Positions 1 to 64,000 of a stretch of DNA of 64,000 nt are shown piece by piece; within the stretch, counting starts at the first letter, position 1; each line of letters begins with the position of its first letter. The stretch comes from a virus. Lineage: Duplodnaviria; Caudoviricetes. The stretch is from positions 1 through 64,000 of IMG/VR virus record IMGVR_UViG_3300021431_000106; one strand, written 5' to 3'. The position numbers were made by a program, and so were the translations under genes. The notes under the pieces are model-generated. The model was not told the DNA's origin, made no database searches, and was given only the letters and a program-made list of their open reading frames with translations.

Positions 1-246
1 TATTTTGCTTATTTTCAGCACATTGCAGACATAACCTTTGTAAAGTGCTGGTTTACAGTTTTATATTTATTCTGGTTATTTTGCTGTGGTATTTTTCGAC
101 AATTTTTGTATTTTTTCGCTCTTTTTTTGTTTGTTTTTGCAGTTTTTTCGCTCATTTTCTCAAAAATTTTTATTCTTTTATTTTGCTCATTCTCAATACA
201 TTATCATTCTGTATTGTGTTAAAAAGTGTTAAAATACGAAAATTAT

Positions 247-277
247 TTTGCAGATTTGAAAATGTGTTGTATATTTG
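247..277 (+). promoter_or_regulatory. Bacteroidota-type primary sigma promoter
   Basis: TTTG (247-250), 19 nt, TATATTTG (270-277); matches the -33/-7 consensus TTTG-N19-21-TAnnTTTG; upstream of the first ORF. Confidence 0.75.
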
Positions 278-359
278 CATCAGATTTCAAAAGATAAGAA
301 AACGGCAAAAGATTGACAATTTAAATTAATATAATTATAAACTTTAAAACTTAAACAAA

Positions 360-872
360 ATGAAAACACAAGTTAAAAACGCAAACGCAAACGCAACCAG
401 CAAAAAGCAAACTACAACTGCAAGTGATGATATGGAAAAAGCAGTTGCTAAAGCCGAAAGATTGGCAAAGGCCGAGGCCTACAAGGCCGAAAGATTGAAA
501 AAAGCAACCGCTCGCCTTGAACTCATTAAGCAAGGAGCAAAAGAGGGCACAATAGGCTTTGCAAATGTTACTTTAAAGCGCACACGTCAGTTTAATGCTA
601 TGAATGCAAACGTACAGGGCGCAATTGACAGCCTTAACGCGTTTATCAAACAAGTTGCTATAGCCAACAATTTCGACAAACAAATTATTTCGGCACTCAA
701 AAGTGAATCGGCCCAAACCATATTGCAACAAGTGAATGAAACAACATTGCCGTTATACATCGACAATAAAGGCAATTACAAGGTAGAATCTTTATATAGG
801 TTAGTAGCAAGCAAGGCCAAAAACAGTGAATTGAGAACACTACTAAATAATATGAATAAGGCCGCAAAATAA
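360..872 (+). CDS. hypothetical early protein (Lys/Ala-rich, 170 aa)
   Basis: ORF track; first ORF after the promoter, A-rich leader. Confidence 0.8.
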   Translation: MKTQVKNANANATSKKQTTTASDDMEKAVAKAERLAKAEAYKAERLKKATARLELIKQGAKEGTIGFANVTLKRTRQFNAMNANVQGAIDSLNAFIKQVAIANNFDKQIISALKSESAQTILQQVNETTLPLYIDNKGNYKVESLYRLVASKAKNSELRTLLNNMNKAAK

Positions 873-1740
873 ACGGCCATAAATAGCGAGCGCTGGAGCC
901 TTTGCTATTGTCCGATTCAATAGGCTCGCTCTAAGTAGCCGGTCCCACAAGGACACACACAATAAACGGCCAAAAGCCAAGTGCGTAAAACGGACAGCAA
1001 TTTGCGAGAATTGCAACGGCTGATGCAACAGCCAAACAAGCAACGGCAATTGAATAAATTGTACGTACATTGTAGGCGGTGAGCCCGCAGAAGGTACAAG
1101 CAGCCATATAACAAGAATACCAGTTTGGAAGGCTGTAAAGAATTGGCAGCGAACAAACGCCGTACCAATAGGATGACGAGGAACGCCAACGAAGTACCTG
1201 CAATTGATAGAATTGTGCGAGAATTGCAGGGAATAAGTTGGGAATTAGTGCCGTATGTTCGGAATAGTTGAATAGCGGGGACGAACAACAAAACGAATAT
1301 GGCACAATTTGGACAAAAACCGTGTACTACGAGCCTAACGGGGACAAGCGACAACTTGTAAGGCGTTCCGTTGAACAACGGTATGTGACAGCAAATCACG
1401 AATTACTGAAACGTATGGGGATACATAGATTGGAACTCCCGCTGCCGTGTGGAATTACCAGCAAGAGCCACAAATAGGAGTTGGGAACAACTCTAATAGA
1501 TTGACCGAATCGTATGCGGGACTGGGAGTATTGAACAAATAGTCAATACGTTAAATTCATACGTCAGGTAACAATGCCTGAGCGAAAAAGAATTGTATGG
1601 GCGAACTATATGCGAGGAGTTCTAACAGGTCCATATAGTGTAGAATAGTTCGAGACAGTAGTGAAGTCGAACAATACCCGTTTATGAATTATGGCCACGA
1701 TGCGAGGGATTGCGTCGTGGTCGCAGAGTACGAAAGTACA
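860..1740 (+). ncRNA. candidate large ornate structured ncRNA (~880 nt)
   Basis: No convincing CDS; ~20 hand-paired helices, e.g. cctgcaatt 1197-1205/aattgcagg 1222-1230, gtgccgtat 1248-1256/atatggcac 1297-1305, actatatg 1605-1612/catatagt 1632-1639, ggccacgatgc 1693-1703/gcgtcgtggtc 1712-1722, gtac-GAAA-gtac 1728-1739. Confidence 0.6.
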
Positions 1741-1781
1741 AGTTAAAAAAAAGAATTTTATTAACGAAAAAAGAATTTGTT

Positions 1782-1964
1782 ATGAATAATGTTATTGTAA
1801 AACAAACAGTCGAATACGTGAATGGCTGTTTTATTGAACACAATTTGAACACTGAAACGAATACTTTGTTTTATAGTGTGAAATATCCTGACGGCGTGAC
1901 GCTGGACTACAAACGTCTTTGTGCTGCGAGAAAAAGCACGCTGCGTTACGTGGGGAATAAGTAG
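1782..1964 (+). CDS. hypothetical protein
   Basis: ATG at 1782 (MNNVIVK...) after an A-rich leader, within ORF 1710..1964. Confidence 0.65.
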   Translation: MNNVIVKQTVEYVNGCFIEHNLNTETNTLFYSVKYPDGVTLDYKRLCAARKSTLRYVGNK

Positions 1965-2089
1965 AGAATAATATAACTGCGCATGACGCGGGTCGCGCGA
2001 GGGCGGATGAAATATATTCAACGCCCTCACGCACCCGTGCGCGAATAAGTTTTCCAATAAATTATACAAATAATTAAAGAATTTTAACT

Positions 2090-2299
2090 ATGAAACGGTT
2101 TCCGAGACAATTTGCAATGCTTATATGGCATTGCAACAAATTGGTCTTCGATGTTAAAATTTCATCGGGGACACAGAATTTTCTATCTTCCTTTTCACAG
2201 GATGAATTAGATAATTATGCCAGAAGACTTGCATCAACAAGCCATAAAGAATTTCGAGAGAATGATAGATGTTTTCTCGAAATACAAGAAATATCATAA
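2090..2299 (+). CDS. hypothetical protein
   Basis: ORF track, co-oriented in early array. Confidence 0.6.
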   Translation: MKRFPRQFAMLIWHCNKLVFDVKISSGTQNFLSSFSQDELDNYARRLASTSHKEFRENDRCFLEIQEIS

Positions 2300-2390
2300 T
2301 AATTATGCCACAGAATTATTTAGACTATGAGGTATACCGCGACCTCAGCGAACTCGCGGACGTTATGGAACAGCTTTATGACGCAGAATT

Positions 2391-2669
2391 ATGAAATACA
2401 TAAAAGAACTAAAAGAACTTGCCCGCGAACTCAAATCGGGCGTTCGTTACTGCGAACTGCTGCCGAAGGTGTGTGTGCAGGAGGATATATGGAGCACCGT
2501 ATTATGCTACGGATACGGCAATAATGGCGGCGGTCCGTACTGGTTTTGGAGGAACTACGGCAGCAGCGCAGAACCTGCCACACTTGAGGAACTGAACTTC
2601 ATCATAACGAAGATATTCGGGATGACGGTTGGTGAATTCAAAAAGAAATACAAACCTATAAAACAATAA
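2391..2669 (+). CDS. hypothetical protein
   Basis: ORF track, early array. Confidence 0.75.
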   Translation: MKYIKELKELARELKSGVRYCELLPKVCVQEDIWSTVLCYGYGNNGGGPYWFWRNYGSSAEPATLEELNFIITKIFGMTVGEFKKKYKPIKQ

Positions 2670-2674
2670 ACAAT

Positions 2675-2830
2675 ATGAAGAAACAAATAAAGGTCACAGC
2701 CCTGACCGAGAAGGGCGGAGCAATAGTCAGCGGGTGGTTTGCTGACGAGAACAAGGGCGAGGAATACGCCGCCGCGATGATGCAGCGCGGATATGTCTGC
2801 GTCAAACAATACAGAGAGAAAGGAGAATGA
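2675..2830 (+). CDS. hypothetical protein (51 aa, ends KGE)
   Basis: Read by hand: MKKQIKVTALTEKGG...YREKGE*; below the ORF-track cutoff. Confidence 0.65.
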   Translation: MKKQIKVTALTEKGGAIVSGWFADENKGEEYAAAMMQRGYVCVKQYREKGE

Positions 2831-2831
2831 T

Positions 2832-3152
2832 ATGACACTTCACGAATTGTGGCAAAAGAGGAACCGACTAATCGACATTGTCGAACACGACCCTACCTGC
2901 GGGAAATGGAAGTACCAAGATTGGGCAAATATACACATCCCTAATGAAAAAGGGTCGAGGTTAATACGCAGAATTTGCTCCACCTACGAAAAAATGAAAA
3001 AGAATGCTGTCGACAGATGGATTGAAGAGGGAATGATGGACGAATGGATGATAACCCACGAGTTCATGGGATTCGATGGAAGTCCGAACTATTGGGCGAA
3101 GGATTATGCACTTGCCTACATAAAGGGTGCCGATATGCCAATTATAAAATAA
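2832..3152 (+). CDS. hypothetical protein
   Basis: ATG at 2832 (MTLHELW...) within ORF 2793..3152. Confidence 0.7.
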   Translation: MTLHELWQKRNRLIDIVEHDPTCGKWKYQDWANIHIPNEKGSRLIRRICSTYEKMKKNAVDRWIEEGMMDEWMITHEFMGFDGSPNYWAKDYALAYIKGADMPIIK

Positions 3153-3172
3153 AACAATAAACACATACAACA

Positions 3173-3508
3173 ATGAAAACAAAAATAACGCAAAGGGAAA
3201 TCAAGAATAATTTCAGCAAAATCATCTGCATTGCGTATTGCGACGCGCAGCATCTTTTGAATTACATCAGCCCGAACTGGTACAATGCGGGCGTGTATGG
3301 ATGGAACTTTGACGCATACGACCTCGGTGAAGGTGTATGTGTCGTGACGGGATACCGACCATTCGGAAACGTCCGCGTGCCTTATGATGAACTCCTCAAG
3401 TTGGAGAAGAAGGCGAGCAGTATCCAATACGACAACAAAATTGATTGGCGAAAGAAACCCGCGATGATGCAGAAATTAATCAAGAGAATGATTTCTCTCG
3501 CAGAATAG
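3173..3508 (+). CDS. hypothetical protein
   Basis: ORF track, early array. Confidence 0.8.
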   Translation: MKTKITQREIKNNFSKIICIAYCDAQHLLNYISPNWYNAGVYGWNFDAYDLGEGVCVVTGYRPFGNVRVPYDELLKLEKKASSIQYDNKIDWRKKPAMMQKLIKRMISLAE

Positions 3509-3593
3509 GGAGCGTCGGAACTCCGGGGCGGTGTGAGTGAGAACTCTATCCGCCAGCAATGCAATAATGCAGAATGATTAAATAACTACAACA

Positions 3594-3788
3594 ATGGAAA
3601 GACAATATGCAGAAGAGGCACGCCAGTTCTGTGCCGCAATCAAGAAGTTGGCCGCAAACGAAGCGGCATTGGACAACTTCGAAAGTTACTTGTCGATGCA
3701 CTTCGACACTTGGCTGAAACAGTATGCCGACTACCCCGGAGGCATTGTGTACGAACTCGAGCAATTCGCAGAATCGACTAATGTTTAA
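3594..3788 (+). CDS. hypothetical protein
   Basis: ORF track, early array. Confidence 0.75.
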   Translation: MERQYAEEARQFCAAIKKLAANEAALDNFESYLSMHFDTWLKQYADYPGGIVYELEQFAESTNV

Positions 3789-3805
3789 CAATAAAATCAA
3801 TAGTT

Positions 3806-4054
3806 ATGACAAGAACAGAATATAGAAGGTTAATTGAGTACCGAGTTAATTACATAAACAAGAGGCTCGGGACGAAGTACGAAATAGAATACGCATCTCA
3901 GTATGGCGGATGGAATATGTATGAAGAGGCGGAGGGAGGTGGACGACACAGTGGTGTGCTCGGATTCAACGGTCGAAAATCCAGTGCGGAGATGCTGAAC
4001 TATTTGGACGGCATCTTCCAACTGCTGTGTTTCTACAAACTGAAAAAAGAATAG
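3806..4054 (+). CDS. hypothetical protein
   Basis: ORF track, early array. Confidence 0.75.
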   Translation: MTRTEYRRLIEYRVNYINKRLGTKYEIEYASQYGGWNMYEEAEGGGRHSGVLGFNGRKSSAEMLNYLDGIFQLLCFYKLKKE

Positions 4055-4065
4055 GAGGGAAACCA

Positions 4066-4422
4066 ATGAATACAAACTTCATTTATGAACTGCTTCGGGT
4101 TGACGCACCCACACAGAACGAACTTAAAGATGTCGCACGCCTTTCGATTGTTGAGGAGGTCGGGCTTGAGGTGGTCACGAAACAAGTGCTCCACGACAAG
4201 ACGCTGCTGCCGATGTACCTCATCGAATCGCACCTTGTGGCAAACGGCGAACAATTGTGTCTTGCAATCGACCGCGACATTATTGAACGTTCGATGGATA
4301 AGGACGTCTTCATCCACGCCTGCTTCTCTGTGGATAACCTCGGGAGAATCCTTGTGTTCGTCCCGTCAGACCATTCGAATAGCGGCAATGACGAATGGTA
4401 TTCAGTAATAATAAAATATTAA
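4066..4422 (+). CDS. hypothetical protein
   Basis: ATG at 4066 (MNTNFIY...) after GGAGG, within ORF 4027..4422. Confidence 0.7.
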   Translation: MNTNFIYELLRVDAPTQNELKDVARLSIVEEVGLEVVTKQVLHDKTLLPMYLIESHLVANGEQLCLAIDRDIIERSMDKDVFIHACFSVDNLGRILVFVPSDHSNSGNDEWYSVIIKY

Positions 4423-4434
4423 GGAGGACGAACA

Positions 4435-5106
4435 ATGAAAGAAATAAAAGTAAAACTCTATCGGTTCGACGAACTAGAAGAGAAGATACAAGACATCATC
4501 ATAGCAGAACGTCAGTCTCGCATCGACTTCGCCGAGGCATATTACTCTGACTGGGAAGGAACGCTCGAGGAGTTCGAGAAACTTATGGGCATTAAGGTGA
4601 AGAATTGGGAAGTCAGCGGATGCGGTTATAACTACCGCATTGAGTATGGAATAAGTGCGTACTCGGACGGTTATTATCACGAGATTGACGGCGACGACAT
4701 AAAGGGCAAATATCTGTGGCGTTATCTGATGGAGAATGTATGGGACGACATCAACCCAAGAAAGGAGTACCATACAGAAGAATGGGACAGAGAGAAGAGC
4801 GACTATGCAAAGAAAAGAACGTCGCGGATACTCCGTCAGAGTTGGAAGGATTGCCCACTCACGGGAATGTGCTACGACTACGACATCCTCGAGCCTATCG
4901 CTGAGTATATGTCGAAGCCTTACGAAGAGGATTACACGCTCGACGACATTATCCGAGACTGTCTCGACAGTTTCTTCTCTTCGTGGCAAAAGGAAATCGA
5001 GTGGTACAATTCATACGAGGGTGTCAAGGAATATCTTACCGAGTATGACGACAACGAATACTACGAGAACGGCAAGGTTTTCAACGGTGTTCTTGTCGAA
5101 GAATAA
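4435..5106 (+). CDS. hypothetical acidic protein (223 aa)
   Basis: ORF track; AAGGAGG upstream. Confidence 0.85.
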   Translation: MKEIKVKLYRFDELEEKIQDIIIAERQSRIDFAEAYYSDWEGTLEEFEKLMGIKVKNWEVSGCGYNYRIEYGISAYSDGYYHEIDGDDIKGKYLWRYLMENVWDDINPRKEYHTEEWDREKSDYAKKRTSRILRQSWKDCPLTGMCYDYDILEPIAEYMSKPYEEDYTLDDIIRDCLDSFFSSWQKEIEWYNSYEGVKEYLTEYDDNEYYENGKVFNGVLVEE

Positions 5107-5204
5107 AGAGAAACGTCACGCGTCGGAGTGACGAATTGTTGTAAGTTTTAAGGTTTGAACGGGGCAGCCGACGATGCCCCTTTGTCAAAAACAAGGAAAA
5201 AACA

Positions 5205-5393
5205 ATGGAAAAAACAGTAGATATTGTGACAATCGTATGTTACAATAAAACAAAAAAAATGCCCCGTCACGAGGCAATCAAAGAATTCGGAGAAGGTATG
5301 TTGGTGTGCGAGGGTTCTGAGGCAGAGCGTTACGCTCAAATATATGAGCAACTCCTAGCAGGCTACAAAGTCTGTTCCGATAAAATCAATTAA
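5205..5393 (+). CDS. hypothetical protein
   Basis: ORF track, early array. Confidence 0.75.
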   Translation: MEKTVDIVTIVCYNKTKKMPRHEAIKEFGEGMLVCEGSEAERYAQIYEQLLAGYKVCSDKIN

Positions 5394-5418
5394 ACAATTA
5401 TAAATCAATTAAACAATT

Positions 5419-5955
5419 ATGATTGACAATAAATTTGACAAGACAGAACGCTTTCTGAATATTGAAAGCAGCGACATCTTCTTCGTCAAGGAAGGAGACA
5501 AAGCAGTGGCGTGCAAGTTCGCGGAATTCGAATTTTATTGGCCTTCGTTCAACGGTAGAATGATGTTATCGAAACTTGGAATCGTCACCGCCGAAGGCAA
5601 GCGTTACAACAAAGGAGTGTATCCTATACAACTCTATGCACACCCCGAAGAAATCGTAGGTGGAGAACCTTATATTCTCAGTGTCGGCGATTGTTGTTTC
5701 CTGAATATCGATATAGTTGTCGAAAAAACGGGTATAGAAATACCAAACTTCATTGATGGCGAGCATTATGCCATCGCCTACAAATGGGACGGCTTCAAGC
5801 CCGTTGAATGCAGACTTGGCGTTTATTATGACGTGCTTAGGAGAGAGGTGAGATGCAGAGTTTCTGAAAGCAACCCTGGCGTCAAGTTCTACCTGACAAG
5901 AGAGGAATGTGCCAAAGACAATACAATGAAAGTGGTACTTTTCGCGAATAATTAA
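5419..5955 (+). CDS. hypothetical protein
   Basis: ORF track, early array. Confidence 0.8.
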   Translation: MIDNKFDKTERFLNIESSDIFFVKEGDKAVACKFAEFEFYWPSFNGRMMLSKLGIVTAEGKRYNKGVYPIQLYAHPEEIVGGEPYILSVGDCCFLNIDIVVEKTGIEIPNFIDGEHYAIAYKWDGFKPVECRLGVYYDVLRREVRCRVSESNPGVKFYLTREECAKDNTMKVVLFANN

Positions 5956-5966
5956 TCAACAACAAA

Positions 5967-6233
5967 ATGAATACAGGAGGAATAACAATGTACACAGCAG
6001 ACGACTTCAACACAGAGAACGCACCGAAAGAGATGGTGCACTTTGTAATCGACAGTGTTGTCGATTTTGACAAGCATTATAGCCGTGCGTTGGAAATCAT
6101 CGGAGCCGACAGATGTCCGCTTAAAATGGCTGACAGACGGCTTTTCGACAACATCCAAGACTGCATCGACGACTGGTGCAAAGACAATGATGATGACCCT
6201 GACAACTATGACATCGAAGAAATATTTGGATGA
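5967..6233 (+). CDS. hypothetical acidic protein
   Basis: ORF track; start may be 5988. Confidence 0.75.
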   Translation: MNTGGITMYTADDFNTENAPKEMVHFVIDSVVDFDKHYSRALEIIGADRCPLKMADRRLFDNIQDCIDDWCKDNDDDPDNYDIEEIFG

Positions 6234-6234
6234 T

Positions 6235-6390
6235 ATGGGAACAGTAACCTATCACAGACCGCCGACGCAATCGGAAATCAAATTCGGGTATGGGGCGACA
6301 CATTATTGCGACATTCCCACAGACGTATGCCTCAATAAAGGCAAAGCAAAGAAATGGCTGATGTATAATGGTCATCGATGGTATTATTAA
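6235..6390 (+). CDS. hypothetical protein (51 aa)
   Basis: ATG at 6235 (MGTVTYHRPP...) within ORF 6055..6390, just after the previous stop. Confidence 0.65.
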   Translation: MGTVTYHRPPTQSEIKFGYGATHYCDIPTDVCLNKGKAKKWLMYNGHRWYY

Positions 6391-6405
6391 CCCTTAAAAA
6401 TAATT

Positions 6406-6606
6406 ATGACAAAGTATTTCACAGAAAACGGAGTGGCGTCACACGATGACAATGCTGCCACCATCGAAGAAGCAAAAAAAGTCCTCGAAGAAAAAAAGTT
6501 ATGCGTGGCAGTCATTGACAACGATGGCGAGCCGCTTAGATGCGTGACAAGGGGAACTTACAAAGAAATGTTCCTTCTCTATAACGGGAAGGCTTTTATG
6601 GTTTAA
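6406..6606 (+). CDS. hypothetical protein
   Basis: ORF track, early array. Confidence 0.7.
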   Translation: MTKYFTENGVASHDDNAATIEEAKKVLEEKKLCVAVIDNDGEPLRCVTRGTYKEMFLLYNGKAFMV

Positions 6607-6628
6607 TAATATAAAAAAAACAAGAACA

Positions 6629-7003
6629 ATGGAAGACAGAATAAAGAAAATAGTGACCGACCGCGAGTGGCTTGTTAACTGGCTGAGCGACGCATTTGAC
6701 ACGTCACCTTGGTTTGAGGTCAAGCAATGTTTCATCCCTCTCTCCAAGGCTTCTGCGAAACGGCTTTTATGCAGAGAAGAGCGATGGGCTGACGCTCTTC
6801 TGAATGGCGGATATATTATCGTGAATGACCCCGAAGAGGAAGAAGAACACAAGGTAAAACTCGAAGACATAATCAAGGGCTTCGGGAAGTTCATCTTCGA
6901 CTGTCCAGAGCAATATGCCAATATGATGACAGAGAACTATGACTTCTATGATGCCGACTGCTTGTTGCAGATTGTGATATTCGGAGAGGTCACTTACGCA
7001 TAA
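6629..7003 (+). CDS. hypothetical protein
   Basis: ORF track, early array. Confidence 0.8.
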   Translation: MEDRIKKIVTDREWLVNWLSDAFDTSPWFEVKQCFIPLSKASAKRLLCREERWADALLNGGYIIVNDPEEEEEHKVKLEDIIKGFGKFIFDCPEQYANMMTENYDFYDADCLLQIVIFGEVTYA

Positions 7004-7028
7004 CAACTACAACTAAAAGCATGATACA

Positions 7029-7571
7029 ATGGGAAAATTAAGCAAAATAGAACAATCAAACAAGGATTTCCTTGAAAACCACGACATCTATTGCGATAAG
7101 ATGGACGATGGCGGTTGGGAGTTGGAAAGTTACACAGACGGAGGCGGAGACCAACTTATCTATATTGACAACCTCACACGAGAGGAACTGATAGAGTACC
7201 TCGAAAACTATGACGTCAACGAGGAGACAAACCTATGGTTCCCTAATGGAAGACCAGGCAATGGCGTACCATTCGACAACTACAAAGACCTATGGGACGA
7301 CATCGAGGATTGGCGTAAGTGGATGCTCAATATTGCCAAACGGATGCCCGACGGTGAAGATGTCGATGAAAAAGAAGCGACCGCAGAGGAACTGCTTGAA
7401 GATGCGGACTTGGATAAACTACAGAAGGTTTTTTTCGAGCACGCCGTTGAAGCCCCGTCCTACATCTACGACTTCATCGAGTTGATTGACGAGGACAAGT
7501 TGCACAACTTGTATGTCGAGAAACTCAGAGAAATGCTGACGTCTGATGAAATCATCGAAAATTTTCAATAA
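7029..7571 (+). CDS. hypothetical acidic protein
   Basis: ORF track, early array. Confidence 0.8.
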   Translation: MGKLSKIEQSNKDFLENHDIYCDKMDDGGWELESYTDGGGDQLIYIDNLTREELIEYLENYDVNEETNLWFPNGRPGNGVPFDNYKDLWDDIEDWRKWMLNIAKRMPDGEDVDEKEATAEELLEDADLDKLQKVFFEHAVEAPSYIYDFIELIDEDKLHNLYVEKLREMLTSDEIIENFQ

Positions 7572-7582
7572 ATAAAAAAACA

Positions 7583-7882
7583 ATGAAACTTACAAGAAAA
7601 AACGTCGCGGACGTACTCCGCGAGAAACTCCTTAACGGAGAAGTCAATTTTGTCTTCAAGAAAACGGACAGCAGCCGACGTGCAGCAGTCGGAACAACGA
7701 ATCTCGACCTTGTGCCACAGGACTTGTGGCCGAAAGATATGACAAGTGTCGAAGAAAGCAACGAGAAGCAAAAAGATAGTGGCGTTGTGCGGTTCTTTGA
7801 CTTGGAGAAAGGTGCGTGGCGTTCGTGCAAGTCGAACAGCATCATAAACGTCGACGGAGAGGAGGTGGTCGATGAAGACTAA
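7583..7882 (+). CDS. SH3 beta-barrel (DUF2693/WYL_2-like) protein
   Basis: Motifs GEVNFVFKKTDSSRRAAVGT and RFFDLEKGAWRSCK resemble the Bacteroidales DUF2693 family. Confidence 0.65.
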   Translation: MKLTRKNVADVLREKLLNGEVNFVFKKTDSSRRAAVGTTNLDLVPQDLWPKDMTSVEESNEKQKDSGVVRFFDLEKGAWRSCKSNSIINVDGEEVVDED

Positions 7883-7892
7883 TAAACGCAAG

Positions 7893-8051
7893 ATGCAGAT
7901 TACCTACCGCGACAAATTTGGGGTAGAGGGCTCTATAATCCAGATAATGTCGGAAAAGAAAATCGGGATGTGGGTATGTTACTTCATTGACCACGGAAGC
8001 GAAGTGGTCGGTGTAAAGGAAATAGCAGACGGAGAGGAGGTAGAGCAATGA
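7893..8051 (+). CDS. hypothetical protein (52 aa)
   Basis: Read by hand: MQITYRDKFG...EEVEQ*; stop overlaps the next ATG. Confidence 0.55.
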   Translation: MQITYRDKFGVEGSIIQIMSEKKIGMWVCYFIDHGSEVVGVKEIADGEEVEQ

Positions 8052-8251
8052 AACTGAAAGAAATAGAGACAAACATCCAGCACGAGTTGAATGTTGGCTG
8101 GAGAGTGGCGAAAAACATCCGCGAAAGACTTTTCAAACACTGGAGCGGCTACAAAGAAGCCATCCAAGACTTGTCCGTCCGCTACGACGACGACGGGCGT
8201 ATTGAGTTCACACTGACAATCAACAACAAACAAAAAAACGTAACAATATGA
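8048..8251 (+). CDS. hypothetical protein
   Basis: ORF track; ATGA-coupled. Confidence 0.7.
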   Translation: MKLKEIETNIQHELNVGWRVAKNIRERLFKHWSGYKEAIQDLSVRYDDDGRIEFTLTINNKQKNVTI

Positions 8252-8472
8252 ATGCAAAGGTAAGAAAAGAAATTGCAAAGCACATTGCTTCGCTAAATGA
8301 AATCAAGGACAACCTCGAGTCGATAAGAGACGACCAGGGAGAGAAGTACGACAATATGCCGGAGGGCTTGCAGGACAGCGAACGCGGCGAGCAGATGCAG
8401 GAGGCAATAGACAGCCTCGACAATGCCGTCTGTTCAATAGAGGATGCAGTGGAGTACCTTGAAAACTGCTGA
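8248..8472 (+). CDS. hypothetical coiled-coil protein
   Basis: ORF track; EKYDNMPEGLQDSERGEQMQEAIDSL is typical of small gut-phage proteins. Confidence 0.8.
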   Translation: MNAKVRKEIAKHIASLNEIKDNLESIRDDQGEKYDNMPEGLQDSERGEQMQEAIDSLDNAVCSIEDAVEYLENC

Positions 8473-8475
8473 CAG

Positions 8476-8694
8476 ATGAAAACAAACACATGGGACAATG
8501 GTACACCTATCGAGGTCGAACGTCTCGGCAGATGTACCGCATATCGAAGGACAATCAACAAAGAGTTCTACCAATGGAAGATAAAGCACGGCTTCACAGA
8601 GGTTGTCGGCGACTATGCGATAAGCAATGTGGATGCTCTGAACAACGCCTTGGTTGAACTCCGAAAACGATTCAAAAAGATATTCGATGACTGA
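8476..8694 (+). CDS. hypothetical protein
   Basis: ORF track. Confidence 0.7.
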   Translation: MKTNTWDNGTPIEVERLGRCTAYRRTINKEFYQWKIKHGFTEVVGDYAISNVDALNNALVELRKRFKKIFDD

Positions 8695-8902
8695 AACAAA
8701 ATTCACCGCCCGCTTCTTCAACGAGGACGGCGGGCGGTCTAACACAACGATGGCATACAGCAAGGAAATGCTGGTAGCCACAATGAAACACCTGCTCCTA
8801 ATCTTCGACGATTGGGACGGGTTTGAGATTGAGACAAACGCGAAATTAATCTATAAATACAACAAACATTATGAAAAGAACGCTAACAGACTACTACACT
8901 AA
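8687..8902 (+). CDS. hypothetical protein
   Basis: ATG at 8687 (MTETKF...) within ORF 8654..8902. Confidence 0.55.
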   Translation: MTETKFTARFFNEDGGRSNTTMAYSKEMLVATMKHLLLIFDDWDGFEIETNAKLIYKYNKHYEKNANRLLH

Positions 8903-9167
8903 AAAGCAGAAAACTATTTTGTATAAAGATAGTATGCTTCCAGCCTTTGGCGAGGACGGCATCGAATATATGGTATTCAGAGAACTTACGGACTGGGGGA
9001 CTGGCAAGCCACGCACCGACTGCGACATTATCGACATAAAGCAGAAAATGGCAATAAAAGTATGGCGTGACAAAGAGAAAGAACCCATTAAATTTGACCT
9101 CAACAAAAAAGCATTTGACAAAGCAACCACAATAGAAGAGTATATCAACATGATTAATCATAAATAA
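8871..9167 (+). CDS. hypothetical protein
   Basis: ORF track. Confidence 0.7.
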   Translation: MKRTLTDYYTKKQKTILYKDSMLPAFGEDGIEYMVFRELTDWGTGKPRTDCDIIDIKQKMAIKVWRDKEKEPIKFDLNKKAFDKATTIEEYINMINHK

Positions 9168-9175
9168 TCAACATT

Positions 9176-9673
9176 ATGGCAAACAAAGTAAATAATTGGG
9201 AGGAGTTGCTGAAACTCGCAAACGAAGATTTAAAGGCTTACGGATGTCAAATATCCGTATACAAAACAGAAGATAGTGAAGATTTTTGGCAAGTTGACAT
9301 AGACGTTATCGGAATGCCAACAGATTGCTTTGCTGAAAACTATAATGAGGATGAGTTATCCGAGTGCATCAACGACGCCTGGGCGCACGCAAGGGCAAAA
9401 GCAAAGCCGCAGATGGCATACCGAGTGACGGCATACTACGATGTGGAACTCGGCTGCGAGCCGGAAATCCTCATCGAGATATATGCCACCGAGGAACTCG
9501 CGAAGCAGAGGGTCGCCCAACTCATCAAGAAATGGAAAGACGGGTGGAAACGCACCGAGGATGACGCGGACGACTGGACTGAGGGAGAGGATTCTCTGTG
9601 CGCTGACAAGGACGGAGAGTGGAACGTGGACATCTTCTGGATGCCAGAACCTATAAGAAACAAAATTGACTAA
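9176..9673 (+). CDS. hypothetical acidic protein
   Basis: ORF track. Confidence 0.8.
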   Translation: MANKVNNWEELLKLANEDLKAYGCQISVYKTEDSEDFWQVDIDVIGMPTDCFAENYNEDELSECINDAWAHARAKAKPQMAYRVTAYYDVELGCEPEILIEIYATEELAKQRVAQLIKKWKDGWKRTEDDADDWTEGEDSLCADKDGEWNVDIFWMPEPIRNKID

Positions 9674-9691
9674 TCTTTAAAACAAAATGAT

Positions 9692-9868
9692 ATGACACAA
9701 GAAATCAAAGACAAACTAGCCAAATTGAGCGACGCAGCAAACGACATCAGCCATCAGTTGTGGCAGATTTCGGAAGACGAAAACTTCACAAAAGAAGAAC
9801 ACGACCTTATAAAATATTACGCATTAGATGCCGACCAATTGGCATTCAACATAAAACAAATGATATAG
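9692..9868 (+). CDS. hypothetical protein (58 aa)
   Basis: Read by hand: MTQEIKDKLAKLSDAANDISHQLWQI... Confidence 0.6.
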   Translation: MTQEIKDKLAKLSDAANDISHQLWQISEDENFTKEEHDLIKYYALDADQLAFNIKQMI

Positions 9869-9870
9869 TT

Positions 9871-10155
9871 ATGACACAGAAAGAATTGAAAATCATCAAG
9901 TCAATTGATTATAACGCAGTTGGAAACGAATATTGGGGAGTGTGGGGCGCAACAAGCAGCAGCAGTTTTGTACACAACACGATAGAAAACGTCGATATCC
10001 CCTATCCTCACATCTATGTATACCGCGAAACAGAGGATAATCAAAACCCCAGACTTAACTTCGGACCAAACGCAGACTTTCCCGACCCCGACCTTACGTT
10101 GGAGGCTGCTGACGGGCAGATAATAGATTTCTACTACATAAAAATGGAGGACTGA
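9871..10155 (+). CDS. hypothetical protein
   Basis: ATG at 9871 (MTQKELK...) within ORF 9760..10155. Confidence 0.65.
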   Translation: MTQKELKIIKSIDYNAVGNEYWGVWGATSSSSFVHNTIENVDIPYPHIYVYRETEDNQNPRLNFGPNADFPDPDLTLEAADGQIIDFYYIKMED

Positions 10156-10158
10156 AAT

Positions 10159-10338
10159 ATGGAACACAAAGTAACGATGACCGTAGAACTGACGGTGGAA
10201 GCACTTGAAAACAAAACGCAAGAGGATGTTAAAGGTTTCGCATATTGGCTGCTCGAACCTCACCTCGAAGAAATGGTGACAAGTGCATACGATTTTGACG
10301 GATGCCAAGTAAAGGGCTTTAACATCGAAATCAATTAA
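10159..10338 (+). CDS. hypothetical protein (59 aa)
   Basis: Read by hand: MEHKVTMTVELTVEALENK... Confidence 0.6.
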   Translation: MEHKVTMTVELTVEALENKTQEDVKGFAYWLLEPHLEEMVTSAYDFDGCQVKGFNIEIN

Positions 10339-10341
10339 GTT

Positions 10342-10602
10342 ATGGAATGACAAGATTTTATAGAAAAATGCAACGTTGTCCTGCAAAATTGGGTTGTTGC
10401 AGACTTTGAGAAGAATATAAACAAAATTCTCGACAGCGGGGCAATCGACCTCGATTGTGTCGAAGATAATTTCAAAGACGTTTATCCTGTCGTGGATGCG
10501 ACACTCCAACGCGTAGTGGACAGTTGCGTGAACGGCTCCGCCTATGAAAATACGCGGAGAAGCGCAAGAAGGTCAATGTACAACTACTTAAGATTCATCT
10601 AA
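10342..10602 (+). pseudogene. small ORF with in-frame TGA at codon 3 (pseudogene or readthrough)
   Basis: ATG GAA TGA CAA GAT TTT ATA GAA..., then open to TAA at 10600-10602; protein-like sequence ME*QDFIEKCNVVLQNWVVADFEKNINKILDSGAIDL... Confidence 0.6.
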
Positions 10603-10865
10603 ATTATGGCAACAATAATGAAAGGTATTTTGGGCAGTCATTGGACAGTCCAGGAGAAGATAGGAAGTGCGTTATACTTCACAAACCACGAGACACTCGC
10701 CGACGCAGTCGGCTATTGTGTGAACAATAAATTGAGTTACAAAATCATATAAAAAGGGCAAATGATAGTATTGGCAATCTTGCTCGCCGTGCTTGCCGAC
10801 GGCGGCAGTTACAACTTCGGCAAGGGCAAAGGTTTATTCAAATAAACAACTTAAAATAAAACAAC

Positions 10866-11045
10866 ATGATTAACATGGGTCACGTCCGCTTCGAGAATAC
10901 GACTGCGGCAATGGATGAGTGCATTGAAGCACTCTATAATGACGGATTGTCCGAAATGTCGGAGTCCGAGCGTTGCTACGCTGAAGAATTGTATGAGCGT
11001 TCAAAAGAATACATCGAACAATACGAAAAAGAGAAAAAGTTATGA
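10866..11045 (+). CDS. hypothetical protein (59 aa)
   Basis: Read by hand: MINMGHVRFENTTAAMDECIEAL...; ATGA-coupled to the next gene. Confidence 0.65.
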   Translation: MINMGHVRFENTTAAMDECIEALYNDGLSEMSESERCYAEELYERSKEYIEQYEKEKKL

Positions 11046-11977
11046 TACAGATACAGAGTAAAGCCGACCTGTTCGGCAATGAAGAAAACAAAAAGAAGGC
11101 AAGAGAAGTGTTCGGGAAGTTCCTCTACGAGGGGGAACTTTCCATCCTCTTCGGCGGCAGCGGCACGGGAAAGTCAATCCTCGCAAACGACATCGCGTTC
11201 TTCGCGGGTGGCGGCGGTCACGATTGGGGCGACATTGAATGTCCGCACATCCCCTCACTGTACATCGACTTGGAAATGTCCACGCGGCAGTTCGCGAGCA
11301 GGTACGCCACGGCTGAGGAGTACATACCGAACACCTACCGCAGGGCGATGATTGACACCTCGGAGATGGATGACGAGGACATCCTGCCCGAGGTCAAGAA
11401 ACTTATCACCGCTATGCAGGCGGAGGCAAACGCACCGAAACTCATCATCATAGACAACATCACAAACGGTTTTGGCTCTATCATGAACGCCAACAAGATG
11501 AAGAAGTTGGTATTTGAGTTCAAGAAACTCAAGGAGAAATTCGGACTGACAATCCTTCTCATCGCACACTGCCCGAAACTAAAACCGTGGTCGCCGCTGA
11601 CGCTCGACAGCCTCGGCGGCTCGAAGATGATTGCCAACTTTATCGACAGTGCTTTCGCAATCGGACAGTCGCGGTGCGGAAAGCCGTACAAGTACATCAA
11701 GCAGGTCAAGACGAGGGAGAGCCACTCGCTGCCAGACGTCATGTCGGTGAAACTCACCAACGACCCGTTCCTGCACTATCAGTTCTTGGGTTACAACGGC
11801 GAGTTGGCGCACCTCGACGGCTCGATTGAGTTCGAGAAGATTGAACTCACGCCGGAGCAGGAGGCAATCCTCACCAATATGCTGATGAAAGGCGAACATA
11901 CATACGTGGAGATTGCCGACTTCCTCGACTTGACAGAGGACTTCGTCATCGACTTCGCCTTAAAGAACAGATTATAA
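11042..11977 (+). CDS. AAA_25/RecA-like ATPase with C-terminal HTH-like segment
   Basis: Walker A GGSGTGKS, LYIDLEMS, Walker B LIIIDNIT, ILLIAH; C-terminal HTYVEIADFLDL. Confidence 0.8.
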   Translation: MIQIQSKADLFGNEENKKKAREVFGKFLYEGELSILFGGSGTGKSILANDIAFFAGGGGHDWGDIECPHIPSLYIDLEMSTRQFASRYATAEEYIPNTYRRAMIDTSEMDDEDILPEVKKLITAMQAEANAPKLIIIDNITNGFGSIMNANKMKKLVFEFKKLKEKFGLTILLIAHCPKLKPWSPLTLDSLGGSKMIANFIDSAFAIGQSRCGKPYKYIKQVKTRESHSLPDVMSVKLTNDPFLHYQFLGYNGELAHLDGSIEFEKIELTPEQEAILTNMLMKGEHTYVEIADFLDLTEDFVIDFALKNRL

Positions 11978-11996
11978 ACAATAAAAAAATAAAGTC

Positions 11997-12353
11997 ATGA
12001 ATACAACATTAAATGTTTTTGTTAGAACAGATTTCGGTTTCGCCGTAATGACAAGACACCCTAAAGTAGAATCCGTGTTAGCAAAAAATTATTGCGACAA
12101 AATGTCTGAAAAGGGAGGTGTTTTCAACATTGAGACAGTTTCCCCTGACGCAACAACCGTCTATTGGCAGTATGGGAAGTTTGTAAAAGGGATAGACATA
12201 CATATATTCCTTGACGGGAAAGAAATAACATTCGGGGACTTGTTTGCCAGTTATAACGAGTCTCTCGACTACAATAATGAGATTATAACAGATGAGGCGT
12301 GGGTAAATATGAAAAAATATTACGACGAAGTCGATGAATCAGAAAAATCATAA
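11997..12353 (+). CDS. hypothetical protein
   Basis: ORF track. Confidence 0.75.
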   Translation: MNTTLNVFVRTDFGFAVMTRHPKVESVLAKNYCDKMSEKGGVFNIETVSPDATTVYWQYGKFVKGIDIHIFLDGKEITFGDLFASYNESLDYNNEIITDEAWVNMKKYYDEVDESEKS

Positions 12354-12356
12354 GAT

Positions 12357-13052
12357 ATGGCAACAAAGAAATTACTCAAGACATTCGATAAAAGATACCA
12401 AATTATCGAACACGACGGAGGTTATATCCTTTATGATAAGGAAGGCAAAAGCAACCGAGCAAACGCTCTTTATCTCGGATATTTCTTCATCTCTACCGAC
12501 GGGAATAAATTCTCTTTTAACGGGGATTACTATGACACAGTAGACACCCTTATTGAGGCTATGAACGCCTACAATTCGACGCTACCTTTTGACGCGGAAA
12601 TATACAATCCTATGTACCGCAAGCATTGCAAGATTGAGATGGCGCTACACGACTACCTCAAGTCACTCGGACTAATGTGGGACGTCCGCAAGAGAAAATA
12701 TGAATTAACTGACGCATACGGACAACCGATATGCAGCGTGTTTTACGATGTAAAAGAAGATACAACAGAAGGAAAGATTGTTAGGGACATACGTGTTGGA
12801 CAATGGACAGAGATTCCTTTCACCGACTTGGATTCTGCCATTGGCGCGGTCAACGAAATTCTCGCACTATACTGCATATCAATCAACGCAACAACGATGA
12901 ACGTATTGAACGGACTAACCAACGCAAGGTCATCTCTGATACTTGACAAGACATTTTCCGTCAAAACGCTGTCAGTCTATACGGAAGACGCGAAGCAAAG
13001 GACAATTGAACACTTGGAAAAAGAACTCAAAATGTTGAAAGGAGAAGCATAA
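12357..13052 (+). CDS. hypothetical protein (231 aa)
   Basis: ORF track. Confidence 0.8.
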   Translation: MATKKLLKTFDKRYQIIEHDGGYILYDKEGKSNRANALYLGYFFISTDGNKFSFNGDYYDTVDTLIEAMNAYNSTLPFDAEIYNPMYRKHCKIEMALHDYLKSLGLMWDVRKRKYELTDAYGQPICSVFYDVKEDTTEGKIVRDIRVGQWTEIPFTDLDSAIGAVNEILALYCISINATTMNVLNGLTNARSSLILDKTFSVKTLSVYTEDAKQRTIEHLEKELKMLKGEA

Positions 13053-13960
13053 TGGCAACAAAAAAGCGAACATACTCCAATTTGGATAAAGCAATTGAAA
13101 AAATGTCAATCGGAGGACGAAACCAGTTCGCCGACTGCTTTGCAAACTTCCTCGACCTCGCACTATCTTACTTCTGCAACAATATGGACGAGCGGCAGAT
13201 GCAGTTAAGGAAGCACGTTGAGGAAGATGAAAACTTCAAGAACGCATACAAGGAGGCTATCACCGCTTTCGGCGACGAGGCGGAAGACTACCATGACCCG
13301 ATAGGCGACATCTTTATGAGCCGTATCTCACACGGAGACCACGGGCAGTTCTTCACGCCCGAGAGTGTTTCACTGCTGATGTCGGAAATCATAATGGGCG
13401 ACAAACTCCACGACGGCATAACAATCAACGACCCAGCCTGCGGTACGGGGCGCACGCTGCTGATGGCTCTGAAACACATCCGTTCCAAAGGGTATGAGCC
13501 GAAACTATACGCCAACGACCTTTCTATGACCTGCGCAAAGATGACGCTGCTGAACTTCTGCATCAACTCTGTTGATGGTGCGGTCACTTGCGGGGACGCT
13601 TTAAGGTTGGATTACGAGAACTTCACCTTCTACAAACTCGACAAGGTGCGAAATTTGACCACTGGCGCGGTTTTCACTACGTATTGGCAGTACACCTTGT
13701 CCGACGTTGAGAAAGTGCAGGAGAAGCGAAATAAATGGTGGCTGTGGGTTGCTGAACACGGGTGGGTGAAATACTTCAAACTCCCCAAAGCAGAAGACGA
13801 GGCAATCGTAACAGAAGATGGCGTTGAAATCATTGATGTAGATAAGTTTGAGTGCCAAATCACCAAGAAAGGGAAGGAATTAATCAAAGAAAAACAGCAA
13901 ATCGACCCTCTCCCGACAGAAATAAAGACGGACGAAAACGGACAATTGATGCTTTTTTAA
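13052..13960 (+). CDS. N-6 DNA methylase-like SAM-binding protein
   Basis: HGQFFTP and INDPACGTGRTLL (motif X/I of type I/IIG-like MTases); no NPPF/Y seen. Confidence 0.7.
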   Translation: MATKKRTYSNLDKAIEKMSIGGRNQFADCFANFLDLALSYFCNNMDERQMQLRKHVEEDENFKNAYKEAITAFGDEAEDYHDPIGDIFMSRISHGDHGQFFTPESVSLLMSEIIMGDKLHDGITINDPACGTGRTLLMALKHIRSKGYEPKLYANDLSMTCAKMTLLNFCINSVDGAVTCGDALRLDYENFTFYKLDKVRNLTTGAVFTTYWQYTLSDVEKVQEKRNKWWLWVAEHGWVKYFKLPKAEDEAIVTEDGVEIIDVDKFECQITKKGKELIKEKQQIDPLPTEIKTDENGQLMLF

Positions 13961-14011
13961 GTTTTTCTCCCACTCAATATCAGAGAGTTGCGAAAAAGTT
14001 TGAAAAAATAT

Positions 14012-14042
14012 TTTGCCAATTCGGGGAATATGCGTATCTTTG
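14012..14042 (+). promoter_or_regulatory. Bacteroidota-type promoter
   Basis: TTTG 14012-14015, 19 nt, TATCTTTG 14035-14042. Confidence 0.75.
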
Positions 14043-14076
14043 CAGCGTGGAACAAAAGAAATTGACATATCATAAT

Positions 14077-14949
14077 ATGCACACTAATCTGTGTGGCACT
14101 CCCTCAAAGAGCGAGGGCTTTTGTTCCACACACACAACGCCACACAGACCTTATACGGACGCTACCGACAATTTGGGAAGTAGCGTCCGCTCTTTTTCTA
14201 TTCAAGTGAGAAACAAAACCCTCATCAATCTTTCGTTCAACCAAGCGAAATCTCTCGCACTTCTGCTCTTTGTCCGTATGTACCAAAATACGAACAGCAG
14301 GGACGCGAAAGACTACACCGTGAACCGACTTCACGAAATAACACACATCCACGCGGAAACGATAAAGAAACGCATATCATTCCTTGAAAATATGGGTCTG
14401 ATTGGTTACAGCGAAAGAAAACAGATTGTGTTTCTCAAAGCAAGGGCGCACAACCCTATCCACAACACGACAATAACAATACCAAATAACTCGACCATAA
14501 AGGACATCGAAAAAATCATACTTGCTGTCAGGCTCACGATGAAGATACGCCAAAAGGAGTATCTCCGCAATGTGCTCAGCATCGCCCGTGACGGTTTCAC
14601 TTCCGAAGGAAAACCCGCAAGGCTTGAAACCATCAAACGCGCGAAAAAGTGGCTAAGGGAACATTGCAAATTCGACTGGCACAGGCGAGGTTTTGTCGAT
14701 TACGGTTGGTCATACAAGGCAATAGCAAAGTACCTCGGAATAAGCATTAGGCAAGTTTGCGAGATTTTGAAATACGCAATCCGCGAAAATTTCATAGTCA
14801 AACATACTCATTCTATGTATAAGCGTATTACAAGTAAGTTTGAACTTGATTATATTCAACACACCTTCTTACTTAATAATTACTCTTATAAAGTATATAG
14901 TAATACTTATTCCTTGGGGTCTGTGTTGCCACTGGAATCTATTAGATAG
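14077..14949 (+). CDS. HTH-containing protein, possible replication initiator
   Basis: Two HTH-like segments (TVNRLHEITHIHAETIKKRISFLENMGLI; WSYKAIAKYLGISIRQVCEILK); true start lies after the promoter, not at 13852. Confidence 0.55.
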   Translation: MHTNLCGTPSKSEGFCSTHTTPHRPYTDATDNLGSSVRSFSIQVRNKTLINLSFNQAKSLALLLFVRMYQNTNSRDAKDYTVNRLHEITHIHAETIKKRISFLENMGLIGYSERKQIVFLKARAHNPIHNTTITIPNNSTIKDIEKIILAVRLTMKIRQKEYLRNVLSIARDGFTSEGKPARLETIKRAKKWLREHCKFDWHRRGFVDYGWSYKAIAKYLGISIRQVCEILKYAIRENFIVKHTHSMYKRITSKFELDYIQHTFLLNNYSYKVYSNTYSLGSVLPLESIR

Positions 14950-14963
14950 TAAAAAGTGAAGAT

Positions 14964-15557
14964 ATGACTTACAAGGAAATCGAGATAGGAAATTCGCCCA
15001 CTCTTGAAATGGTTGAGGAATATATCAAGAGCCACGGTTTCGACCTTGACCCAAAGGCAGTGTATGATATGTATGCCAAACGAGGTTTTACAACAAAGAA
15101 ACACCAACCTTTGAAATCGGTCGAAGCAATGGTCAACGCGCAGAATGGCATTGTTGTATCGAAAAAACGCAGGGCGGGTCTAAAGCCTTCTTTGGGAACA
15201 CAGAAAGTTCTTACAGCATCGGCGTCTATATATGGGCGATATGACGCAAAAACGAACACTGGACGTTGGGGATACCAAATCAAATTCACAAATGGGACGG
15301 AGAAGATAGAAAGGGCTACTTATGTCGGACTTCGGACAACTTCCAACAGAATGGAATTGACTGCAATCGCAGAAATGCTAAACAACTTTGGTTTGTATTC
15401 CAGACTTGAAATAATTGTCGAAAGCGACTATGCGAAGGAAGTTATTGACCACAACGACAATGCTATATTCTACCCCAAAAACCAAGACATTATCAAGGAC
15501 ATATACTACAAACTCAACGGCTCCGCGATGATGTACACAGTAAAAGTAAACAAGTAA
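14964..15557 (+). CDS. replication-protein-like N-terminal domain fused to a degenerate RNase H-like domain
   Basis: TTSNRMELTAIAEML and KNQDI recall RNase HI; the usual DGS and TDS acids read ASAS and VES. Confidence 0.6.
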   Translation: MTYKEIEIGNSPTLEMVEEYIKSHGFDLDPKAVYDMYAKRGFTTKKHQPLKSVEAMVNAQNGIVVSKKRRAGLKPSLGTQKVLTASASIYGRYDAKTNTGRWGYQIKFTNGTEKIERATYVGLRTTSNRMELTAIAEMLNNFGLYSRLEIIVESDYAKEVIDHNDNAIFYPKNQDIIKDIYYKLNGSAMMYTVKVNK

Positions 15558-15566
15558 AAAAAGAAA

Positions 15567-16142
15567 ATGTTAGAAATAAATCAAATATATAACGCTGATT
15601 GTCTCGAAAAAATGAAGGATATTCCCGACAAAAGTGTGGAAGAATGGAGAATGGTTACAAAACTTTATTCAAGAAACAGTAGGTGGGAAAAGGTAAAAGA
15701 ATACATATTTCAAAATGGTGTTTACTATGTTTCATCTTTGGGAAGATTTATGGTTAAAGGCAAAATCAAAGAAAACAAAAGAGATTCTGTTGGTACTATA
15801 ACCTATGTATTAGGAAACCATAGGTTCAAACTTCATGAAATAGTATTGCAAACTTTTTTACCAGAAGGCAACCTCGATGGATATTCTCCTGACCACATAG
15901 ACAGAAGCAGAAGATTTGATAATAGTCTATCAAATTTACAATGGGCTGATAGAGAAACACAATACTCAAATAGAGATAACACATCTTATAAAAACAAGAG
16001 TGTTTTTTGTTTTCAAAACAATAAGTTATATAATTCATGTAAAGAGGCAGAAAAAGAATTGAACCTAACACACAACACCGTTGCACGCGTCGCAAGGGGC
16101 GAAAGAAAATCAATACACGGCTATTCTTTTAAATTCGTATAA
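15567..16142 (+). CDS. HNH homing endonuclease with an MTase-derived N-terminus
   Basis: MLEINQIYNADCLEKMKDIPDKSV (MTase start), then PDHIDRSRRFDNSLSNLQW (HNH) and a NUMOD1-like C-terminus. Confidence 0.75.
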   Translation: MLEINQIYNADCLEKMKDIPDKSVEEWRMVTKLYSRNSRWEKVKEYIFQNGVYYVSSLGRFMVKGKIKENKRDSVGTITYVLGNHRFKLHEIVLQTFLPEGNLDGYSPDHIDRSRRFDNSLSNLQWADRETQYSNRDNTSYKNKSVFCFQNNKLYNSCKEAEKELNLTHNTVARVARGERKSIHGYSFKFV

Positions 16143-16150
16143 ATAAAATC

Positions 16151-16204
16151 AACATTGCAAAAAGGAGAATAGAAACAGAGTTACAACAACTAAAACTTTT
16201 CTGA
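16151..16204 (+). pseudogene. C-terminal remnant of a DNA methyltransferase
   Basis: Reads NIAKRRIETELQQLKLF* (TGA 16202-16204); resembles EIACKRIEPELNQLKLF at the end of the 25780..26859 MTase. Confidence 0.65.
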
Positions 16205-16206
16205 TA

Positions 16207-16647
16207 ATGAAGAATGATTTTATAGTACACCTCTATGAGAGGTATGGACAGACAAAAGATGAGTTTGCGAGTTCCTTATTGAAGCAAGCACCGTATGCGA
16301 AAGTATTAAGTAGCAACGGATACCAATACGAAGAACGTTCAAGCGTACACAAGATGCCCAATGTTGACTTTGAAAAACTTTTTGTCGGGGCAAGACTTTA
16401 CAAGGATGACTGTAGAGAGTTCGGCACATTATCAAAATCAGAATATGAGGAAATAGAAATCACTCATATATATAGAAATATTGCGCATTTCAAGTGGATT
16501 ACAGGGAAACACGCAGGGGAAGAGGATTACTTTGTAAAGAACTCGTTTGCGGCATACTTGATGGTTTACCCCAAGGTGATATACAAACCGAAGGGTATGA
16601 ACCTAAGCTGCTTTTGTGAAAAGACCTTGATATTGGACGAGGATTAA
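16207..16647 (+). CDS. hypothetical protein
   Basis: ORF track. Confidence 0.75.
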   Translation: MKNDFIVHLYERYGQTKDEFASSLLKQAPYAKVLSSNGYQYEERSSVHKMPNVDFEKLFVGARLYKDDCREFGTLSKSEYEEIEITHIYRNIAHFKWITGKHAGEEDYFVKNSFAAYLMVYPKVIYKPKGMNLSCFCEKTLILDED

Positions 16648-16667
16648 TCAACATAAAATATTAAACT

Positions 16668-16883
16668 ATGGCATACCTTGCAGTAAACAAGGACGGAAAA
16701 GAAGTCCGATTTGACGGAAGACAAAAACCTCTTAGAATCGGAGTAGTTTGGGTACAATATGATGATAAAAGGATGGTTGAAGGTCACCGTCATTGTAGCA
16801 TTGGCAAAACACAGCCTTTCGGCACAATCATCGCCTTGACGGGGCAGAAGATAACCTTTGACGACGAACCGATTAAAATCTGA
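16668..16883 (+). CDS. hypothetical protein (MAYLAVNKDG family of Bacteroidales phages)
   Basis: ORF track; ends ITFDDEPIKI. Confidence 0.7.
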   Translation: MAYLAVNKDGKEVRFDGRQKPLRIGVVWVQYDDKRMVEGHRHCSIGKTQPFGTIIALTGQKITFDDEPIKI

Positions 16884-16887
16884 CAAT

Positions 16888-17238
16888 ATGACGAACGAAG
16901 AGAAAATAAGACAAATACGAGTAGAAAAACTTCGTGTTCTTGCTGGGTATGGCGTTTGGATGGATTGTGTAGATATAGATACTATTTTGCGTGAAATGGC
17001 AGAGTGGAAAGATAAACAATACCCGCATTGGAATAAGCAAGAAGAAAATGATATATACTTTGCTATTAGCGATTGGGAACTTCATAATTTTGTCTGTATA
17101 ATGAAAGATTCTCAAGTATGCACTTGGACTGGTATAAAGGATGAATCTGCTGATGGGCATATTGAAACACATTTAGTACCAGATAAAGAACAGTATACAA
17201 TTGACGATATTGTTTATTGGACAGAAATAACAATTTAA
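16888..17238 (+). CDS. hypothetical protein
   Basis: ATG at 16888 within ORF 16858..17238. Confidence 0.7.
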   Translation: MTNEEKIRQIRVEKLRVLAGYGVWMDCVDIDTILREMAEWKDKQYPHWNKQEENDIYFAISDWELHNFVCIMKDSQVCTWTGIKDESADGHIETHLVPDKEQYTIDDIVYWTEITI

Positions 17239-17249
17239 AATATAAAATT

Positions 17250-17684
17250 ATGTCACAAGGAGAAAAAAAATTACTGCTTAAAGACCTCTGTGCGAGATTA
17301 CCGCATGGAGTAAAATATCAAACATACCTAGGAGATATTTTTACATTAAAAGATATTACCTTAAGCAGAACAACTACACAATATTATATTGATGATAATG
17401 CTTTTAATTTAAGTCAAATTAAACCATATCTCCGACCGATGTCAAGTATGACTGATGAAGAAAAGAAGGAATTAAAAGACATTTGCACCATGTACAATAG
17501 TGAACCTACTTCAAGTTACGAACACTTTGGCATAGAAGTATTCCATATTAGCCGTTATGGAACAAATTTTGAAACAGATTACACAGTGATTGATTGGCTC
17601 AACTCTCATCACTTCGATTACAGAAGACTCATAGAGAAAGGCCTTGCTCTGGAGGCGCCTGAAGGAATGTATAACATTAAGTAA
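17250..17684 (+). CDS. hypothetical protein (LLKDLCARLP family)
   Basis: ATG at 17250 within ORF 17217..17684; IKPYLRPMSSMT and DWLNSHHFDYRRLIEKGLALEAPEGMY are typical gut-phage motifs. Confidence 0.8.
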   Translation: MSQGEKKLLLKDLCARLPHGVKYQTYLGDIFTLKDITLSRTTTQYYIDDNAFNLSQIKPYLRPMSSMTDEEKKELKDICTMYNSEPTSSYEHFGIEVFHISRYGTNFETDYTVIDWLNSHHFDYRRLIEKGLALEAPEGMYNIK

Positions 17685-17689
17685 AGATT

Positions 17690-18016
17690 ATGGAACTTAT
17701 AGACAAAGCCGCTTTAGTGGCAGAGATAGAGAGACAACAAAGAAAACTTTGTTTATTAAGTCTCTCAAACAACGTAGAATTACGTAGAGATGCTGCGATA
17801 CAAAATGGAGTGTATTGTAGCCTTCTCCCTTTTATTAACACCCTTGAAGTGAAAGAGGTAGACATAGATGAAGCTGCAAGAAAATGGGAAGACAAAGTGT
17901 ATCTTGAAAAAGGCAGGCAAGATGAATATGGAACACCTCACGTACCGTTTTCTGAAATCGGAAATGCCTTCATGGAAGGTGCAAAATTTATACTTAAAGC
18001 ACAGAAAGGAGAATAA
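17690..18016 (+). CDS. hypothetical protein (ends KGE)
   Basis: ORF track. Confidence 0.75.
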   Translation: MELIDKAALVAEIERQQRKLCLLSLSNNVELRRDAAIQNGVYCSLLPFINTLEVKEVDIDEAARKWEDKVYLEKGRQDEYGTPHVPFSEIGNAFMEGAKFILKAQKGE

Positions 18017-18019
18017 TAA

Positions 18020-18316
18020 ATGATATTCTATCACGGTACATCAGAAGAAAATTGGGAGGCTATTCAGAAAGAAGGTATTCTCTACGGTAGAAGATTTGTA
18101 ATTGATAATGATGGTAATGTTGTCAAAGAAGTAGATAGATGTACTTATCTTGCTACTGATATTGAAGAGGCTAAATGTTATGGTAATGTTGTTTTACAAG
18201 TAGAATATGACCCATTCTTATCAAGACATAATAACTATAAAGAAAACTGTTGGCAAGTAAGAGTATATGAACCTATTTCTATTTCTAAGATTAAAGTAGT
18301 AAAGAAAGGAGAATAA
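18020..18316 (+). CDS. putative ADP-ribosyltransferase-fold protein
   Basis: FYHGTS...IQKEGI, TYLATD, VLQVEY pattern of the H-Y-x ART fold. Confidence 0.5.
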   Translation: MIFYHGTSEENWEAIQKEGILYGRRFVIDNDGNVVKEVDRCTYLATDIEEAKCYGNVVLQVEYDPFLSRHNNYKENCWQVRVYEPISISKIKVVKKGE

Positions 18317-18317
18317 A

Positions 18318-18722
18318 ATGCAACATTACACAACAACAGAACAGAGTAAGAAATTGGCAGAATTAGGTCTTAGTCCTAAAACTGCTGATATGTATTATTT
18401 TTGTGACCCAACACCTGCTGGTAATATAATGCATCCAACTTTTATCATTGTAGAGGAACATCTTTGTAGTAGACTTCCTGAATATGATAAAGGAGACATT
18501 CCTTGTTGGTCTCTTGGTACGTTACTAGAGTTAATGCCAAAAATTCAAGAAGATGATAAATGTTGTGGTTTCTATCCAATTATACGTAAAGGTTGGGTTG
18601 ATAATCAATGGTATTGTCTATATACAGTGCATATAACAAGAGGGTATGATAATTCAACAGATGCTGCATTTGAAATGATTGTGTGGCTTCTTAAAAATAA
18701 TTACATAAAGAAAGGAGAATAA
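18318..18722 (+). CDS. hypothetical protein (ends KGE)
   Basis: ORF track; PCWSLGTLLELMP motif. Confidence 0.8.
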   Translation: MQHYTTTEQSKKLAELGLSPKTADMYYFCDPTPAGNIMHPTFIIVEEHLCSRLPEYDKGDIPCWSLGTLLELMPKIQEDDKCCGFYPIIRKGWVDNQWYCLYTVHITRGYDNSTDAAFEMIVWLLKNNYIKKGE

Positions 18723-18725
18723 AAA

Positions 18726-18992
18726 ATGGACTACAAACAAAAATACGAGCAGGCTCTTGAGAACATCAAGAAAATCAAGGCTGCAAACAAAGACAACAAG
18801 GAGTTGGTGGATTTTATTGAATATCAGTATCCCGAACTCAAAGAGAGCGAAGACGAAAAAATGATTAAATTCATTAAAGGGCAGTTATTTATCATTAAAA
18901 AAACACTCACTGAAAGCTATGAACTTGATGCAAAAATTACAAATGCTATTGATTGGCTCAATTCACTCAAACAAAGAATGAAAGGAGAATAA
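18726..18992 (+). CDS. hypothetical protein (ends KGE)
   Basis: ORF track; YPELKESEDE motif. Confidence 0.8.
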   Translation: MDYKQKYEQALENIKKIKAANKDNKELVDFIEYQYPELKESEDEKMIKFIKGQLFIIKKTLTESYELDAKITNAIDWLNSLKQRMKGE

Positions 18993-18994
18993 TC

Positions 18995-19192
18995 ATGGAC
19001 ATTAAGAAAACGTTGGATGAAAAATTTTCCAAAATACCTGATGATGTGCTCATAGAGTCAATTAAAAACATGGAGCCCTTGTATAACGAAGCGCAAAAGC
19101 GTATATACAAGAGTACGAAAGATACAATAATTATAGTAACCTTTAATGGATATAAATCAGAAATCAAAAGAAGAGGATTGAATTATGAATAA
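18995..19192 (+). CDS. hypothetical protein
   Basis: ATG at 18995 within ORF 18953..19192. Confidence 0.65.
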   Translation: MDIKKTLDEKFSKIPDDVLIESIKNMEPLYNEAQKRIYKSTKDTIIIVTFNGYKSEIKRRGLNYE

Positions 19193-19640
19193 AATGATTT
19201 TCGCCGCGTTTGCTGCACTTTTGACGGTCGGATGCGGCAATCCCACAGAGAACCGGAAAGAAACGATTACAGATACGTTTCCGCAAGAAACAAGGGCAAA
19301 AGACCGCATCGACTCCATTTTCGCAATGGCCGACGCTTTCGCAATGCAAGAGTCGCGAATGATAGAAGATGCCGTTTCTCCCTGCGGAAAGTACGTCGGG
19401 TGCCTGCAAATCTCCGAAATAATGGTGCGCGAGGCAAACAGAGTTCTTGGAGAGGAACTCTACTCCTACATCGACCGATACGATGCCGGATGCTCATACG
19501 GAATGTTCAAGGCGGTTATGGAACACCACAATCCGACTCTGAATATCGACAAAGCGGTGGACATCTGGAATTGGAAAGCACCAAAATCGTATAGAGAAAA
19601 TGTAAAAAATTACTATACCACAATATTGGAAACGTGGTAG
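19185..19640 (+). CDS. lipoprotein with lysozyme/lytic transglycosylase-like domain
   Basis: Lipobox-like LTVGC; QES...AVS...VGCLQI resembles SLT catalytic Glu and GLMQI motifs. Confidence 0.55.
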   Translation: MNKMIFAAFAALLTVGCGNPTENRKETITDTFPQETRAKDRIDSIFAMADAFAMQESRMIEDAVSPCGKYVGCLQISEIMVREANRVLGEELYSYIDRYDAGCSYGMFKAVMEHHNPTLNIDKAVDIWNWKAPKSYRENVKNYYTTILETW

Positions 19641-19664
19641 TTAATTGAAAAGTGCGAAAATAAA

Positions 19665-19696
19665 TTTGCGTATATCAAATTTAGTTCGTATCTTTG
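19665..19696 (+). promoter_or_regulatory. Bacteroidota-type promoter
   Basis: TTTG 19665-19668, 20 nt, TATCTTTG 19689-19696. Confidence 0.75.
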
Positions 19697-19726
19697 CAAT
19701 CGAAAACAATTAAAACAAAAAGGACT

Positions 19727-20047
19727 ATGGGTTACGAAAATTATGATGATTGGAAACTTTCCAATCCTTACGATGAATGCGAGGACGAGTTCGTCCCCAT
19801 CGAGGTAGAAGTTTTAATCTTCGACCTCGGACAGCACGTCATCGACGAGTTCAAGAACGAAACGTCACGCATCTCCTTTGAGGACGATGATACGACCCTC
19901 ACAACGACAATTACGGTCGATGCACTTCTCACCTGTGACGACTTCGAGAAAGAGTGTTACGTCAGGGACGAGGACATCAAGGACGCGGTCGCCGAGTATC
20001 TCGGCAACGACTGCGAGTACGAAATCATAGATTGGAGGAGGGTGTAG
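19727..20047 (+). CDS. hypothetical acidic protein
   Basis: ATG at 19727 (MGYENYDDWKL) within ORF 19694..20047. Confidence 0.75.
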   Translation: MGYENYDDWKLSNPYDECEDEFVPIEVEVLIFDLGQHVIDEFKNETSRISFEDDDTTLTTTITVDALLTCDDFEKECYVRDEDIKDAVAEYLGNDCEYEIIDWRRV

Positions 20048-20048
20048 T

Positions 20049-20309
20049 ATGGCAAAACTCACATCAAAAGAGATTAGCAATTTAGTATTTGCACTTGTTG
20101 GCGACATTGGACCAATAATAGATGGGGCAAACGGAACGATTACATTGAAAAATGTTGAAACGTTGATTGAAATTGCGAAGGACTTACATCTTAAAATTGA
20201 CGAGATTGCTACTAAATACTCTCAATCAAGATATTACAGTGAAAGGAAAGTTGGTGAAAGATGTGAGCAATATCTTGATTGGCTAGGGATAGAAAAAAAC
20301 TCAAAATGA
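20049..20309 (+). CDS. hypothetical protein
   Basis: ORF track. Confidence 0.7.
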   Translation: MAKLTSKEISNLVFALVGDIGPIIDGANGTITLKNVETLIEIAKDLHLKIDEIATKYSQSRYYSERKVGERCEQYLDWLGIEKNSK

Positions 20310-20317
20310 AGGTATAT

Positions 20318-20522
20318 TCAGTGGTGTGGCGGAATTAGACGCTTAGCCCGTTGGTAAATAAGGTGATGCAATGCACCTGGGTGAAACTAACAGTAGACAG
20401 GGTTACTGCTTGCGGGATGATAACCAACTGCCCGAATTACCCAAGAGTTGAAACAAGGCACTCTTATAGACAAAAGAATGTACGCAGAAGCAGATGTAAG
20501 TACCCAATCTTACCACCACTGA
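20318..20522 (+). ncRNA. ~200-nt structured RNA with tRNA-like 5' and 3' ends
   Basis: tcagtggtg 20318-20326/caccactga 20514-20522; D-loop-like TGGCGGAATTAGACGC; T-arm-like gtaag-tacccaat-cttac; internal hairpins. Confidence 0.6.
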
Positions 20523-20555
20523 TTTTTAAACACAAACAATATTAAATCTATCGAA

Positions 20556-22484
20556 ATGAAAAACATAAAGATTAAGGAGATGACCCTCTCCAATTTCAAG
20601 GGTCAGAATGCACACCACGTATTCGGAGATATTAACCGATGTTCGGGCAGAAACGGGAGCGGAAAGTCAACAATCATCGCCGCTTGGAATTGGCTCATCT
20701 GTGGACAGACAAAAGCAGAGGTTTCCGCGAATGACAATCTTTTTGACAATCGTCAGCCTATTACACCAGACACGCCGACAGCAAGCGTTGAGGCTGTTGT
20801 GGATATAGACGGCACGGAGTATATCTTGAAACGTGCTGCCACCGCTGCCTTCACTCGAAAGCGCGGGACTTCGGAAATGGTCAAGAGCGCATCAGATACA
20901 TATAAATACTTCATAGACAGCCTCGAATACAACGCAACAGAATACAAGGACTGGCTCTCGGCAAACATCTGCCAAGACGATATGCTGAAATATGTCTTGT
21001 CCGGTGAATATTTCATCGCCCTTGTTAGAGACGATAAGAAAAAAGGCCGCACCATCATCGAAAAGACAGTCGGCTCTGTCGAGCGTTCCGAGATGAAAGG
21101 AAACTATTCCGACATCGACGAACTCCTGCAAAAGTTTTCGCCGGAGCAAATAGAGGAGCAGAGCAAAAACTTATCCAAGAGCATCGACGCACGTCTCAAC
21201 GAGATACCCACCGTCATTTCTCAAAAAGAAGCCGAAATCAGCGAAATCAAGCAGACGGACTTCACCGCCGTACAGAATGAAATCGACACTCTCGAAGGTG
21301 AACAGAAGTCCATTGAAGAAAAGATTTTCGACTATTCCGCACGCATGAAGCCGCTACTCGAGGCAAAGGCAAAAGCGGAAAGCGACAAGCGGATGAAGCA
21401 GGAAGTCTACGACAAGGCGAAGAAGACCTATATGCAGGGTCTCATCGACCAAGACAACAACCTCTGTGCCGAGATTTCCCGCATCGAAAAAGAGAATGAC
21501 GATAAGAAGTCACGCATCGCCGAGTTGCATAAGATGAACGATATTGACAATAAGGTCAAAGAGCACTATGAGCAAAAAGTCGGTGAACTACGTAAAAAAG
21601 CAGAAGAAATCAGGACAATGGATTATGACGGTGACGACGTATGTCCGATTTGCGGACAACCTCTTCCAGATTCCCAAAAAGCAGAAGCAATTATTCAGTT
21701 TGAGGAAAGCCGTAAACTAAAATTTGACACTGTAATCGCAGAAGGAAAAGAAATTGCAGGATACATCGAAAATATTATCAATACTATCAATAAACGTAAC
21801 GAGGAGATAAAGTATATCGTCATCGAGGACGTCAAACCGCTCAAGCAGAAACTCAACGACCTCCGCACAAGCGACATCGCCCCCTTCGAACTCACCGAGC
21901 AAGGCAAGGCTCTCCAAGCGGACATCGACGCAGTTGTCATTCCCGAAGTCAAGATGCCGGAAAACGGAGAACTCAAGCAGCAAGCAGCCGACATCAAGGA
22001 GAAACTCAAAGGTCTTTATATGAAGAATGGTCTGCAAGCCCGCCTCTCATCGCTCGAAACAGACATCGACGAACTACGCTCCGAGCAGCGTGAAAAAGGC
22101 GCGGAACTCGCAATGTACGAACGTCGCAGACAACTAGTCAAGGACTTCAAGCAGGAGCAGATGGAAATCCTCTCCCACAAGGTCAACGACAGTCTCGATT
22201 GCAGTAGTATTGATTGCTGGTCGCAACAGAAAGACGGTCAACTCGTTCCGGACATCGTGCTGAAAAACTCCGAGGGCGTGAACTTCGCAACCGCGAATCA
22301 GGCAAGCCGTATTCTCACGACCTGTGATATACAGCGTTTCTTCTGCAAAAAACTCGGCGTGCAGATGCCCGTGTTCATCGACGAGTCTTCCACGATACAA
22401 GAATCGAACCTGCCGTTGTATGATAACACGCAGACTTTCTATCTTTTCTGCTCAAATGAACCGCTGAAAATCGAAACGAGATAA
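20556..22484 (+). CDS. SbcC/Rad50-like AAA ATPase (recombination)
   Basis: GRNGSGKST Walker A, long coiled coil with CPICGQ zinc hook, VFIDESS Walker B. Confidence 0.85.
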   Translation: MKNIKIKEMTLSNFKGQNAHHVFGDINRCSGRNGSGKSTIIAAWNWLICGQTKAEVSANDNLFDNRQPITPDTPTASVEAVVDIDGTEYILKRAATAAFTRKRGTSEMVKSASDTYKYFIDSLEYNATEYKDWLSANICQDDMLKYVLSGEYFIALVRDDKKKGRTIIEKTVGSVERSEMKGNYSDIDELLQKFSPEQIEEQSKNLSKSIDARLNEIPTVISQKEAEISEIKQTDFTAVQNEIDTLEGEQKSIEEKIFDYSARMKPLLEAKAKAESDKRMKQEVYDKAKKTYMQGLIDQDNNLCAEISRIEKENDDKKSRIAELHKMNDIDNKVKEHYEQKVGELRKKAEEIRTMDYDGDDVCPICGQPLPDSQKAEAIIQFEESRKLKFDTVIAEGKEIAGYIENIINTINKRNEEIKYIVIEDVKPLKQKLNDLRTSDIAPFELTEQGKALQADIDAVVIPEVKMPENGELKQQAADIKEKLKGLYMKNGLQARLSSLETDIDELRSEQREKGAELAMYERRRQLVKDFKQEQMEILSHKVNDSLDCSSIDCWSQQKDGQLVPDIVLKNSEGVNFATANQASRILTTCDIQRFFCKKLGVQMPVFIDESSTIQESNLPLYDNTQTFYLFCSNEPLKIETR

Positions 22485-22493
22485 CAAACATCA

Positions 22494-22545
22494 GCCCCGT
22501 CGCCACCCACCATTAGTCCTACTTTCTGCATAGGCGGCGGGGCTT
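22494..22545 (+). terminator. GC-rich stem-loop after the ATPase (terminator or processing site)
   Basis: agccccgtcgcc ... ggcggcggggct followed by ttatt. Confidence 0.5.
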
Positions 22546-22576
22546 TATTAAAGTTCAACCATTAAAATTACAAAAA

Positions 22577-22942
22577 ATGTATTACAGATTAAAATCAGAT
22601 GCAGTCCCCTTTTTTAAAAACGACCTGAAAACAGCAGTCCTTGATTGGGACACTTGGACTGAAACCTACAATGTTGACCCCGAAGCAATCGAGGAAGTGA
22701 AGCCTTGCTATATCACCTACGGACACGCATCAATAAGAGATGGTGTGCGTAGCAGTTTCCTTTGTGGATGGGCTCACGGCGAAGGCTCTCATTTTCATTT
22801 TACATTGAACTTTCCGAGTATGAAGATGCGGGAGCACGACGAGTTCACAAAAGGGAATACGATGAGAGGATTGATGGATGCCATTCAAAACACTGTCAAT
22901 AACTTCTATCTAAAATTTGCAGAGGAAAATAATAATCAATAA
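22577..22942 (+). CDS. hypothetical protein
   Basis: ORF track. Confidence 0.75.
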   Translation: MYYRLKSDAVPFFKNDLKTAVLDWDTWTETYNVDPEAIEEVKPCYITYGHASIRDGVRSSFLCGWAHGEGSHFHFTLNFPSMKMREHDEFTKGNTMRGLMDAIQNTVNNFYLKFAEENNNQ

Positions 22943-22947
22943 AAACA

Positions 22948-23328
22948 ATGAAAACACTTAAATTTCTCAACGCAGGTTTGCTTGTTCTTGCGAGTTTGCT
23001 TCTTGTAACCACAATCTTTGCTTTTGTAAACGGCAATATTATTGCCTGCATCTGCAACATTGTGTGGATGGGGTGCGAAATTCTTTACTTCTTTGTAAAT
23101 AAGAAAAGTATTGAGATAAAACAATCATCCAACAATGTATACGGATTCCTCTCAGTCATGAACGATACCATTGAAGAGTACGGCTCGGCTATTATAACGG
23201 AGGGCAAGGATGGCGAATGGAGAATTTACAAAGGAATTGCTGTTGAGTGCAACGAACCATCCTGCTCCGCAGAGAATAACGACCAGATAGAATTCGGCAA
23301 CAACTCAAATGTGGGGGACAAAAAATGA
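22948..23328 (+). CDS. hypothetical membrane protein
   Basis: Two hydrophobic N-terminal segments. Confidence 0.7.
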   Translation: MKTLKFLNAGLLVLASLLLVTTIFAFVNGNIIACICNIVWMGCEILYFFVNKKSIEIKQSSNNVYGFLSVMNDTIEEYGSAIITEGKDGEWRIYKGIAVECNEPSCSAENNDQIEFGNNSNVGDKK

Positions 23329-23513
23329 AAATCACAATCTGCCGCAATTGCGAAGACAGTATTGTAAGAGTACAACCGTTGGGATTTAATTACACCAAAG
23401 ATAACGCCCCATCATATATGTTAGCGTGCAAGTATAAAAAGGACAGATTTGGTTTTGATATGGAATGTCGCTATGTAAGACGTTGTCCAAAAAAAATAGG
23501 AGGTGAGAGATGA
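23325..23513 (+). CDS. hypothetical Cys-containing protein
   Basis: ORF track; CRNC...C...C...C. Confidence 0.6.
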   Translation: MKITICRNCEDSIVRVQPLGFNYTKDNAPSYMLACKYKKDRFGFDMECRYVRRCPKKIGGER

Positions 23514-23893
23514 AAAAGACACAATTCGACAAACTCGAAAAGCAACTGTTTGACAGAGGTTACAAAAAGTATAATCAGCATTGGCACCATGAAGATTACG
23601 TTATAGGAAAGTCATTCCACAGAGGTGACAACCGATGGAATGAGGATAGGGCAGGGTATCAATTACTTCTAAGTATCTATGACTACACTCTACATCCGGA
23701 GTATTACGACCGAATACCAAAAGAGGTGCATGACCACGTTGGTGTTGAAATACACACAGATGTATCGCGAATTATCGATGAACGTATGGAGTTCACCACG
23801 AATTGGGAAGATAACACCTCCATCGAAGAAGTCGAACGCCTTGCAGAGAGTTTCTACCATTGGGTGTGCTCGCAACATCCGGAACCAAAATAA
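23510..23893 (+). CDS. hypothetical protein
   Basis: ORF track. Confidence 0.75.
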   Translation: MKKTQFDKLEKQLFDRGYKKYNQHWHHEDYVIGKSFHRGDNRWNEDRAGYQLLLSIYDYTLHPEYYDRIPKEVHDHVGVEIHTDVSRIIDERMEFTTNWEDNTSIEEVERLAESFYHWVCSQHPEPK

Positions 23894-23901
23894 TAATAAT
23901 T

Positions 23902-24585
23902 ATGCAGTACAATACAATAGAACTTGGTGATTGTCTTGAATATATGCGTAATATCGAAAAGAACGGCGTCGATTGCATTTGTACAGACATACCCTACAAT
24001 GAAGTCAACAGGAAAAGTAACGGTTTACAATGCCACGGTTACACAATACGTTTCGACCACGGAAACGCTGACGGTGCACAAATAGACCTTAATGCTGTAC
24101 TTGATGAAATGTGGCGTGTGTGTAGGGGAAGTTTTTACATTTTTTGCGGACTTGGACAAATCTCCCAAATCAACAGTTTCTTTCGAGACAAGAAAACAGG
24201 GACACGGTTGATTGTTTGGGAAAAGACAAACCCGCTCCCTATCAATGGCGAACATATATGGCTCAGCGGCATAGAGACTTGTGTGTTCGCAAAAAAATCG
24301 GGTGCAACCTACAATTACAGATGCAGAAACACAGTGCTACGCTATCCTATTGCCAAGAACGAAGGGCATCCGACAACCAAGCCAGTCAATTTGATGCGCG
24401 AATTAATAAGAGCAAGCACCAATGAGAATGACATCGTACTTGACACTTTTCTAGGCTCGGGTACGACTGCGGTCGCGGCAATCCAAGAAAAAAGACGTTT
24501 TCTCGGATGCGAGATAGAAAAAAAATATTTCGACATCGCAAAAGCAAGAATAGACAAAGAATTGTCCCAATCATTATTGTTTTAA
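23902..24585 (+). CDS. DNA methyltransferase (N4-C/N6-A, beta class)
   Basis: GDCLEYM, TDIPY, WEKTNP, HPTTKP, VLDTFLGSGTT; ATG at 23902. Confidence 0.85.
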   Translation: MQYNTIELGDCLEYMRNIEKNGVDCICTDIPYNEVNRKSNGLQCHGYTIRFDHGNADGAQIDLNAVLDEMWRVCRGSFYIFCGLGQISQINSFFRDKKTGTRLIVWEKTNPLPINGEHIWLSGIETCVFAKKSGATYNYRCRNTVLRYPIAKNEGHPTTKPVNLMRELIRASTNENDIVLDTFLGSGTTAVAAIQEKRRFLGCEIEKKYFDIAKARIDKELSQSLLF

Positions 24586-24626
24586 GAATTGTTTTGTATT
24601 TTTGTAATCGTTTAAAAAAAAAGAAA

Positions 24627-24827
24627 ATGGCTAACAGATTCAATCATAAATATTTGCATTGTTCAGCAGACAAATGTGAACTTCGAGACGACTGCGTACA
24701 TTTCCTTGCTTGGAAAGAAGCGGTCGAACAAGGACTCAAAAACATAGAAGTTCAGGACAGGTGCCAAGACCTCACAAAAGACTATGTTCGAGTTAGGATT
24801 GAAAAACCGAAAACAAAGGAGGACTGA
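24627..24827 (+). CDS. hypothetical protein
   Basis: ATG at 24627 (MANRFNHKYLHCSADKCELRDDCVHF) within ORF 24507..24827. Confidence 0.65.
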   Translation: MANRFNHKYLHCSADKCELRDDCVHFLAWKEAVEQGLKNIEVQDRCQDLTKDYVRVRIEKPKTKED

Positions 24828-25258
24828 TGGAAATTAGCACTAAATCACCCAAAAGAAAGAGGAAATACTCCCAAGAGGAATCACAACTGCACTCTGATTG
24901 CAGGAAGTTCTTTGAGGATTTCTATCTGCGATATTTCAAAGTGCCTTTTTATTGGCAAGGGAAAGATGCTTCCGCTGTCGTAAGGATACTTGGACAAATC
25001 CGTTTCCTTATGCAGGAATGCGACCGCAACGACAACAAGCAATTGTCAGTCAATTTTCAGGCATTCGTCACAAAGGCATACCTGACGGCGGACACATTCA
25101 CAAAAGAACATTTCAATCTGCCTTTACTCAGTTCCAAATTCAACGACATTTATCTAAGAATAAAAAATGGAAGACAACAACACCAAAACGCCCGCGACGA
25201 CGAGCAGTCTTTCTTTGACGAACTCGAACGCCGTTACGGTAATGGCTCGGCTCAATGA
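24827..25258 (+). CDS. hypothetical protein, replication-associated context
   Basis: ORF track; LLSSKFNDIYLRIKNGRQ resembles C-termini of phage replication proteins. Confidence 0.7.
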   Translation: MEISTKSPKRKRKYSQEESQLHSDCRKFFEDFYLRYFKVPFYWQGKDASAVVRILGQIRFLMQECDRNDNKQLSVNFQAFVTKAYLTADTFTKEHFNLPLLSSKFNDIYLRIKNGRQQHQNARDDEQSFFDELERRYGNGSAQ

Positions 25259-25787
25259 TAAGTTTGCCACCGTCAGAACACCGTCAGATTGCGTCGCCCT
25301 GCAAGCGGAGAACCCGGACACCGTTAAATGTCTACTCCGTATCAAGAGAGAGAGCAACGATGATGGGGCAAACTTGAAAAAAACACTCGCAATGTTGCTT
25401 TTTGCGACAGACAGATTCTTGCATCTCAAGGAAGGTATGTCCAACGAGGAAATATTCTTTACTGCCGAAAACATTATTTCCGAATACGGAGGTATGATAA
25501 CCTTTGCTGACATAAAGGTTATTTTCACAGACGCTCGTTTGGGGAAATACGGGAAGATGTACGAGCGTCTCAGTTGCGCAACTGTGATGGACTGGTTCAA
25601 CCAATACATAGACAACAGACTAAATGCTGCTGAGCAATACAGCATACGGCAGGCTCGCAGGACTTTTGGCACACCGCAAGAAAGGATAAAACCGAAAAGA
25701 CCACAACCCTCAGACGATGACATCATTTACAAAGAGTACAAGGCGCACGTTATCGCTGACATAATCAAAAAGGAAAACAATGATTGA
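25167..25787 (+). CDS. hypothetical protein, possible helicase-loader-like
   Basis: ITFADIKVIFTDARLGKYGKMYERLS...MDWFNQY is typical of Bacteroidales phage genes downstream of replication proteins. Confidence 0.65.
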   Translation: MEDNNTKTPATTSSLSLTNSNAVTVMARLNDKFATVRTPSDCVALQAENPDTVKCLLRIKRESNDDGANLKKTLAMLLFATDRFLHLKEGMSNEEIFFTAENIISEYGGMITFADIKVIFTDARLGKYGKMYERLSCATVMDWFNQYIDNRLNAAEQYSIRQARRTFGTPQERIKPKRPQPSDDDIIYKEYKAHVIADIIKKENND

Positions 25788-26859
25788 ACTGAATAAAGTA
25801 TACAACGAGCCGTGTATCGAAACGCTCAAAAGGATGGATGACGATAGCATCGACTGTGTCGTCACGTCGCCTCCTTACTTTAATTTGCGTCTTTATACAG
25901 ATAGCGATAAGGAAATTGGCAGAGAGCAGACCCCGACCGAGTATATTGACAACCTCGTTGAGGTGTTTGCCGAAGTATACCGCGTGTTGAAACCGACAGG
26001 GACAGTATGGGTAAACATCGGCGACACTTACAATGGCAATAAAACAGGAAACACAAACGAGAAGTGGAAGAACGTAAACACAGATGACTTCAAGAAAGAG
26101 AAATGGAACGGGTGCAAGAACAAAGACCTTATCGGCATTCCGTGGCTTTTAGCCTTTGCACTCCGTGACAGGTGCGGTTTCTATCTCCGTCAGGACATTA
26201 TCTGGGAAAAAGCGAACGCGATGCCAGAACCTGTAATCGACCGTTGCGTGAAATCTCACGAATATATTTTCCTCTTTTCAAAGAACGAGAAATATTACTT
26301 CGACTACAAAGCGATACAGGAACCTGCGAAGACTTTCGAGAACAGACCGTTCGGTATAGTCAGGCAACGAGAGTTTGACTATGATACAAAACAGTCGCGC
26401 GAGCCTGAAAAATACGGCATTTCTACAGGTATCAGATTCGGCGGAAAGAAATATGGCGATAACGACGACCCGCAGTTTGCGACAAAGTCGGGGAAAGAAT
26501 GGAAACCGCAGACACAAAAGTGGTCACAGGAGACAGGACAACGTGACAATCCCGGCGGAGGTTATGGTGTCGATAGGATTGTCCGCAACAAACGAGACGT
26601 ATGGTCTGTGAACACGCAGCCGAGCAACATTGAGCATTGTGCGATGTACCCCGAGAAACTGATAATGCCGTGCATCCTCGCAGGGTGTCCCGAGGGTGGT
26701 GTTGTGTACGATTGTTTTTTAGGCTCAGGAACGACCGCACTTGCAGTCATCCATTCACTCGGGAACAGGAAGTTCATAGGTTCGGAGTTATCGCCTGAAT
26801 ATGCCGAAATAGCATGCAAAAGAATCGAACCAGAGTTAAACCAACTAAAACTATTTTGA
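25780..26859 (+). CDS. DNA methyltransferase (N4-C/N6-A, beta class)
   Basis: VVTSPPYF, WVNIGDTY, QDIIWEK, HEYIFLFSK, HCAMYP, VYDCFLGSGTT. Confidence 0.9.
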   Translation: MIELNKVYNEPCIETLKRMDDDSIDCVVTSPPYFNLRLYTDSDKEIGREQTPTEYIDNLVEVFAEVYRVLKPTGTVWVNIGDTYNGNKTGNTNEKWKNVNTDDFKKEKWNGCKNKDLIGIPWLLAFALRDRCGFYLRQDIIWEKANAMPEPVIDRCVKSHEYIFLFSKNEKYYFDYKAIQEPAKTFENRPFGIVRQREFDYDTKQSREPEKYGISTGIRFGGKKYGDNDDPQFATKSGKEWKPQTQKWSQETGQRDNPGGGYGVDRIVRNKRDVWSVNTQPSNIEHCAMYPEKLIMPCILAGCPEGGVVYDCFLGSGTTALAVIHSLGNRKFIGSELSPEYAEIACKRIEPELNQLKLF

Positions 26860-26860
26860 T

Positions 26861-27109
26861 ATGCGTTTGCAGAAGTTAATCCACAACCAAATTGATATGG
26901 CAGAATTGGAGGAAGACACTATTATCGTCCACGGAGTAAATGAGATTGAACTTGGCGGAGAATATACTATCTGCGGACGAGCTATACCTGATTCCGATTT
27001 AGCAATAGAAGGATGGGAGAGAGTAGGACCAAGTTTCATAGGAAGCATAAAAAAGTGCGAATGCAAAAACTGCATTAAAACAATTCGGTACTTTAAAAGT
27101 TTGAGATGA
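26861..27109 (+). CDS. hypothetical protein, possible Zn-binding
   Basis: TICG...CECKNC. Confidence 0.65.
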   Translation: MRLQKLIHNQIDMAELEEDTIIVHGVNEIELGGEYTICGRAIPDSDLAIEGWERVGPSFIGSIKKCECKNCIKTIRYFKSLR

Positions 27110-27360
27110 TGAAGAAAAACAACACAACACGTCTTTACGGCTTCACAAAAGACTGGCACTTCCCGTACTTCTGTTTCGGAAAGAAGTGCTTCTTGTTCAA
27201 GATTAGGTTCAGTAAGAAGGATAGGAAATTCCACAAGTATTTTGGGAAAATGACGAGCGATGAGGTACTGCACACTATGGTGCACAACCACAATCCTATA
27301 ACGTTCATCGGCATTATGAAAGTGCCGCAGTCAAAAATGTTCAATTTATTAGACAAATGA
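27106..27360 (+). CDS. hypothetical protein
   Basis: ORF track; ATGA-coupled. Confidence 0.55.
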   Translation: MMKKNNTTRLYGFTKDWHFPYFCFGKKCFLFKIRFSKKDRKFHKYFGKMTSDEVLHTMVHNHNPITFIGIMKVPQSKMFNLLDK

Positions 27361-27677
27361 AGAAAGTAAACCAAGACCCGTTCAGCAACGGCAGCGAACT
27401 CGGATGGTTTGAATGTCAATGTTGTTGTAGATGCGTCAAGTATAGTTACTGGAACGAAACACTCGATAGGTTCGTCAATGCAGATGATAAAAACCAGCCA
27501 AAATGCGCTATCCAACGCGATATTGTGACGCGTATGTCCTGCAATGAGCCGATAAACCAGAAAACAATCGACATCTGTCAGGACTTCATCCTGCACGGTG
27601 AGTTATGCCCATACATGAAGACAGAGCGGAAAAAGTATACTAAAAAAGTTAAAAACCAAACAACGTTAGAATTATGA
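27357..27677 (+). CDS. hypothetical Cys-rich protein
   Basis: PFSNGSELGWFECQCCCRCVK. Confidence 0.75.
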   Translation: MKKVNQDPFSNGSELGWFECQCCCRCVKYSYWNETLDRFVNADDKNQPKCAIQRDIVTRMSCNEPINQKTIDICQDFILHGELCPYMKTERKKYTKKVKNQTTLEL

Positions 27678-28117
27678 GAGAAATACTATATAGAGCAATA
27701 AGCCTATGCCGTGGCGAGCATTGGGTATACGGCCAGCCTCGCCACTACGCCCGCAACCCCCATACCGAGAAATGGACTATCTATGACCCCTACACGGGAA
27801 TAGAAACCGACATAGCAGAAGAAACCCTTGGACAGTACACAGGACTGACCGACAAGAATGGCAACAAGGTTTTTGAGGGGGATATTATCCGAAGTTACGG
27901 TTCTCTTGGCGATGCCATAATCCATACTATCAACTGGAATGAAAAAGAAGCATATTTCGAGATATACAACGAGTATGGCAGCCCTTGTGGTCGTATTAGC
28001 CAACCGTGGATTGAAGATTTTGGCAAAGAGGTCGTCGGCAACATATTTGATTCTAATTTGAATATAGATAAATCAATCCACGACAACCCCGAATTAACGA
28101 AAGGAGACAAGAAATGA
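27674..28117 (+). CDS. YopX family protein
   Basis: MREILYRA...WVYG...TLGQYTGLTDKNGNKVFEGDI...EVVGNIFD..IHDNPEL. Confidence 0.85.
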   Translation: MREILYRAISLCRGEHWVYGQPRHYARNPHTEKWTIYDPYTGIETDIAEETLGQYTGLTDKNGNKVFEGDIIRSYGSLGDAIIHTINWNEKEAYFEIYNEYGSPCGRISQPWIEDFGKEVVGNIFDSNLNIDKSIHDNPELTKGDKK

Positions 28118-28222
28118 GCGATTTCGCAGCAAACGTTTTTTTTATAACATTGAGCGTTTTTTATGGTGTGTTGAGTGTTATCGCTATCATAGCATTCGTA
28201 AAATACTTAAAGGAGAAAGACG

Positions 28223-28405
28223 ATGAGCAAGGAAAAGAAGATTAAAGCAAGCAACTACAAGTGCGTCGAATGCGGGCAGCAAGCGGAAGTATGGTATCCG
28301 TGTTACGTAGACCCCGACATCCCGCCGCACCCATACTGCCGGAAATGTGCAGAAAAGGCACACGAAGAGTTGCTTTTTAAACTATTCGGAGAAGAAAATG
28401 AATAA
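28223..28405 (+). CDS. small zinc-finger protein
   Basis: CVECG...YCRKC. Confidence 0.65.
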   Translation: MSKEKKIKASNYKCVECGQQAEVWYPCYVDPDIPPHPYCRKCAEKAHEELLFKLFGEENE

Positions 28406-28463
28406 AAACGCGCATTGAAAACCAAATGATTGGAAAATATTTTCAATAATTTGCGAAAAAAGT

Positions 28464-28494
28464 TTTGCGCATTCAATTTTTCTTCGTAATTTTG
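28464..28494 (+). promoter_or_regulatory. Bacteroidota-type promoter
   Basis: TTTG 28464-28467, 19 nt, TAATTTTG 28487-28494. Confidence 0.7.
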
Positions 28495-28502
28495 CATCCG
28501 AA

Positions 28503-28805
28503 ATGAAAACGAAAGGTTATATAGAACGAGCGGTCATGGAGCACTTCCAAGTCTCCAAGGAAGACCTATACGACACCTCAAAGAACGTCTACCCATTCTC
28601 TGCGGCACGTAGCGTGTTAATGTACATGCTTTACGCAAGCCGAGAGTACAAGATATACGAGATACAGAAAATGTTCGGATACAGCGCCCGACGTACCGTC
28701 GAATACCGCATTGCCTCCGTAGCGTCATCCGTCAAGAAAGACGTCGGCAAGTTCGCAGAGGACGTGAAAGCAATAAAAGAAAAGTTAAACGAAAAAATTA
28801 AATAG
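28503..28805 (+). CDS. DnaA C-terminal-like HTH protein
   Basis: VMEHFQVSKEDL...ARSVLMYML...EIQKMFGYSARRTV resembles the DnaA domain IV pattern. Confidence 0.5.
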   Translation: MKTKGYIERAVMEHFQVSKEDLYDTSKNVYPFSAARSVLMYMLYASREYKIYEIQKMFGYSARRTVEYRIASVASSVKKDVGKFAEDVKAIKEKLNEKIK

Positions 28806-28807
28806 TT

Positions 28808-29473
28808 ATGGATGAGCAATATCCATACCAAAACATATCTTTGATTGATATTCCCTCAGAGGAATGGAAAGATGTCATTGGGTATGATTACCCCTACCAG
28901 ATTAGCAATTTTGGTAGGGTAAAAATAATAGAGCACTACATTCCAAACGGTCATTTTATTAAAACGAGAATTGTCAAACAGAGGCTGAACAAGAATCAGT
29001 ACCCAATAGTTTCATTACCCAAAAATGGTATACATAGACCAGTAAGTGTACACAGGCTTGTTGCTTTGTACTTCGTTGACAACCCTGAGAAACGTGACGT
29101 TGTAGACCATATAGATACTGATAGAAAAAATAACCTTTTTACAAATCTAAGATGGTGCTCAACAAAAGATAATGTGAACAACCCAATAACAAAGCAGCAT
29201 TTATCACAAAGTGCAAAAAGGTTTTTTATGTCCGAGCGTGGGAAAGAGCATCAAAAGTTCATTTCTGAACTTGCAAACAAACCAGAAGCAAAAGAGAAAA
29301 GAATAAAGAAAGTTCAAAAAGCGGTCATACAAAAAGATTTGGAAGGAAATTTTATAAAAGAGTTCAAAAGTGTGAAAGATGCAATGGAGCAGACCCATTG
29401 TTATGGTGTCGGAAAATGCTGTAGAAAGATATGGAAATCATCACACGGATTTATTTGGGAATTTAAAAATTAA
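28808..29473 (+). CDS. NUMOD4-HNH-NUMOD1 homing endonuclease
   Basis: EEWKDVIGY..YQISNFGRVK; VHRLVALYF; VDHIDTDRKNNLFTNLRW; C-terminal KAVIQKDLEGNFIKEFKS. Confidence 0.9.
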   Translation: MDEQYPYQNISLIDIPSEEWKDVIGYDYPYQISNFGRVKIIEHYIPNGHFIKTRIVKQRLNKNQYPIVSLPKNGIHRPVSVHRLVALYFVDNPEKRDVVDHIDTDRKNNLFTNLRWCSTKDNVNNPITKQHLSQSAKRFFMSERGKEHQKFISELANKPEAKEKRIKKVQKAVIQKDLEGNFIKEFKSVKDAMEQTHCYGVGKCCRKIWKSSHGFIWEFKN

Positions 29474-29480
29474 ATAAATT

Positions 29481-30332
29481 ATGAACGAAGTAGCACAGTA
29501 CAACAACGCAAAAGACCTGAAAGTCGCCCTTTCAAGCGAGTCGGTGGCAAAGAGATTTTCCGATATGCTCGGGAAACGTGCTCCCGGATTTATCACCTCT
29601 ATCACCAATGTGGTGAGCAACAACGACCTGCTCAAAAAAGCAGACGTCAACTCTATCATTCTTGCCGCAGCAACCGCCGCCGCCTTGGATTTGCCTATCA
29701 ATCCTAACCTCGGCTATGCAGCAATAATCCCATTCAAAGACAACAAAACTGGCTCATGCACAGCGACTTGCCAAATCATGCGCTCGGGATGGGTAGAACT
29801 CGCTCAACGTAGCGGCCAGATTGTCCGCCTCGCAAACGAGATTGTCTATGAGGGCGAACTTGTGTCACATAACCGTTTCACCGATGAGTACGTGTTCGAC
29901 GAAACAAAACGCAAGTCTGACAAGATTATCGGCTATCTCGCCTACGCAAAACTTTCCAACGGTTTTGAAAAATACGTCTTTTGGGACGTTGAGAAGTGCA
30001 AGCAGCACGGACTCCGTTTCTCTCAAACATTCAAACGTGGTTACGGTCTTTGGAAAGATGACTTTAACAGCATGGCGCTCAAGTCCGTTCTCAAACATCT
30101 GATTACCAAGTATTTGCCAAAGTCCCTTGAAATGCAGATGGCTATCGAGCGTGACCAGGCCGCCCTGTCTGGGGATATTGACAATCCACAAGTCCACTAC
30201 GTTGACAACGGAGGAGAAATTCCCGTCGAGACGGAGCCGCAGGACTTCCAAGAGGCGGAGGTTGTTGACGAGCAGACAGGAGAGGTGCAGCAGGGCGGCG
30301 CCAACGGTCAGGCGACAATGTTCGACAAGTAA
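29481..30332 (+). CDS. recT: RecT-family single-strand annealing recombinase
   Basis: AAALDLPINPNLGYAAIIPF, QIMRSGWVELAQRSGQ, IIGYLAY, WKDDFNSMALKSVLK. Confidence 0.9.
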   Translation: MNEVAQYNNAKDLKVALSSESVAKRFSDMLGKRAPGFITSITNVVSNNDLLKKADVNSIILAAATAAALDLPINPNLGYAAIIPFKDNKTGSCTATCQIMRSGWVELAQRSGQIVRLANEIVYEGELVSHNRFTDEYVFDETKRKSDKIIGYLAYAKLSNGFEKYVFWDVEKCKQHGLRFSQTFKRGYGLWKDDFNSMALKSVLKHLITKYLPKSLEMQMAIERDQAALSGDIDNPQVHYVDNGGEIPVETEPQDFQEAEVVDEQTGEVQQGGANGQATMFDK

Positions 30333-30359
30333 ATTATTAACCATTAAAATTACATAGTT

Positions 30360-30698
30360 ATGGCAACTACACTAATGACAATGTTCGCGACCTTCGTCGC
30401 TTTCGTCCTTGGAGTGATGACTATCACCGAGGCTGTCAACAAACTCTTCAAGGTGGATAACTCCACCGTTAAACTCATTATCTCATGGGTGCTTTCGCTC
30501 GCACTCGCTGCCGCAGGCTTTGCCCTTCAATTGGGCTTCTTTGCCGATTGCGGAGACGTTTCTCAGTGGCAGGGATGGGTCAAAGCATGTCTCATTGGTA
30601 TCGGCTGTGGTCTCTGCGCCAACGGGCTCTACGACCGTAACGAGATGTGGCATCTACTTGAATTGATTTTTCCCATTTTCAAGGCAAAGAAAGAATAG
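30360..30698 (+). CDS. small multi-TM membrane protein (holin-like)
   Basis: Three hydrophobic segments; GLCANGLYD motif; basic C-terminus. Confidence 0.6.
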   Translation: MATTLMTMFATFVAFVLGVMTITEAVNKLFKVDNSTVKLIISWVLSLALAAAGFALQLGFFADCGDVSQWQGWVKACLIGIGCGLCANGLYDRNEMWHLLELIFPIFKAKKE

Positions 30699-30735
30699 GT
30701 GTTCCACGACCTCCATAAGTAAAGCCTAGGTGGTT

Positions 30736-30817
30736 GCCACGGTAGTTTAATCCACTAGAATGGAGTTGGCAAAATGACGTTCAACGTCCGATGTCGGTTC
30801 GAGTCCGGCCTGTGGCA
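30736..30817 (+). tRNA. degenerate tRNA-like element (non-canonical, UCA hairpin)
   Basis: Acceptor gccacgg/ctgtggc, T-arm gtcgg-TTCGAGT-ccggc; hairpin gacgt-TCA-acgtc before a 4-nt variable loop; extra 13 nt after the D-arm. Confidence 0.5.
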
Positions 30818-30925
30818 CAAAGGAGGTTCTCGACACCTATTGATAAACTGGACTACTTAAGTTCCGCAAACGAGAGAGCACATCACTGAGGAGGCTTCGG
30901 ATGGCAGCCGGGAAAGACCGGCAAA

Positions 30926-30965
30926 GGTCCGCGGCCGCAAGGCTGTAACACTAGGAACGCGGACC
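30926..30965 (+). ncRNA. structured motif, copy 1
   Basis: ggtccgcg/cgcggacc stem enclosing gcc-GCAA-ggc and tgtaacactaggaa. Confidence 0.55.
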
Positions 30966-30970
30966 TACAA

Positions 30971-31045
30971 GGGATGGCGGATGCAGCGAGAGTGCATCAG
31001 AGATAAGACATAGCACGGAGGGGGGTGCAATTCCCTCCCATCCCA
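30971..31045 (+). tRNA. tRNA-like element lacking an anticodon stem
   Basis: Acceptor gggatgg/ccatccc+A, T-arm ggggg-TGCAATT-ccctc, 6-bp gatgca/tgcatc arm; anticodon region unpaired. Confidence 0.5.
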
Positions 31046-31072
31046 CAAAGATATAGGAGGTTCGCCAAAGCC

Positions 31073-31115
31073 TGCCGTGTGGCCGCAAGGCTGATAACAT
31101 TAGGGACACACGGCA
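31073..31115 (+). ncRNA. structured motif, copy 2
   Basis: tgccgtgt/acacggca stem enclosing gcc-GCAA-ggc and tgataacattagggac; outer stem differs from copy 1 but still pairs. Confidence 0.55.
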
Positions 31116-31205
31116 CCCTCACGCCGCCATCGGGGGAACGATGGGATGCCTGAAAAGTAAACTCCGAGGCATTAGTCCGAGTGGTACCAAATCCCACCGT
31201 GAGGG
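31116..31205 (+). ncRNA. third cloverleaf-like element
   Basis: ccctcacg/cgtgaggg closing ccatcg/cgatgg, atgcct/aggcat and gtgg/ccac arms. Confidence 0.45.
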
Positions 31206-31252
31206 CAAAAGAACAAAAGAGAAAGTACAAGTAATATCAAATAATTAATAAA

Positions 31253-31735
31253 ATGGAAGAAAGAAAACAAGAACAGCGCCCGCAGTATTTTTACTTCAAC
31301 GATGAAGGCAAACTTGTCGTTGAAAGCAACAAGGGTGTTTGGGTTGACGGCGAGCAGCACGTTAAGATGTACGGCAACTTCACTTGCAACGCAAAGACGA
31401 TGGGGATTATTATCTCACAATTAAAAAATATTCCGGCATTTATTTCACGTGAGAAGTGTAAAGTAGTGATTGATGTAATTACGGGAGAAAAAGAATGCCT
31501 TACTGAAGGCATTGGGTGTATAATAAACCCAAATGCTGAACAGGCAGGGCTTCTGTCTGAAATCAGTCACAAAGATGGCAAAATTGAAAAACTCAACAAT
31601 GAAATCAAAAAATTAAACAAGCAGTTAGACGATGCTTATGACCAAAGAGATGCAGAACACGAAGCGATAGAGCAATTCAACTCCCTCCCGTGGTACAAGC
31701 GTATCTTCAAAAAAATAGAAATAAAAAACAATTAA
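31253..31735 (+). CDS. hypothetical protein with C-terminal coiled coil
   Basis: ORF track; ends FNSLPWYKRIFKK. Confidence 0.75.
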   Translation: MEERKQEQRPQYFYFNDEGKLVVESNKGVWVDGEQHVKMYGNFTCNAKTMGIIISQLKNIPAFISREKCKVVIDVITGEKECLTEGIGCIINPNAEQAGLLSEISHKDGKIEKLNNEIKKLNKQLDDAYDQRDAEHEAIEQFNSLPWYKRIFKKIEIKNN

Positions 31736-31792
31736 ATCAACACAATTATGAACAGAGAAGAGTATCATTAACGGCATACTATCAAGAGAAAA

Positions 31793-32539
31793 ATGACAAC
31801 TATCCACGTTTGCTCTTCAAACTCATCCGCAAACGGCTACATTATAGAAAGCGGAGGACAGTCCCTTGTGCTCGAACTCGGGTGCAAGACAAGTGATTAT
31901 TACAACATCTTAATACGGAAAGGAGGTTTGGTGGCTGGCTGTTTAGCGAGCCACCGATGAAGCCACTCTGACCATCTTAACCAATCCACCGCAAAAGAGT
32001 TCATCAGACGAGGCATCCCAGTGTTCTTCGGAGAGAAAGTCTACGAGGAACTGCTGAAAGAAGGCTCGATTAAGGGCATAAAGCCGCTTCCTATGGCTCA
32101 AAAGACGTTTGTCGGGGGATTTACCATCCAGCCCTTTGAAGTCGCCCACAACGTGCCAAATTACGGCTTTCTGATAGTAACGCCGACAAAGGAGCGTATC
32201 GTTTTCGTCACGGACGCTATGGGGTGCCCGTACAACTTCAAGGACATCGACTGCATAATGGTCGAATGCAACCACGATGACGACACGCTCATCGACAACT
32301 TCGTCAACGCGGAACAGAGCCGTAGTCACCCCGAGAACCACATGGGGCTTGAAGATTGCATTGACTTCTGCCGGCGTAACGTTTCATTGAGCACAAAGCA
32401 GATAATACTCATACACTTGAGCCATCAAAACATCAACGAGGGTTTCGCCCTTAAATCTGTGCAAGACGCCCTTCCGCTTGTGAATGTGGCGGTCGCCCAC
32501 AGCGGAGATACATTTGAAATCGAAAGTGATAACTTCTAA
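31793..32539 (+). CDS. metallo-beta-lactamase-fold nuclease interrupted by in-frame TGA (31958-31960)
   Basis: MTTIHVCSSNSSANGYII...GCLASHR*SHSDHL... continues in the same frame into ORF 32021..32539 (VAHNVPNYGF, FVTD, MVECNHD, LIHLSHQN). Confidence 0.8.
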
Positions 32540-32550
32540 TTATTAACAAT

Positions 32551-32874
32551 ATGAATATAAAGACATTAAACGAAATAGTATCTATTGTAAAGCAGAAAAC
32601 GCGTCCATTGGAGTATGACATTTCCGAATGGAATATGTTTGTAAAAGAAAGATTTACTACACACGACCACGAAACAGTTTTGTCTTTTATACAAGAAAAC
32701 GAGGCTCACACAGTTTGTCATGTAGTTGTGGTGTCCCTTATATGGGGTGTCGTACCTGACGATGGTATAGCAATAGCAGATGTATATAGGGATGGTTGTG
32801 TTGATTATTACGGTGAAATTTCAAATGTAAGCGGAGTGGACAGAACTTTACTTTTGTTCACATTAAATTCATAA
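32551..32874 (+). CDS. hypothetical protein
   Basis: ORF track. Confidence 0.65.
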   Translation: MNIKTLNEIVSIVKQKTRPLEYDISEWNMFVKERFTTHDHETVLSFIQENEAHTVCHVVVVSLIWGVVPDDGIAIADVYRDGCVDYYGEISNVSGVDRTLLLFTLNS

Positions 32875-32876
32875 TA

Positions 32877-33098
32877 ATGACAAATCTTGAACAATACATC
32901 ACAGCGAAACTCGACGCGATGCAGGCGGAGAAAGCGAACTCGACTGTCGAACCGAAGTTTGTCACAAAAGGCGAACTGCTTGGAGCGATAAGCAAAGACG
33001 CACGCAAGGTGCTGAATAAAATGTTCGTCGAGAAGAAGATTAAAATTCATCCAACAAAGGATGCACCAATACAGGATTATGTTAAACTTGTAAAATAA
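32877..33098 (+). CDS. hypothetical protein, winged-helix-like
   Basis: ORF track; KVLNKMFVEKKIKIHPT. Confidence 0.7.
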   Translation: MTNLEQYITAKLDAMQAEKANSTVEPKFVTKGELLGAISKDARKVLNKMFVEKKIKIHPTKDAPIQDYVKLVK

Positions 33099-33105
33099 TA
33101 ATAAT

Positions 33106-33327
33106 ATGGCAAATGCATTATTTATAATCATAGTCTGTGCTGGTTTCCCTTTGGGGATGCTTGTGGCACATTTGAGTAATAAATTTCTTGACAAAGCACA
33201 TGAAAAAGGATTAGACCACGACGACGCAGTGGAATACGCATTTATGTGGGCCACATCACCTATTTGGATACCTGCAATCGTTATAGGAGTTGCGTGTATA
33301 ATAATTTGGATAATCCGCATATTATGA
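33106..33327 (+). CDS. small membrane protein
   Basis: Two hydrophobic segments. Confidence 0.65.
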   Translation: MANALFIIIVCAGFPLGMLVAHLSNKFLDKAHEKGLDHDDAVEYAFMWATSPIWIPAIVIGVACIIIWIIRIL

Positions 33328-33737
33328 GTCACTGGTACACTAAACCCAAGAGCAAATACCATAACGAGACCGTCACCGTTGACGGAATTACATTCGATAG
33401 TCTTGGGGAACATCGTAGGTGGTGCTTCCTAAAACTGATGGAGCAGGCAGGCGAAATCTCCAACCTTAGATACCACGTAAAGTACGAACTAATTCCTGCC
33501 ATCACGGAAGATGTCGTCGTCCACCTTAAAACAAAGGACAAAGTGGTTACAAAAACGGTGCAGACGGCAAGATACTATGAGGCTGACTTTGTTTACACAA
33601 ACAAGAATGGCGAAGAGGTCGTAGAGGACTTTAAAGGGCAAGAGACAGAACTCTTCAAGTTCAAGGCGGCACTCTTCCGCTACAGGTACGACAAGGACAT
33701 CAAAATCGTGAAATTGACGAACCAAAGCGTTTCGTGA
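33324..33737 (+). CDS. DUF1064-family endonuclease-like protein
   Basis: KYHNETVTVDGITFDSLGEHRRW...YEADFVY...VVEDFKG; ATG at 33324. Confidence 0.8.
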   Translation: MSHWYTKPKSKYHNETVTVDGITFDSLGEHRRWCFLKLMEQAGEISNLRYHVKYELIPAITEDVVVHLKTKDKVVTKTVQTARYYEADFVYTNKNGEEVVEDFKGQETELFKFKAALFRYRYDKDIKIVKLTNQSVS

Positions 33738-33814
33738 GTGTCCGATTATAGCAAAGCATAGGTAACGCAGACTTACTGAATATGAGCAGATTAAAAAATA
33801 TTTCAAAATTTTTC

Positions 33815-33845
33815 TTTGCCGTATCGGATTTTATTCATATCTTTG
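33815..33845 (+). promoter_or_regulatory. Bacteroidota-type promoter
   Basis: TTTG 33815-33818, 19 nt, TATCTTTG 33838-33845. Confidence 0.75.
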
Positions 33846-33852
33846 CAACCGT

Positions 33853-34300
33853 AATCGAGAGCCTAAGATTGCAGTCAAAGGATATTCTGGCGGGTATCAG
33901 TGATTGTTGGAACACCATAAGGGAGGTAGCCCTAAACATACCACAACAGCCATCCGCTTTCCGCCAGAAGTCGATGGCTGAAATTGTTTTAGGGCACCTC
34001 TTTTACTGTGCGTTCAACAAGACGAGAATAGTTGCAAAACCCACCCAGATGAACGCGAGAGCCGTAGGGGAGCAAGCGCATCACGGCGACGTAAAGGGTC
34101 AGCGAGAGTTGAGAGGATTCCGTGCGCACGACGATGATTGTCGAATAAACCTCTCTGCGATTAGGTATCATCACCGAAATCGCTTGGTGAAGTCCGAAGT
34201 CTGACGGGGTCAGAATGAAGATAACGGCAAAGTACCAAAGTCGAAATTTTGACATTTTGGCTTTAAGGGTACTTTGCATCAGAACCGAGCCGTTCTTGGG
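33853..34300 (+). ncRNA. candidate structured RNA or long leader (~450 nt)
   Basis: ttctggcgg 33885-33893/ccgccagaa 33961-33969; gccctaaaca 33929-33938/tgttttagggc 33985-33995; cagccatc/gatggctg; gcaaagtacc 34227-34236/ggtactttgc 34268-34277. Confidence 0.55.
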
Positions 34301-34339
34301 TAGAATAAAGATTTTATACAGAATATTATATATAGTATA

Positions 34340-35077
34340 ATGGCAACCAAAGCACAAAAAAGACAATCACAGAGGTATAAGGAAGAAATCAAAGATGCCG
34401 CCGAAAGAATGCAGCACCTTGACGAAAAAAGCATTGCAAACATAGAGAACTACGCTGTATACCAAATCCTCTATATGAACGATGTGGCGTGCAATGAGTG
34501 CAAGTTCCTCGGTGAGGAACTAAAGACTATACCATACAAATCAAAGGCGGTCGCTACTATCTACAAAGCTTTGATGAAAAGAGTGAATGCGTATTGGGAT
34601 TTTATAAACAACACAAAAGTAGACCAATACTCAATCGCAAACCTGTTCGAGGGTATGGACGGATACCTTGATGACAAAATCGCAGACTTCAAAAATGCTG
34701 TTACAGACTGCCTCAATAACGCAGGAATACAATATGCACATTGGGTCGCGTCAGTCGAGTGCGCATCCACTCTCTGTGATTATGCCACTATGACTGCGAA
34801 GGATTACATCCGAAGTGTGTCAAAGATTTCACCTAATGCAAAATATTTGCTCGGTCTTTGCATTGAAGAAATATTCAAGGTCGCAAGGTCTCTCTCGGAA
34901 ACGGTACAGGATATACACGTCGGCAAAACCGTTATTAACCTTAACGATAATCCGAAGATTGTATCCTCCTTCAACAAACTGAACAAGTTTTTTGTCAACC
35001 CCAAAAACTTCATCGAAGCTGTGAACAAAGCGGATGAATTGAACAAACAAGAAAACAGAATCCAACTAATGTATTAA
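34340..35077 (+). CDS. hypothetical helical protein (245 aa)
   Basis: ORF track. Confidence 0.8.
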   Translation: MATKAQKRQSQRYKEEIKDAAERMQHLDEKSIANIENYAVYQILYMNDVACNECKFLGEELKTIPYKSKAVATIYKALMKRVNAYWDFINNTKVDQYSIANLFEGMDGYLDDKIADFKNAVTDCLNNAGIQYAHWVASVECASTLCDYATMTAKDYIRSVSKISPNAKYLLGLCIEEIFKVARSLSETVQDIHVGKTVINLNDNPKIVSSFNKLNKFFVNPKNFIEAVNKADELNKQENRIQLMY

Positions 35078-35098
35078 CAATTAAAATCTCAATAAATT

Positions 35099-35503
35099 AT
35101 GCAGACAATCACAGGAAAAATCATCAAGTTCCTCCCAAAGACGGAGGGCGACAGTACAAGCGGAAAGCACTGGGTCAAGGCTGGCATCGTTATTGAATAC
35201 GGCGACGAGTACCCGACAAAAGCCGCGTTCACAATCTTCGGAGAGCAAAAGTTACAGGCTTGCGCTGGGTTGAAAGAGGGTATGGAGGTAACTGTCAATT
35301 ACAACCCTCAGAGCCGCGAGTACAACGACCGTTGGTACACTGATTTGCAGTGCATCAGCGTCTATCCCGTGGCACAACAACAGCCACAGCAACCTGTACA
35401 GCAAGCACCCGCACAGGCTCAGTATCCGTATGCTCAACAGCAAGTCGCCCAACAACCACAACAGCCTATGGCAACGCAGGAGGATGATGGACTTCCATTC
35501 TAA
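35099..35503 (+). CDS. DUF3127-family OB-fold protein (SSB-like)
   Basis: MQTITGKIIKFLP..EG.STSGKHW, SREYNDRWYTDLQC, Gln-rich linker, acidic DDGLPF tail. Confidence 0.85.
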   Translation: MQTITGKIIKFLPKTEGDSTSGKHWVKAGIVIEYGDEYPTKAAFTIFGEQKLQACAGLKEGMEVTVNYNPQSREYNDRWYTDLQCISVYPVAQQQPQQPVQQAPAQAQYPYAQQQVAQQPQQPMATQEDDGLPF

Positions 35504-35519
35504 TGTAAATCAATAAGTT

Positions 35520-35849
35520 ATGTGTATAAAACAACACGCGAAACAACAAGAAGAGCGAGTGCGTCAGGTACTCGAGATGCTCCATGAGGCTATGATTGAC
35601 CTCGACGTTCCTCACGAGGACGGCACACAGACTTCATTCTTCATCGACTACGACGAACAGGACATGTTCCACGCCGCCACGATATTCTACCACGTTTGCA
35701 GCAACTATGCCATCAAGCACGGATACCTCAACGGAGATAACGTATACGAAAAGGTATCCCGTTTCCGAGAAATGATTAAAGAGACTTTCGGTCTCGATAC
35801 CATACAGGAAGCCAACGTTCAAATGCTACTAAAATCTGTCAGACAATGA
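35520..35849 (+). CDS. hypothetical protein
   Basis: ORF track. Confidence 0.7.
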   Translation: MCIKQHAKQQEERVRQVLEMLHEAMIDLDVPHEDGTQTSFFIDYDEQDMFHAATIFYHVCSNYAIKHGYLNGDNVYEKVSRFREMIKETFGLDTIQEANVQMLLKSVRQ

Positions 35850-36205
35850 GCCATTTTGTCGGTAAAATCGTACTGAACTCGCTTATCCGCACCAAGATTA
35901 TGGAAGTGGAGGAGGATGGTGCTGTCGAAAAAGGCATTTTCATCCCTTTCAAAGACAACGACATCGTTATGTGGGGCGACGAGATACAATTATGGTTCCG
36001 TGCTTTCGGATACCGTGAACCAAAGTCGCGTTTCTCTCATTTCCTTATGAAGTTCATCCCAAGAAGTCAGATAAAGAGACTCTCTACCGCACAAATCGAG
36101 GCTTTCGCTAACCACAAGATAGGCGGTATGATTAAGGACAAACACGTAACAAAAGAGACAGAAGAAGTTATGGAAACCGAAGATTTTATTAAAAGTAACA
36201 TCTAA
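35846..36205 (+). CDS. hypothetical protein
   Basis: ORF track; VEKGIFIPF motif. Confidence 0.75.
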   Translation: MSHFVGKIVLNSLIRTKIMEVEEDGAVEKGIFIPFKDNDIVMWGDEIQLWFRAFGYREPKSRFSHFLMKFIPRSQIKRLSTAQIEAFANHKIGGMIKDKHVTKETEEVMETEDFIKSNI

Positions 36206-36252
36206 TTCAAAAAAAATTCGTATCTTTGCAAAATCAAAAAAACATTAAAATC

Positions 36253-36540
36253 ATGACAAAAAAAGACATTATCGATGAGGTCTTTCGCAAGACCGGAGTT
36301 ACAAGAGAGGCTATACAAGCCGTAATTGACGAAGCAATCGACATCGTTGCCGATTCGGTTTGCAACGGCGAACCGATTTACATCCGTGGACTATTTACCA
36401 TTGCTCCTTTAAAGAGAGCAGAAAAAGTCGGACGGAACATCAAGAAAAACGAACAGATTGTCATCCCTGCACACTACACACCTCACGCTAAATTCTCCAA
36501 TGAAATTTGCGAGAAAGTCAAAAAGTTGCCAATAAAATAA
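36253..36540 (+). CDS. HU/IHF-family DNA-binding protein
   Basis: MTKKDIIDEV...GEPIYIRGLFTI...RAEKVGRNIKKNEQIVIPAHYTPHAKFS. Confidence 0.9.
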   Translation: MTKKDIIDEVFRKTGVTREAIQAVIDEAIDIVADSVCNGEPIYIRGLFTIAPLKRAEKVGRNIKKNEQIVIPAHYTPHAKFSNEICEKVKKLPIK

Positions 36541-36551
36541 AAACAAAAACA

Positions 36552-36983
36552 ATGGAAACATACGAACAGAAACTGATTTCCGATGCGCTCAATTTCGCGC
36601 ACCTCACAACCCTCCCGAAGAGGGCTGACCCCAATAAGTCCCTTTGGATTGAGGCAATCGCAAAAATCCGCCTTGCCAACAACAGCGTGGCATACGGCGT
36701 CGTAAAACGCAACGCCGACCTCTCCTACCGGGTGACATACGTCAATGGCGCAACAGCGGCGCTCGCAAAAATTGAAGAGGTGTATCCGTATATTGTACTT
36801 GACAAACAGTACATCAAGAAATTCCCCAAAGACTCCGACGAAAGCGACCGTATCGCATATTTGAAGTCGCTCAACCTGCCCTATGCCGTCGGCGGTTATT
36901 TCGACGGCATGGACATCGACCAACTCAACAAAGAGGTTGTCAAGGCGGCAGTGTATCAACAACTCAAAGCATTGGAGGAATAG
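36552..36983 (+). CDS. hypothetical protein
   Basis: ATG at 36552 within ORF 36507..36983. Confidence 0.75.
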   Translation: METYEQKLISDALNFAHLTTLPKRADPNKSLWIEAIAKIRLANNSVAYGVVKRNADLSYRVTYVNGATAALAKIEEVYPYIVLDKQYIKKFPKDSDESDRIAYLKSLNLPYAVGGYFDGMDIDQLNKEVVKAAVYQQLKALEE

Positions 36984-36986
36984 GAA

Positions 36987-37571
36987 ATGACCGAGGAAAT
37001 TATCAAACTGAGGGAACGTCTCGTTGAGTTGAGCACAGACCCCATCGAGACCCGCGAACTCCTCGACAAACTCACATACGAGGAAATCGCGCAGTATGAC
37101 GCGGATTGTCCGCTTATCGTTACCAAGAACGAAATCCAAGAGACAAAGGACGGAGAAATATACAAACTCCACAAGACCCGTAACGGATATCTGTTGCATT
37201 ACCACGGCGGATACGATGTGCTTGTCGATGACAAACTGATGTCTACAGCGTCGGCATTGCAGCAGATTATGGACGGCGTTCCGAACGACATCACAGACAA
37301 GGACGAGCGTGAGGGTGTTGAACTAATGCTTTCCGCAGCAGAATTGGTCTTCCGTCTGCCGATGTTCGTACTGTCTCATCCGCAGACAACGCTCAATATT
37401 GCCACAATGGGGATTATGTATATGAACCTGCTGCAAAAAATGGGAGAAGTGCCCACTGAAGAGACGAACAACCCCGAATACGACAAGGCTATCGTTCAAA
37501 TGAACGAAATGATTGAAAATTTCGCTACCGGATTGGAAAAGGAATTTCAAGCCAAGAAAAACAATCAATGA
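36987..37571 (+). CDS. hypothetical protein
   Basis: ORF track. Confidence 0.8.
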   Translation: MTEEIIKLRERLVELSTDPIETRELLDKLTYEEIAQYDADCPLIVTKNEIQETKDGEIYKLHKTRNGYLLHYHGGYDVLVDDKLMSTASALQQIMDGVPNDITDKDEREGVELMLSAAELVFRLPMFVLSHPQTTLNIATMGIMYMNLLQKMGEVPTEETNNPEYDKAIVQMNEMIENFATGLEKEFQAKKNNQ

Positions 37572-37602
37572 AAAATTAGTGTCATTTGTGTATATTTAAG
37601 TG

Positions 37603-37635
37603 GAAAGGGTTCATAAAATGGAACCCTTTCTTTTT
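37603..37635. terminator. intrinsic terminator at the convergence of the + and - operons
   Basis: gaaagggttc 37603-37612/gaaccctttc 37621-37630 followed by TTTTT. Confidence 0.75.
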
Positions 37636-37642
37636 AATATAC

Positions 37643-38152
37643 TCAAAAAGTTTCTGAGTATTGTAACAGTCTGGTCTTGCCGTTCAAGTTCTGCATAGGG
37701 ACTTCCAAGATAATGTAGGGCGTATTGCCGTGCCATTTTTCGTCGCTGACTTTTATCTCATCTTGGACGACAAAACGGAACTCTCTATTTCTTGCATTAT
37801 CCTTATACAGATGCACGCCGTGGCGAAGATAACTTTCAAACCTGTCTATCACCAATTGGCGCATATAGGCATCACCCACGACAGCGAAACTCATAGTGAT
37901 AACTGTCGCTTCATTGGTATATGAATCGACTTCCCTGCCGTTTTCAAAAACCGTATCGCTTTCGGGAACGTAGACACGCAAATCGTCACTGTCAGCATAA
38001 GTCTCCGTATAGATATTCTTCGCCTTGCCGACATCGTTCATCCCTTTTGCATTGAGGTAGATTAAACCTTGGAACTCATCCTCTATATCAATGACGTTGT
38101 AACCAGTTTTATCTATTCTTTGCATCTTATGCGTATATTCCCCGTAAGCCAT
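37643..38152 (-). CDS. putative virion (distal-tail-like) protein
   Basis: Start MAYGEY at 38152; beta-rich; KAKNIYTETYADSD.LRVYVP pattern; own TATTTTTG -7 box near 38203-38210. Confidence 0.5.
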   Translation of the reverse strand: MAYGEYTHKMQRIDKTGYNVIDIEDEFQGLIYLNAKGMNDVGKAKNIYTETYADSDDLRVYVPESDTVFENGREVDSYTNEATVITMSFAVVGDAYMRQLVIDRFESYLRHGVHLYKDNARNREFRFVVQDEIKVSDEKWHGNTPYIILEVPMQNLNGKTRLLQYSETF

Positions 38153-38330
38153 ATTATTGATATTAAAAGTTATACACAGAAAAAGGTTTTCCTTTTCCAA
38201 TACAAAAATACAACTTTTTTTGAAAATGTACGCTACTCTAAATAAAAAAGGTGTGCAAACATCAGAATGTCAGTCAGACATTCATATTGCAACACCTTTT
38301 CTACGGGTATATATTTCTCTTTTTTCCGTT

Positions 38331-38747
38331 TCATATCTTTCTTTTTTCGCAGGTTGGACACATAAGACGTGCTGCAATCGGCTGCATCTCCCGGGCGAGT
38401 TCTCCGCCGACATACGCTATCGGTTCGCCCATCGGGTCAAGTCCGTTCGCTAACGCTATATGGTTCGCACAATGTATCAGTTCGTGGAACCAAGTGTTCG
38501 CGAACTCTGCCTTGGAAGATGTCTTGGATAGGACGATTACGGACTTCTTTTCGTCCATATTGGAATACGTCAGACCAGTGTCGGTAAGCCCTGCGTTAAG
38601 GTTTCTTGCCGCTTTCCAATAAGTATCATCGTCCACACCCGTCTCGTCAAGTTCCCTGAGTATGTACGACGCGTCACGGTAGTCGCTCTCATAATAGACG
38701 ACTACCTCCCAGTGGTAACGCGGTATGTATATATGCTGGCGTAGCAT
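38331..38747 (-). CDS. putative zinc metallopeptidase (HExxH)
   Basis: FANTWFHELIHCANHI...GEPIAYVGG. Confidence 0.6.
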   Translation of the reverse strand: MLRQHIYIPRYHWEVVVYYESDYRDASYILRELDETGVDDDTYWKAARNLNAGLTDTGLTYSNMDEKKSVIVLSKTSSKAEFANTWFHELIHCANHIALANGLDPMGEPIAYVGGELAREMQPIAARLMCPTCEKRKI

Positions 38748-38749
38748 AG

Positions 38750-39163
38750 TTACAGCATTTCAGACCAGTCAATTGGAATTCCTGCGTTCACGCAAGAAGC
38801 GTAAAACCTTGTGAAGACCTGACCGTCCGCAGCATCAGGGTCGTCGATGTAGTCCTTCACATACAGCAGGGCGTGCTTCTCGTCCTCGATGCTGCTGCCT
38901 ATGAAGTCTGCTTTTACCATCGCCATAACGTAAACGCCATTGTACATTACGTCGTTCTCGACTTCAATGTTGTTCTCTTTGAGTTTCTTTTCAAGGTCTT
39001 CCTTTTTCATCATCTCGACCCTGTTGCCCTTTCTGTCACGCATCATGCTTACGGCGAAGCGGCACATCTTCTCGTTAAAGTTCTTGCCGTAGTTCATGTA
39101 ATATGCACGCTGCTCTTCCGGCATCGTGTCGTATGTGTCAAGCGGTGTTCTATTTTTTGTCAT
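38750..39163 (-). CDS. hypothetical protein of the CCC cassette
   Basis: ORF track. Confidence 0.8.
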   Translation of the reverse strand: MTKNRTPLDTYDTMPEEQRAYYMNYGKNFNEKMCRFAVSMMRDRKGNRVEMMKKEDLEKKLKENNIEVENDVMYNGVYVMAMVKADFIGSSIEDEKHALLYVKDYIDDPDAADGQVFTRFYASCVNAGIPIDWSEML

Positions 39164-39234
39164 TTTTTATCTGTTTTAAATTGTTAATTCTTGAAAGTTT
39201 TTGCAGAACTTTCAAACTATTTCAACGTTGTAAA

Positions 39235-39269
39235 GAAAGGGCGAGGGGAACAAGCCACGACGCCCTTTC
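39235..39269 (-). terminator. stem-loop between cassette genes
   Basis: gaaagggcg 39235-39243/cgccctttc 39261-39269. Confidence 0.5.
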
Positions 39270-39281
39270 ACGTTTGGAACG

Positions 39282-39533
39282 TTAGTATCTGCGATAGCGA
39301 CGACGCTCCATCATCGGGTCGTCATCCCAGTCACGATTGCCGTAACGTCCACCGTCGCGCATTCCCATACCGTAACGGTCGCCATAGTAGCGGTCACCGT
39401 AGTAGCGGTCGCCGTATTCGTCCTCACGCATCTCCTCGACGCAGTGCATCAGTTCTCCGGCGGTGTAGAGAATGTCCTCGACCATTGCGGACATTTTCTT
39501 CTTGTCTTTTTTCTGGATTATAACGTAAGCCAT
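39282..39533 (-). CDS. small Tyr/Gly/Asp/Arg-rich protein
   Basis: YGDRYYGDRYYGDRYG repeats; ends MMERRRYRRY. Confidence 0.75.
   Translation of the reverse strand: MAYVIIQKKDKKKMSAMVEDILYTAGELMHCVEEMREDEYGDRYYGDRYYGDRYGMGMRDGGRYGNRDWDDDPMMERRRYRRY
39376..39420. repeat. 15-nt imperfect tandem repeat x3
   Basis: cggtcgccatagtag / cggtcaccgtagtag / cggtcgccgtattcg. Confidence 0.75.
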
Positions 39534-39536
39534 TTT

Positions 39537-40079
39537 TTACTGCTCCTTTCTGATTAACGAAGAACCCATGCTTGGTTGTTGCGGAGCAAGTGCACCTTTG
39601 AGCAGATTCGTAAGTTCGGCAATAGTCTGTCTCATTTCAGACATCTCACCTTTCATCTTCGACATCTCCTCGTCTCGTTCGCTCTCTTTTCGAAGAGAGG
39701 GATTCAAGTCCATAAGCCATTGTTTTGTAGAAGCCACAACCTTTTTGTGATAGCCTTGGCTGTTCAAAACGTTCTGACTGTTGGTGCCGAAAGCCTCAAT
39801 CTCGTTTGTGATTAGCTGCTTGTCATCGGAAATGACATAACCACCCGAACCAGTGTCTACGATTGACAGCGCGGTATTGACACCGCTGAAAGTCTTGGTA
39901 TCGTCACCAACTTTGACATTAATGTCGATTACCTGCTCCATTTGCATCGTTGGCATAAACTGGTTTGCGACTTTCGGACGTGGGGGTGTCGTCGATAAAA
40001 CTTGTCCTATATTGAAAGAGGGATTTTCTCCTTTACAGAGGACGTAAACTATTGAACCTGGTCTTAACGTTCCTAGCAT
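39537..40079 (-). CDS. hypothetical protein with C-terminal coiled coil
   Basis: ORF track. Confidence 0.8.
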   Translation of the reverse strand: MLGTLRPGSIVYVLCKGENPSFNIGQVLSTTPPRPKVANQFMPTMQMEQVIDINVKVGDDTKTFSGVNTALSIVDTGSGGYVISDDKQLITNEIEAFGTNSQNVLNSQGYHKKVVASTKQWLMDLNPSLRKESERDEEMSKMKGEMSEMRQTIAELTNLLKGALAPQQPSMGSSLIRKEQ

Positions 40080-40229
40080 TTTTCTTCGTTTTTTTGTTAA
40101 AAGTTGTTGTTAATTCGATTTTTCTTCGTATCTTTGCAATCGGGAATAGATAGGAGTCATGACCTATTGACAAGGGGTAAGTCAACGCCCTTTTCCCTCT
40201 TTTCCAAATCGTTGACATAACAAAAACTG

Positions 40230-40775
40230 TTGACAATGATAAATGAAAAGTTTATCAATTCAATTAGAATTGATGGAGAAAAATGGAAGTACGCCGATGA
40301 AAAACATTGGTACGCGGTATCATCATTAGGAAGAACATGCTCTTTGGAAAGAACTATTCTACAAAAAGATGGTAAAAAACGCACATACCCACCAAAATTA
40401 CTAAATGGAGAATATAATCGCGATGGATATAGGATGATAATCATCAACAACGGATGTGGGAAAAGAAAACTCGTAAGCGTACATAGGATTGTCGCAGTCG
40501 CCTTTGTCCCTAATCCTAACAATTTCCCATGTGTTGACCATATCGACAGAAACCGTAAAAATAACCATGCCGATAATTTAAGATGGGTTACTCAAATAGA
40601 AAATCTTCACAATAGAGAACCACGTCCTGTGGCAAGGATATGTAACGGCATAATCGACAAAGTCTACCCTTATTTATATTCCGTATCCGAAGATGGATTC
40701 TGGCCACAATCAGTTTCTAATTGCTGTCATGGCAGATGGAACACTCACAAAGGGTATAAGTGGGAATTTCTTTAA
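40230..40775 (+). CDS. NUMOD4-HNH homing endonuclease, antisense to its neighbours
   Basis: EKWKY...YAVSSLGR; VHRIVAVAFVPNPNN; VDHIDRNRKNNHADNLRWVT; promoter box TATCTTTG 40129-40136. Confidence 0.85.
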   Translation: MTMINEKFINSIRIDGEKWKYADEKHWYAVSSLGRTCSLERTILQKDGKKRTYPPKLLNGEYNRDGYRMIIINNGCGKRKLVSVHRIVAVAFVPNPNNFPCVDHIDRNRKNNHADNLRWVTQIENLHNREPRPVARICNGIIDKVYPYLYSVSEDGFWPQSVSNCCHGRWNTHKGYKWEFL

Positions 40776-40827
40776 TACCTCTCCTTGTCAATATGTCAAA
40801 GAACTCGCTATCCAATCCGAGATAGCA

Positions 40828-41163
40828 TTACTCGGTCGTCCGAGACATCAGCATCAAGTAACCCTTGAAACGGTTGTTATACACCTCAAAGGCACTGACA
40901 CTTGTCAATTCTGCGACAGTTACCGGTACGGAATTCGGCAAGGTCAGAGGTCTCGTCGTTCCGTTGAGGGTAAGCGTCACAGGCAGCGTGGTCGTTGCAT
41001 CGGCAGGAATGACATCCGACAACTCGACAATGAACTTGCCCATCGGTCGAATGTTACGGAAACCAAGTCCGATATTGACGCTTTCAGTACCTACGCTGAT
41101 GTTTGTGGACTGCAATACGGGTATTCCGCCTGCATTTACTGTAATATTAGGATTACAACTCAT
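40828..41163 (-). CDS. small beta-rich protein of the CCC cassette
   Basis: ORF track; Thr/Val/Pro-rich beta pattern. Confidence 0.8.
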   Translation of the reverse strand: MSCNPNITVNAGGIPVLQSTNISVGTESVNIGLGFRNIRPMGKFIVELSDVIPADATTTLPVTLTLNGTTRPLTLPNSVPVTVAELTSVSAFEVYNNRFKGYLMLMSRTTE

Positions 41164-41191
41164 GCTTTTACCTCCTTATCCGTTATTGCGT

Positions 41192-42214
41192 TTAGAACGT
41201 TATGTTGTTGCCGAAGCCGTTACCAAACCACCCGTTGTATCCGTAGCCATAGCCATTGGGGTAGAAACCTCCACTGACATAAGGAGTTGCGTTAACGGCA
41301 ACCAAGTTCGGGTATTGCACGCTTACGGTAGAAGGCTGCTTGCACTTGATGTCGTCGACTTCGCGAGCAAGGCTATTGAGGGCAGCGCTGATAGGAGCAA
41401 CTGCCTGTCCGACAACACCCGTGGTAAAGTTCTGAGATTCCAACTGGGCGACCTTGGCGGTCAGAGCGGTAATCTCACGGTCTTTACGGCTCGATTCCAT
41501 AGCATCGAGTTTGTTGTCAAGAGCGAGATAGTTGCGGTTCATTGTGTCACTGAGGGCGTAAGTTTGTTTACAGTCAGACAACTCCTGAGCGGCCTTGGTG
41601 GCGGCGATGTTGGTGTTGACACCAGCGAAGCCATTGTTGATAGCGTTGGTCTGCTCGACAGTGCGGAGTTGGTTCTCGTAACCCTGATTGGTCACGGTCT
41701 GACGCATGTCGCAGCAGCACTGACAGAGTTGGCTTGCGAGCGAGGCGTTGCCACTCTGGATGGCGTTCACCACCTGCATAGTGTTCATGCCCTGATTGGC
41801 AGCGATTGTGGCAAGGGCGGACTGCATCGTCTGTACGCCTTGGTTGACGAGGTTGAAGTCCTGACCGAGCATAGTGCTGAGGGTCTGGACAGCCTCGTGC
41901 TGACGCTCGCCGCTGTTAGTGATGGCGTTCATCAGAAGGTCAGTGTTGTTGTTTGCGGTAGCCTGAGCGCCGAGAGCGGCAGCGGCACCAGCGCCGTTCA
42001 TTCCGTTTCCACCAAAGCCCCAGCCGTTACCGCCGAGCCAGTTAGTAAAGATGCCACCGAGGACACCGCCGAGGATACCAGCGCCGAAACCGCCGCCGAG
42101 GAAACCGCCATTGCCGTAGCCATAGCCGTTGTTACCGAGAGCGAGCAGTCCGAGGGGGCTGTTCCAACCGTTGTTGTTGTTCCCATTGTCGGGAACCACG
42201 ATAGTTTCACTCAT
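41192..42214 (-). CDS. Gly/Asn/Tyr-rich low-complexity coiled-coil protein with CQCCCD motif
   Basis: Aromatic/Gly-rich N- and C-terminal tails; central Gln/Asn-rich heptads; LCQCCCDMRQ. Confidence 0.85.
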   Translation of the reverse strand: MSETIVVPDNGNNNNGWNSPLGLLALGNNGYGYGNGGFLGGGFGAGILGGVLGGIFTNWLGGNGWGFGGNGMNGAGAAAALGAQATANNNTDLLMNAITNSGERQHEAVQTLSTMLGQDFNLVNQGVQTMQSALATIAANQGMNTMQVVNAIQSGNASLASQLCQCCCDMRQTVTNQGYENQLRTVEQTNAINNGFAGVNTNIAATKAAQELSDCKQTYALSDTMNRNYLALDNKLDAMESSRKDREITALTAKVAQLESQNFTTGVVGQAVAPISAALNSLAREVDDIKCKQPSTVSVQYPNLVAVNATPYVSGGFYPNGYGYGYNGWFGNGFGNNITF

Positions 42215-42432
42215 TGTTTTCGAGTTTTAATGTTAATAATTCCGTTTGTTCTTGTGACGTCACGGATGCAAAGGTAAGGCAGGAATGCACAAAGAACTAC
42301 TGAATTCTTTTCTATATGTAAACGAGTGATTTGCAATGCCAAAATAGAATTTGCAAATTCTTTTGATATTTTCCTATGACATTCGGCAATAAAACATTGC
42401 CTTTTTCGTTAATATAGAAAAACAGATAAGTT

Positions 42433-42552
42433 ATGGCAAGACGTAGGAGAGTGAAAGTCAAGGCGAAAGCGAAAGTGAAGCCGAAACGTAAAATTAGAGA
42501 CACCTATCTTGAAAAGGTAATCGTTGTAACTGGTAATACTAAAAACAAATGA
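42433..42552 (+). CDS. small highly basic peptide (39 aa)
   Basis: Read by hand: MARRRRVKVKAKAKVKPKRKIRDTYLEKVIVVTGNTKNK*; ATGA-coupled to the next gene. Confidence 0.55.
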   Translation: MARRRRVKVKAKAKVKPKRKIRDTYLEKVIVVTGNTKNK

Positions 42553-42929
42553 GTAAATTTTTTGTACGTATCACGATATTGCTTGTTGCTGTGTATATGC
42601 TTATATGCCATATCGCTGCTTTCTTTTGGCAAATAAACCTATGGACTCATACATACACAGTAATGTTTGAACTCTGTGTATGTCTTTGCATATCTGCGCA
42701 AGGTAAGTATCATTGCAAATATATGAAATGGACAGCATATTCGATTTGCTTGTACGACGCCATTCTATCTGCTGATGAAATATTTGACTTCATACCTTAC
42801 TCTATTGCTATAATACTACCATTTATTATCATCACCGCAGGAGTGCTCACGACGACAACCCTCGCGATACTTCACTTCGTAAGAGTACAAAGATTAAAGA
42901 AGATATGGAAAGTGAAGCAGCAAAAGTAA
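42549..42929 (+). CDS. four-TM membrane protein
   Basis: Four hydrophobic segments. Confidence 0.7.
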   Translation: MSKFFVRITILLVAVYMLICHIAAFFWQINLWTHTYTVMFELCVCLCISAQGKYHCKYMKWTAYSICLYDAILSADEIFDFIPYSIAIILPFIIITAGVLTTTTLAILHFVRVQRLKKIWKVKQQK

Positions 42930-43273
42930 AGTCGCCCCTAATGAAAGAGGCGATACGATATTTAAGGGACATCCTCCACAGAATGGAGAACGGCGAATGC
43001 AACGACGAGCAGATAGGTTATATGCTCGGTCGCGTCAACGCCGAAAACAAAGGCTACTTCAAGGAAGACTCTTTCGTGACTTACGACGATGCAATGCGTA
43101 TCCTTAATATAGGCTCGCGTGAGGCAATGCAGAAAGTGCTCGCAAAACACGGTGTAAAAACGCACACGATAAACAACCACAAAGTCGGATTCCTCCGTAC
43201 AGAAGTAGAAGCGGTCGCAACTCTTGAGAAGCGACCGCAAAAGAATACGAGGAAAAGGGATAAGAATTATTAA
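42905..43273 (+). CDS. putative DNA-binding protein (excisionase/MerR-like HTH C-terminus)
   Basis: FVTYDDAMRILNIGSREAMQKVL...HKVGFLRTEVE. Confidence 0.55.
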   Translation: MESEAAKVKSPLMKEAIRYLRDILHRMENGECNDEQIGYMLGRVNAENKGYFKEDSFVTYDDAMRILNIGSREAMQKVLAKHGVKTHTINNHKVGFLRTEVEAVATLEKRPQKNTRKRDKNY

Positions 43274-44001
43274 TCTATCAGAATCATCCCATTTTGAAGA
43301 ATTGTAATACCAAATAGACCCGTATACGTATACATTGGTCCTTCCGGTTTCGTTAGTTTGTTTAAATTTTTTCTGTATTCAAAAAACGTTTCGGAGCCTG
43401 TGGTAAAACTATTATCCACAGATGTTGAATGACTGCAACAAATATAATTCATTCTATCATCGTATGGCCCATAAAGCGACCATACCCCCTCTATGGCAAT
43501 CGATGTCATAATTTGTACATATATAGAAAAACGCTCTCCTGTCCGTTCTTCAAGTTTTGCCATTAAAGGAGTGTGCTCTTTTTCTATATCTAGACGATAA
43601 ACAAATCGCGAACCGCCTGAAATTGATTCTTGGACATTAGGTGCGATGTTATCCGCATATTGCGAAAAAATCAAAAGTCCATTCGTTGTGCTTAAATCTA
43701 AATGAGGCGCAATTTCTGCCGTTATAGAATTTAACCCTACACTAACAGAAGTAGAGTATAATCCTATTTGTTTATTACCCTCTGGGATAGAAGGCTTATT
43801 AAGAATCTGGGCCACTCCGCTGACGGCGTTCCAATCAGCGTTAACCTGTGCCGCTGGGATAGTCGGTTTATTGCTTAAATCGTTATATGAACCTGATGTA
43901 GCGACGGTAGACAACCCAGGTATAGCGGTGGGCGTGGTGACGGGATATTGCGTCGCACCCGTCTCGGGGTCTTGCAACTGTACTATATTAGCTGTAGGCA
44001 T
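43270..44001 (-). CDS. tail fibre-associated protein with variable C-terminus
   Basis: LSTVATSGSYNDLSNKPTIPAAQVNADWNAVSGVAQILNKP fibre repeat; AT-rich 3' half. Confidence 0.7.
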   Translation of the reverse strand: MPTANIVQLQDPETGATQYPVTTPTAIPGLSTVATSGSYNDLSNKPTIPAAQVNADWNAVSGVAQILNKPSIPEGNKQIGLYSTSVSVGLNSITAEIAPHLDLSTTNGLLIFSQYADNIAPNVQESISGGSRFVYRLDIEKEHTPLMAKLEERTGERFSIYVQIMTSIAIEGVWSLYGPYDDRMNYICCSHSTSVDNSFTTGSETFFEYRKNLNKLTKPEGPMYTYTGLFGITILQNGMILID

Positions 44002-44019
44002 CGGTCACCTCCTTTCGTT

Positions 44020-44544
44020 TTAACTGAAATTACCGTCCAATATCAATGTGACGTCATTGTCGTTCCGCAGAGCGCCAACAGGCACAGGCACATCGATACT
44101 ATGGTTACTGCTGTCTTTAAGGCGTATCGCCGAATTAGGCGTGCCCGAAGTGGCGTCGTTGTATTTCGCCTCCAATGTGTAGGTCGTGTTCTCTCCAACG
44201 ATGTCAATTTCCTCGGTTTTCAGGACACCGTTGGTCTCCTTCGACCATGTCTTGACGATAAGTTTCGTTCCTGCTGCATTGACGGACACCTCCTGTACAT
44301 AGGGGCTGTCCGTTACACTGTTATCGCCTTTCAGCAGGTAAGGCAGTTGAGGTATATACTCGACCTTTAATTTGCGGACACCCCTGACGACTTCGGTATA
44401 TGTCTCGATGGGCATATACTTGGCAAGTTCATCCAACAAGGTCTGACCACCTGCTGTCATCGCCACTGCTGCCGCAATGGTCAAGGGGTATTGCAGTACC
44501 CCATTCTCCGCATCCTGTAATTGTACTATCTTTGCTGTAGGCAT
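44020..44544 (-). CDS. tail-associated hypothetical protein
   Basis: N-terminus MPTAKIVQLQDAENGVLQYPLT shared with 43270..44001. Confidence 0.7.
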   Translation of the reverse strand: MPTAKIVQLQDAENGVLQYPLTIAAAVAMTAGGQTLLDELAKYMPIETYTEVVRGVRKLKVEYIPQLPYLLKGDNSVTDSPYVQEVSVNAAGTKLIVKTWSKETNGVLKTEEIDIVGENTTYTLEAKYNDATSGTPNSAIRLKDSSNHSIDVPVPVGALRNDNDVTLILDGNFS

Positions 44545-44555
44545 AGTCTATAATT

Positions 44556-47500
44556 TTAATTGTTCGTTATAGGTATCCAATCAGTTACATCGCTTGTTCC
44601 CGTCGCTATCGATGCCGACCCACTCGTCGAAACAAACAATTGCCCGACAAATTGAGGCGCTCCTGTCCAAGTACCATAGATGCTTGTGTTCCAGTTCGAC
44701 GGAACCGTGCTTGCCGACGGAGCAGAAGAAGAGACCAAGACGCTCGGGTACAAATTTATGGGGACAGACTGAGACACATCTACCGCCTTGACGTTGCGTT
44801 TTGCGAACTCCGTCCAAGCGTCGCCCGCAGTAACTGCCTTGTTTTGGTCGGTCGAATTATGTACGTCAGTTACAAACTGCACAACACCTTTCTGCAACTT
44901 ACTTGCATCCTGTATTGTCTTTTTCGTCGCCGAAATCTTTCCGTTACTCTGCGAGATAGTGTCCACAACAGTCAACGTGTCGCCGCTTGCAGCAGGCTCG
45001 CTAAAGTTCATGTCGGGCATTGTGACCGTAATGGGAGTTCCCTCGACATTGGCTATGGTTTTTTTTGTTCCGTCGGGTGTGAGAGTAATATCGTTGTTCG
45101 TCACCCTCACGCTACCTTGCACTACATCCCACCCATTGTTAGCCTTATTGCGGATAAACCAGTCGCCAGCATCGTAATTGCCGTCGTCCTGTGAGAGTAT
45201 ATATACATCGCCTGCCGCAGTCCCCGTCGACGGCAAGTCTGCAACCCTAACCACCGTACCCTGATAATGCAGTGCATTCTGCGCCACACCTTGAACATAC
45301 GCTATAAGTGCGGCGACAGTGGGCAGTATCGATGCGTTTTCGCTACCTGTTGGAGATATAGTGGCATTACTTGCCTTGTAACCACTTGCCTTGACAGTGC
45401 TGTCGCTGTCATATTCCGCCAATTGTCCTACGGTCTGGTCGCTATTGTCCACGCCTCTGACAGGATTCTTATAAGCATTGACCGTATCAATTAAGTCAAT
45501 AACCGCATCTTTGAAGTTACTCTTGTACTCAAAGGTACCATTAAAAGGAGCACTCAAAGGAACACCAGTAGTGCTATCAACACCCTCGGGAAGCAATGTC
45601 TCAGTACCCAAGTCATCGACAGGGTATGTCATCGGCTTCTTGTCGAAGTAGACAGTAATAGGCTCTGCAAGTTCGTAATAGAGCATTACGCCGTTCATTG
45701 CGTCATTGAAGGTGGCGGCATCGGTGTAGGTGGAATCAGACACAAATATATGATGAGTTGAGCTGTGTCCACATACACAGTTATCAACACCCATTAATGC
45801 CACAGGGCTTGGATTATATGGATATTTTTCACATATAATATTGTCATATCCAAAAGCCTTTTGGGATATTGTTGCTCTAAATCTTGGAATTCCTGCTGTT
45901 ACACCATTATACGTCCAATTCAAACTTCCCAAATCCACACTACCGACCTTCTTAACGGCATAATTATCTCCGACTTCATCGTGCACCGAGCCAGCTGATA
46001 GTAAACCATATGGGAACAACTGATTATCGTTGTTATCTTTTATGGATTTAATCCAATTCAAATCCAAAGTAGACTCTTTGTAAGGTTCGTAAGTACCATT
46101 GCGGTTAGGGTCAGAGATGTTGATGCAGATGTCGTTGTTGTAGGTTCCTCCATAAGATATCCCCAAATCAAATCTTACATAATGTGTGTTTGGTCCAGTT
46201 GTATGTAATCCTTCCGACTCTGAAGGGGCAAACCACTCAGATTGGATGTGATTCTTTGCACTATCATAGCAAGCTACTCTGTATATACTTGTAGAAAAAT
46301 AATATTGAGTGGAAGGAAGTACTTTTACATAATTCTTGGTACATAATCTATTAGTTGCTGGTATAATAGAACCATCTAAATAAATAAGGCTACCTTCAAT
46401 AGTTTCTTCATCCCACTGGTTAAATCCAACGCTTTTTACACCGGTAGGTTTCAGACTAAGCAATTCACCCTCGTTGTAAGGATAGTAGGGATTAGGGAAC
46501 ATTGCCTCAAATTCCTCTACTGTTGAAGGTTCGTTGCCAGCACCAAACATCTTGGTCAAATCAAAAACATTCTGCTTGTTCTTGATATAGTATTTGTGTC
46601 CGTTAGGGTCTGTGATAATTGTATCACTTGTTTTGGCTATTGCCCTGACTGCAAAACCGTTGCACCGATTGTCGCTGCTCTGCGGATTGACACCACCCGA
46701 ATAGAAGCCCAAGCCCCGGGCATTGCGAGCGGAGCCAATCGAAGCAGACCAGTAGTAGCCATACGAGCCGCGGCCGTACCAAGACGTACCACTACCGTAG
46801 CCGGAGCAAGCAAAGAAGAGTCTGTTGCCGTTGGTCTTGCTCTGCAAGTAGAGGCCCACAATGCCGTTTACCGTCACTAACTTGTTGGTAGTTTCAGCCG
46901 GTATCTCGGTGCCAGTGGCATCAATATAGATACAGCCTGCAAACAGCTCGTTAAACTCCGCCATGGTCGGCATTCTCCACGGCGAGCCGAGGTTGGCGCG
47001 TGCAGCGTCGTACTCCTCACCAACGGGGATATTACCAGACAGGGTGTTGCCCTTTGTGTTGCCGTAGGGCTGGCCGTCGTACCACGGTTCGGCGGCATTC
47101 ACACTGCCCCAGTTATAGTCAAAAGCAGAAGTACTGATAGGATTGTGTCCTTCAATATTACCCCAAGAAAAGAATGAACCTTCATATTGAAATGGACTTG
47201 CAGCAAACTTATTAGGTTGAGTAACATCAATATTGGATGTAGCCCAAAGGTTACCACTCGGAAGGCCCATATCAACAAAAGTTCCTTCACCTAACAATTG
47301 ATTCCACACCAAAGTATTACCTCTCAACTTGCTAATATTTACTGTCTCTTCACCTATGTTGATAGTTCCACCTGTCACTCGGTGGTTCCACATCGAATTG
47401 TCCGACCTCACTACAGGGGCGTCAAGGTCTTTGGCTATACCGACTGTAAGGTCATCGGGATTGATGGTCTTAGTGCCTGTAACGTGACCGTTTGCAGTAG

Positions 47501-48296
47501 TAATCTCAGTGACAAGGTTCGCCGGCTGTGCACTCTCTTCCGCATCCGTTCGCGTGATTGTCTCGTGCTTGATGGTAACGTTGCCGCTCGCGTCTGAGTT
47601 CACGTCAACCTGCGTGCCACCGATAAGTTGGTGATGCGATTTAACGTCGCCATCCTCTATATGGTTAAGGTAGGGATTTGCCGATGCACCGTCAGTTGTG
47701 GCAGCATCCGAAGTGCCAATGACATTTTTTGTCGCGGGTTTGGTAGGCAGTGGACCAGTCTCAACGCCCGTCACATGACCTGTCGAGTCGGTAGTCACAC
47801 CCGTGACAACGCTCGTGCCATATCCAGCCGACGATTTGGTCGTGTCTGTGCGTGCTGTCCCCTCGTGCGCGATAGTAATAACCCCCGCAACCGACGTGAT
47901 GTCAATCTTCGTACCCTCTGCCAACTGTATGTCCACATGGTTAGTTCCCTTGACAATCTTGCCGTCAACCTCCTTGATGCCGTAGACGGACAGTTTTTTT
48001 GTTGCATCGTCATACGACGCCTGAGCGTACTCGTTCACGTCGAGGTTTTGCTCCACCCAACTGGCAACAACTTGAGCAATATTAGCATCTACAGGAAAAT
48101 AATTAAGATTTGCGTAGGTGTGTATGCCGTCGCCTATCTTCATCTTATACAAGAGGTCGGGATTTTCGTTGGTTCCTTGGTTTTCCATCTCAAGGCAAAT
48201 CTCTCCCCGTTTGGGTATTGTCAATAACGCCGCCCACTGAGCAGCGGTCTTGGCGCATTCTACAAGTCTGACAGTTAAGGTATTTTCAGCACTCAT
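44556..48296 (-). CDS. tail fibre/receptor-binding protein with internal DGR-type C-lectin (Fib_succ_major-like) domain
   Basis: Mtd_N-like start (IPKRGEICLE...KMKIGDG); FVDMGLPSGNLWATSNI...DAARANLGSPWRMPT...YYWSAS...GFAVRA domain. Confidence 0.85.
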   Translation of the reverse strand: MSAENTLTVRLVECAKTAAQWAALLTIPKRGEICLEMENQGTNENPDLLYKMKIGDGIHTYANLNYFPVDANIAQVVASWVEQNLDVNEYAQASYDDATKKLSVYGIKEVDGKIVKGTNHVDIQLAEGTKIDITSVAGVITIAHEGTARTDTTKSSAGYGTSVVTGVTTDSTGHVTGVETGPLPTKPATKNVIGTSDAATTDGASANPYLNHIEDGDVKSHHQLIGGTQVDVNSDASGNVTIKHETITRTDAEESAQPANLVTEITTANGHVTGTKTINPDDLTVGIAKDLDAPVVRSDNSMWNHRVTGGTINIGEETVNISKLRGNTLVWNQLLGEGTFVDMGLPSGNLWATSNIDVTQPNKFAASPFQYEGSFFSWGNIEGHNPISTSAFDYNWGSVNAAEPWYDGQPYGNTKGNTLSGNIPVGEEYDAARANLGSPWRMPTMAEFNELFAGCIYIDATGTEIPAETTNKLVTVNGIVGLYLQSKTNGNRLFFACSGYGSGTSWYGRGSYGYYWSASIGSARNARGLGFYSGGVNPQSSDNRCNGFAVRAIAKTSDTIITDPNGHKYYIKNKQNVFDLTKMFGAGNEPSTVEEFEAMFPNPYYPYNEGELLSLKPTGVKSVGFNQWDEETIEGSLIYLDGSIIPATNRLCTKNYVKVLPSTQYYFSTSIYRVACYDSAKNHIQSEWFAPSESEGLHTTGPNTHYVRFDLGISYGGTYNNDICINISDPNRNGTYEPYKESTLDLNWIKSIKDNNDNQLFPYGLLSAGSVHDEVGDNYAVKKVGSVDLGSLNWTYNGVTAGIPRFRATISQKAFGYDNIICEKYPYNPSPVALMGVDNCVCGHSSTHHIFVSDSTYTDAATFNDAMNGVMLYYELAEPITVYFDKKPMTYPVDDLGTETLLPEGVDSTTGVPLSAPFNGTFEYKSNFKDAVIDLIDTVNAYKNPVRGVDNSDQTVGQLAEYDSDSTVKASGYKASNATISPTGSENASILPTVAALIAYVQGVAQNALHYQGTVVRVADLPSTGTAAGDVYILSQDDGNYDAGDWFIRNKANNGWDVVQGSVRVTNNDITLTPDGTKKTIANVEGTPITVTMPDMNFSEPAASGDTLTVVDTISQSNGKISATKKTIQDASKLQKGVVQFVTDVHNSTDQNKAVTAGDAWTEFAKRNVKAVDVSQSVPINLYPSVLVSSSAPSASTVPSNWNTSIYGTWTGAPQFVGQLFVSTSGSASIATGTSDVTDWIPITNN
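46641..46812 (-). other. DGR variable repeat (VR)-like segment
   Basis: Minus-strand TCC GGC TAC GGT AGT GGT ACG TCT TGG TAC GGC CGC GGC TCG TAT GGC TAC TAC TGG TCT...AGC AGC GAC AAT CGG TGC AAC GGT TTT; NNC/NNT codons where a TR would have AAC/AAT. Confidence 0.75.
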
Positions 48297-48316
48297 AATA
48301 TTCTGTTTTTAATCGG

Positions 48317-49105
48317 TTAAACTTTAATTGAGGTATCCCCTTGGATAATCTTGATGTTCCTCCACGTTGGCGTCATCAGTTTCCAGATGCCGTTATTATA
48401 TATGTAGAACAATTCATCATCCTCAATATAATATATCTTTTTGGGGTTCCCTATCGCCGGTAAATCCATGTAGGAAGCGACGTTCTCTAACGCTCCCGAG
48501 TTCTCGTTAAGGTATTCCACCACAGCCTTCGGTGTGACAGCGGTATCGTCCGAGACATCCTGCGGGCTGTCCCCGTCGATAGCGTCGGTCAGTTTGACGC
48601 GGCCGGGAGTGTTTTCGTTCGCGATAGGTGCCTTGAGCGACTCCCAATTCGAGGTATCGGCAAATTCTTCGGCAGTATATTCTTTATTGAACTGAAACGC
48701 ATCCCAACCTGTGCCATTGAAAAACGTGAATATCATTCCGTTTTTCTGCTCGGGAGCCAATGTGGCGTCTGCTGCCACTGTCGCGACTGCTGTCTGCAAC
48801 GTATAGTGCCCGCTTTCGAGAGGATAACGGTTGTCGATATTGATGAAACCATCCTTGCTCTCGCTCATCAGGAATTGCACAAAATCTTCCTCCGTGCCCT
48901 CGTAGCCCATACGTACAGCCATACGGTACAGACTGTCGGAACTGACAGATGCCACAGTAGGAAGTATGGTGAGTTCAAGGTTGTCCTCGGATACCTCATT
49001 CCAGTCCTCCCTCTTCGCATTGAGTTCAAGGCTGTCCTCTAACCGTTCGACAATCATTTCCACAGCATTGGATGCCGTTATATTATATTCGACCTTATTA
49101 TCCAT
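48317..49105 (-). CDS. tail-associated hypothetical protein
   Basis: YTLQTAVA...KNGMIFTF...GWDAFQF module seen in Bacteroidales fibres; GRVKLTDA. Confidence 0.7.
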   Translation of the reverse strand: MDNKVEYNITASNAVEMIVERLEDSLELNAKREDWNEVSEDNLELTILPTVASVSSDSLYRMAVRMGYEGTEEDFVQFLMSESKDGFINIDNRYPLESGHYTLQTAVATVAADATLAPEQKNGMIFTFFNGTGWDAFQFNKEYTAEEFADTSNWESLKAPIANENTPGRVKLTDAIDGDSPQDVSDDTAVTPKAVVEYLNENSGALENVASYMDLPAIGNPKKIYYIEDDELFYIYNNGIWKLMTPTWRNIKIIQGDTSIKV

Positions 49106-49544
49106 TGCTCGTTTCTATTTTGTCATAATTTGCATTGACCTGCTGGCTCACAGAAGCAACCAAGGTGAAGTCGTTGTTCCTTGTCACGACATAACGTGTG
49201 TCCCTGCCATAGAGCAGTTCCACCGTATATTGTGTTTCGTCCATATCTTGAGTTTTCTCCCAAGGCAAGACGCAATATACGGTATTTTCTTCCTCTTCGC
49301 TATAGTAGACAAAACCGTCGCCATATTGCGGTGTCGGGTCGCTGTTGCCAGTCTTGACATCGCGCGAGTCAATCTGCCGCAACTTGCTCTTGTTTGCCTC
49401 GAGTGTCATATCCATACCCTCTGGGTAGACAAGCACCTTGAACGGATGCTCCCCATCGTCAGCAAAGATGAACTTGTCATCCTTGCCCCTCCATTTGAGG
49501 GTTATGGTCTGACCTTTGTAGAAATTCAATTGTGATACCCTCAT
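49098..49544 (-). CDS. tail/baseplate-associated hypothetical protein
   Basis: Position between the tail-tip and fibre genes; beta-rich. Confidence 0.65.
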   Translation of the reverse strand: MRVSQLNFYKGQTITLKWRGKDDKFIFADDGEHPFKVLVYPEGMDMTLEANKSKLRQIDSRDVKTGNSDPTPQYGDGFVYYSEEEENTVYCVLPWEKTQDMDETQYTVELLYGRDTRYVVTRNNDFTLVASVSQQVNANYDKIETSNG

Positions 49545-49554
49545 AATATCTTTT

Positions 49555-52500
49555 TTAATCGGTTATTATTTCCATATTTTCAATATCCTTGACCACCTTG
49601 CATTGGCCAACATCTTCGGGATTGGGGACCATCTGGCCATCTATGATACACTGGTTCCACATAATCATATCATCTTTCTCGCGTTCTTTTGCATTGTTAT
49701 AGGTATATATTGCGCCGCTCAAAGAAGTGAGCCGCAAGGTGTTGTCGTTTGCACGTTCAACAAGTTCGTTAACTTTCCTACGCACAGTGTTGTCTCGTGT
49801 CTTCACATCGACTATGTCTGTCTCTCTTATGGAAGTCTCTGTTCCAAGGTTTGAGGTGACAGCCTTGTAACTCTGAGCATTGGTGTTGGTGTCTATTCTG
49901 ATTTCTGCAATAGACGAGTCGCTTTGTACAGACACGATATTGCCTGATATTACAGAAGTGCTGTTTCTTCCTATATAGCGTTTCTGCATTTTCCGCGTAA
50001 TCTCCGCAACCGTACTGTCTGCCACTTCCCGCGACACAGTTCGTGTGACATTCTTGGTTATCCTGTTTGCGAAGCCTCCATAGACCACAGAAAGTTCATC
50101 GTTAAGTCTTACCGAAATTTCGGGCAGCGGTTCCGTAGACACCATTTTATAGACATACTCCTGTATATACTGTTTGTATTTCTTATGGTTATAGTCTATA
50201 TACAATACAGCGTTTTCCGTGAGGTTTGCTAAATCCGTTTTGTTTTCAGCAAGAAAAATCCTGCTGTAATTCATTGAAAAGTTAAACGTTTGGGCATTCT
50301 GCTTGCACATCGAACCGATGATTGCCTTGGATAATTCACGTTCGGCAAAACGCAAGTAATACTGCGGCATTTTGATGTTTGTTAAGACAAAAGTGTCGGC
50401 AGTATCCTCGTCGCCCGTGTCTGCTACCGATTTGGGGCGATAATAGATTGAAAAGGTGCTGTCCCCATAAGTCGGTCTTGCGGCAGGCATAAGCATCCCG
50501 AACGTGTCCGTATCTTTCTCTAAAGCAAGCCACACTTCTCCGGAACTTGTATCCTGCTGTATGTCTTGGAACGCGCCTCGAGTCACCACATCGCCTTCGA
50601 TATGGTTATAGTTCTCGGTATTCAATGTTCCGACGATTCCTCTCTGTATGGCATTGGCGTTGTACATAGAGCCGAAGTCGGTGTCCACAACGATATAGTC
50701 GTAATACACAACAGACTGCTGTCCTATATCAATGATATGTCTGTCACCCCTGCGGTAAAGGATTTTGTTCGTGTAACGTTTCAAATCACCTTCGGATGCA
50801 ACCTTTACATAAGGGTCGTAATCCGTTGCTGACGAGATTTCCTTCTTTTTGTATATGTCATATTCCCACACCTGAACAGGATTCTTTTTAGTGCGTTCAT
50901 CAACCTTGATTTTGAACTTGCATGAACCGCACTGTCCCGAAGTCAGTGATATTTCCATATCCTCTGTCAGGGCAAGGTCGAATATGTTGAACGGCAACTG
51001 ACGCAGTTTGATGAAGAAATGCGGGTGCTTGTAGTCGCCTTCTATATTGCCGTCGCTCTCGTTTTCCCAAATACTGTCATCGTCGAGTTCGTCGTAGGCA
51101 TATTCAGCGGCGACATCTATGCGGAAAGTCCTGCCTTCAATGGTATTCGTCATACCTTTGATGCTTGGCTTTATATCATCAAACTGCCCGATGAATTCGC
51201 TCACCTTTATCGGTACATAAGGGCTCTCAAAAACGCGGTAATTGCCGCCCTCGTCCTTATAGAGGTCGTTCTCGACATCTGCGCCGTCTATGTACTCACC
51301 CGATTCTGCATCCGCAATGCTGCCCTCAAAAGGATAGTTCACGGCATTGTAGAACCGTCTTTCGCCGTCCGTTTTATAGAACAATTCCGGCATCAGTTGT
51401 CCTTGCGGAATGAGGTACTTCAAACGTTCAAATGTTATGTTATCCAGCATATAAGGCGTTCCGTTAAGTGTCATACCGTAATCAGACAAATTGACTTTCT
51501 TGCCGTCGAGATACCATCCGTCAGCAGACAATATATGGCAGTCGATGTCAAGAAACTTCATAACCCAGTCTTTTATCTGCATTACGGGATTGGCTTCAAA
51601 ATTTGACACTTCATTCAGAATTGAAGACACCATATACTCATAAGTAACAAAACCATAATTCCTTCCTACAAAAATCTCATCGCTGGTGCAACGATACATC
51701 GTTCCGTCAGACAAATCCTTGTATATGGCACCCTTGACGCGTTTTAAAGGTGTCTGTATCGATGCCAGTGTGTTCTCTATGGTGTCGTTCTTTTGGCAGC
51801 GAGTGAATATATAATAGGGGTATCTATCTGTTGAGTTTAAATACACGCTAGATGTAGCCTGACGTGACACATATCCCATATAGGAACTCCCTGAAATGGA
51901 ACTTCCCGCATCAAGCAAGTCGTGCCTGTCGTAGAACTCTCCCTCGAAAATGTTGAAATGGTCGGGATTTGCCACAGACGCACCTTGTATAATTGCTGGA
52001 TAAAAATATCCTTGATAATCATAGTCGGTCATCAAAGGCATCGTGCCAATCGTGACATTCAAAACAAGCAGATAGTTATGCGAAGCCGACAATGCGTATG
52101 GATGCTTACCGTCGTTATAATATAGCATCTCTTGGAAACCGTTCATCGTCGAGTAGGTGGCGGTAGAACTGTATTCGACAGTGACACCGGCGGTGAAGTC
52201 TACAAGAGAGACCGTGTAAGGCTTTATTCGCGCCGTCGTATCATCACGCAACCCTATATTTATACTCAAATTAAGGAATGGGGACCTGACGCCTCCCGAA
52301 ACAAACACGTCTGCGTTCTCAAGATTGTCTACGCCGACCCTAATGTTTTCTCTGGTCGCACGGATATGGTCGTATGTGTTAAAGTTGTAAAGCAGAACGA
52401 TGTTTTGATTGTTGTGTCTGCTTTGGCTTTTATTGTAATCCATAGCGCTGATGGATTTCAGCACACGCCCATACTCAAATGTGTATCCGAGTCTGTTTTT

Positions 52501-53715
52501 CAAGAACTTCTCGTATGCGTTAGCAGCAGCCGACGGGAATATGTCGGTTTCTTCGGCATCACTTATTGACGGTATATTGGGGCGGTTTGTGGGTCTGTTG
52601 TAGACAGATTTAAGCCAGCCGTCCGCTATCGGATTGGGATAATAGTAAGGGATGTTTTCGCTGCTGCCGACGCCTGTCATTCTGTTGATGACCCTCTCTG
52701 TGTTGTTGGTTTTCTTTATGGACAGTAGTTCCCTGTATCTGCCATAGGATACGGCATTGTCTTCACCGAAGTCGTACTCGCTGTCGCCGATATGTATTTC
52801 CTTTGTGCCGTGTTTGTAGTAGTAGGTAAGTCCGAAACCTTCGTCCTTGTCGCAAATTTTCTGCAAGGCGTCGAATATGAAGTTCTTGTCAAAGGAAATC
52901 ATTTTCTCGTCGGAGACAACACCGTCGTCAATGATGACTTGATACCCGTCAATGGCGAACTCGCCGTTCTCATACACGAACACCTCGTTCTGCAAATAGG
53001 CGGTATAATTCCCTTGATATAACTGGTAATAGCCGTCAGGGTCGGATTGTGACCCCATCGGAATGTTGTTCCATTGCTTGTAGGTAAAGTACGACGTGAC
53101 GCCTTGACGGAGACTGTAGGTGCTCAGACCGCTACGGACAAGGGATGCGTTGATACGCTTGCGCAATTCCGTAATATCCCCGAAGAAACTGAAAGTGGAA
53201 TTTTCGTTTAAGGGGCGTTCCGCGATATAAGGAGCGACCACATCATATATGTATACAGTCTCGATGCAGCGCCAGTGGGAAACAAACACTATATCGTATT
53301 TATATCTGGCGTCTTCGTTGTCTTTCGATGATGTTGGAATATCATTGAGGTAATAGTTCTGATTGTCATACACGACGTGGCATTCCTGCGTCCATTTGTT
53401 ATCAAGATTATAAAAAAGGTGGTCGTTCTCGTCCTCTTCCGCGTACCATTTTGTAGAAGCCGTAATCGTCGGGGCGGTTCCCATTCTTGTCGCGGAATAA
53501 TTGAAATCAAACAGTTCCAACGGATGCCCTATCCTTGGGAACTCCACATCAACAACCTCTGTAATGGTGTCGCCGAACCTGCGATAATATACACCGTTAT
53601 AAAGATAGACAAGATTCTCGACGGTATTGCCGATAGTCGGCACCTGCGTGGTCCGACGTATAAAATCCTCATCGCCGTGTATCGGCACAAGCACCGTAAG
53701 CATCTTCTCCATCAC
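49555..53715 (-). CDS. large tail-tip/baseplate hub protein (1386 aa)
   Basis: Size and position after TMP/lysis; RMTGVGSSENIPYYYPN, EDIKPSIKG-like and YLRFAERELS motifs of Bacteroidales tail-tip proteins. Confidence 0.7.
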   Translation of the reverse strand: MMEKMLTVLVPIHGDEDFIRRTTQVPTIGNTVENLVYLYNGVYYRRFGDTITEVVDVEFPRIGHPLELFDFNYSATRMGTAPTITASTKWYAEEDENDHLFYNLDNKWTQECHVVYDNQNYYLNDIPTSSKDNEDARYKYDIVFVSHWRCIETVYIYDVVAPYIAERPLNENSTFSFFGDITELRKRINASLVRSGLSTYSLRQGVTSYFTYKQWNNIPMGSQSDPDGYYQLYQGNYTAYLQNEVFVYENGEFAIDGYQVIIDDGVVSDEKMISFDKNFIFDALQKICDKDEGFGLTYYYKHGTKEIHIGDSEYDFGEDNAVSYGRYRELLSIKKTNNTERVINRMTGVGSSENIPYYYPNPIADGWLKSVYNRPTNRPNIPSISDAEETDIFPSAAANAYEKFLKNRLGYTFEYGRVLKSISAMDYNKSQSRHNNQNIVLLYNFNTYDHIRATRENIRVGVDNLENADVFVSGGVRSPFLNLSINIGLRDDTTARIKPYTVSLVDFTAGVTVEYSSTATYSTMNGFQEMLYYNDGKHPYALSASHNYLLVLNVTIGTMPLMTDYDYQGYFYPAIIQGASVANPDHFNIFEGEFYDRHDLLDAGSSISGSSYMGYVSRQATSSVYLNSTDRYPYYIFTRCQKNDTIENTLASIQTPLKRVKGAIYKDLSDGTMYRCTSDEIFVGRNYGFVTYEYMVSSILNEVSNFEANPVMQIKDWVMKFLDIDCHILSADGWYLDGKKVNLSDYGMTLNGTPYMLDNITFERLKYLIPQGQLMPELFYKTDGERRFYNAVNYPFEGSIADAESGEYIDGADVENDLYKDEGGNYRVFESPYVPIKVSEFIGQFDDIKPSIKGMTNTIEGRTFRIDVAAEYAYDELDDDSIWENESDGNIEGDYKHPHFFIKLRQLPFNIFDLALTEDMEISLTSGQCGSCKFKIKVDERTKKNPVQVWEYDIYKKKEISSATDYDPYVKVASEGDLKRYTNKILYRRGDRHIIDIGQQSVVYYDYIVVDTDFGSMYNANAIQRGIVGTLNTENYNHIEGDVVTRGAFQDIQQDTSSGEVWLALEKDTDTFGMLMPAARPTYGDSTFSIYYRPKSVADTGDEDTADTFVLTNIKMPQYYLRFAERELSKAIIGSMCKQNAQTFNFSMNYSRIFLAENKTDLANLTENAVLYIDYNHKKYKQYIQEYVYKMVSTEPLPEISVRLNDELSVVYGGFANRITKNVTRTVSREVADSTVAEITRKMQKRYIGRNSTSVISGNIVSVQSDSSIAEIRIDTNTNAQSYKAVTSNLGTETSIRETDIVDVKTRDNTVRRKVNELVERANDNTLRLTSLSGAIYTYNNAKEREKDDMIMWNQCIIDGQMVPNPEDVGQCKVVKDIENMEIITD

Positions 53716-54251
53716 TTTTTACCCCTTTTGTCGGTTATCCATACATATCCACCGATACAAAAACCGACTACCACAAGGACAAACCCTGCGCCGAACCACA
53801 TCATCATTTTCTGAAACCATGTCAGTTTTCGCTCGACCTCTACGATTTTTGTCGATTGTGCCTCTTTGAGACGTTTTTCCATCTGCTTCAACTTGTTCTC
53901 GTAAAATGATATTGTCGAAGCATAACGTTCGTCTTGAAGGAAAATGAACTTTGTCAGCCTTTCGACTTCCTTTTCGTGGGCGACGCCGTTGCTGTCCACA
54001 TAAACAGTGCGTTCGACAAACCTGTCTACACTGTCAATCTTTACATTTACGATGCGGGCTGTGTCATATACGTATTTGACAACTTCCGTTGTGTCGTGAA
54101 TGTATTCGGTCGTCGTTTCCGTATTGATTGTTTTTGTACTACGGCACGACGCCGCCATAGCGGTCAGACAAATCAATGCTACCGCCATAGCGACTTTCCT
54201 ATGTGCCGCATACAAACAATTAAAACTTTTATGATATGGAAGTGCACCCAT
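53712..54251 (-). CDS. spanin-like lipoprotein
   Basis: Signal/lipobox (MAASC), periplasmic coiled region, C-terminal TM (LTWFQKMMMWFGAGFVLVVV); next to holin and endolysin. Confidence 0.65.
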   Translation of the reverse strand: MGALPYHKSFNCLYAAHRKVAMAVALICLTAMAASCRSTKTINTETTTEYIHDTTEVVKYVYDTARIVNVKIDSVDRFVERTVYVDSNGVAHEKEVERLTKFIFLQDERYASTISFYENKLKQMEKRLKEAQSTKIVEVERKLTWFQKMMMWFGAGFVLVVVGFCIGGYVWITDKRGKK

Positions 54252-54253
54252 TT

Positions 54254-54742
54254 CTATTCTTTGTTTTCTATTTCAACACATTCCTTGCCGCTCTCTTCTA
54301 TCGCTTTTCTAATCATCGTTTCGAGTGCCGATTTCACTGTGTCCTTCGACAGAACATCGCCAAGCACGGAAGCGGCTTCGTTCATTTTGTTCTTTGTCTT
54401 CTGGTCAGCCTTTTCCCTAACGCTGAGAAACTCCACAATGAGCAGGAACACGCCGACAAGGCAAGTGACCATCGGCACCTCTTCAAAAACATTCACCCCT
54501 ATAACTGACCAAAGGCGGCTGATGTGCAGAAGTATGTCCACCCCTGTCGCTATCATCATTCCGCCTTCGTATGCGATGAATTTCGACAATGTACGTTTCA
54601 ATGCTTGCGAAGTCCTAATCTCGTTTCTCAGTTTCGCTTTGTACAGTCCGCTTCCAAGGTCTATGCACATTGCGAACAATACTATGAGCATAGCAAAGCA
54701 TCCTGTGAGGAGTTGTGGTACAATATCTTGTAATTCAGGCAT
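54254..54742 (-). CDS. holin
   Basis: Three TM segments; IDLGSGLYKAK...RTSQALKRT..KF...IVEFLSVREK; adjacent to the endolysin. Confidence 0.75.
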   Translation of the reverse strand: MPELQDIVPQLLTGCFAMLIVLFAMCIDLGSGLYKAKLRNEIRTSQALKRTLSKFIAYEGGMMIATGVDILLHISRLWSVIGVNVFEEVPMVTCLVGVFLLIVEFLSVREKADQKTKNKMNEAASVLGDVLSKDTVKSALETMIRKAIEESGKECVEIENKE

Positions 54743-54785
54743 TTTGTTTTAATTTATTCAATCTTTACTTTAACATTTCCGAGTG

Positions 54786-54815
54786 CAAAGATACAAATAT
54801 TTTTTAATTTACAAA
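54786..54815 (-). promoter_or_regulatory. Bacteroidota-type promoter upstream of the holin
   Basis: Reverse complement TATCTTTG 54786-54793; TTTG 54812-54815 (18 nt spacing). Confidence 0.55.
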
Positions 54816-54817
54816 AA

Positions 54818-55381
54818 TCAATCTTTGAAATGTGTGACTTTTCCCCTGTTATCTTTCAGATAGCCAAAGCCTATTGAATTGAGTCTGCGAAGCCATCCTT
54901 TCAAAAAAACCTTCTGATTCGGATTGTTTTTCACTATTGTATTGAAGAATTGTTCCCTCCTATTCTTGATAAGATTGAAAAATGCTTGAGGCTCTTTTGC
55001 ATTCAAAGCAGCCAACGTTTTCGGTCCTACAATTCCGTCCGCTGTCACACCAAGCAACTGCTGTGGAATCTTTATTCCATTTACGCCACTGCCCCAGACC
55101 CAATCCACAAGAATATTAGCGAGGGATTGGCTATTGATTTGGTCGGCTTTCCACCTGTTCCAATAATGAGGACGGAGAATGACGTTCACAGCGTCCTCGT
55201 CGGAGATGAGTTTCAGGTCATCAACGTCAATATCTCCGTCGCCGTCCTTGTCGTATCCCTGCTTCTTCCAAGTGGCAATCGTGACCCCTTTGTTGGTTTC
55301 TTCCCCCTTGTCATTAGGGTGGTTTACAAAACCACCTTCAAAAGAGAGGATAAACGGTGATAAAATTTTAATGTCTGCCAT
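54818..55381 (-). CDS. endolysin, glycoside hydrolase family 108 with PG-binding domain
   Basis: [21 protein letters not shown]; DWVWGSG; DGIVGPKTL; FLKGWLRRL. Confidence 0.9.
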
Positions 55382-55394
55382 AGCTTTGTTTTTT

Positions 55395-58300
55395 TTAGTC
55401 CATAAATATTCTTATTCCATTGCCGCCTTGCGGATGATTTGCTTTGACGACACTCCCAAGTAAGGAGTATATATTTTCCGTATCACGTGCGACTTTCCTG
55501 ATTTGCTGCAACATAGGATTTGATTCGGGACTTCCTGCTCCGACACCGAGTGCATTGGCTATGGCGGCGACATTGATGTCGATACTTGCCGTGTGCATAC
55601 GGACGCTGTTCCAATATGCCGCCAAAATGTCAGCCTGTTCTTCGGTCATACCGGATATAGCCTGTGCCAATCCGCTAAGCGAGCCGTAGGCGTCGCCGAA
55701 TCCCATAGTCTCATAGAACTCCCGCAATTGTTCGTTCAACTGCGGGAATATCTCGCTTGCCCGTTCCTTGATACGGTCAAGTTCCATTCTTGTCAGTAAT
55801 CCGTCATCCACGCTTTGGTCAATCATCGACATCAGCGGGTCGAGCATTTTGGCAGCGATACGCATCGTAGCCTGTTTTTCAAACCAAGACTGCAAGAACT
55901 CGTTAAAGTGGTCTTCCAATGCGTCGAGCCCGTCGCCAGTTTCCAAGAAAGCCGACCGCCACTCGCTGACAAATTCTTCCGCCCAAGAGCGGTAGTTGCC
56001 ACGACCACCGATTCCACCGAAAGTCTCCTGCATCTGGTTCTGCAAGTCCTCCAACTGGTCGTTGAGTTCATACAATGCCGACCGATAGCCGTCTACCTCC
56101 GATTGGTCTACATTTTTGCGTGACTGTGCCGCAGCCAACTGTGCCCGTGTAGCGGCAATCTGCTGATAGGTGTTCTGTATCTGTTTGTTGTAGGTGTTGA
56201 GATAGTCCGATGTTGTCACGGTCTTCGCTATCGCTTTCTCGAGGCGGTCGTAAGCCATAGAGAGTTCATCGATATACTCTTGCTCCTCCATGATTTCATT
56301 GTCAATTCTTGCTCCACGGAACAATCCAATCTGATTAACGACCTGTAAAAGTACACCGAGTAAACGGAGGGCGAGTTTTATGTAGTTACCCGTCATCAAA
56401 TCTTCTCCCGCACCTGCTATTGCTTCCGCTTGAATTTTTGCTTCTTTGAATTGCTTGATGGCTTCTATGGTTTCTTGTACATAACTGAAAGCAGCATCTG
56501 TTGCTTGTTCCCAATAATCGCTTAACGGGTTCTGCTCGACGCCCAAAGTATGCAGCATGTCTGCGGTATTTTTTCCAATACTCTGTATGATGGACAAATA
56601 GTTTTTGACTTCTTCCAAAGCCTTTATCTCTGCTTGACGCATTAACTTCCAGTATTTAAGAATCTCGCCTATATTCTTCATCTCTTCCTCACTAAGCCCC
56701 ATAGCATCCAACTCTTCTTTGGACATAGATAAAAGGTCTTTTAAAGACTTGTCTTTAAACTCGGAATTTGCCAACTTTTTACTGATAGATTGATACTGAG
56801 TAAGCAAATCAATCTGCTTTTGATATTGGTCGGACAAACCAGAATAAATATTGATATTCCTTAATGTGTTATCGTACTCGATTTCGTTTTCTTTTGTACG
56901 TATACCCAAAAGTTTTAAATGCTCTTGCTCGTCCTTTAAGTTTTGTTGTGCTGATTTTTGACGTTTACGCAAATCTTCAACCTCTTCGTATCGAACATCT
57001 CCAAGTTGTTCTGATATATCTTTGAGTTTTTGCTTGTCTGCTATCTCTTGTTCCAGTTGTTCGTGAAGTTTACGATGCTCCTCATATTCTTTCTTTGCAT
57101 TCGCATCTCGTTCAAATGCCTCGGAAATATCCAGTACTCCATTCTCGTTCATTGCTCCTCTCGCTTGTTTTCTGAGTTCCCTCACTGCTTGGAACGGAGT
57201 CATACGACCGTAAATCGTCTCGTCAATTTTCTCCAAGGCGTTAATGACCTCTTTCAGTGCGCGTGGAGAAAGATTCTCCGCATTGTCTCGGACTTCAATC
57301 AGTTTCTTGCGCATCTCCTCCAATGCGGCGGTTCCCTGCTTGGTAAGGTCTTCCATCATCTCGACATATATCTCGCTGCCTTTGAAATCCTCCCAATCCT
57401 GCTTGGCGATGTTTTTCTCGTACTCCTTTCGCAGACCGTCCAAGATGCGTTGACGTGTTGTGTCGTCATAGGCTATCTCACTCTGAACCTCGGCGACCTT
57501 GCGAACATACTCCATCTCCAATTTGGCGCGGTCGCTCAACTGATATTCAAGATATTTTGAGTAGTCTTTCAATCTTTGCTGCTGCAACTTACGTTCCTCG
57601 TCATCTAGTTTCTTCAACCACTGCTCATACAGTTTGAGATTGTCGTCTGTCATCACGCCATTCTCATCAGTCAAATCCTTTGACAAATCCTCGAGTTTCT
57701 GACGCATAGCCGCAAGGTCTGTGTCGTCGATGTCGAACATATCTTTCAGCAGTCCGCTCGGCAATTGAAGTTTTTCGAGGTCGAGCGTCAGTTGGTAGTC
57801 GCCGAAAGCCTCCTCCATCTGTCGTCCGAAATCCTCGCGGATGCGGACTTGTGCATTGATGGTTATTTCTGTTTCAAGTTGGTCAATGTACTTTTGTACT
57901 TCTGCGGCAGCCTCGGGGCCTAACTTTGTGGCATATTCCTTTACCTTTTCAAGCGCAGCAATCATTCCTGCATTGGTAGTAAAGTCGTAGTCGGTTATAC
58001 CTGCCTTACCCAAAATCTCTTTAACCGACTGCTTATACGACTCTCTTACAGTTGCCTCACTCTTTGCATATCCATAGGCTGACTTGGAAAGTTTGTCGTA
58101 CTCTGCCCGCATTTCGCGGATAAGCGAAATTAATCTCGACGCGTTTTTCTTGGCTTTTGAGCCGTCATCATCTGTTATTATGTTTCCGGAAGTACCACCA
58201 CCTTTCTTGGGCGCCGCAAAGATATTTGGCATACCGCCCTCAGTCGGTAATGCCATTGGGAAACGCCATCCACCCGCTTCTACTTCTTCCATACCGACTT

Positions 58301-60707
58301 TCCACGCCTTAAAATAAGGGTCAATATAGTTTGTCTTTACTATATTGTTCCAAAAAGCCTGCATACCAGGCCCTTGCGCTTGCCCATTCTTTTCGAGAGA
58401 TTCTCTTAAAAATCTATAAATATCTACAACACCATCGTTTACATCTTTCTGTACCTTGTTTACATTGAGAGCATACCATTGTAGCGTGGAAAGTCCGGAT
58501 TTCTCTATCTCCTCTTTGTATGCTTCCTCTAATCCTTTCTCCAACTCATATCCAACATATTCACCTAATTTATTAAACTCGTCACCAAGTTTTTTCTCTG
58601 AACCCGATACATCGGAAATTCCTCTTAAATAATTTCTATAATAATCTACAAGAGGTTGGTATGTTCCTGCGGCGGGTTGCTTTCCATACGATGTAAATAT
58701 ATCATTATAAAGTAAATGCCTTAGTTCTATTAGTCTATCGTATGCCTTTTGCAAATCGTCTGGATTTATCTCCGAAATCTGCTTTAATATGTCATATTGA
58801 TTAGACCCCTCTGCACCTCTTTGCTTCAATTGCACCATTAAACTGCGAGCCTGTGCCCTTGCAGCAATAATTTGTTGCTGTTGATTAATATAAGCCTTGG
58901 ATAAATCCTGCGCATCTTCCGTCAAATTTTCGTCAAATATTGACGACTGCTTCATTAAGGTGTTAAGCGTTATTTGCCTTTCCAACTCCTCATTCTCTTT
59001 TTTAAGGGCGTCTGTAAGGTCAATAACGCCGTTCTTTTGCATTTCCATACCCTCTACAAGTTGAGGGTAATCGTTCTTTAGTTTAGATAATATCTCGGCA
59101 TTTTCTTCTCTTTTCTTTTTTAATTTCTCTTCGTTTCCAGTACTACCCTCTAATGCCTTATTGTTCCTTTTTATGGCATCTTGGTATCCCTCCAATCTCT
59201 CTTTTGTCTCAAACAGATTAAGATTCTGCTCGTCAATTTCAGCATTTACGGCTTCCATTCTCTTGTTGAGGTTGTACAACTCTGCTGCGAGAGATACAAC
59301 AGTCCCTATTACAAGCGTAAGCCAATTGCCTTTTAACGCAACTCCCAAGGCTTTGACCCCACCTGCAAGTTTCGTCATTCCTTTGCCAGCTGCAATTCCA
59401 GCAACATTAACCCCTGTTAGTGTAACGCCCAACTTTGTGAGACTTGCTATAATAGTGCCAAATGCAATCGACTTTATTGCAGCAGCCCAATATCTCCAGT
59501 TTTGTACAATGTTGTTTAATGCAGCGACGACATCTTTTAAAACGCCCTCATTCCCCTTACCTATACTGTTCAGCATTTGGTCGTAGGCGTCGTGTAGTTT
59601 ATTTATCTGACCTTTGACGGTCTGCGACTGAACGTATTGCATATTATAGAATATGCCGCCTTCATCTGTCATCCTTTTGAATATGGCTTCAACGTCTTCA
59701 AAAGTCACCATCCTCTTCTGAACCATATCCATAACCTGTGCGGTCGAAATCATTTCGCCTCTTGTCTTTGACAAGTATGTTGATAATTCACCGAGAATGT
59801 TCACGCCCGCCTCTGTGAACTGACGGATTTCAGACGCACGGAGATAGTTTGCAGCCTTCACCTGTCCATAAGCAAGGATAAGGCGTTGCATATCGACGCC
59901 AAGACCAGCCGACACATCTGCAAGTCGCTTGGTTGTGTCGAAGAGTTTGTCTGTCTCGATACGGTATGCAGCCAATTGCTTCGTGTATTTGGTCAACTGC
60001 ATAGCGGTAAACGGAGACTGCAATGCCGCCTGCATCGTCTTGTCCCAAATCTCGTCTGCGAGTTGCTTGTTCTGCAAGATAGAACGCATAGCAACCTGCT
60101 GCAACTCAAACTCGCCTCTCGTTTCGACAAGTTTCCTGCCGAAGTTCACAAGCCCCTGCACCGAGAAAGCGACGCCGAAAGCGGAGGCAAGGCGGCGGAG
60201 GGTGGGGAGCATAGATTCGATGGATGATTTCGCGTTTTTTGCAGACCTGCTAAAATTGTTTGCCGCCGATGCTCCATTATTATAAGCACTTGCAATATTT
60301 AAACGCGACAACGCCCCCATACCCCAATATGTAGATTGAGTAATCCTGTTTGTTAATGATTGAGATACTTGCTTACTACGGTTTATCGTGGTTAAAATAG
60401 AACCAAATGATGTAGACGACCTCGCTAAATCTTTCAACGCCTTACTCAACGCCTCTATTTCTTTTGGATTCCTGGCAGTTTGCATCAATTTTCTTATCTC
60501 CTCGGAAAGAGTTTTTATATTTGCTTGGGCATCAGTAACATCTTTTTTGATTTTACTTGTCTCTGTGCCCAAAAAACTTCTTGTACTCCTATTTGATGCT
60601 TTTTGATTTAATTCCGTATATGTATCCAATAGGTGCTTGAGTGAATTATCCGCGTTTTTAATCCACTGGTCGAGATTCTTTATCTGATTGCTGACGTTGT
60701 CTGCCAT
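55395..60707 (-). CDS. tape measure protein (1770 aa)
   Basis: TMP core ([11 protein letters not shown]..., [49 protein letters not shown]), long helical repeats. Confidence 0.9.
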
Positions 60708-60726
60708 ATCGGTATATCTTTATGAT

Positions 60727-61074
60727 TTATTGTTCGTTAGGAAATTTTATTTTAACCCCAAGGTCGTTGTTCAACTCTTCCACGCTCATATTGTTCACAT
60801 CGACGTTCTTCACGCCTCTGTTCTTCGCTTCATTCTCGCTGAGGTAATTGACATGGGAGTTGTCCATGCCCATTATCTTTATCATCGGTATGCTGTACTT
60901 CCAAAGGTAATCCTCCATCGTCATAAACGGGTTGGCTTTGAGGAAGTCCACCATGTCTCCAATCTCGCTTACGGAGCGTACTACTTCTGTCCTGCTTTCT
61001 TTATCCTCGTCCTCTTCTTCTCCGTAACGCTCGCTCTGAATATCTGGAGCATACCCAGAGCCTCCATAAAAAAA
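60727..61074 (-). CDS. tail assembly chaperone extension (GT-like, possible -1 frameshift product)
   Basis: Frame -1 relative to 60981..61526 and open from a T TTT TTT run at 61068-61074; MVDFLKANPFMT...IPMIKIMGMDNSHVNYL. Confidence 0.55.
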   Translation of the reverse strand, partial: FFYGGSGYAPDIQSERYGEEEDEDKESRTEVVRSVSEIGDMVDFLKANPFMTMEDYLWKYSIPMIKIMGMDNSHVNYLSENEAKNRGVKNVDVNNMSVEELNNDLGVKIKFPNEQ

Positions 61075-61526
61075 CTGACATCCACCATCTGCAAACAGTC
61101 GAGCATAATCTTCGCAAGGTCTTCGCGCTCCGCCTCCCAAAGGACGGTGTTATAGGTCTTGTTGAAGAGTTTGCTAAACCCTTGGTTGGGGTCACCGTTC
61201 TGATAGATGCTGTTCTTGTCGTTGAGCAGGGCAAGCGTCAGCACCTTGCAGGTGGCAGGTATCTGAGCAAGCATACCTTTCAGAACATCGCCGTAGGTGG
61301 CACTCTCCGCTTGGTTGATTTTGCAAACCTCTTCGACTATAAGGTACTGCGTACCGAAGCGTAACGGGCGCATCTCCCATTCTGTCCCATCGAGTTTCTC
61401 TATCGACGGAGCGTCGGCAAGTATCTCGGCAAGGCGGTTCTGTGCCTCTTCGCTGACAAGAAGTTCCTTCCTCTGCTGCTCTTTTAATTTCTCCTTAACG
61501 TTTGATTTTGCTTTAATTATAGCCAT
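60981..61526 (-). CDS. tail assembly chaperone
   Basis: Position between tail tube and TMP; acidic helical protein; TATCTTTG box (reverse complement 61549-61556) upstream. Confidence 0.7.
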   Translation of the reverse strand: MAIIKAKSNVKEKLKEQQRKELLVSEEAQNRLAEILADAPSIEKLDGTEWEMRPLRFGTQYLIVEEVCKINQAESATYGDVLKGMLAQIPATCKVLTLALLNDKNSIYQNGDPNQGFSKLFNKTYNTVLWEAEREDLAKIMLDCLQMVDVSFFMEALGMLQIFRASVTEKKRTRIKKAGQK

Positions 61527-61571
61527 TAATCTAAAGTTTTTGTTTAAGCAAAGATACTAAAAAAAACATTA

Positions 61572-62309
61572 CTATTCGGATATTATCATAGAACCTGTCT
61601 CTGTATCAAAACAAACAACCTCGTCTTTCTCGTACATAGACATATATGTCAGGTCATTGTCCTTGTGATGAAGCACACCGAAATCTGAATCGTTGGGAAC
61701 AAACAACAACGGTGTACGAGGAAAATAAGTGCTCGTTTCACCGTCATCAAACAAAAACAACTGCTCTTCCGACTCCCTAACACATATCTGCGTTGACATC
61801 GGTGTGCCTTGTATTTTGTTTTGTGCTATGCCTGTCCTTAACGAGGCAATGCTCATACCGCTCGACAAGAGTATACGGGGCATTACAATACGAGGCATAT
61901 CGTCGTTCTCGAACGCAATCTGTATACAGCAATATATTGTTCGGAAGTCGGAAGGCATAGCAACGACTCCTTCCACGTCCTTTCCGTTGCTGTTGCGAGC
62001 CGTTTTTGCACTGAACAACTGCCGTAAAACGGAATTCTGCATATCAAGGCAATCGGCACTGAATTGCCACTTCCCCATAGTGGTATTCTCTATAACAGGT
62101 ATCGGAGAAAATTCGTTTTCGATAGATTCTGTATCGTTGCTCTCCTGTGTGATTTTTATAGTGTCCCCTATAATCGCAAAAATGTCGTAGGTGTCCGGCC
62201 CTAAATAATACTTCGCATCGGCAGAGTCATAGTAAAAAGGCGTCACTAACATCGTTTTTGCTTTTTTTAAAAATCTTTTGCCGTTCCTTGTGAATACAAT
62301 ATTTGACAT
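61572..62309 (-). CDS. second tail-tube-like protein (paralog)
   Basis: Start MSNIVF at 62309; YDIFAIIGDTIKITQE...ENEFSPIPVIENTTMG aligns with YDVFSIVGDTFSVTQD...PHEFSDTPLDENTSMG. Confidence 0.7.
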   Translation of the reverse strand: MSNIVFTRNGKRFLKKAKTMLVTPFYYDSADAKYYLGPDTYDIFAIIGDTIKITQESNDTESIENEFSPIPVIENTTMGKWQFSADCLDMQNSVLRQLFSAKTARNSNGKDVEGVVAMPSDFRTIYCCIQIAFENDDMPRIVMPRILLSSGMSIASLRTGIAQNKIQGTPMSTQICVRESEEQLFLFDDGETSTYFPRTPLLFVPNDSDFGVLHHKDNDLTYMSMYEKDEVVCFDTETGSMIISE

Positions 62310-62333
62310 ACAATCATTTTTATTTTTTAGAAA

Positions 62334-62364
62334 GAAAGGGAACGGTACTCGACCATTCCCTTTC
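62334..62364 (-). terminator. intrinsic terminator after the major tail tube gene
   Basis: gaaagggaacgg/ccattccctttc stem followed on the minus strand by tttcttt. Confidence 0.6.
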
Positions 62365-62391
62365 CCATTTGAGTTTGAGTTTGACTGCCGA

Positions 62392-63051
62392 TTAGGAAGC
62401 GGCGGCGATGTCGGTCTCGGTAGAGCCACTCTTGACGGTGATGGTCGTGCCACCAGTCATAGTAGAACCGCTCACGGTGCCGCCGACAGTGTATGCCACG
62501 CCAGCGGGGACGTGCAGACGAGGAGTGTCGACGATTGCTTCACCCAGCTTGACGTCGGTGTTGTACAAGGTGCCGCTGAGTTCGCCACGGGCGATGTCGG
62601 AACGCAGGTTCTCGAACACAGCCTTCGAGTTCATCTTCACCTTCGGGAAGACAACAACCTTGTCGGCGAACTCCAACTGCACAAGGCAGTAAAGGTCTTT
62701 GTACTCGGCGGGAAACGAAATGACGTCCTTTGCCGATTCGCCAGTGCCGATGGTTGTCTTGGTGCAGCCGAACAACTGGACAAGCAGGTCGTCGTCGAAG
62801 TCGAGGCACTGCATGGTCAGCGTAGCCGTACCCATAGAAGTGTTCTCGTCGAGCGGCGTGTCGCTGAACTCATGGGGAATCTCGGTGGTGTCGGGGTCAT
62901 CCTGCGTCACAGAGAAAGTGTCGCCGACAATCGAAAAGACATCGTAACCTGTAGTTCCGATGGTGTCACCGTCAGTCCAAGGGACGAAGATAACGCCAGT
63001 AGGGTCGCTATAGCGAGCCTCTACGTTTTTGATTTTAGTTGCGTTTGCCAT
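62392..63051 (-). CDS. major tail tube protein
   Basis: Position after the tail completion gene; acidic beta-rich; strong C/G-ending codon bias; terminator downstream. Confidence 0.75.
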   Translation of the reverse strand: MANATKIKNVEARYSDPTGVIFVPWTDGDTIGTTGYDVFSIVGDTFSVTQDDPDTTEIPHEFSDTPLDENTSMGTATLTMQCLDFDDDLLVQLFGCTKTTIGTGESAKDVISFPAEYKDLYCLVQLEFADKVVVFPKVKMNSKAVFENLRSDIARGELSGTLYNTDVKLGEAIVDTPRLHVPAGVAYTVGGTVSGSTMTGGTTITVKSGSTETDIAAAS

Positions 63052-63073
63052 AATTTATGATTTTTAAGTTTTG

Positions 63074-63472
63074 TTAATTAATGATTAAATTGAAGTAGAC
63101 GAAATTGCGGTGCCACTGCAATGTCGTGTCGTAGTCGGCACCATTGGACAGGCGGTTCACGGAGTAGTGAGCATCAGAGATACTGTCAAGCACGTCGCAT
63201 AATTTATTCTCCATCTGTGCGAGAAGCGGGACGTTCTTTGTACCGTCGGGGTTGGGTCTCGCATAAAGGAAAATGTAGACTGTCGCACTGCTGTACGGGC
63301 CGTAGTCAGTCATCGGCAGGTCGCAGTCTATAAGCACCATATCGTTCCAGTCGCCGCCCGTCGTAGAGGGCAGCGTTCCTGCGAAAACGTGGTCTGATAC
63401 CTTGCCCCACAAGGCTTGGTACAGGTACTCTTCGACGTTCGACGTGTTTGCGTATTTGTTTACTTCGTTCAT
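63074..63472 (-). CDS. tail completion/terminator protein
   Basis: Position; VFAGTLP...WNDMVLIDC...LYARP pattern. Confidence 0.6.
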   Translation of the reverse strand: MNEVNKYANTSNVEEYLYQALWGKVSDHVFAGTLPSTTGGDWNDMVLIDCDLPMTDYGPYSSATVYIFLYARPNPDGTKNVPLLAQMENKLCDVLDSISDAHYSVNRLSNGADYDTTLQWHRNFVYFNLIIN

Positions 63473-64000
63473 TAGTCAAAAATATATCCGTATTTAGTGC
63501 TTTTGTGTGATGTTCTTAATGGTGCTGCCATTGCCTCTAATTGTGGACGGATGCCCTCCATAACTCTGATTGGGGCAAAACTTCTCTTTTCAAGAAATAC
63601 TGCATACGGCATAGTTGTGGCGTACACAACTGTAAAACCTCGGCTTCCTTCTTTTAGCCTGTATTCTTGCAAAAACGATTGAGACCTTTGGGCGGGGTCT
63701 GGATGGTATCCGTGAGAAATACTTACATTCATTAGGCGTTGTACATCCACTTCAGTCATTCCTATTGACTCTTCGTATTCTGTAGGCTCCATTCCGTCTT
63801 GCTTGCCTCCTGTAAAACGATACATTCTGCGGAGTTTTCCATTTCGGAAAATCCCAAAACAAGAACTACGAATAAGGTCTCCTGTCCTATTTTTGTAGCC
63901 TCTTGTAACTGTTTTCCCAGAGGCATCATCGTATGGCAGTGACGCTAACAAACGACCAAATCTTCTTGAAATAATCTGATAAATACCTGGATGCTGCGAG
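63472..64000 (-). CDS. HK97 gp10-like neck/tail protein (5'-truncated by window)
   Basis: GYKNRTGDLIRSS...FTVVYATTMPYAVFLEK; frame is open to the window edge. Confidence 0.6.
   Translation of the reverse strand, partial: SQHPGIYQIISRRFGRLLASLPYDDASGKTVTRGYKNRTGDLIRSSCFGIFRNGKLRRMYRFTGGKQDGMEPTEYEESIGMTEVDVQRLMNVSISHGYHPDPAQRSQSFLQEYRLKEGSRGFTVVYATTMPYAVFLEKRSFAPIRVMEGIRPQLEAMAAPLRTSHKSTKYGYIFD

Follow-up and report, generated by a model that had tools for sequence, protein, structure and literature searches.

What kind of RNA, if any, is encoded by a gene-free stretch of 520 bases in the 83-kb genome of a rumen-type phage with terminal repeats? The stretch, referred to here as the array, has a membrane-protein gene before it and an ORF after it, its sense being that of the coding strand, and its genomic neighbourhood is a recombination/replication module (genes for RecT, an HNH endonuclease and a resolvase adjoin it). 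An earlier note on the window (the 64,000 nt of phage DNA analysed here) had described degenerate tRNA-like cloverleafs alternating with other structured motifs. Direct reading of the sequence finds every feature where that note had placed it, including the GAAAGA hairpin, the two copies of a 40-nt motif (motif A), the recurrent 9-mer box and the flanking helix. The features are as follows.

30360-30698, upstream ORF, its stop codon overlapped by the leader
30694-30714, + strand, leader, the 5′ arm of the long helix around element 1 (minimum-free-energy fold)
30736-30817, + strand, element 1, tRNA-like (Rfam tRNA, 33.3 bits)
30821-30840, + strand, Box 1 (AGGAGGUUCUCGACACCUAU), conserved box and 3′ arm of the flanking helix (minimum-free-energy fold and L165 copy)
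30841-30925, + strand, hairpin-rich spacer, including the GCCGG-GAAAGA-CCGGC hairpin at 30907-30922 (fold)
30926-30965, + strand, motif A copy 1 (model R2, 57.3 bits)
30971-31045, + strand, element 2, tRNA-like (fold)
31055-31073, + strand, Box 2 (AGGAGGUUCGCCAAAGCCU), conserved sequence box (copies in relatives)
31074-31114, + strand, motif A copy 2, ending 1 nt before element 3 (model R2, 62 bits)
31116-31205, + strand, element 3, anticodon-less cloverleaf (covariation in three lineages)
31206-31252, + strand, A-rich trailer (CAAAAGAAC...), reaching up to the start codon of the downstream ORF
31253-31735, downstream ORF, its ATG reached through the A-rich trailer

The array RNA is assigned to the + (coding) strand because of the G-U pairs and the stronger fold on that strand (z -2.73 for the whole stretch, versus -1.97 for the - strand). 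Folded singly, each of the three elements gives the shape described below, with z-scores of -1.9 to -2.9. Between 29400 and 32600 no terminator-like sites were found on the + strand, and promoter-like matches are weak.

Structure of the three tRNA-like elements

Element 1 is closest to a tRNA. It scores 33.3 bits against the Rfam tRNA model (RF00005), above the gathering score of 29, and is the only one of the three to pass. Its acceptor has 7 bp, including one G-U pair, and its D-stem (GUUU/AAAU) carries a D-loop, AGUUGGCA, into which a 4-bp hairpin is inserted and in which the equivalents of G18 and G19 are kept. The T-arm is canonical (GUCGG-UUCGAGU-CCGGC), and within it GGUUCGAGUCC is an exact match to the t-element motif GGTTCRANYCC. 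The anticodon-arm region spans 24 nt where the Rfam model expects 15, and the slot for the arm holds a stub (5-bp stem, 3-nt loop) that is 6 nt short of a real arm. The helix between 30694-30714 and 30821-30840, which encloses the element, is present in the minimum-free-energy fold. The first 14 nt of the leader past the stop codon are conserved in two related loci (L040 and L043), where they pair with a different downstream partner, around another hairpin.

Element 2 has a 7-bp acceptor, a 5-bp T-arm (GGGGG-UGCAAUU-CCCUC) and a discriminator A followed by CAAAG. A 6-bp hairpin with a 7-nt loop, GCGAGAG, in which a C-GAGA-G tetraloop is possible, takes the position of the D-arm, and 21 unpaired nt fill the anticodon-arm slot. 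The T-arm loop, UGCAAWU, occurs at at least 80 phage loci in IMG/VR, among them tRNAs with a CAU (Met-type) anticodon loop; no homologue of the entire element was found. Nor is there detectable sequence similarity between elements 2 and 3, the alignment score being below the shuffled mean. In element 3, an 8-bp closing stem is followed by CCG, a 6-bp arm with a GGGGAA loop and, in the anticodon slot, a variable arm of 7 bp with a 15-nt loop. The T-like arm consists of CGA and then a 4-bp stem (GUGG/CCAC) with a 9-nt loop, and has a conserved U-Y mismatch where the fifth pair would be.

Judged from sequence and predicted fold, none of the three elements can decode, and an anticodon arm of the canonical type (5-bp stem and 7-nt loop, with U33 and a purine at 37) is absent from all of them, as had been claimed. 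Elements 2 and 3 have no match to the Rfam tRNA model at E values up to 10, and over the array Rfam gave nothing beyond the element 1 match, either at the gathering score or at E values up to 10. With default settings ARAGORN reported no tRNA and no tmRNA in the window. At thresholds of 90, 80 and 70 % it called 30736-30818, then 31116-31206, then 30954-31046; all three 3′ ends and the first two 5′ ends agree with the elements, and the anticodon assignments are inconsistent. Features of tmRNA are absent as well. In elements 1 and 3 a C-G pair stands at 3-70, and in element 2 a G-C pair, so that G-U occurs in none; the 5′ signature GGGG...UUCGAC was not found in the elements.

Conservation and rearrangement in related phages

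Relatives were gathered through RecT and the membrane protein (7, 13 and 46 loci). Among these the entire stretch is found only in L033, a metagenome contig that is 99.8 % identical, and blastn with 30650-31260 against 50,697 phage records gave no match. The close relative L002 keeps element 1 alone (L002:5251-5333, 85 % identity over a 92-nt aligned stretch) and is without some 400 nt that hold elements 2 and 3, which are therefore dispensable for expression of the flanking genes. In the L002 copy the inserted hairpin has been rebuilt with a different stem, and the stub shows a U-A to C-G change. A scan of IMG/VR with a 16-mer pattern from element 1 gave 42 matches, of which the only relevant contig is that of L002.

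Homologues of element 3 are present in two other phage lineages, at L135:7017-7091 (the same as L166) and L165:3885-3960. When the three lineages are aligned over 18 pairs, all 54 of 54 cells are paired and half of the pairs (9/18) have changed on both sides, a level of covariation reached by none of 500 shuffles; element 3 is therefore under selection for structure. The three lineages agree fully in the GGGGAA loop, the CCG junction and CGAGUGGUA; the variable arm differs or is missing in the homologues, and the discriminator is C, A or G. Members score 92-102 bits with R1, a covariance-type model of the family, which reaches at most 19.5 bits elsewhere in the 0.93 Mb searched; among the matches listed in a scan of genome contigs for further copies (at least 80 loci), all are chance matches by R1. 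Element 3 is thus an uncatalogued, covariation-supported, non-decoding tRNA-like RNA family, to which the label 'degenerate' was wrongly applied.

In motif A, an outer stem of 8 bp surrounds the hairpin GCC-GCAA-GGC, and there is a 3′ strand of 14 nt. The two copies in the array have a 13-mer in common, 148 nt apart, and no match to the core pattern occurred in 100 shuffles of the window. Across three copies 97 % of positions are paired, and five of the eight outer-stem pairs have changed on both sides. Covariation in homologues, the lack of which the earlier note had said would count against its reading, is thus seen in both element 3 and the 40-nt motif. A pattern scan of IMG/VR with the motif A core gave no matches and a looser pattern gave nine, all chance and inside ORFs; a search of 349 kb of related loci with model R2, built for this motif, brought up no additional copy.

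The remaining parts of the array also recur. Box 2 is identical or nearly so at L135:7100, in L161/L062 and at L165:3849-3863, Box 1 is found in L165 at about 3806-3822, and the GAAAGA hairpin has a homologue at L165:4006-4030 (GUCGG-GAAAGA-CCGAC) with a compensatory C-G to U-A change. The 9-mer AGGAGGTTC, at 30821 and 31055, occurs just once more in the 83-kb genome. Small ORFs behind the two AGGAGGU boxes were considered and rejected (spacing 13-16 nt, ORFs of six codons or fewer). A stable hairpin ends immediately 5′ of elements 2 and 3, and GNRA or GNRA-like loops are dense in the array (GCAA twice, GAGA, GAAAGA and GGGGAA).

Box 1, Box 2, motif A, element 3 and the GAAAGA hairpin all recur in L165, arranged in another order and immediately downstream of a real tRNA, which is followed by about 860 nt of ORF-poor structured sequence. 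Because of this difference in order, the parts of the array are regarded as independent modules and not as one fixed fold; in L135, element 3 is present with no motif A. Downstream of the membrane-protein gene, some relatives have real tRNAs in this slot, and others have tRNA look-alikes or hairpins as long as a minihelix; these hairpins are GNRA-capped, of 10-13 bp (mostly 12-13 bp), and followed by A-C-AAAG. At this locus the anticodon region can be hypervariable on a conserved tRNA body (L012/L014 versus L021). The sequences are evidence that related phages have swapped such modules and changed their order, at a site where other relatives carry real tRNAs. There is about an even chance that the array is a co-transcribed set of independent RNA modules within an early, recombination-gene operon, the single RNA being presumed. 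An HEARO-like RNA is found only in one related phage, L004, nearby and next to an IscB-like ORF.

Proposed processing signals and other readings

The earlier note had proposed that the tRNA-like modules are processing signals. The best explanation here, at about even odds, is that the elements are tRNA-like signals that release small RNAs and set mRNA ends. On the note's other proposal, decoys for tRNA-targeting defence, the results speak neither for nor against. The stack of acceptor and T-arm is 12 bp in all three (7+5, 7+5 and 8+4), and the trailers are A-CAAAG after elements 1 and 2 and CAAAAG after element 3. In the related phages, none of 28 distinct real tRNAs has an encoded CCA, and what comes after them is N-CUAA or N-CAAA, the latter being the trailer type of elements 1 and 2. 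The 12-bp stacks, the coding strand, the trailers and the preceding hairpins all fit the proposal, and cleavage itself is what we infer. Weighing against processing are the failure of elements 2 and 3 to match the Rfam tRNA model even at E values up to 10 and, in element 3, the 9-nt T-like loop, the U-Y mismatch and a trailer of CAAAAG in place of ACAAAG. L002, which does without elements 2 and 3, also weighs against it, and the conserved GGGGAA loops and GGUUCGCCAAAGCC boxes, for which simple punctuation would have no need, hint at some further function.

The elements keep the acceptor/T stack that is gauged by RNase P, RNase Z and the CCA-adding enzyme, having lost the anticodon arm; element 1 additionally retains the corner between D-loop and T-loop. 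As proposed, RNase P would cut at the 5′ ends (before 30736, 30971 and 31116) and an RNase Z-type 3′ endonuclease would cut past the discriminator (at about 30817, 31045 and 31206). Such cutting would detach the upstream RecT/membrane-protein message and free three tRNA-like RNAs together with two spacer RNAs of about 152 nt and 69 nt, each expected to start with CAAAG..AGGAGGUUC and to end in a stable motif-A hairpin. The downstream message would be left with a defined, A-rich 5′ leader. Any function of the freed RNAs is likewise presumed.

Unlikely, although by no means negligible, is that the look-alikes are trans-acting mimics, titrating a host or phage factor for the tRNA corner or acceptor, with processing only as their route of maturation; that factor could be a defence toxin directed at tRNAs, a modification enzyme or a protein of the SmpB/EF-Tu type. 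The invariant GGGGAA, CCG and CGAGUGGUA of element 3 exceed what a cut signal needs, element 1 retains its G18/G19 equivalents and canonical T-loop, and the hypervariable anticodon region of L012/L014 versus L021 sits on a conserved tRNA body. Phage tRNAs are proposed as a counter to anticodon nucleases (PMC10264068), and for mycobacteriophage DS6A it has been suggested that a TLD-only tmRNA titrates SmpB (PMC4131195). However, an anticodon nuclease requires the anticodon loop that is absent here, so that only acceptor- or corner-directed factors could be decoyed; without G3-U70 or a conserved discriminator a shared aminoacylation identity is unlikely, and the loci examined showed no linkage of the array to a defence or partner gene. 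It is improbable that the entire 520 nt form one large 'ornate' non-coding RNA, of the type that phages have beside tRNA genes, of which the tRNA-like parts are domains. RNAs with tertiary contacts typically have such dense GNRA and GNRA-like loops, element 1 is enclosed by a long helix, and L165 has its 860 nt of structured, ORF-poor sequence after the tRNA; on the other side, no Rfam family matches at E values up to 10. ROOL, GOLLD and HEARO/omega RNA are among those sought; the window matched none of them at the gathering score, and 30500-31400 none at E values up to 10. A single tertiary fold is unlikely because it would not survive module shuffling of the kind seen in L165 (different order), L135 (element 3 without motif A) and L002 (element 1 alone).

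That the structures act as DNA, whether as single-stranded hairpins for replication initiation or recombination or as a small non-autonomous mobile element, is very improbable. The roughly 400 nt absent from L002 are an insertion relative to that phage, which such a role would explain, the array sits among RecT, HNH endonuclease and resolvase genes, and an IscB/HEARO-type element lies near the locus in a related phage. Yet several stems contain G-U pairs, which the opposite strand would have as C-A mismatches, and both GNRA tetraloops and a canonical T-loop are characteristic of RNA. The array has neither terminal inverted repeats nor target duplications, and the copies of motif A keep the loop and vary the stem, the opposite of end hairpins bound by a transposase. 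Decay of functionless tRNA pseudogenes is hardly credible, although relatives have a tRNA hot spot at this locus and ARAGORN calls the elements below its default threshold only. The stems of the elements are all Watson-Crick save for one G-U pair, in the element 1 acceptor, and the loops are unlike those of tRNAs, which is the reverse of neutral decay. The nine double-sided compensatory pairs of element 3 in three lineages, and the rebuilt hairpin of element 1 in L002, indicate that the pseudogene reading is already contradicted for these two elements. It is equally far-fetched that element 1 is a UGA suppressor (loop UCA) for the in-frame TGA, in the context CAC-CGA-TGA-AGC-CAC, of an MBL-fold hydrolase gene that lies 1 kb downstream. 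A drawing of the stub loop as GU-UCA-AC is possible, and the TGA recurs at the same site in relatives; however, L002 has the same TGA with a stub loop of CCC, L043 (a short contig of 1448 nt) has the TGA and no tRNA-like RNA in the slot, and L003 and L018 have odd tRNAs yet an intact gene. With the stub 6 nt too short and TGA an ordinary stop here, ending 37 of 120 long ORFs, this reading was rejected. Genome-wide stop-codon reassignment was rejected likewise (code 11 gives 91 % ORF coverage, with those same 37 TGA ends).

Fairly improbable, going beyond cut marks, is a toolkit of shufflable, tRNA-capped RNA modules carried by these phages, with trans-acting functions of their own. Its members would be the element 3 family, motif A, the GGUUCGCCAAAGCC box and the GNRA minihelices of 12-13 bp, which might neutralize a host factor with affinity for the corner or acceptor end of tRNA, or help ribosomes past the conserved TGA mini-insert of the MBL-fold hydrolase gene.

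Comparison with known systems

Processing signals that resemble tRNAs are textbook knowledge for mitochondria; the literature searched does not present them as something that phage operons regularly contain. New here are the element 3 family, its covarying companion hairpin motif A, and the exchange and reordering of modules among related phages. If the cuts are true, phages would employ the tRNA-maturation enzymes of the host to shape transcripts and make small RNAs, and many of the 'failed' tRNA predictions for phages would be accounted for. Should the RNAs act in trans, they would make up a class of phage tRNA mimics that is new.

The array resembles phage tRNA genes in its position at a tRNA hot spot, the absence of an encoded CCA and the tRNA-like terminal helix, and differs from them in that its elements are non-decoding, only element 1 reaching the tRNA threshold. 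The T4 tRNA cluster yields the stable 'species 1/2' RNAs.

In plant mitochondria, t-elements are tRNA-like or acceptor-like stem-loops that mark mRNA ends, in line with the tRNA-punctuation model; cutting of their ends by RNase P and RNase Z, proposed for some and demonstrated for others, gives mRNA ends and stable small RNAs (Forner et al. 2007, PMC1920247). The array shares with them non-canonical cloverleafs with a conserved T-arm beside an acceptor-like stem in a polycistronic context. Unlike t-elements, it belongs to a phage of bacteria and not to an organelle, alternates its elements with the conserved motif A, Box 1 and Box 2, and includes in element 3 a conserved family with its own invariant loops. 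RNase P cuts non-tRNA substrates, including phage RNAs and mRNAs (reviewed in PMC11143913); the C4 antisense RNA of P1/P7 and the phage M3 RNA are such substrates (cited in PMC11143913). As in the TLD-only tmRNA of DS6A, an acceptor and T-arm without an anticodon stem-loop are encoded by a phage; unlike tmRNA, the elements lack G3-U70, the identity pair for alanine, and the D position of elements 2 and 3 is taken by a stable hairpin of 6 bp.

A gene-free stretch with three tRNA-like elements

The virus record is 83,108 bp long with direct terminal repeats, the window being its first 64 kb, and the genome fits the standard code 11. No credible ORF is present in 30695-31252, a stretch that has HNH endonuclease and RecT genes upstream and MBL-fold hydrolase and resolvase genes downstream. 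Its immediate neighbours and contents are:

30360-30698, + strand: 112-aa membrane-protein gene, 5′ neighbour
30736-30817, + strand: element 1
30821-30840: Box 1
30907-30922: GAAAGA hairpin
30926-30965: motif A (40-nt motif), first copy
30971-31045, + strand: element 2
31055-31073: Box 2
31074-31114: motif A, second copy
31116-31205, + strand: element 3
31253-31735, + strand: 160-aa ORF, 3′ neighbour

All of the features described in the earlier note, which proposed degenerate tRNA-like cloverleafs alternating with other structured motifs, were found in the sequence where it had placed them. ARAGORN at default called 0 tRNAs in the window, and Rfam at gathering scores gave no match across the whole window. 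With permissive filters, element 1 reached 33.3 bits against the Rfam tRNA model (threshold 29), with 24 nt in the anticodon arm against the model's 15. ARAGORN at 90, 80, and 70 % of its thresholds called 30736-30818, 31116-31206, and 30954-31046; the 3′ ends agree with the elements in all three, the 5′ ends in the first two, and the anticodons given are mutually inconsistent. Each element folds alone into the shape previously proposed (z -1.9 to -2.9), with an acceptor plus T stack of 12 bp in all three, and the whole-stretch fold is stronger for the + than for the - strand (z -2.73 and -1.97, respectively).

Since 29400-32600 has no + strand terminator-like site and only weak promoter-like matches, the simplest assumption is that the array is co-transcribed with the genes on either side. 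ARAGORN calls a single tRNA in the phage genome, tRNA-Met(CAT), which lies outside the window (genome 75083-75159, - strand; 40.6 bits, unusual T-loop). The RecT 3′ end (30164-30240) has approximately 40 differences in 80 nt from the metagenome contig L033, which is otherwise 99.8 % identical, marking a sharp mosaic boundary.

Conservation and exchange of the modules

Homologues were compared in loci or contigs of other phages (L-numbers). An element-3 homologue was recognised in L135 after a box search, and a third lineage, L165, was found with a pattern built from the window and L135 copies. In the three-way alignment (18 pairs in three helices), 54 of 54 cells are paired and nine pairs are changed on both sides, a number matched by 0 of 500 shuffles; slid controls gave 35-52 % pairing. 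An 8-bp closing stem and an invariant CCG lead into a 6-bp arm, whose GGGGAA loop is likewise invariant. Next comes an arm that varies between lineages: it has 7 bp with a loop of 15 nt in the window and 5 bp with a loop of 5 nt in L135, and is all but missing in L165. An invariant CGA and a 4-bp GUGG/CCAC stem with a loop of 9 nt (UAYCRAAYY) complete the structure. Each homologue has a different discriminator (C, A, G). The family model scored 92-102 bits on four members, two of which are the same L135/L166 sequence, and gave only weak matches elsewhere in 349 kb of relatives: a real tRNA-Leu (L036, 17.1 bits) and a larger tRNA-capped RNA (L056, 16.6 bits). Element 3 thus represents a conserved, uncatalogued, anticodon-less tRNA-like family and no decayed gene; its pairing across three lineages contradicts the description of it as degenerate.

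The L056 RNA (2100-2243; 130 nt) lies upstream of the membrane-protein gene, with acceptor GGAGAUG/CAUCUCC, T-arm GUGGG-UGCAAAU-CCCAC, and GCAAGGCUAUCGAUAAUGUCC, similar to the motif A core. Another closed tRNA-capped RNA, at window 20316-20526, combines a terminal helix of 9 bp and a D-like hairpin with an insert of approximately 150 nt; its T-like arm, GUAAG-UACCCAAU-CUUAC, has a loop similar to that of element 3 (UACCAAAUC).

Element 1 was analysed in two sequences, the window and its close relative L002 (RecT 96 % identical), which share 85 % identity across a 92-nt aligned stretch. Its D-arm would be canonical in both (GUUU / AGUUGGYA / AAAU) without a 15-16-nt D-loop hairpin; this insert keeps the same closing U-A pair on wholly different stems (CCA/UGG vs GACC/GGUC). 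The acceptor, four-base variable loop, and T-arm (GUCGG-UUCGAGU-CCGGC) are canonical, the last fitting GGTTCRANYCC, the search motif for plant t-elements (PMC1920247). At the anticodon position is a stub of 5 bp and a 3-nt loop (GACGU-UCA-ACGUC in the window, GACGC-CCC-GCGUC in L002), with one compensatory pair and an unconserved loop. With these canonical arms and the stub, element 1 retains the tRNA top half and corner but is unable to decode.

No homologue of the whole of element 2 was found, and its analysis is of one sequence. Towards the 3′ end, a regular T-arm (GGGGG-UGCAAUU-CCCUC) stacks on an acceptor of 7 bp. At least 80 IMG/VR loci carry the T-loop variant UGCAAWU, among them tRNAs whose anticodon loop is of the CAU (Met) type and numerous closed tRNA-capped RNAs. 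Such T-arms, with G at position 55 (L295-L374), are common in many unrelated phages, both in tRNAs and in closed tRNA-like RNAs that have large inserts; one of these, L308, has a tmRNA-like 5′ end. The D-position hairpin (GAUGCA-GCGAGAG-UGCAUC) is similar to GNRA-capped hairpins of many relatives, which have 10-13 bp (mostly 12-13; e.g. GGAUGCAGACCCC-GAGA-GGGGUCUGCAUCC), vary in their stems with compensation, and lie mostly directly 5′ of the next gene, followed by AC[ACG]AA[GC]. In L165, one occupies the slot equivalent to element 2.

Motif A, compared in its two window copies and one from L165, has an inner GCC-GCAA-GGC-UG and an 8-bp outer stem throughout; pairing is 97 % and five of the eight outer-stem pairs are changed on both sides. 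The 3′ strand UAACAYUAGGRA is common only to the window copies. L165 also has the GAAAGA hairpin, with one C-G to U-A change, and Box 1 (GGUUCUCGACAMCCUAU). The Box 2 sequence (GGUUCGCCAAAGCC) is present in L165, L135, and L062/L161, and its core (GAGGUUCGCC) additionally in L002 and L045.

The order in the window is element 1, Box 1, hairpins, GAAAGA hairpin, motif A, element 2, Box 2, motif A, element 3. L165 begins with a real tRNA (54 bits), from which a long ORF-poor stretch leads to Box 1 and Box 2; these are followed by element 3, hairpins, the GAAAGA hairpin, motif A, and a GNRA hairpin. L135 has element 3, Box 2, and hairpins, and L002 element 1 alone. These differences in order and content indicate that the modules are self-contained and exchanged between phages.

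The locus in related phages

The locus after the membrane-protein gene is a tRNA hot spot. Directly 3′ of this gene, some relatives have real tRNAs (Ser, Leu, Gln, Pro), others have tRNAs with abnormal anticodon regions (an 8-nt loop in L012/L014; 13 and 49 nt in L003/L021), L018/L019 have another look-alike (32.6 bits), and further relatives have GNRA hairpins only. None of the 28 distinct real tRNAs of these loci has an encoded CCA, and their trailer is N-CAAA or N-CUAA; elements 1 and 2 share the trailer A-C-AAAG with the GNRA hairpins, and element 3 has CAAAAG.

In L004, a HEARO-like RNA (5935-6159; 69 bits, under the gathering score of 83) directly precedes a 412-aa ORF with an IscB-type N-terminus (6238-7476), and both adjoin tRNA-Ser and the MBL hydrolase gene. 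In the window, this hydrolase gene (31793-32539) has an in-frame TGA within its HxHxDH motif; TGA elsewhere in the genome is a normal stop codon. Divergent relatives have at this site a mini-insertion, a multiple of 3 and always beginning TGA, of 6 nt in the window and L043 (TGAAGC), 9 nt in L014 (TGACGAAGG), and 15 nt in L002. The sites in relatives are:

L002:7723-7806: TGA mini-insert site
L014:4078-4149: TGA mini-insert site
L043:1033-1104: TGA mini-insert site

The site is intact in L040, L003/L021/L057, L018/L019, and L004. Because the window and L014 proteins share only approximately 53 % identity, the insertion is recurrent and no one-off pseudogene; candidate explanations are a ribosomal hop, readthrough, or a scar. 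The odd tRNA of L012/L014 (2870-2942; ARAGORN output '???', ccag) has the 8-nt anticodon loop AACCAGUA. The ACCAGU of this loop and an ACUGGU of the hydrolase mRNA (cAC UGG Uga; L014:4105-4113), directly preceding that phage's in-frame TGA, are exact reverse complements (chance roughly estimated at <1 %). No consistent decoding scheme was found.

Possible processing and known systems

There is about an even chance that the array elements are tRNA-like processing signals at which the transcript would be cleaved. This reading is favoured by the 12-bp stack in all three elements, established as the length measured by RNase P (cf. PMC4919913), and by the position of motif A, whose copies end 5 nt short of element 2 and 1 nt short of element 3, so that it would cap the 3′ end of any RNA released upstream by RNase P. 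The likeness of the two spacers also favours it; they would be paralogous-looking small RNAs, with 5′ CAAAG..AGGAGGUUC and 3′ motif A.

The main rival, mimicry acting in trans, is compatible with processing and is considered rather unlikely. The remaining explanations are disfavoured: the shuffling of modules between phages argues against a single large fold, covariation against pseudogenes, and G-U pairs and RNA-type loops against DNA-level roles.

No description of such arrays in phages was found in the published literature searched. The closest described phage tRNA mimic is the TLD-only tmRNA of phage DS6A, although its defining feature, G3-U70, is absent from the array elements (PMC4131195). 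The closest described systems are the plant-mitochondrial t-elements (PMC1920247) and the non-tRNA RNase P substrates of phages (PMC11143913).
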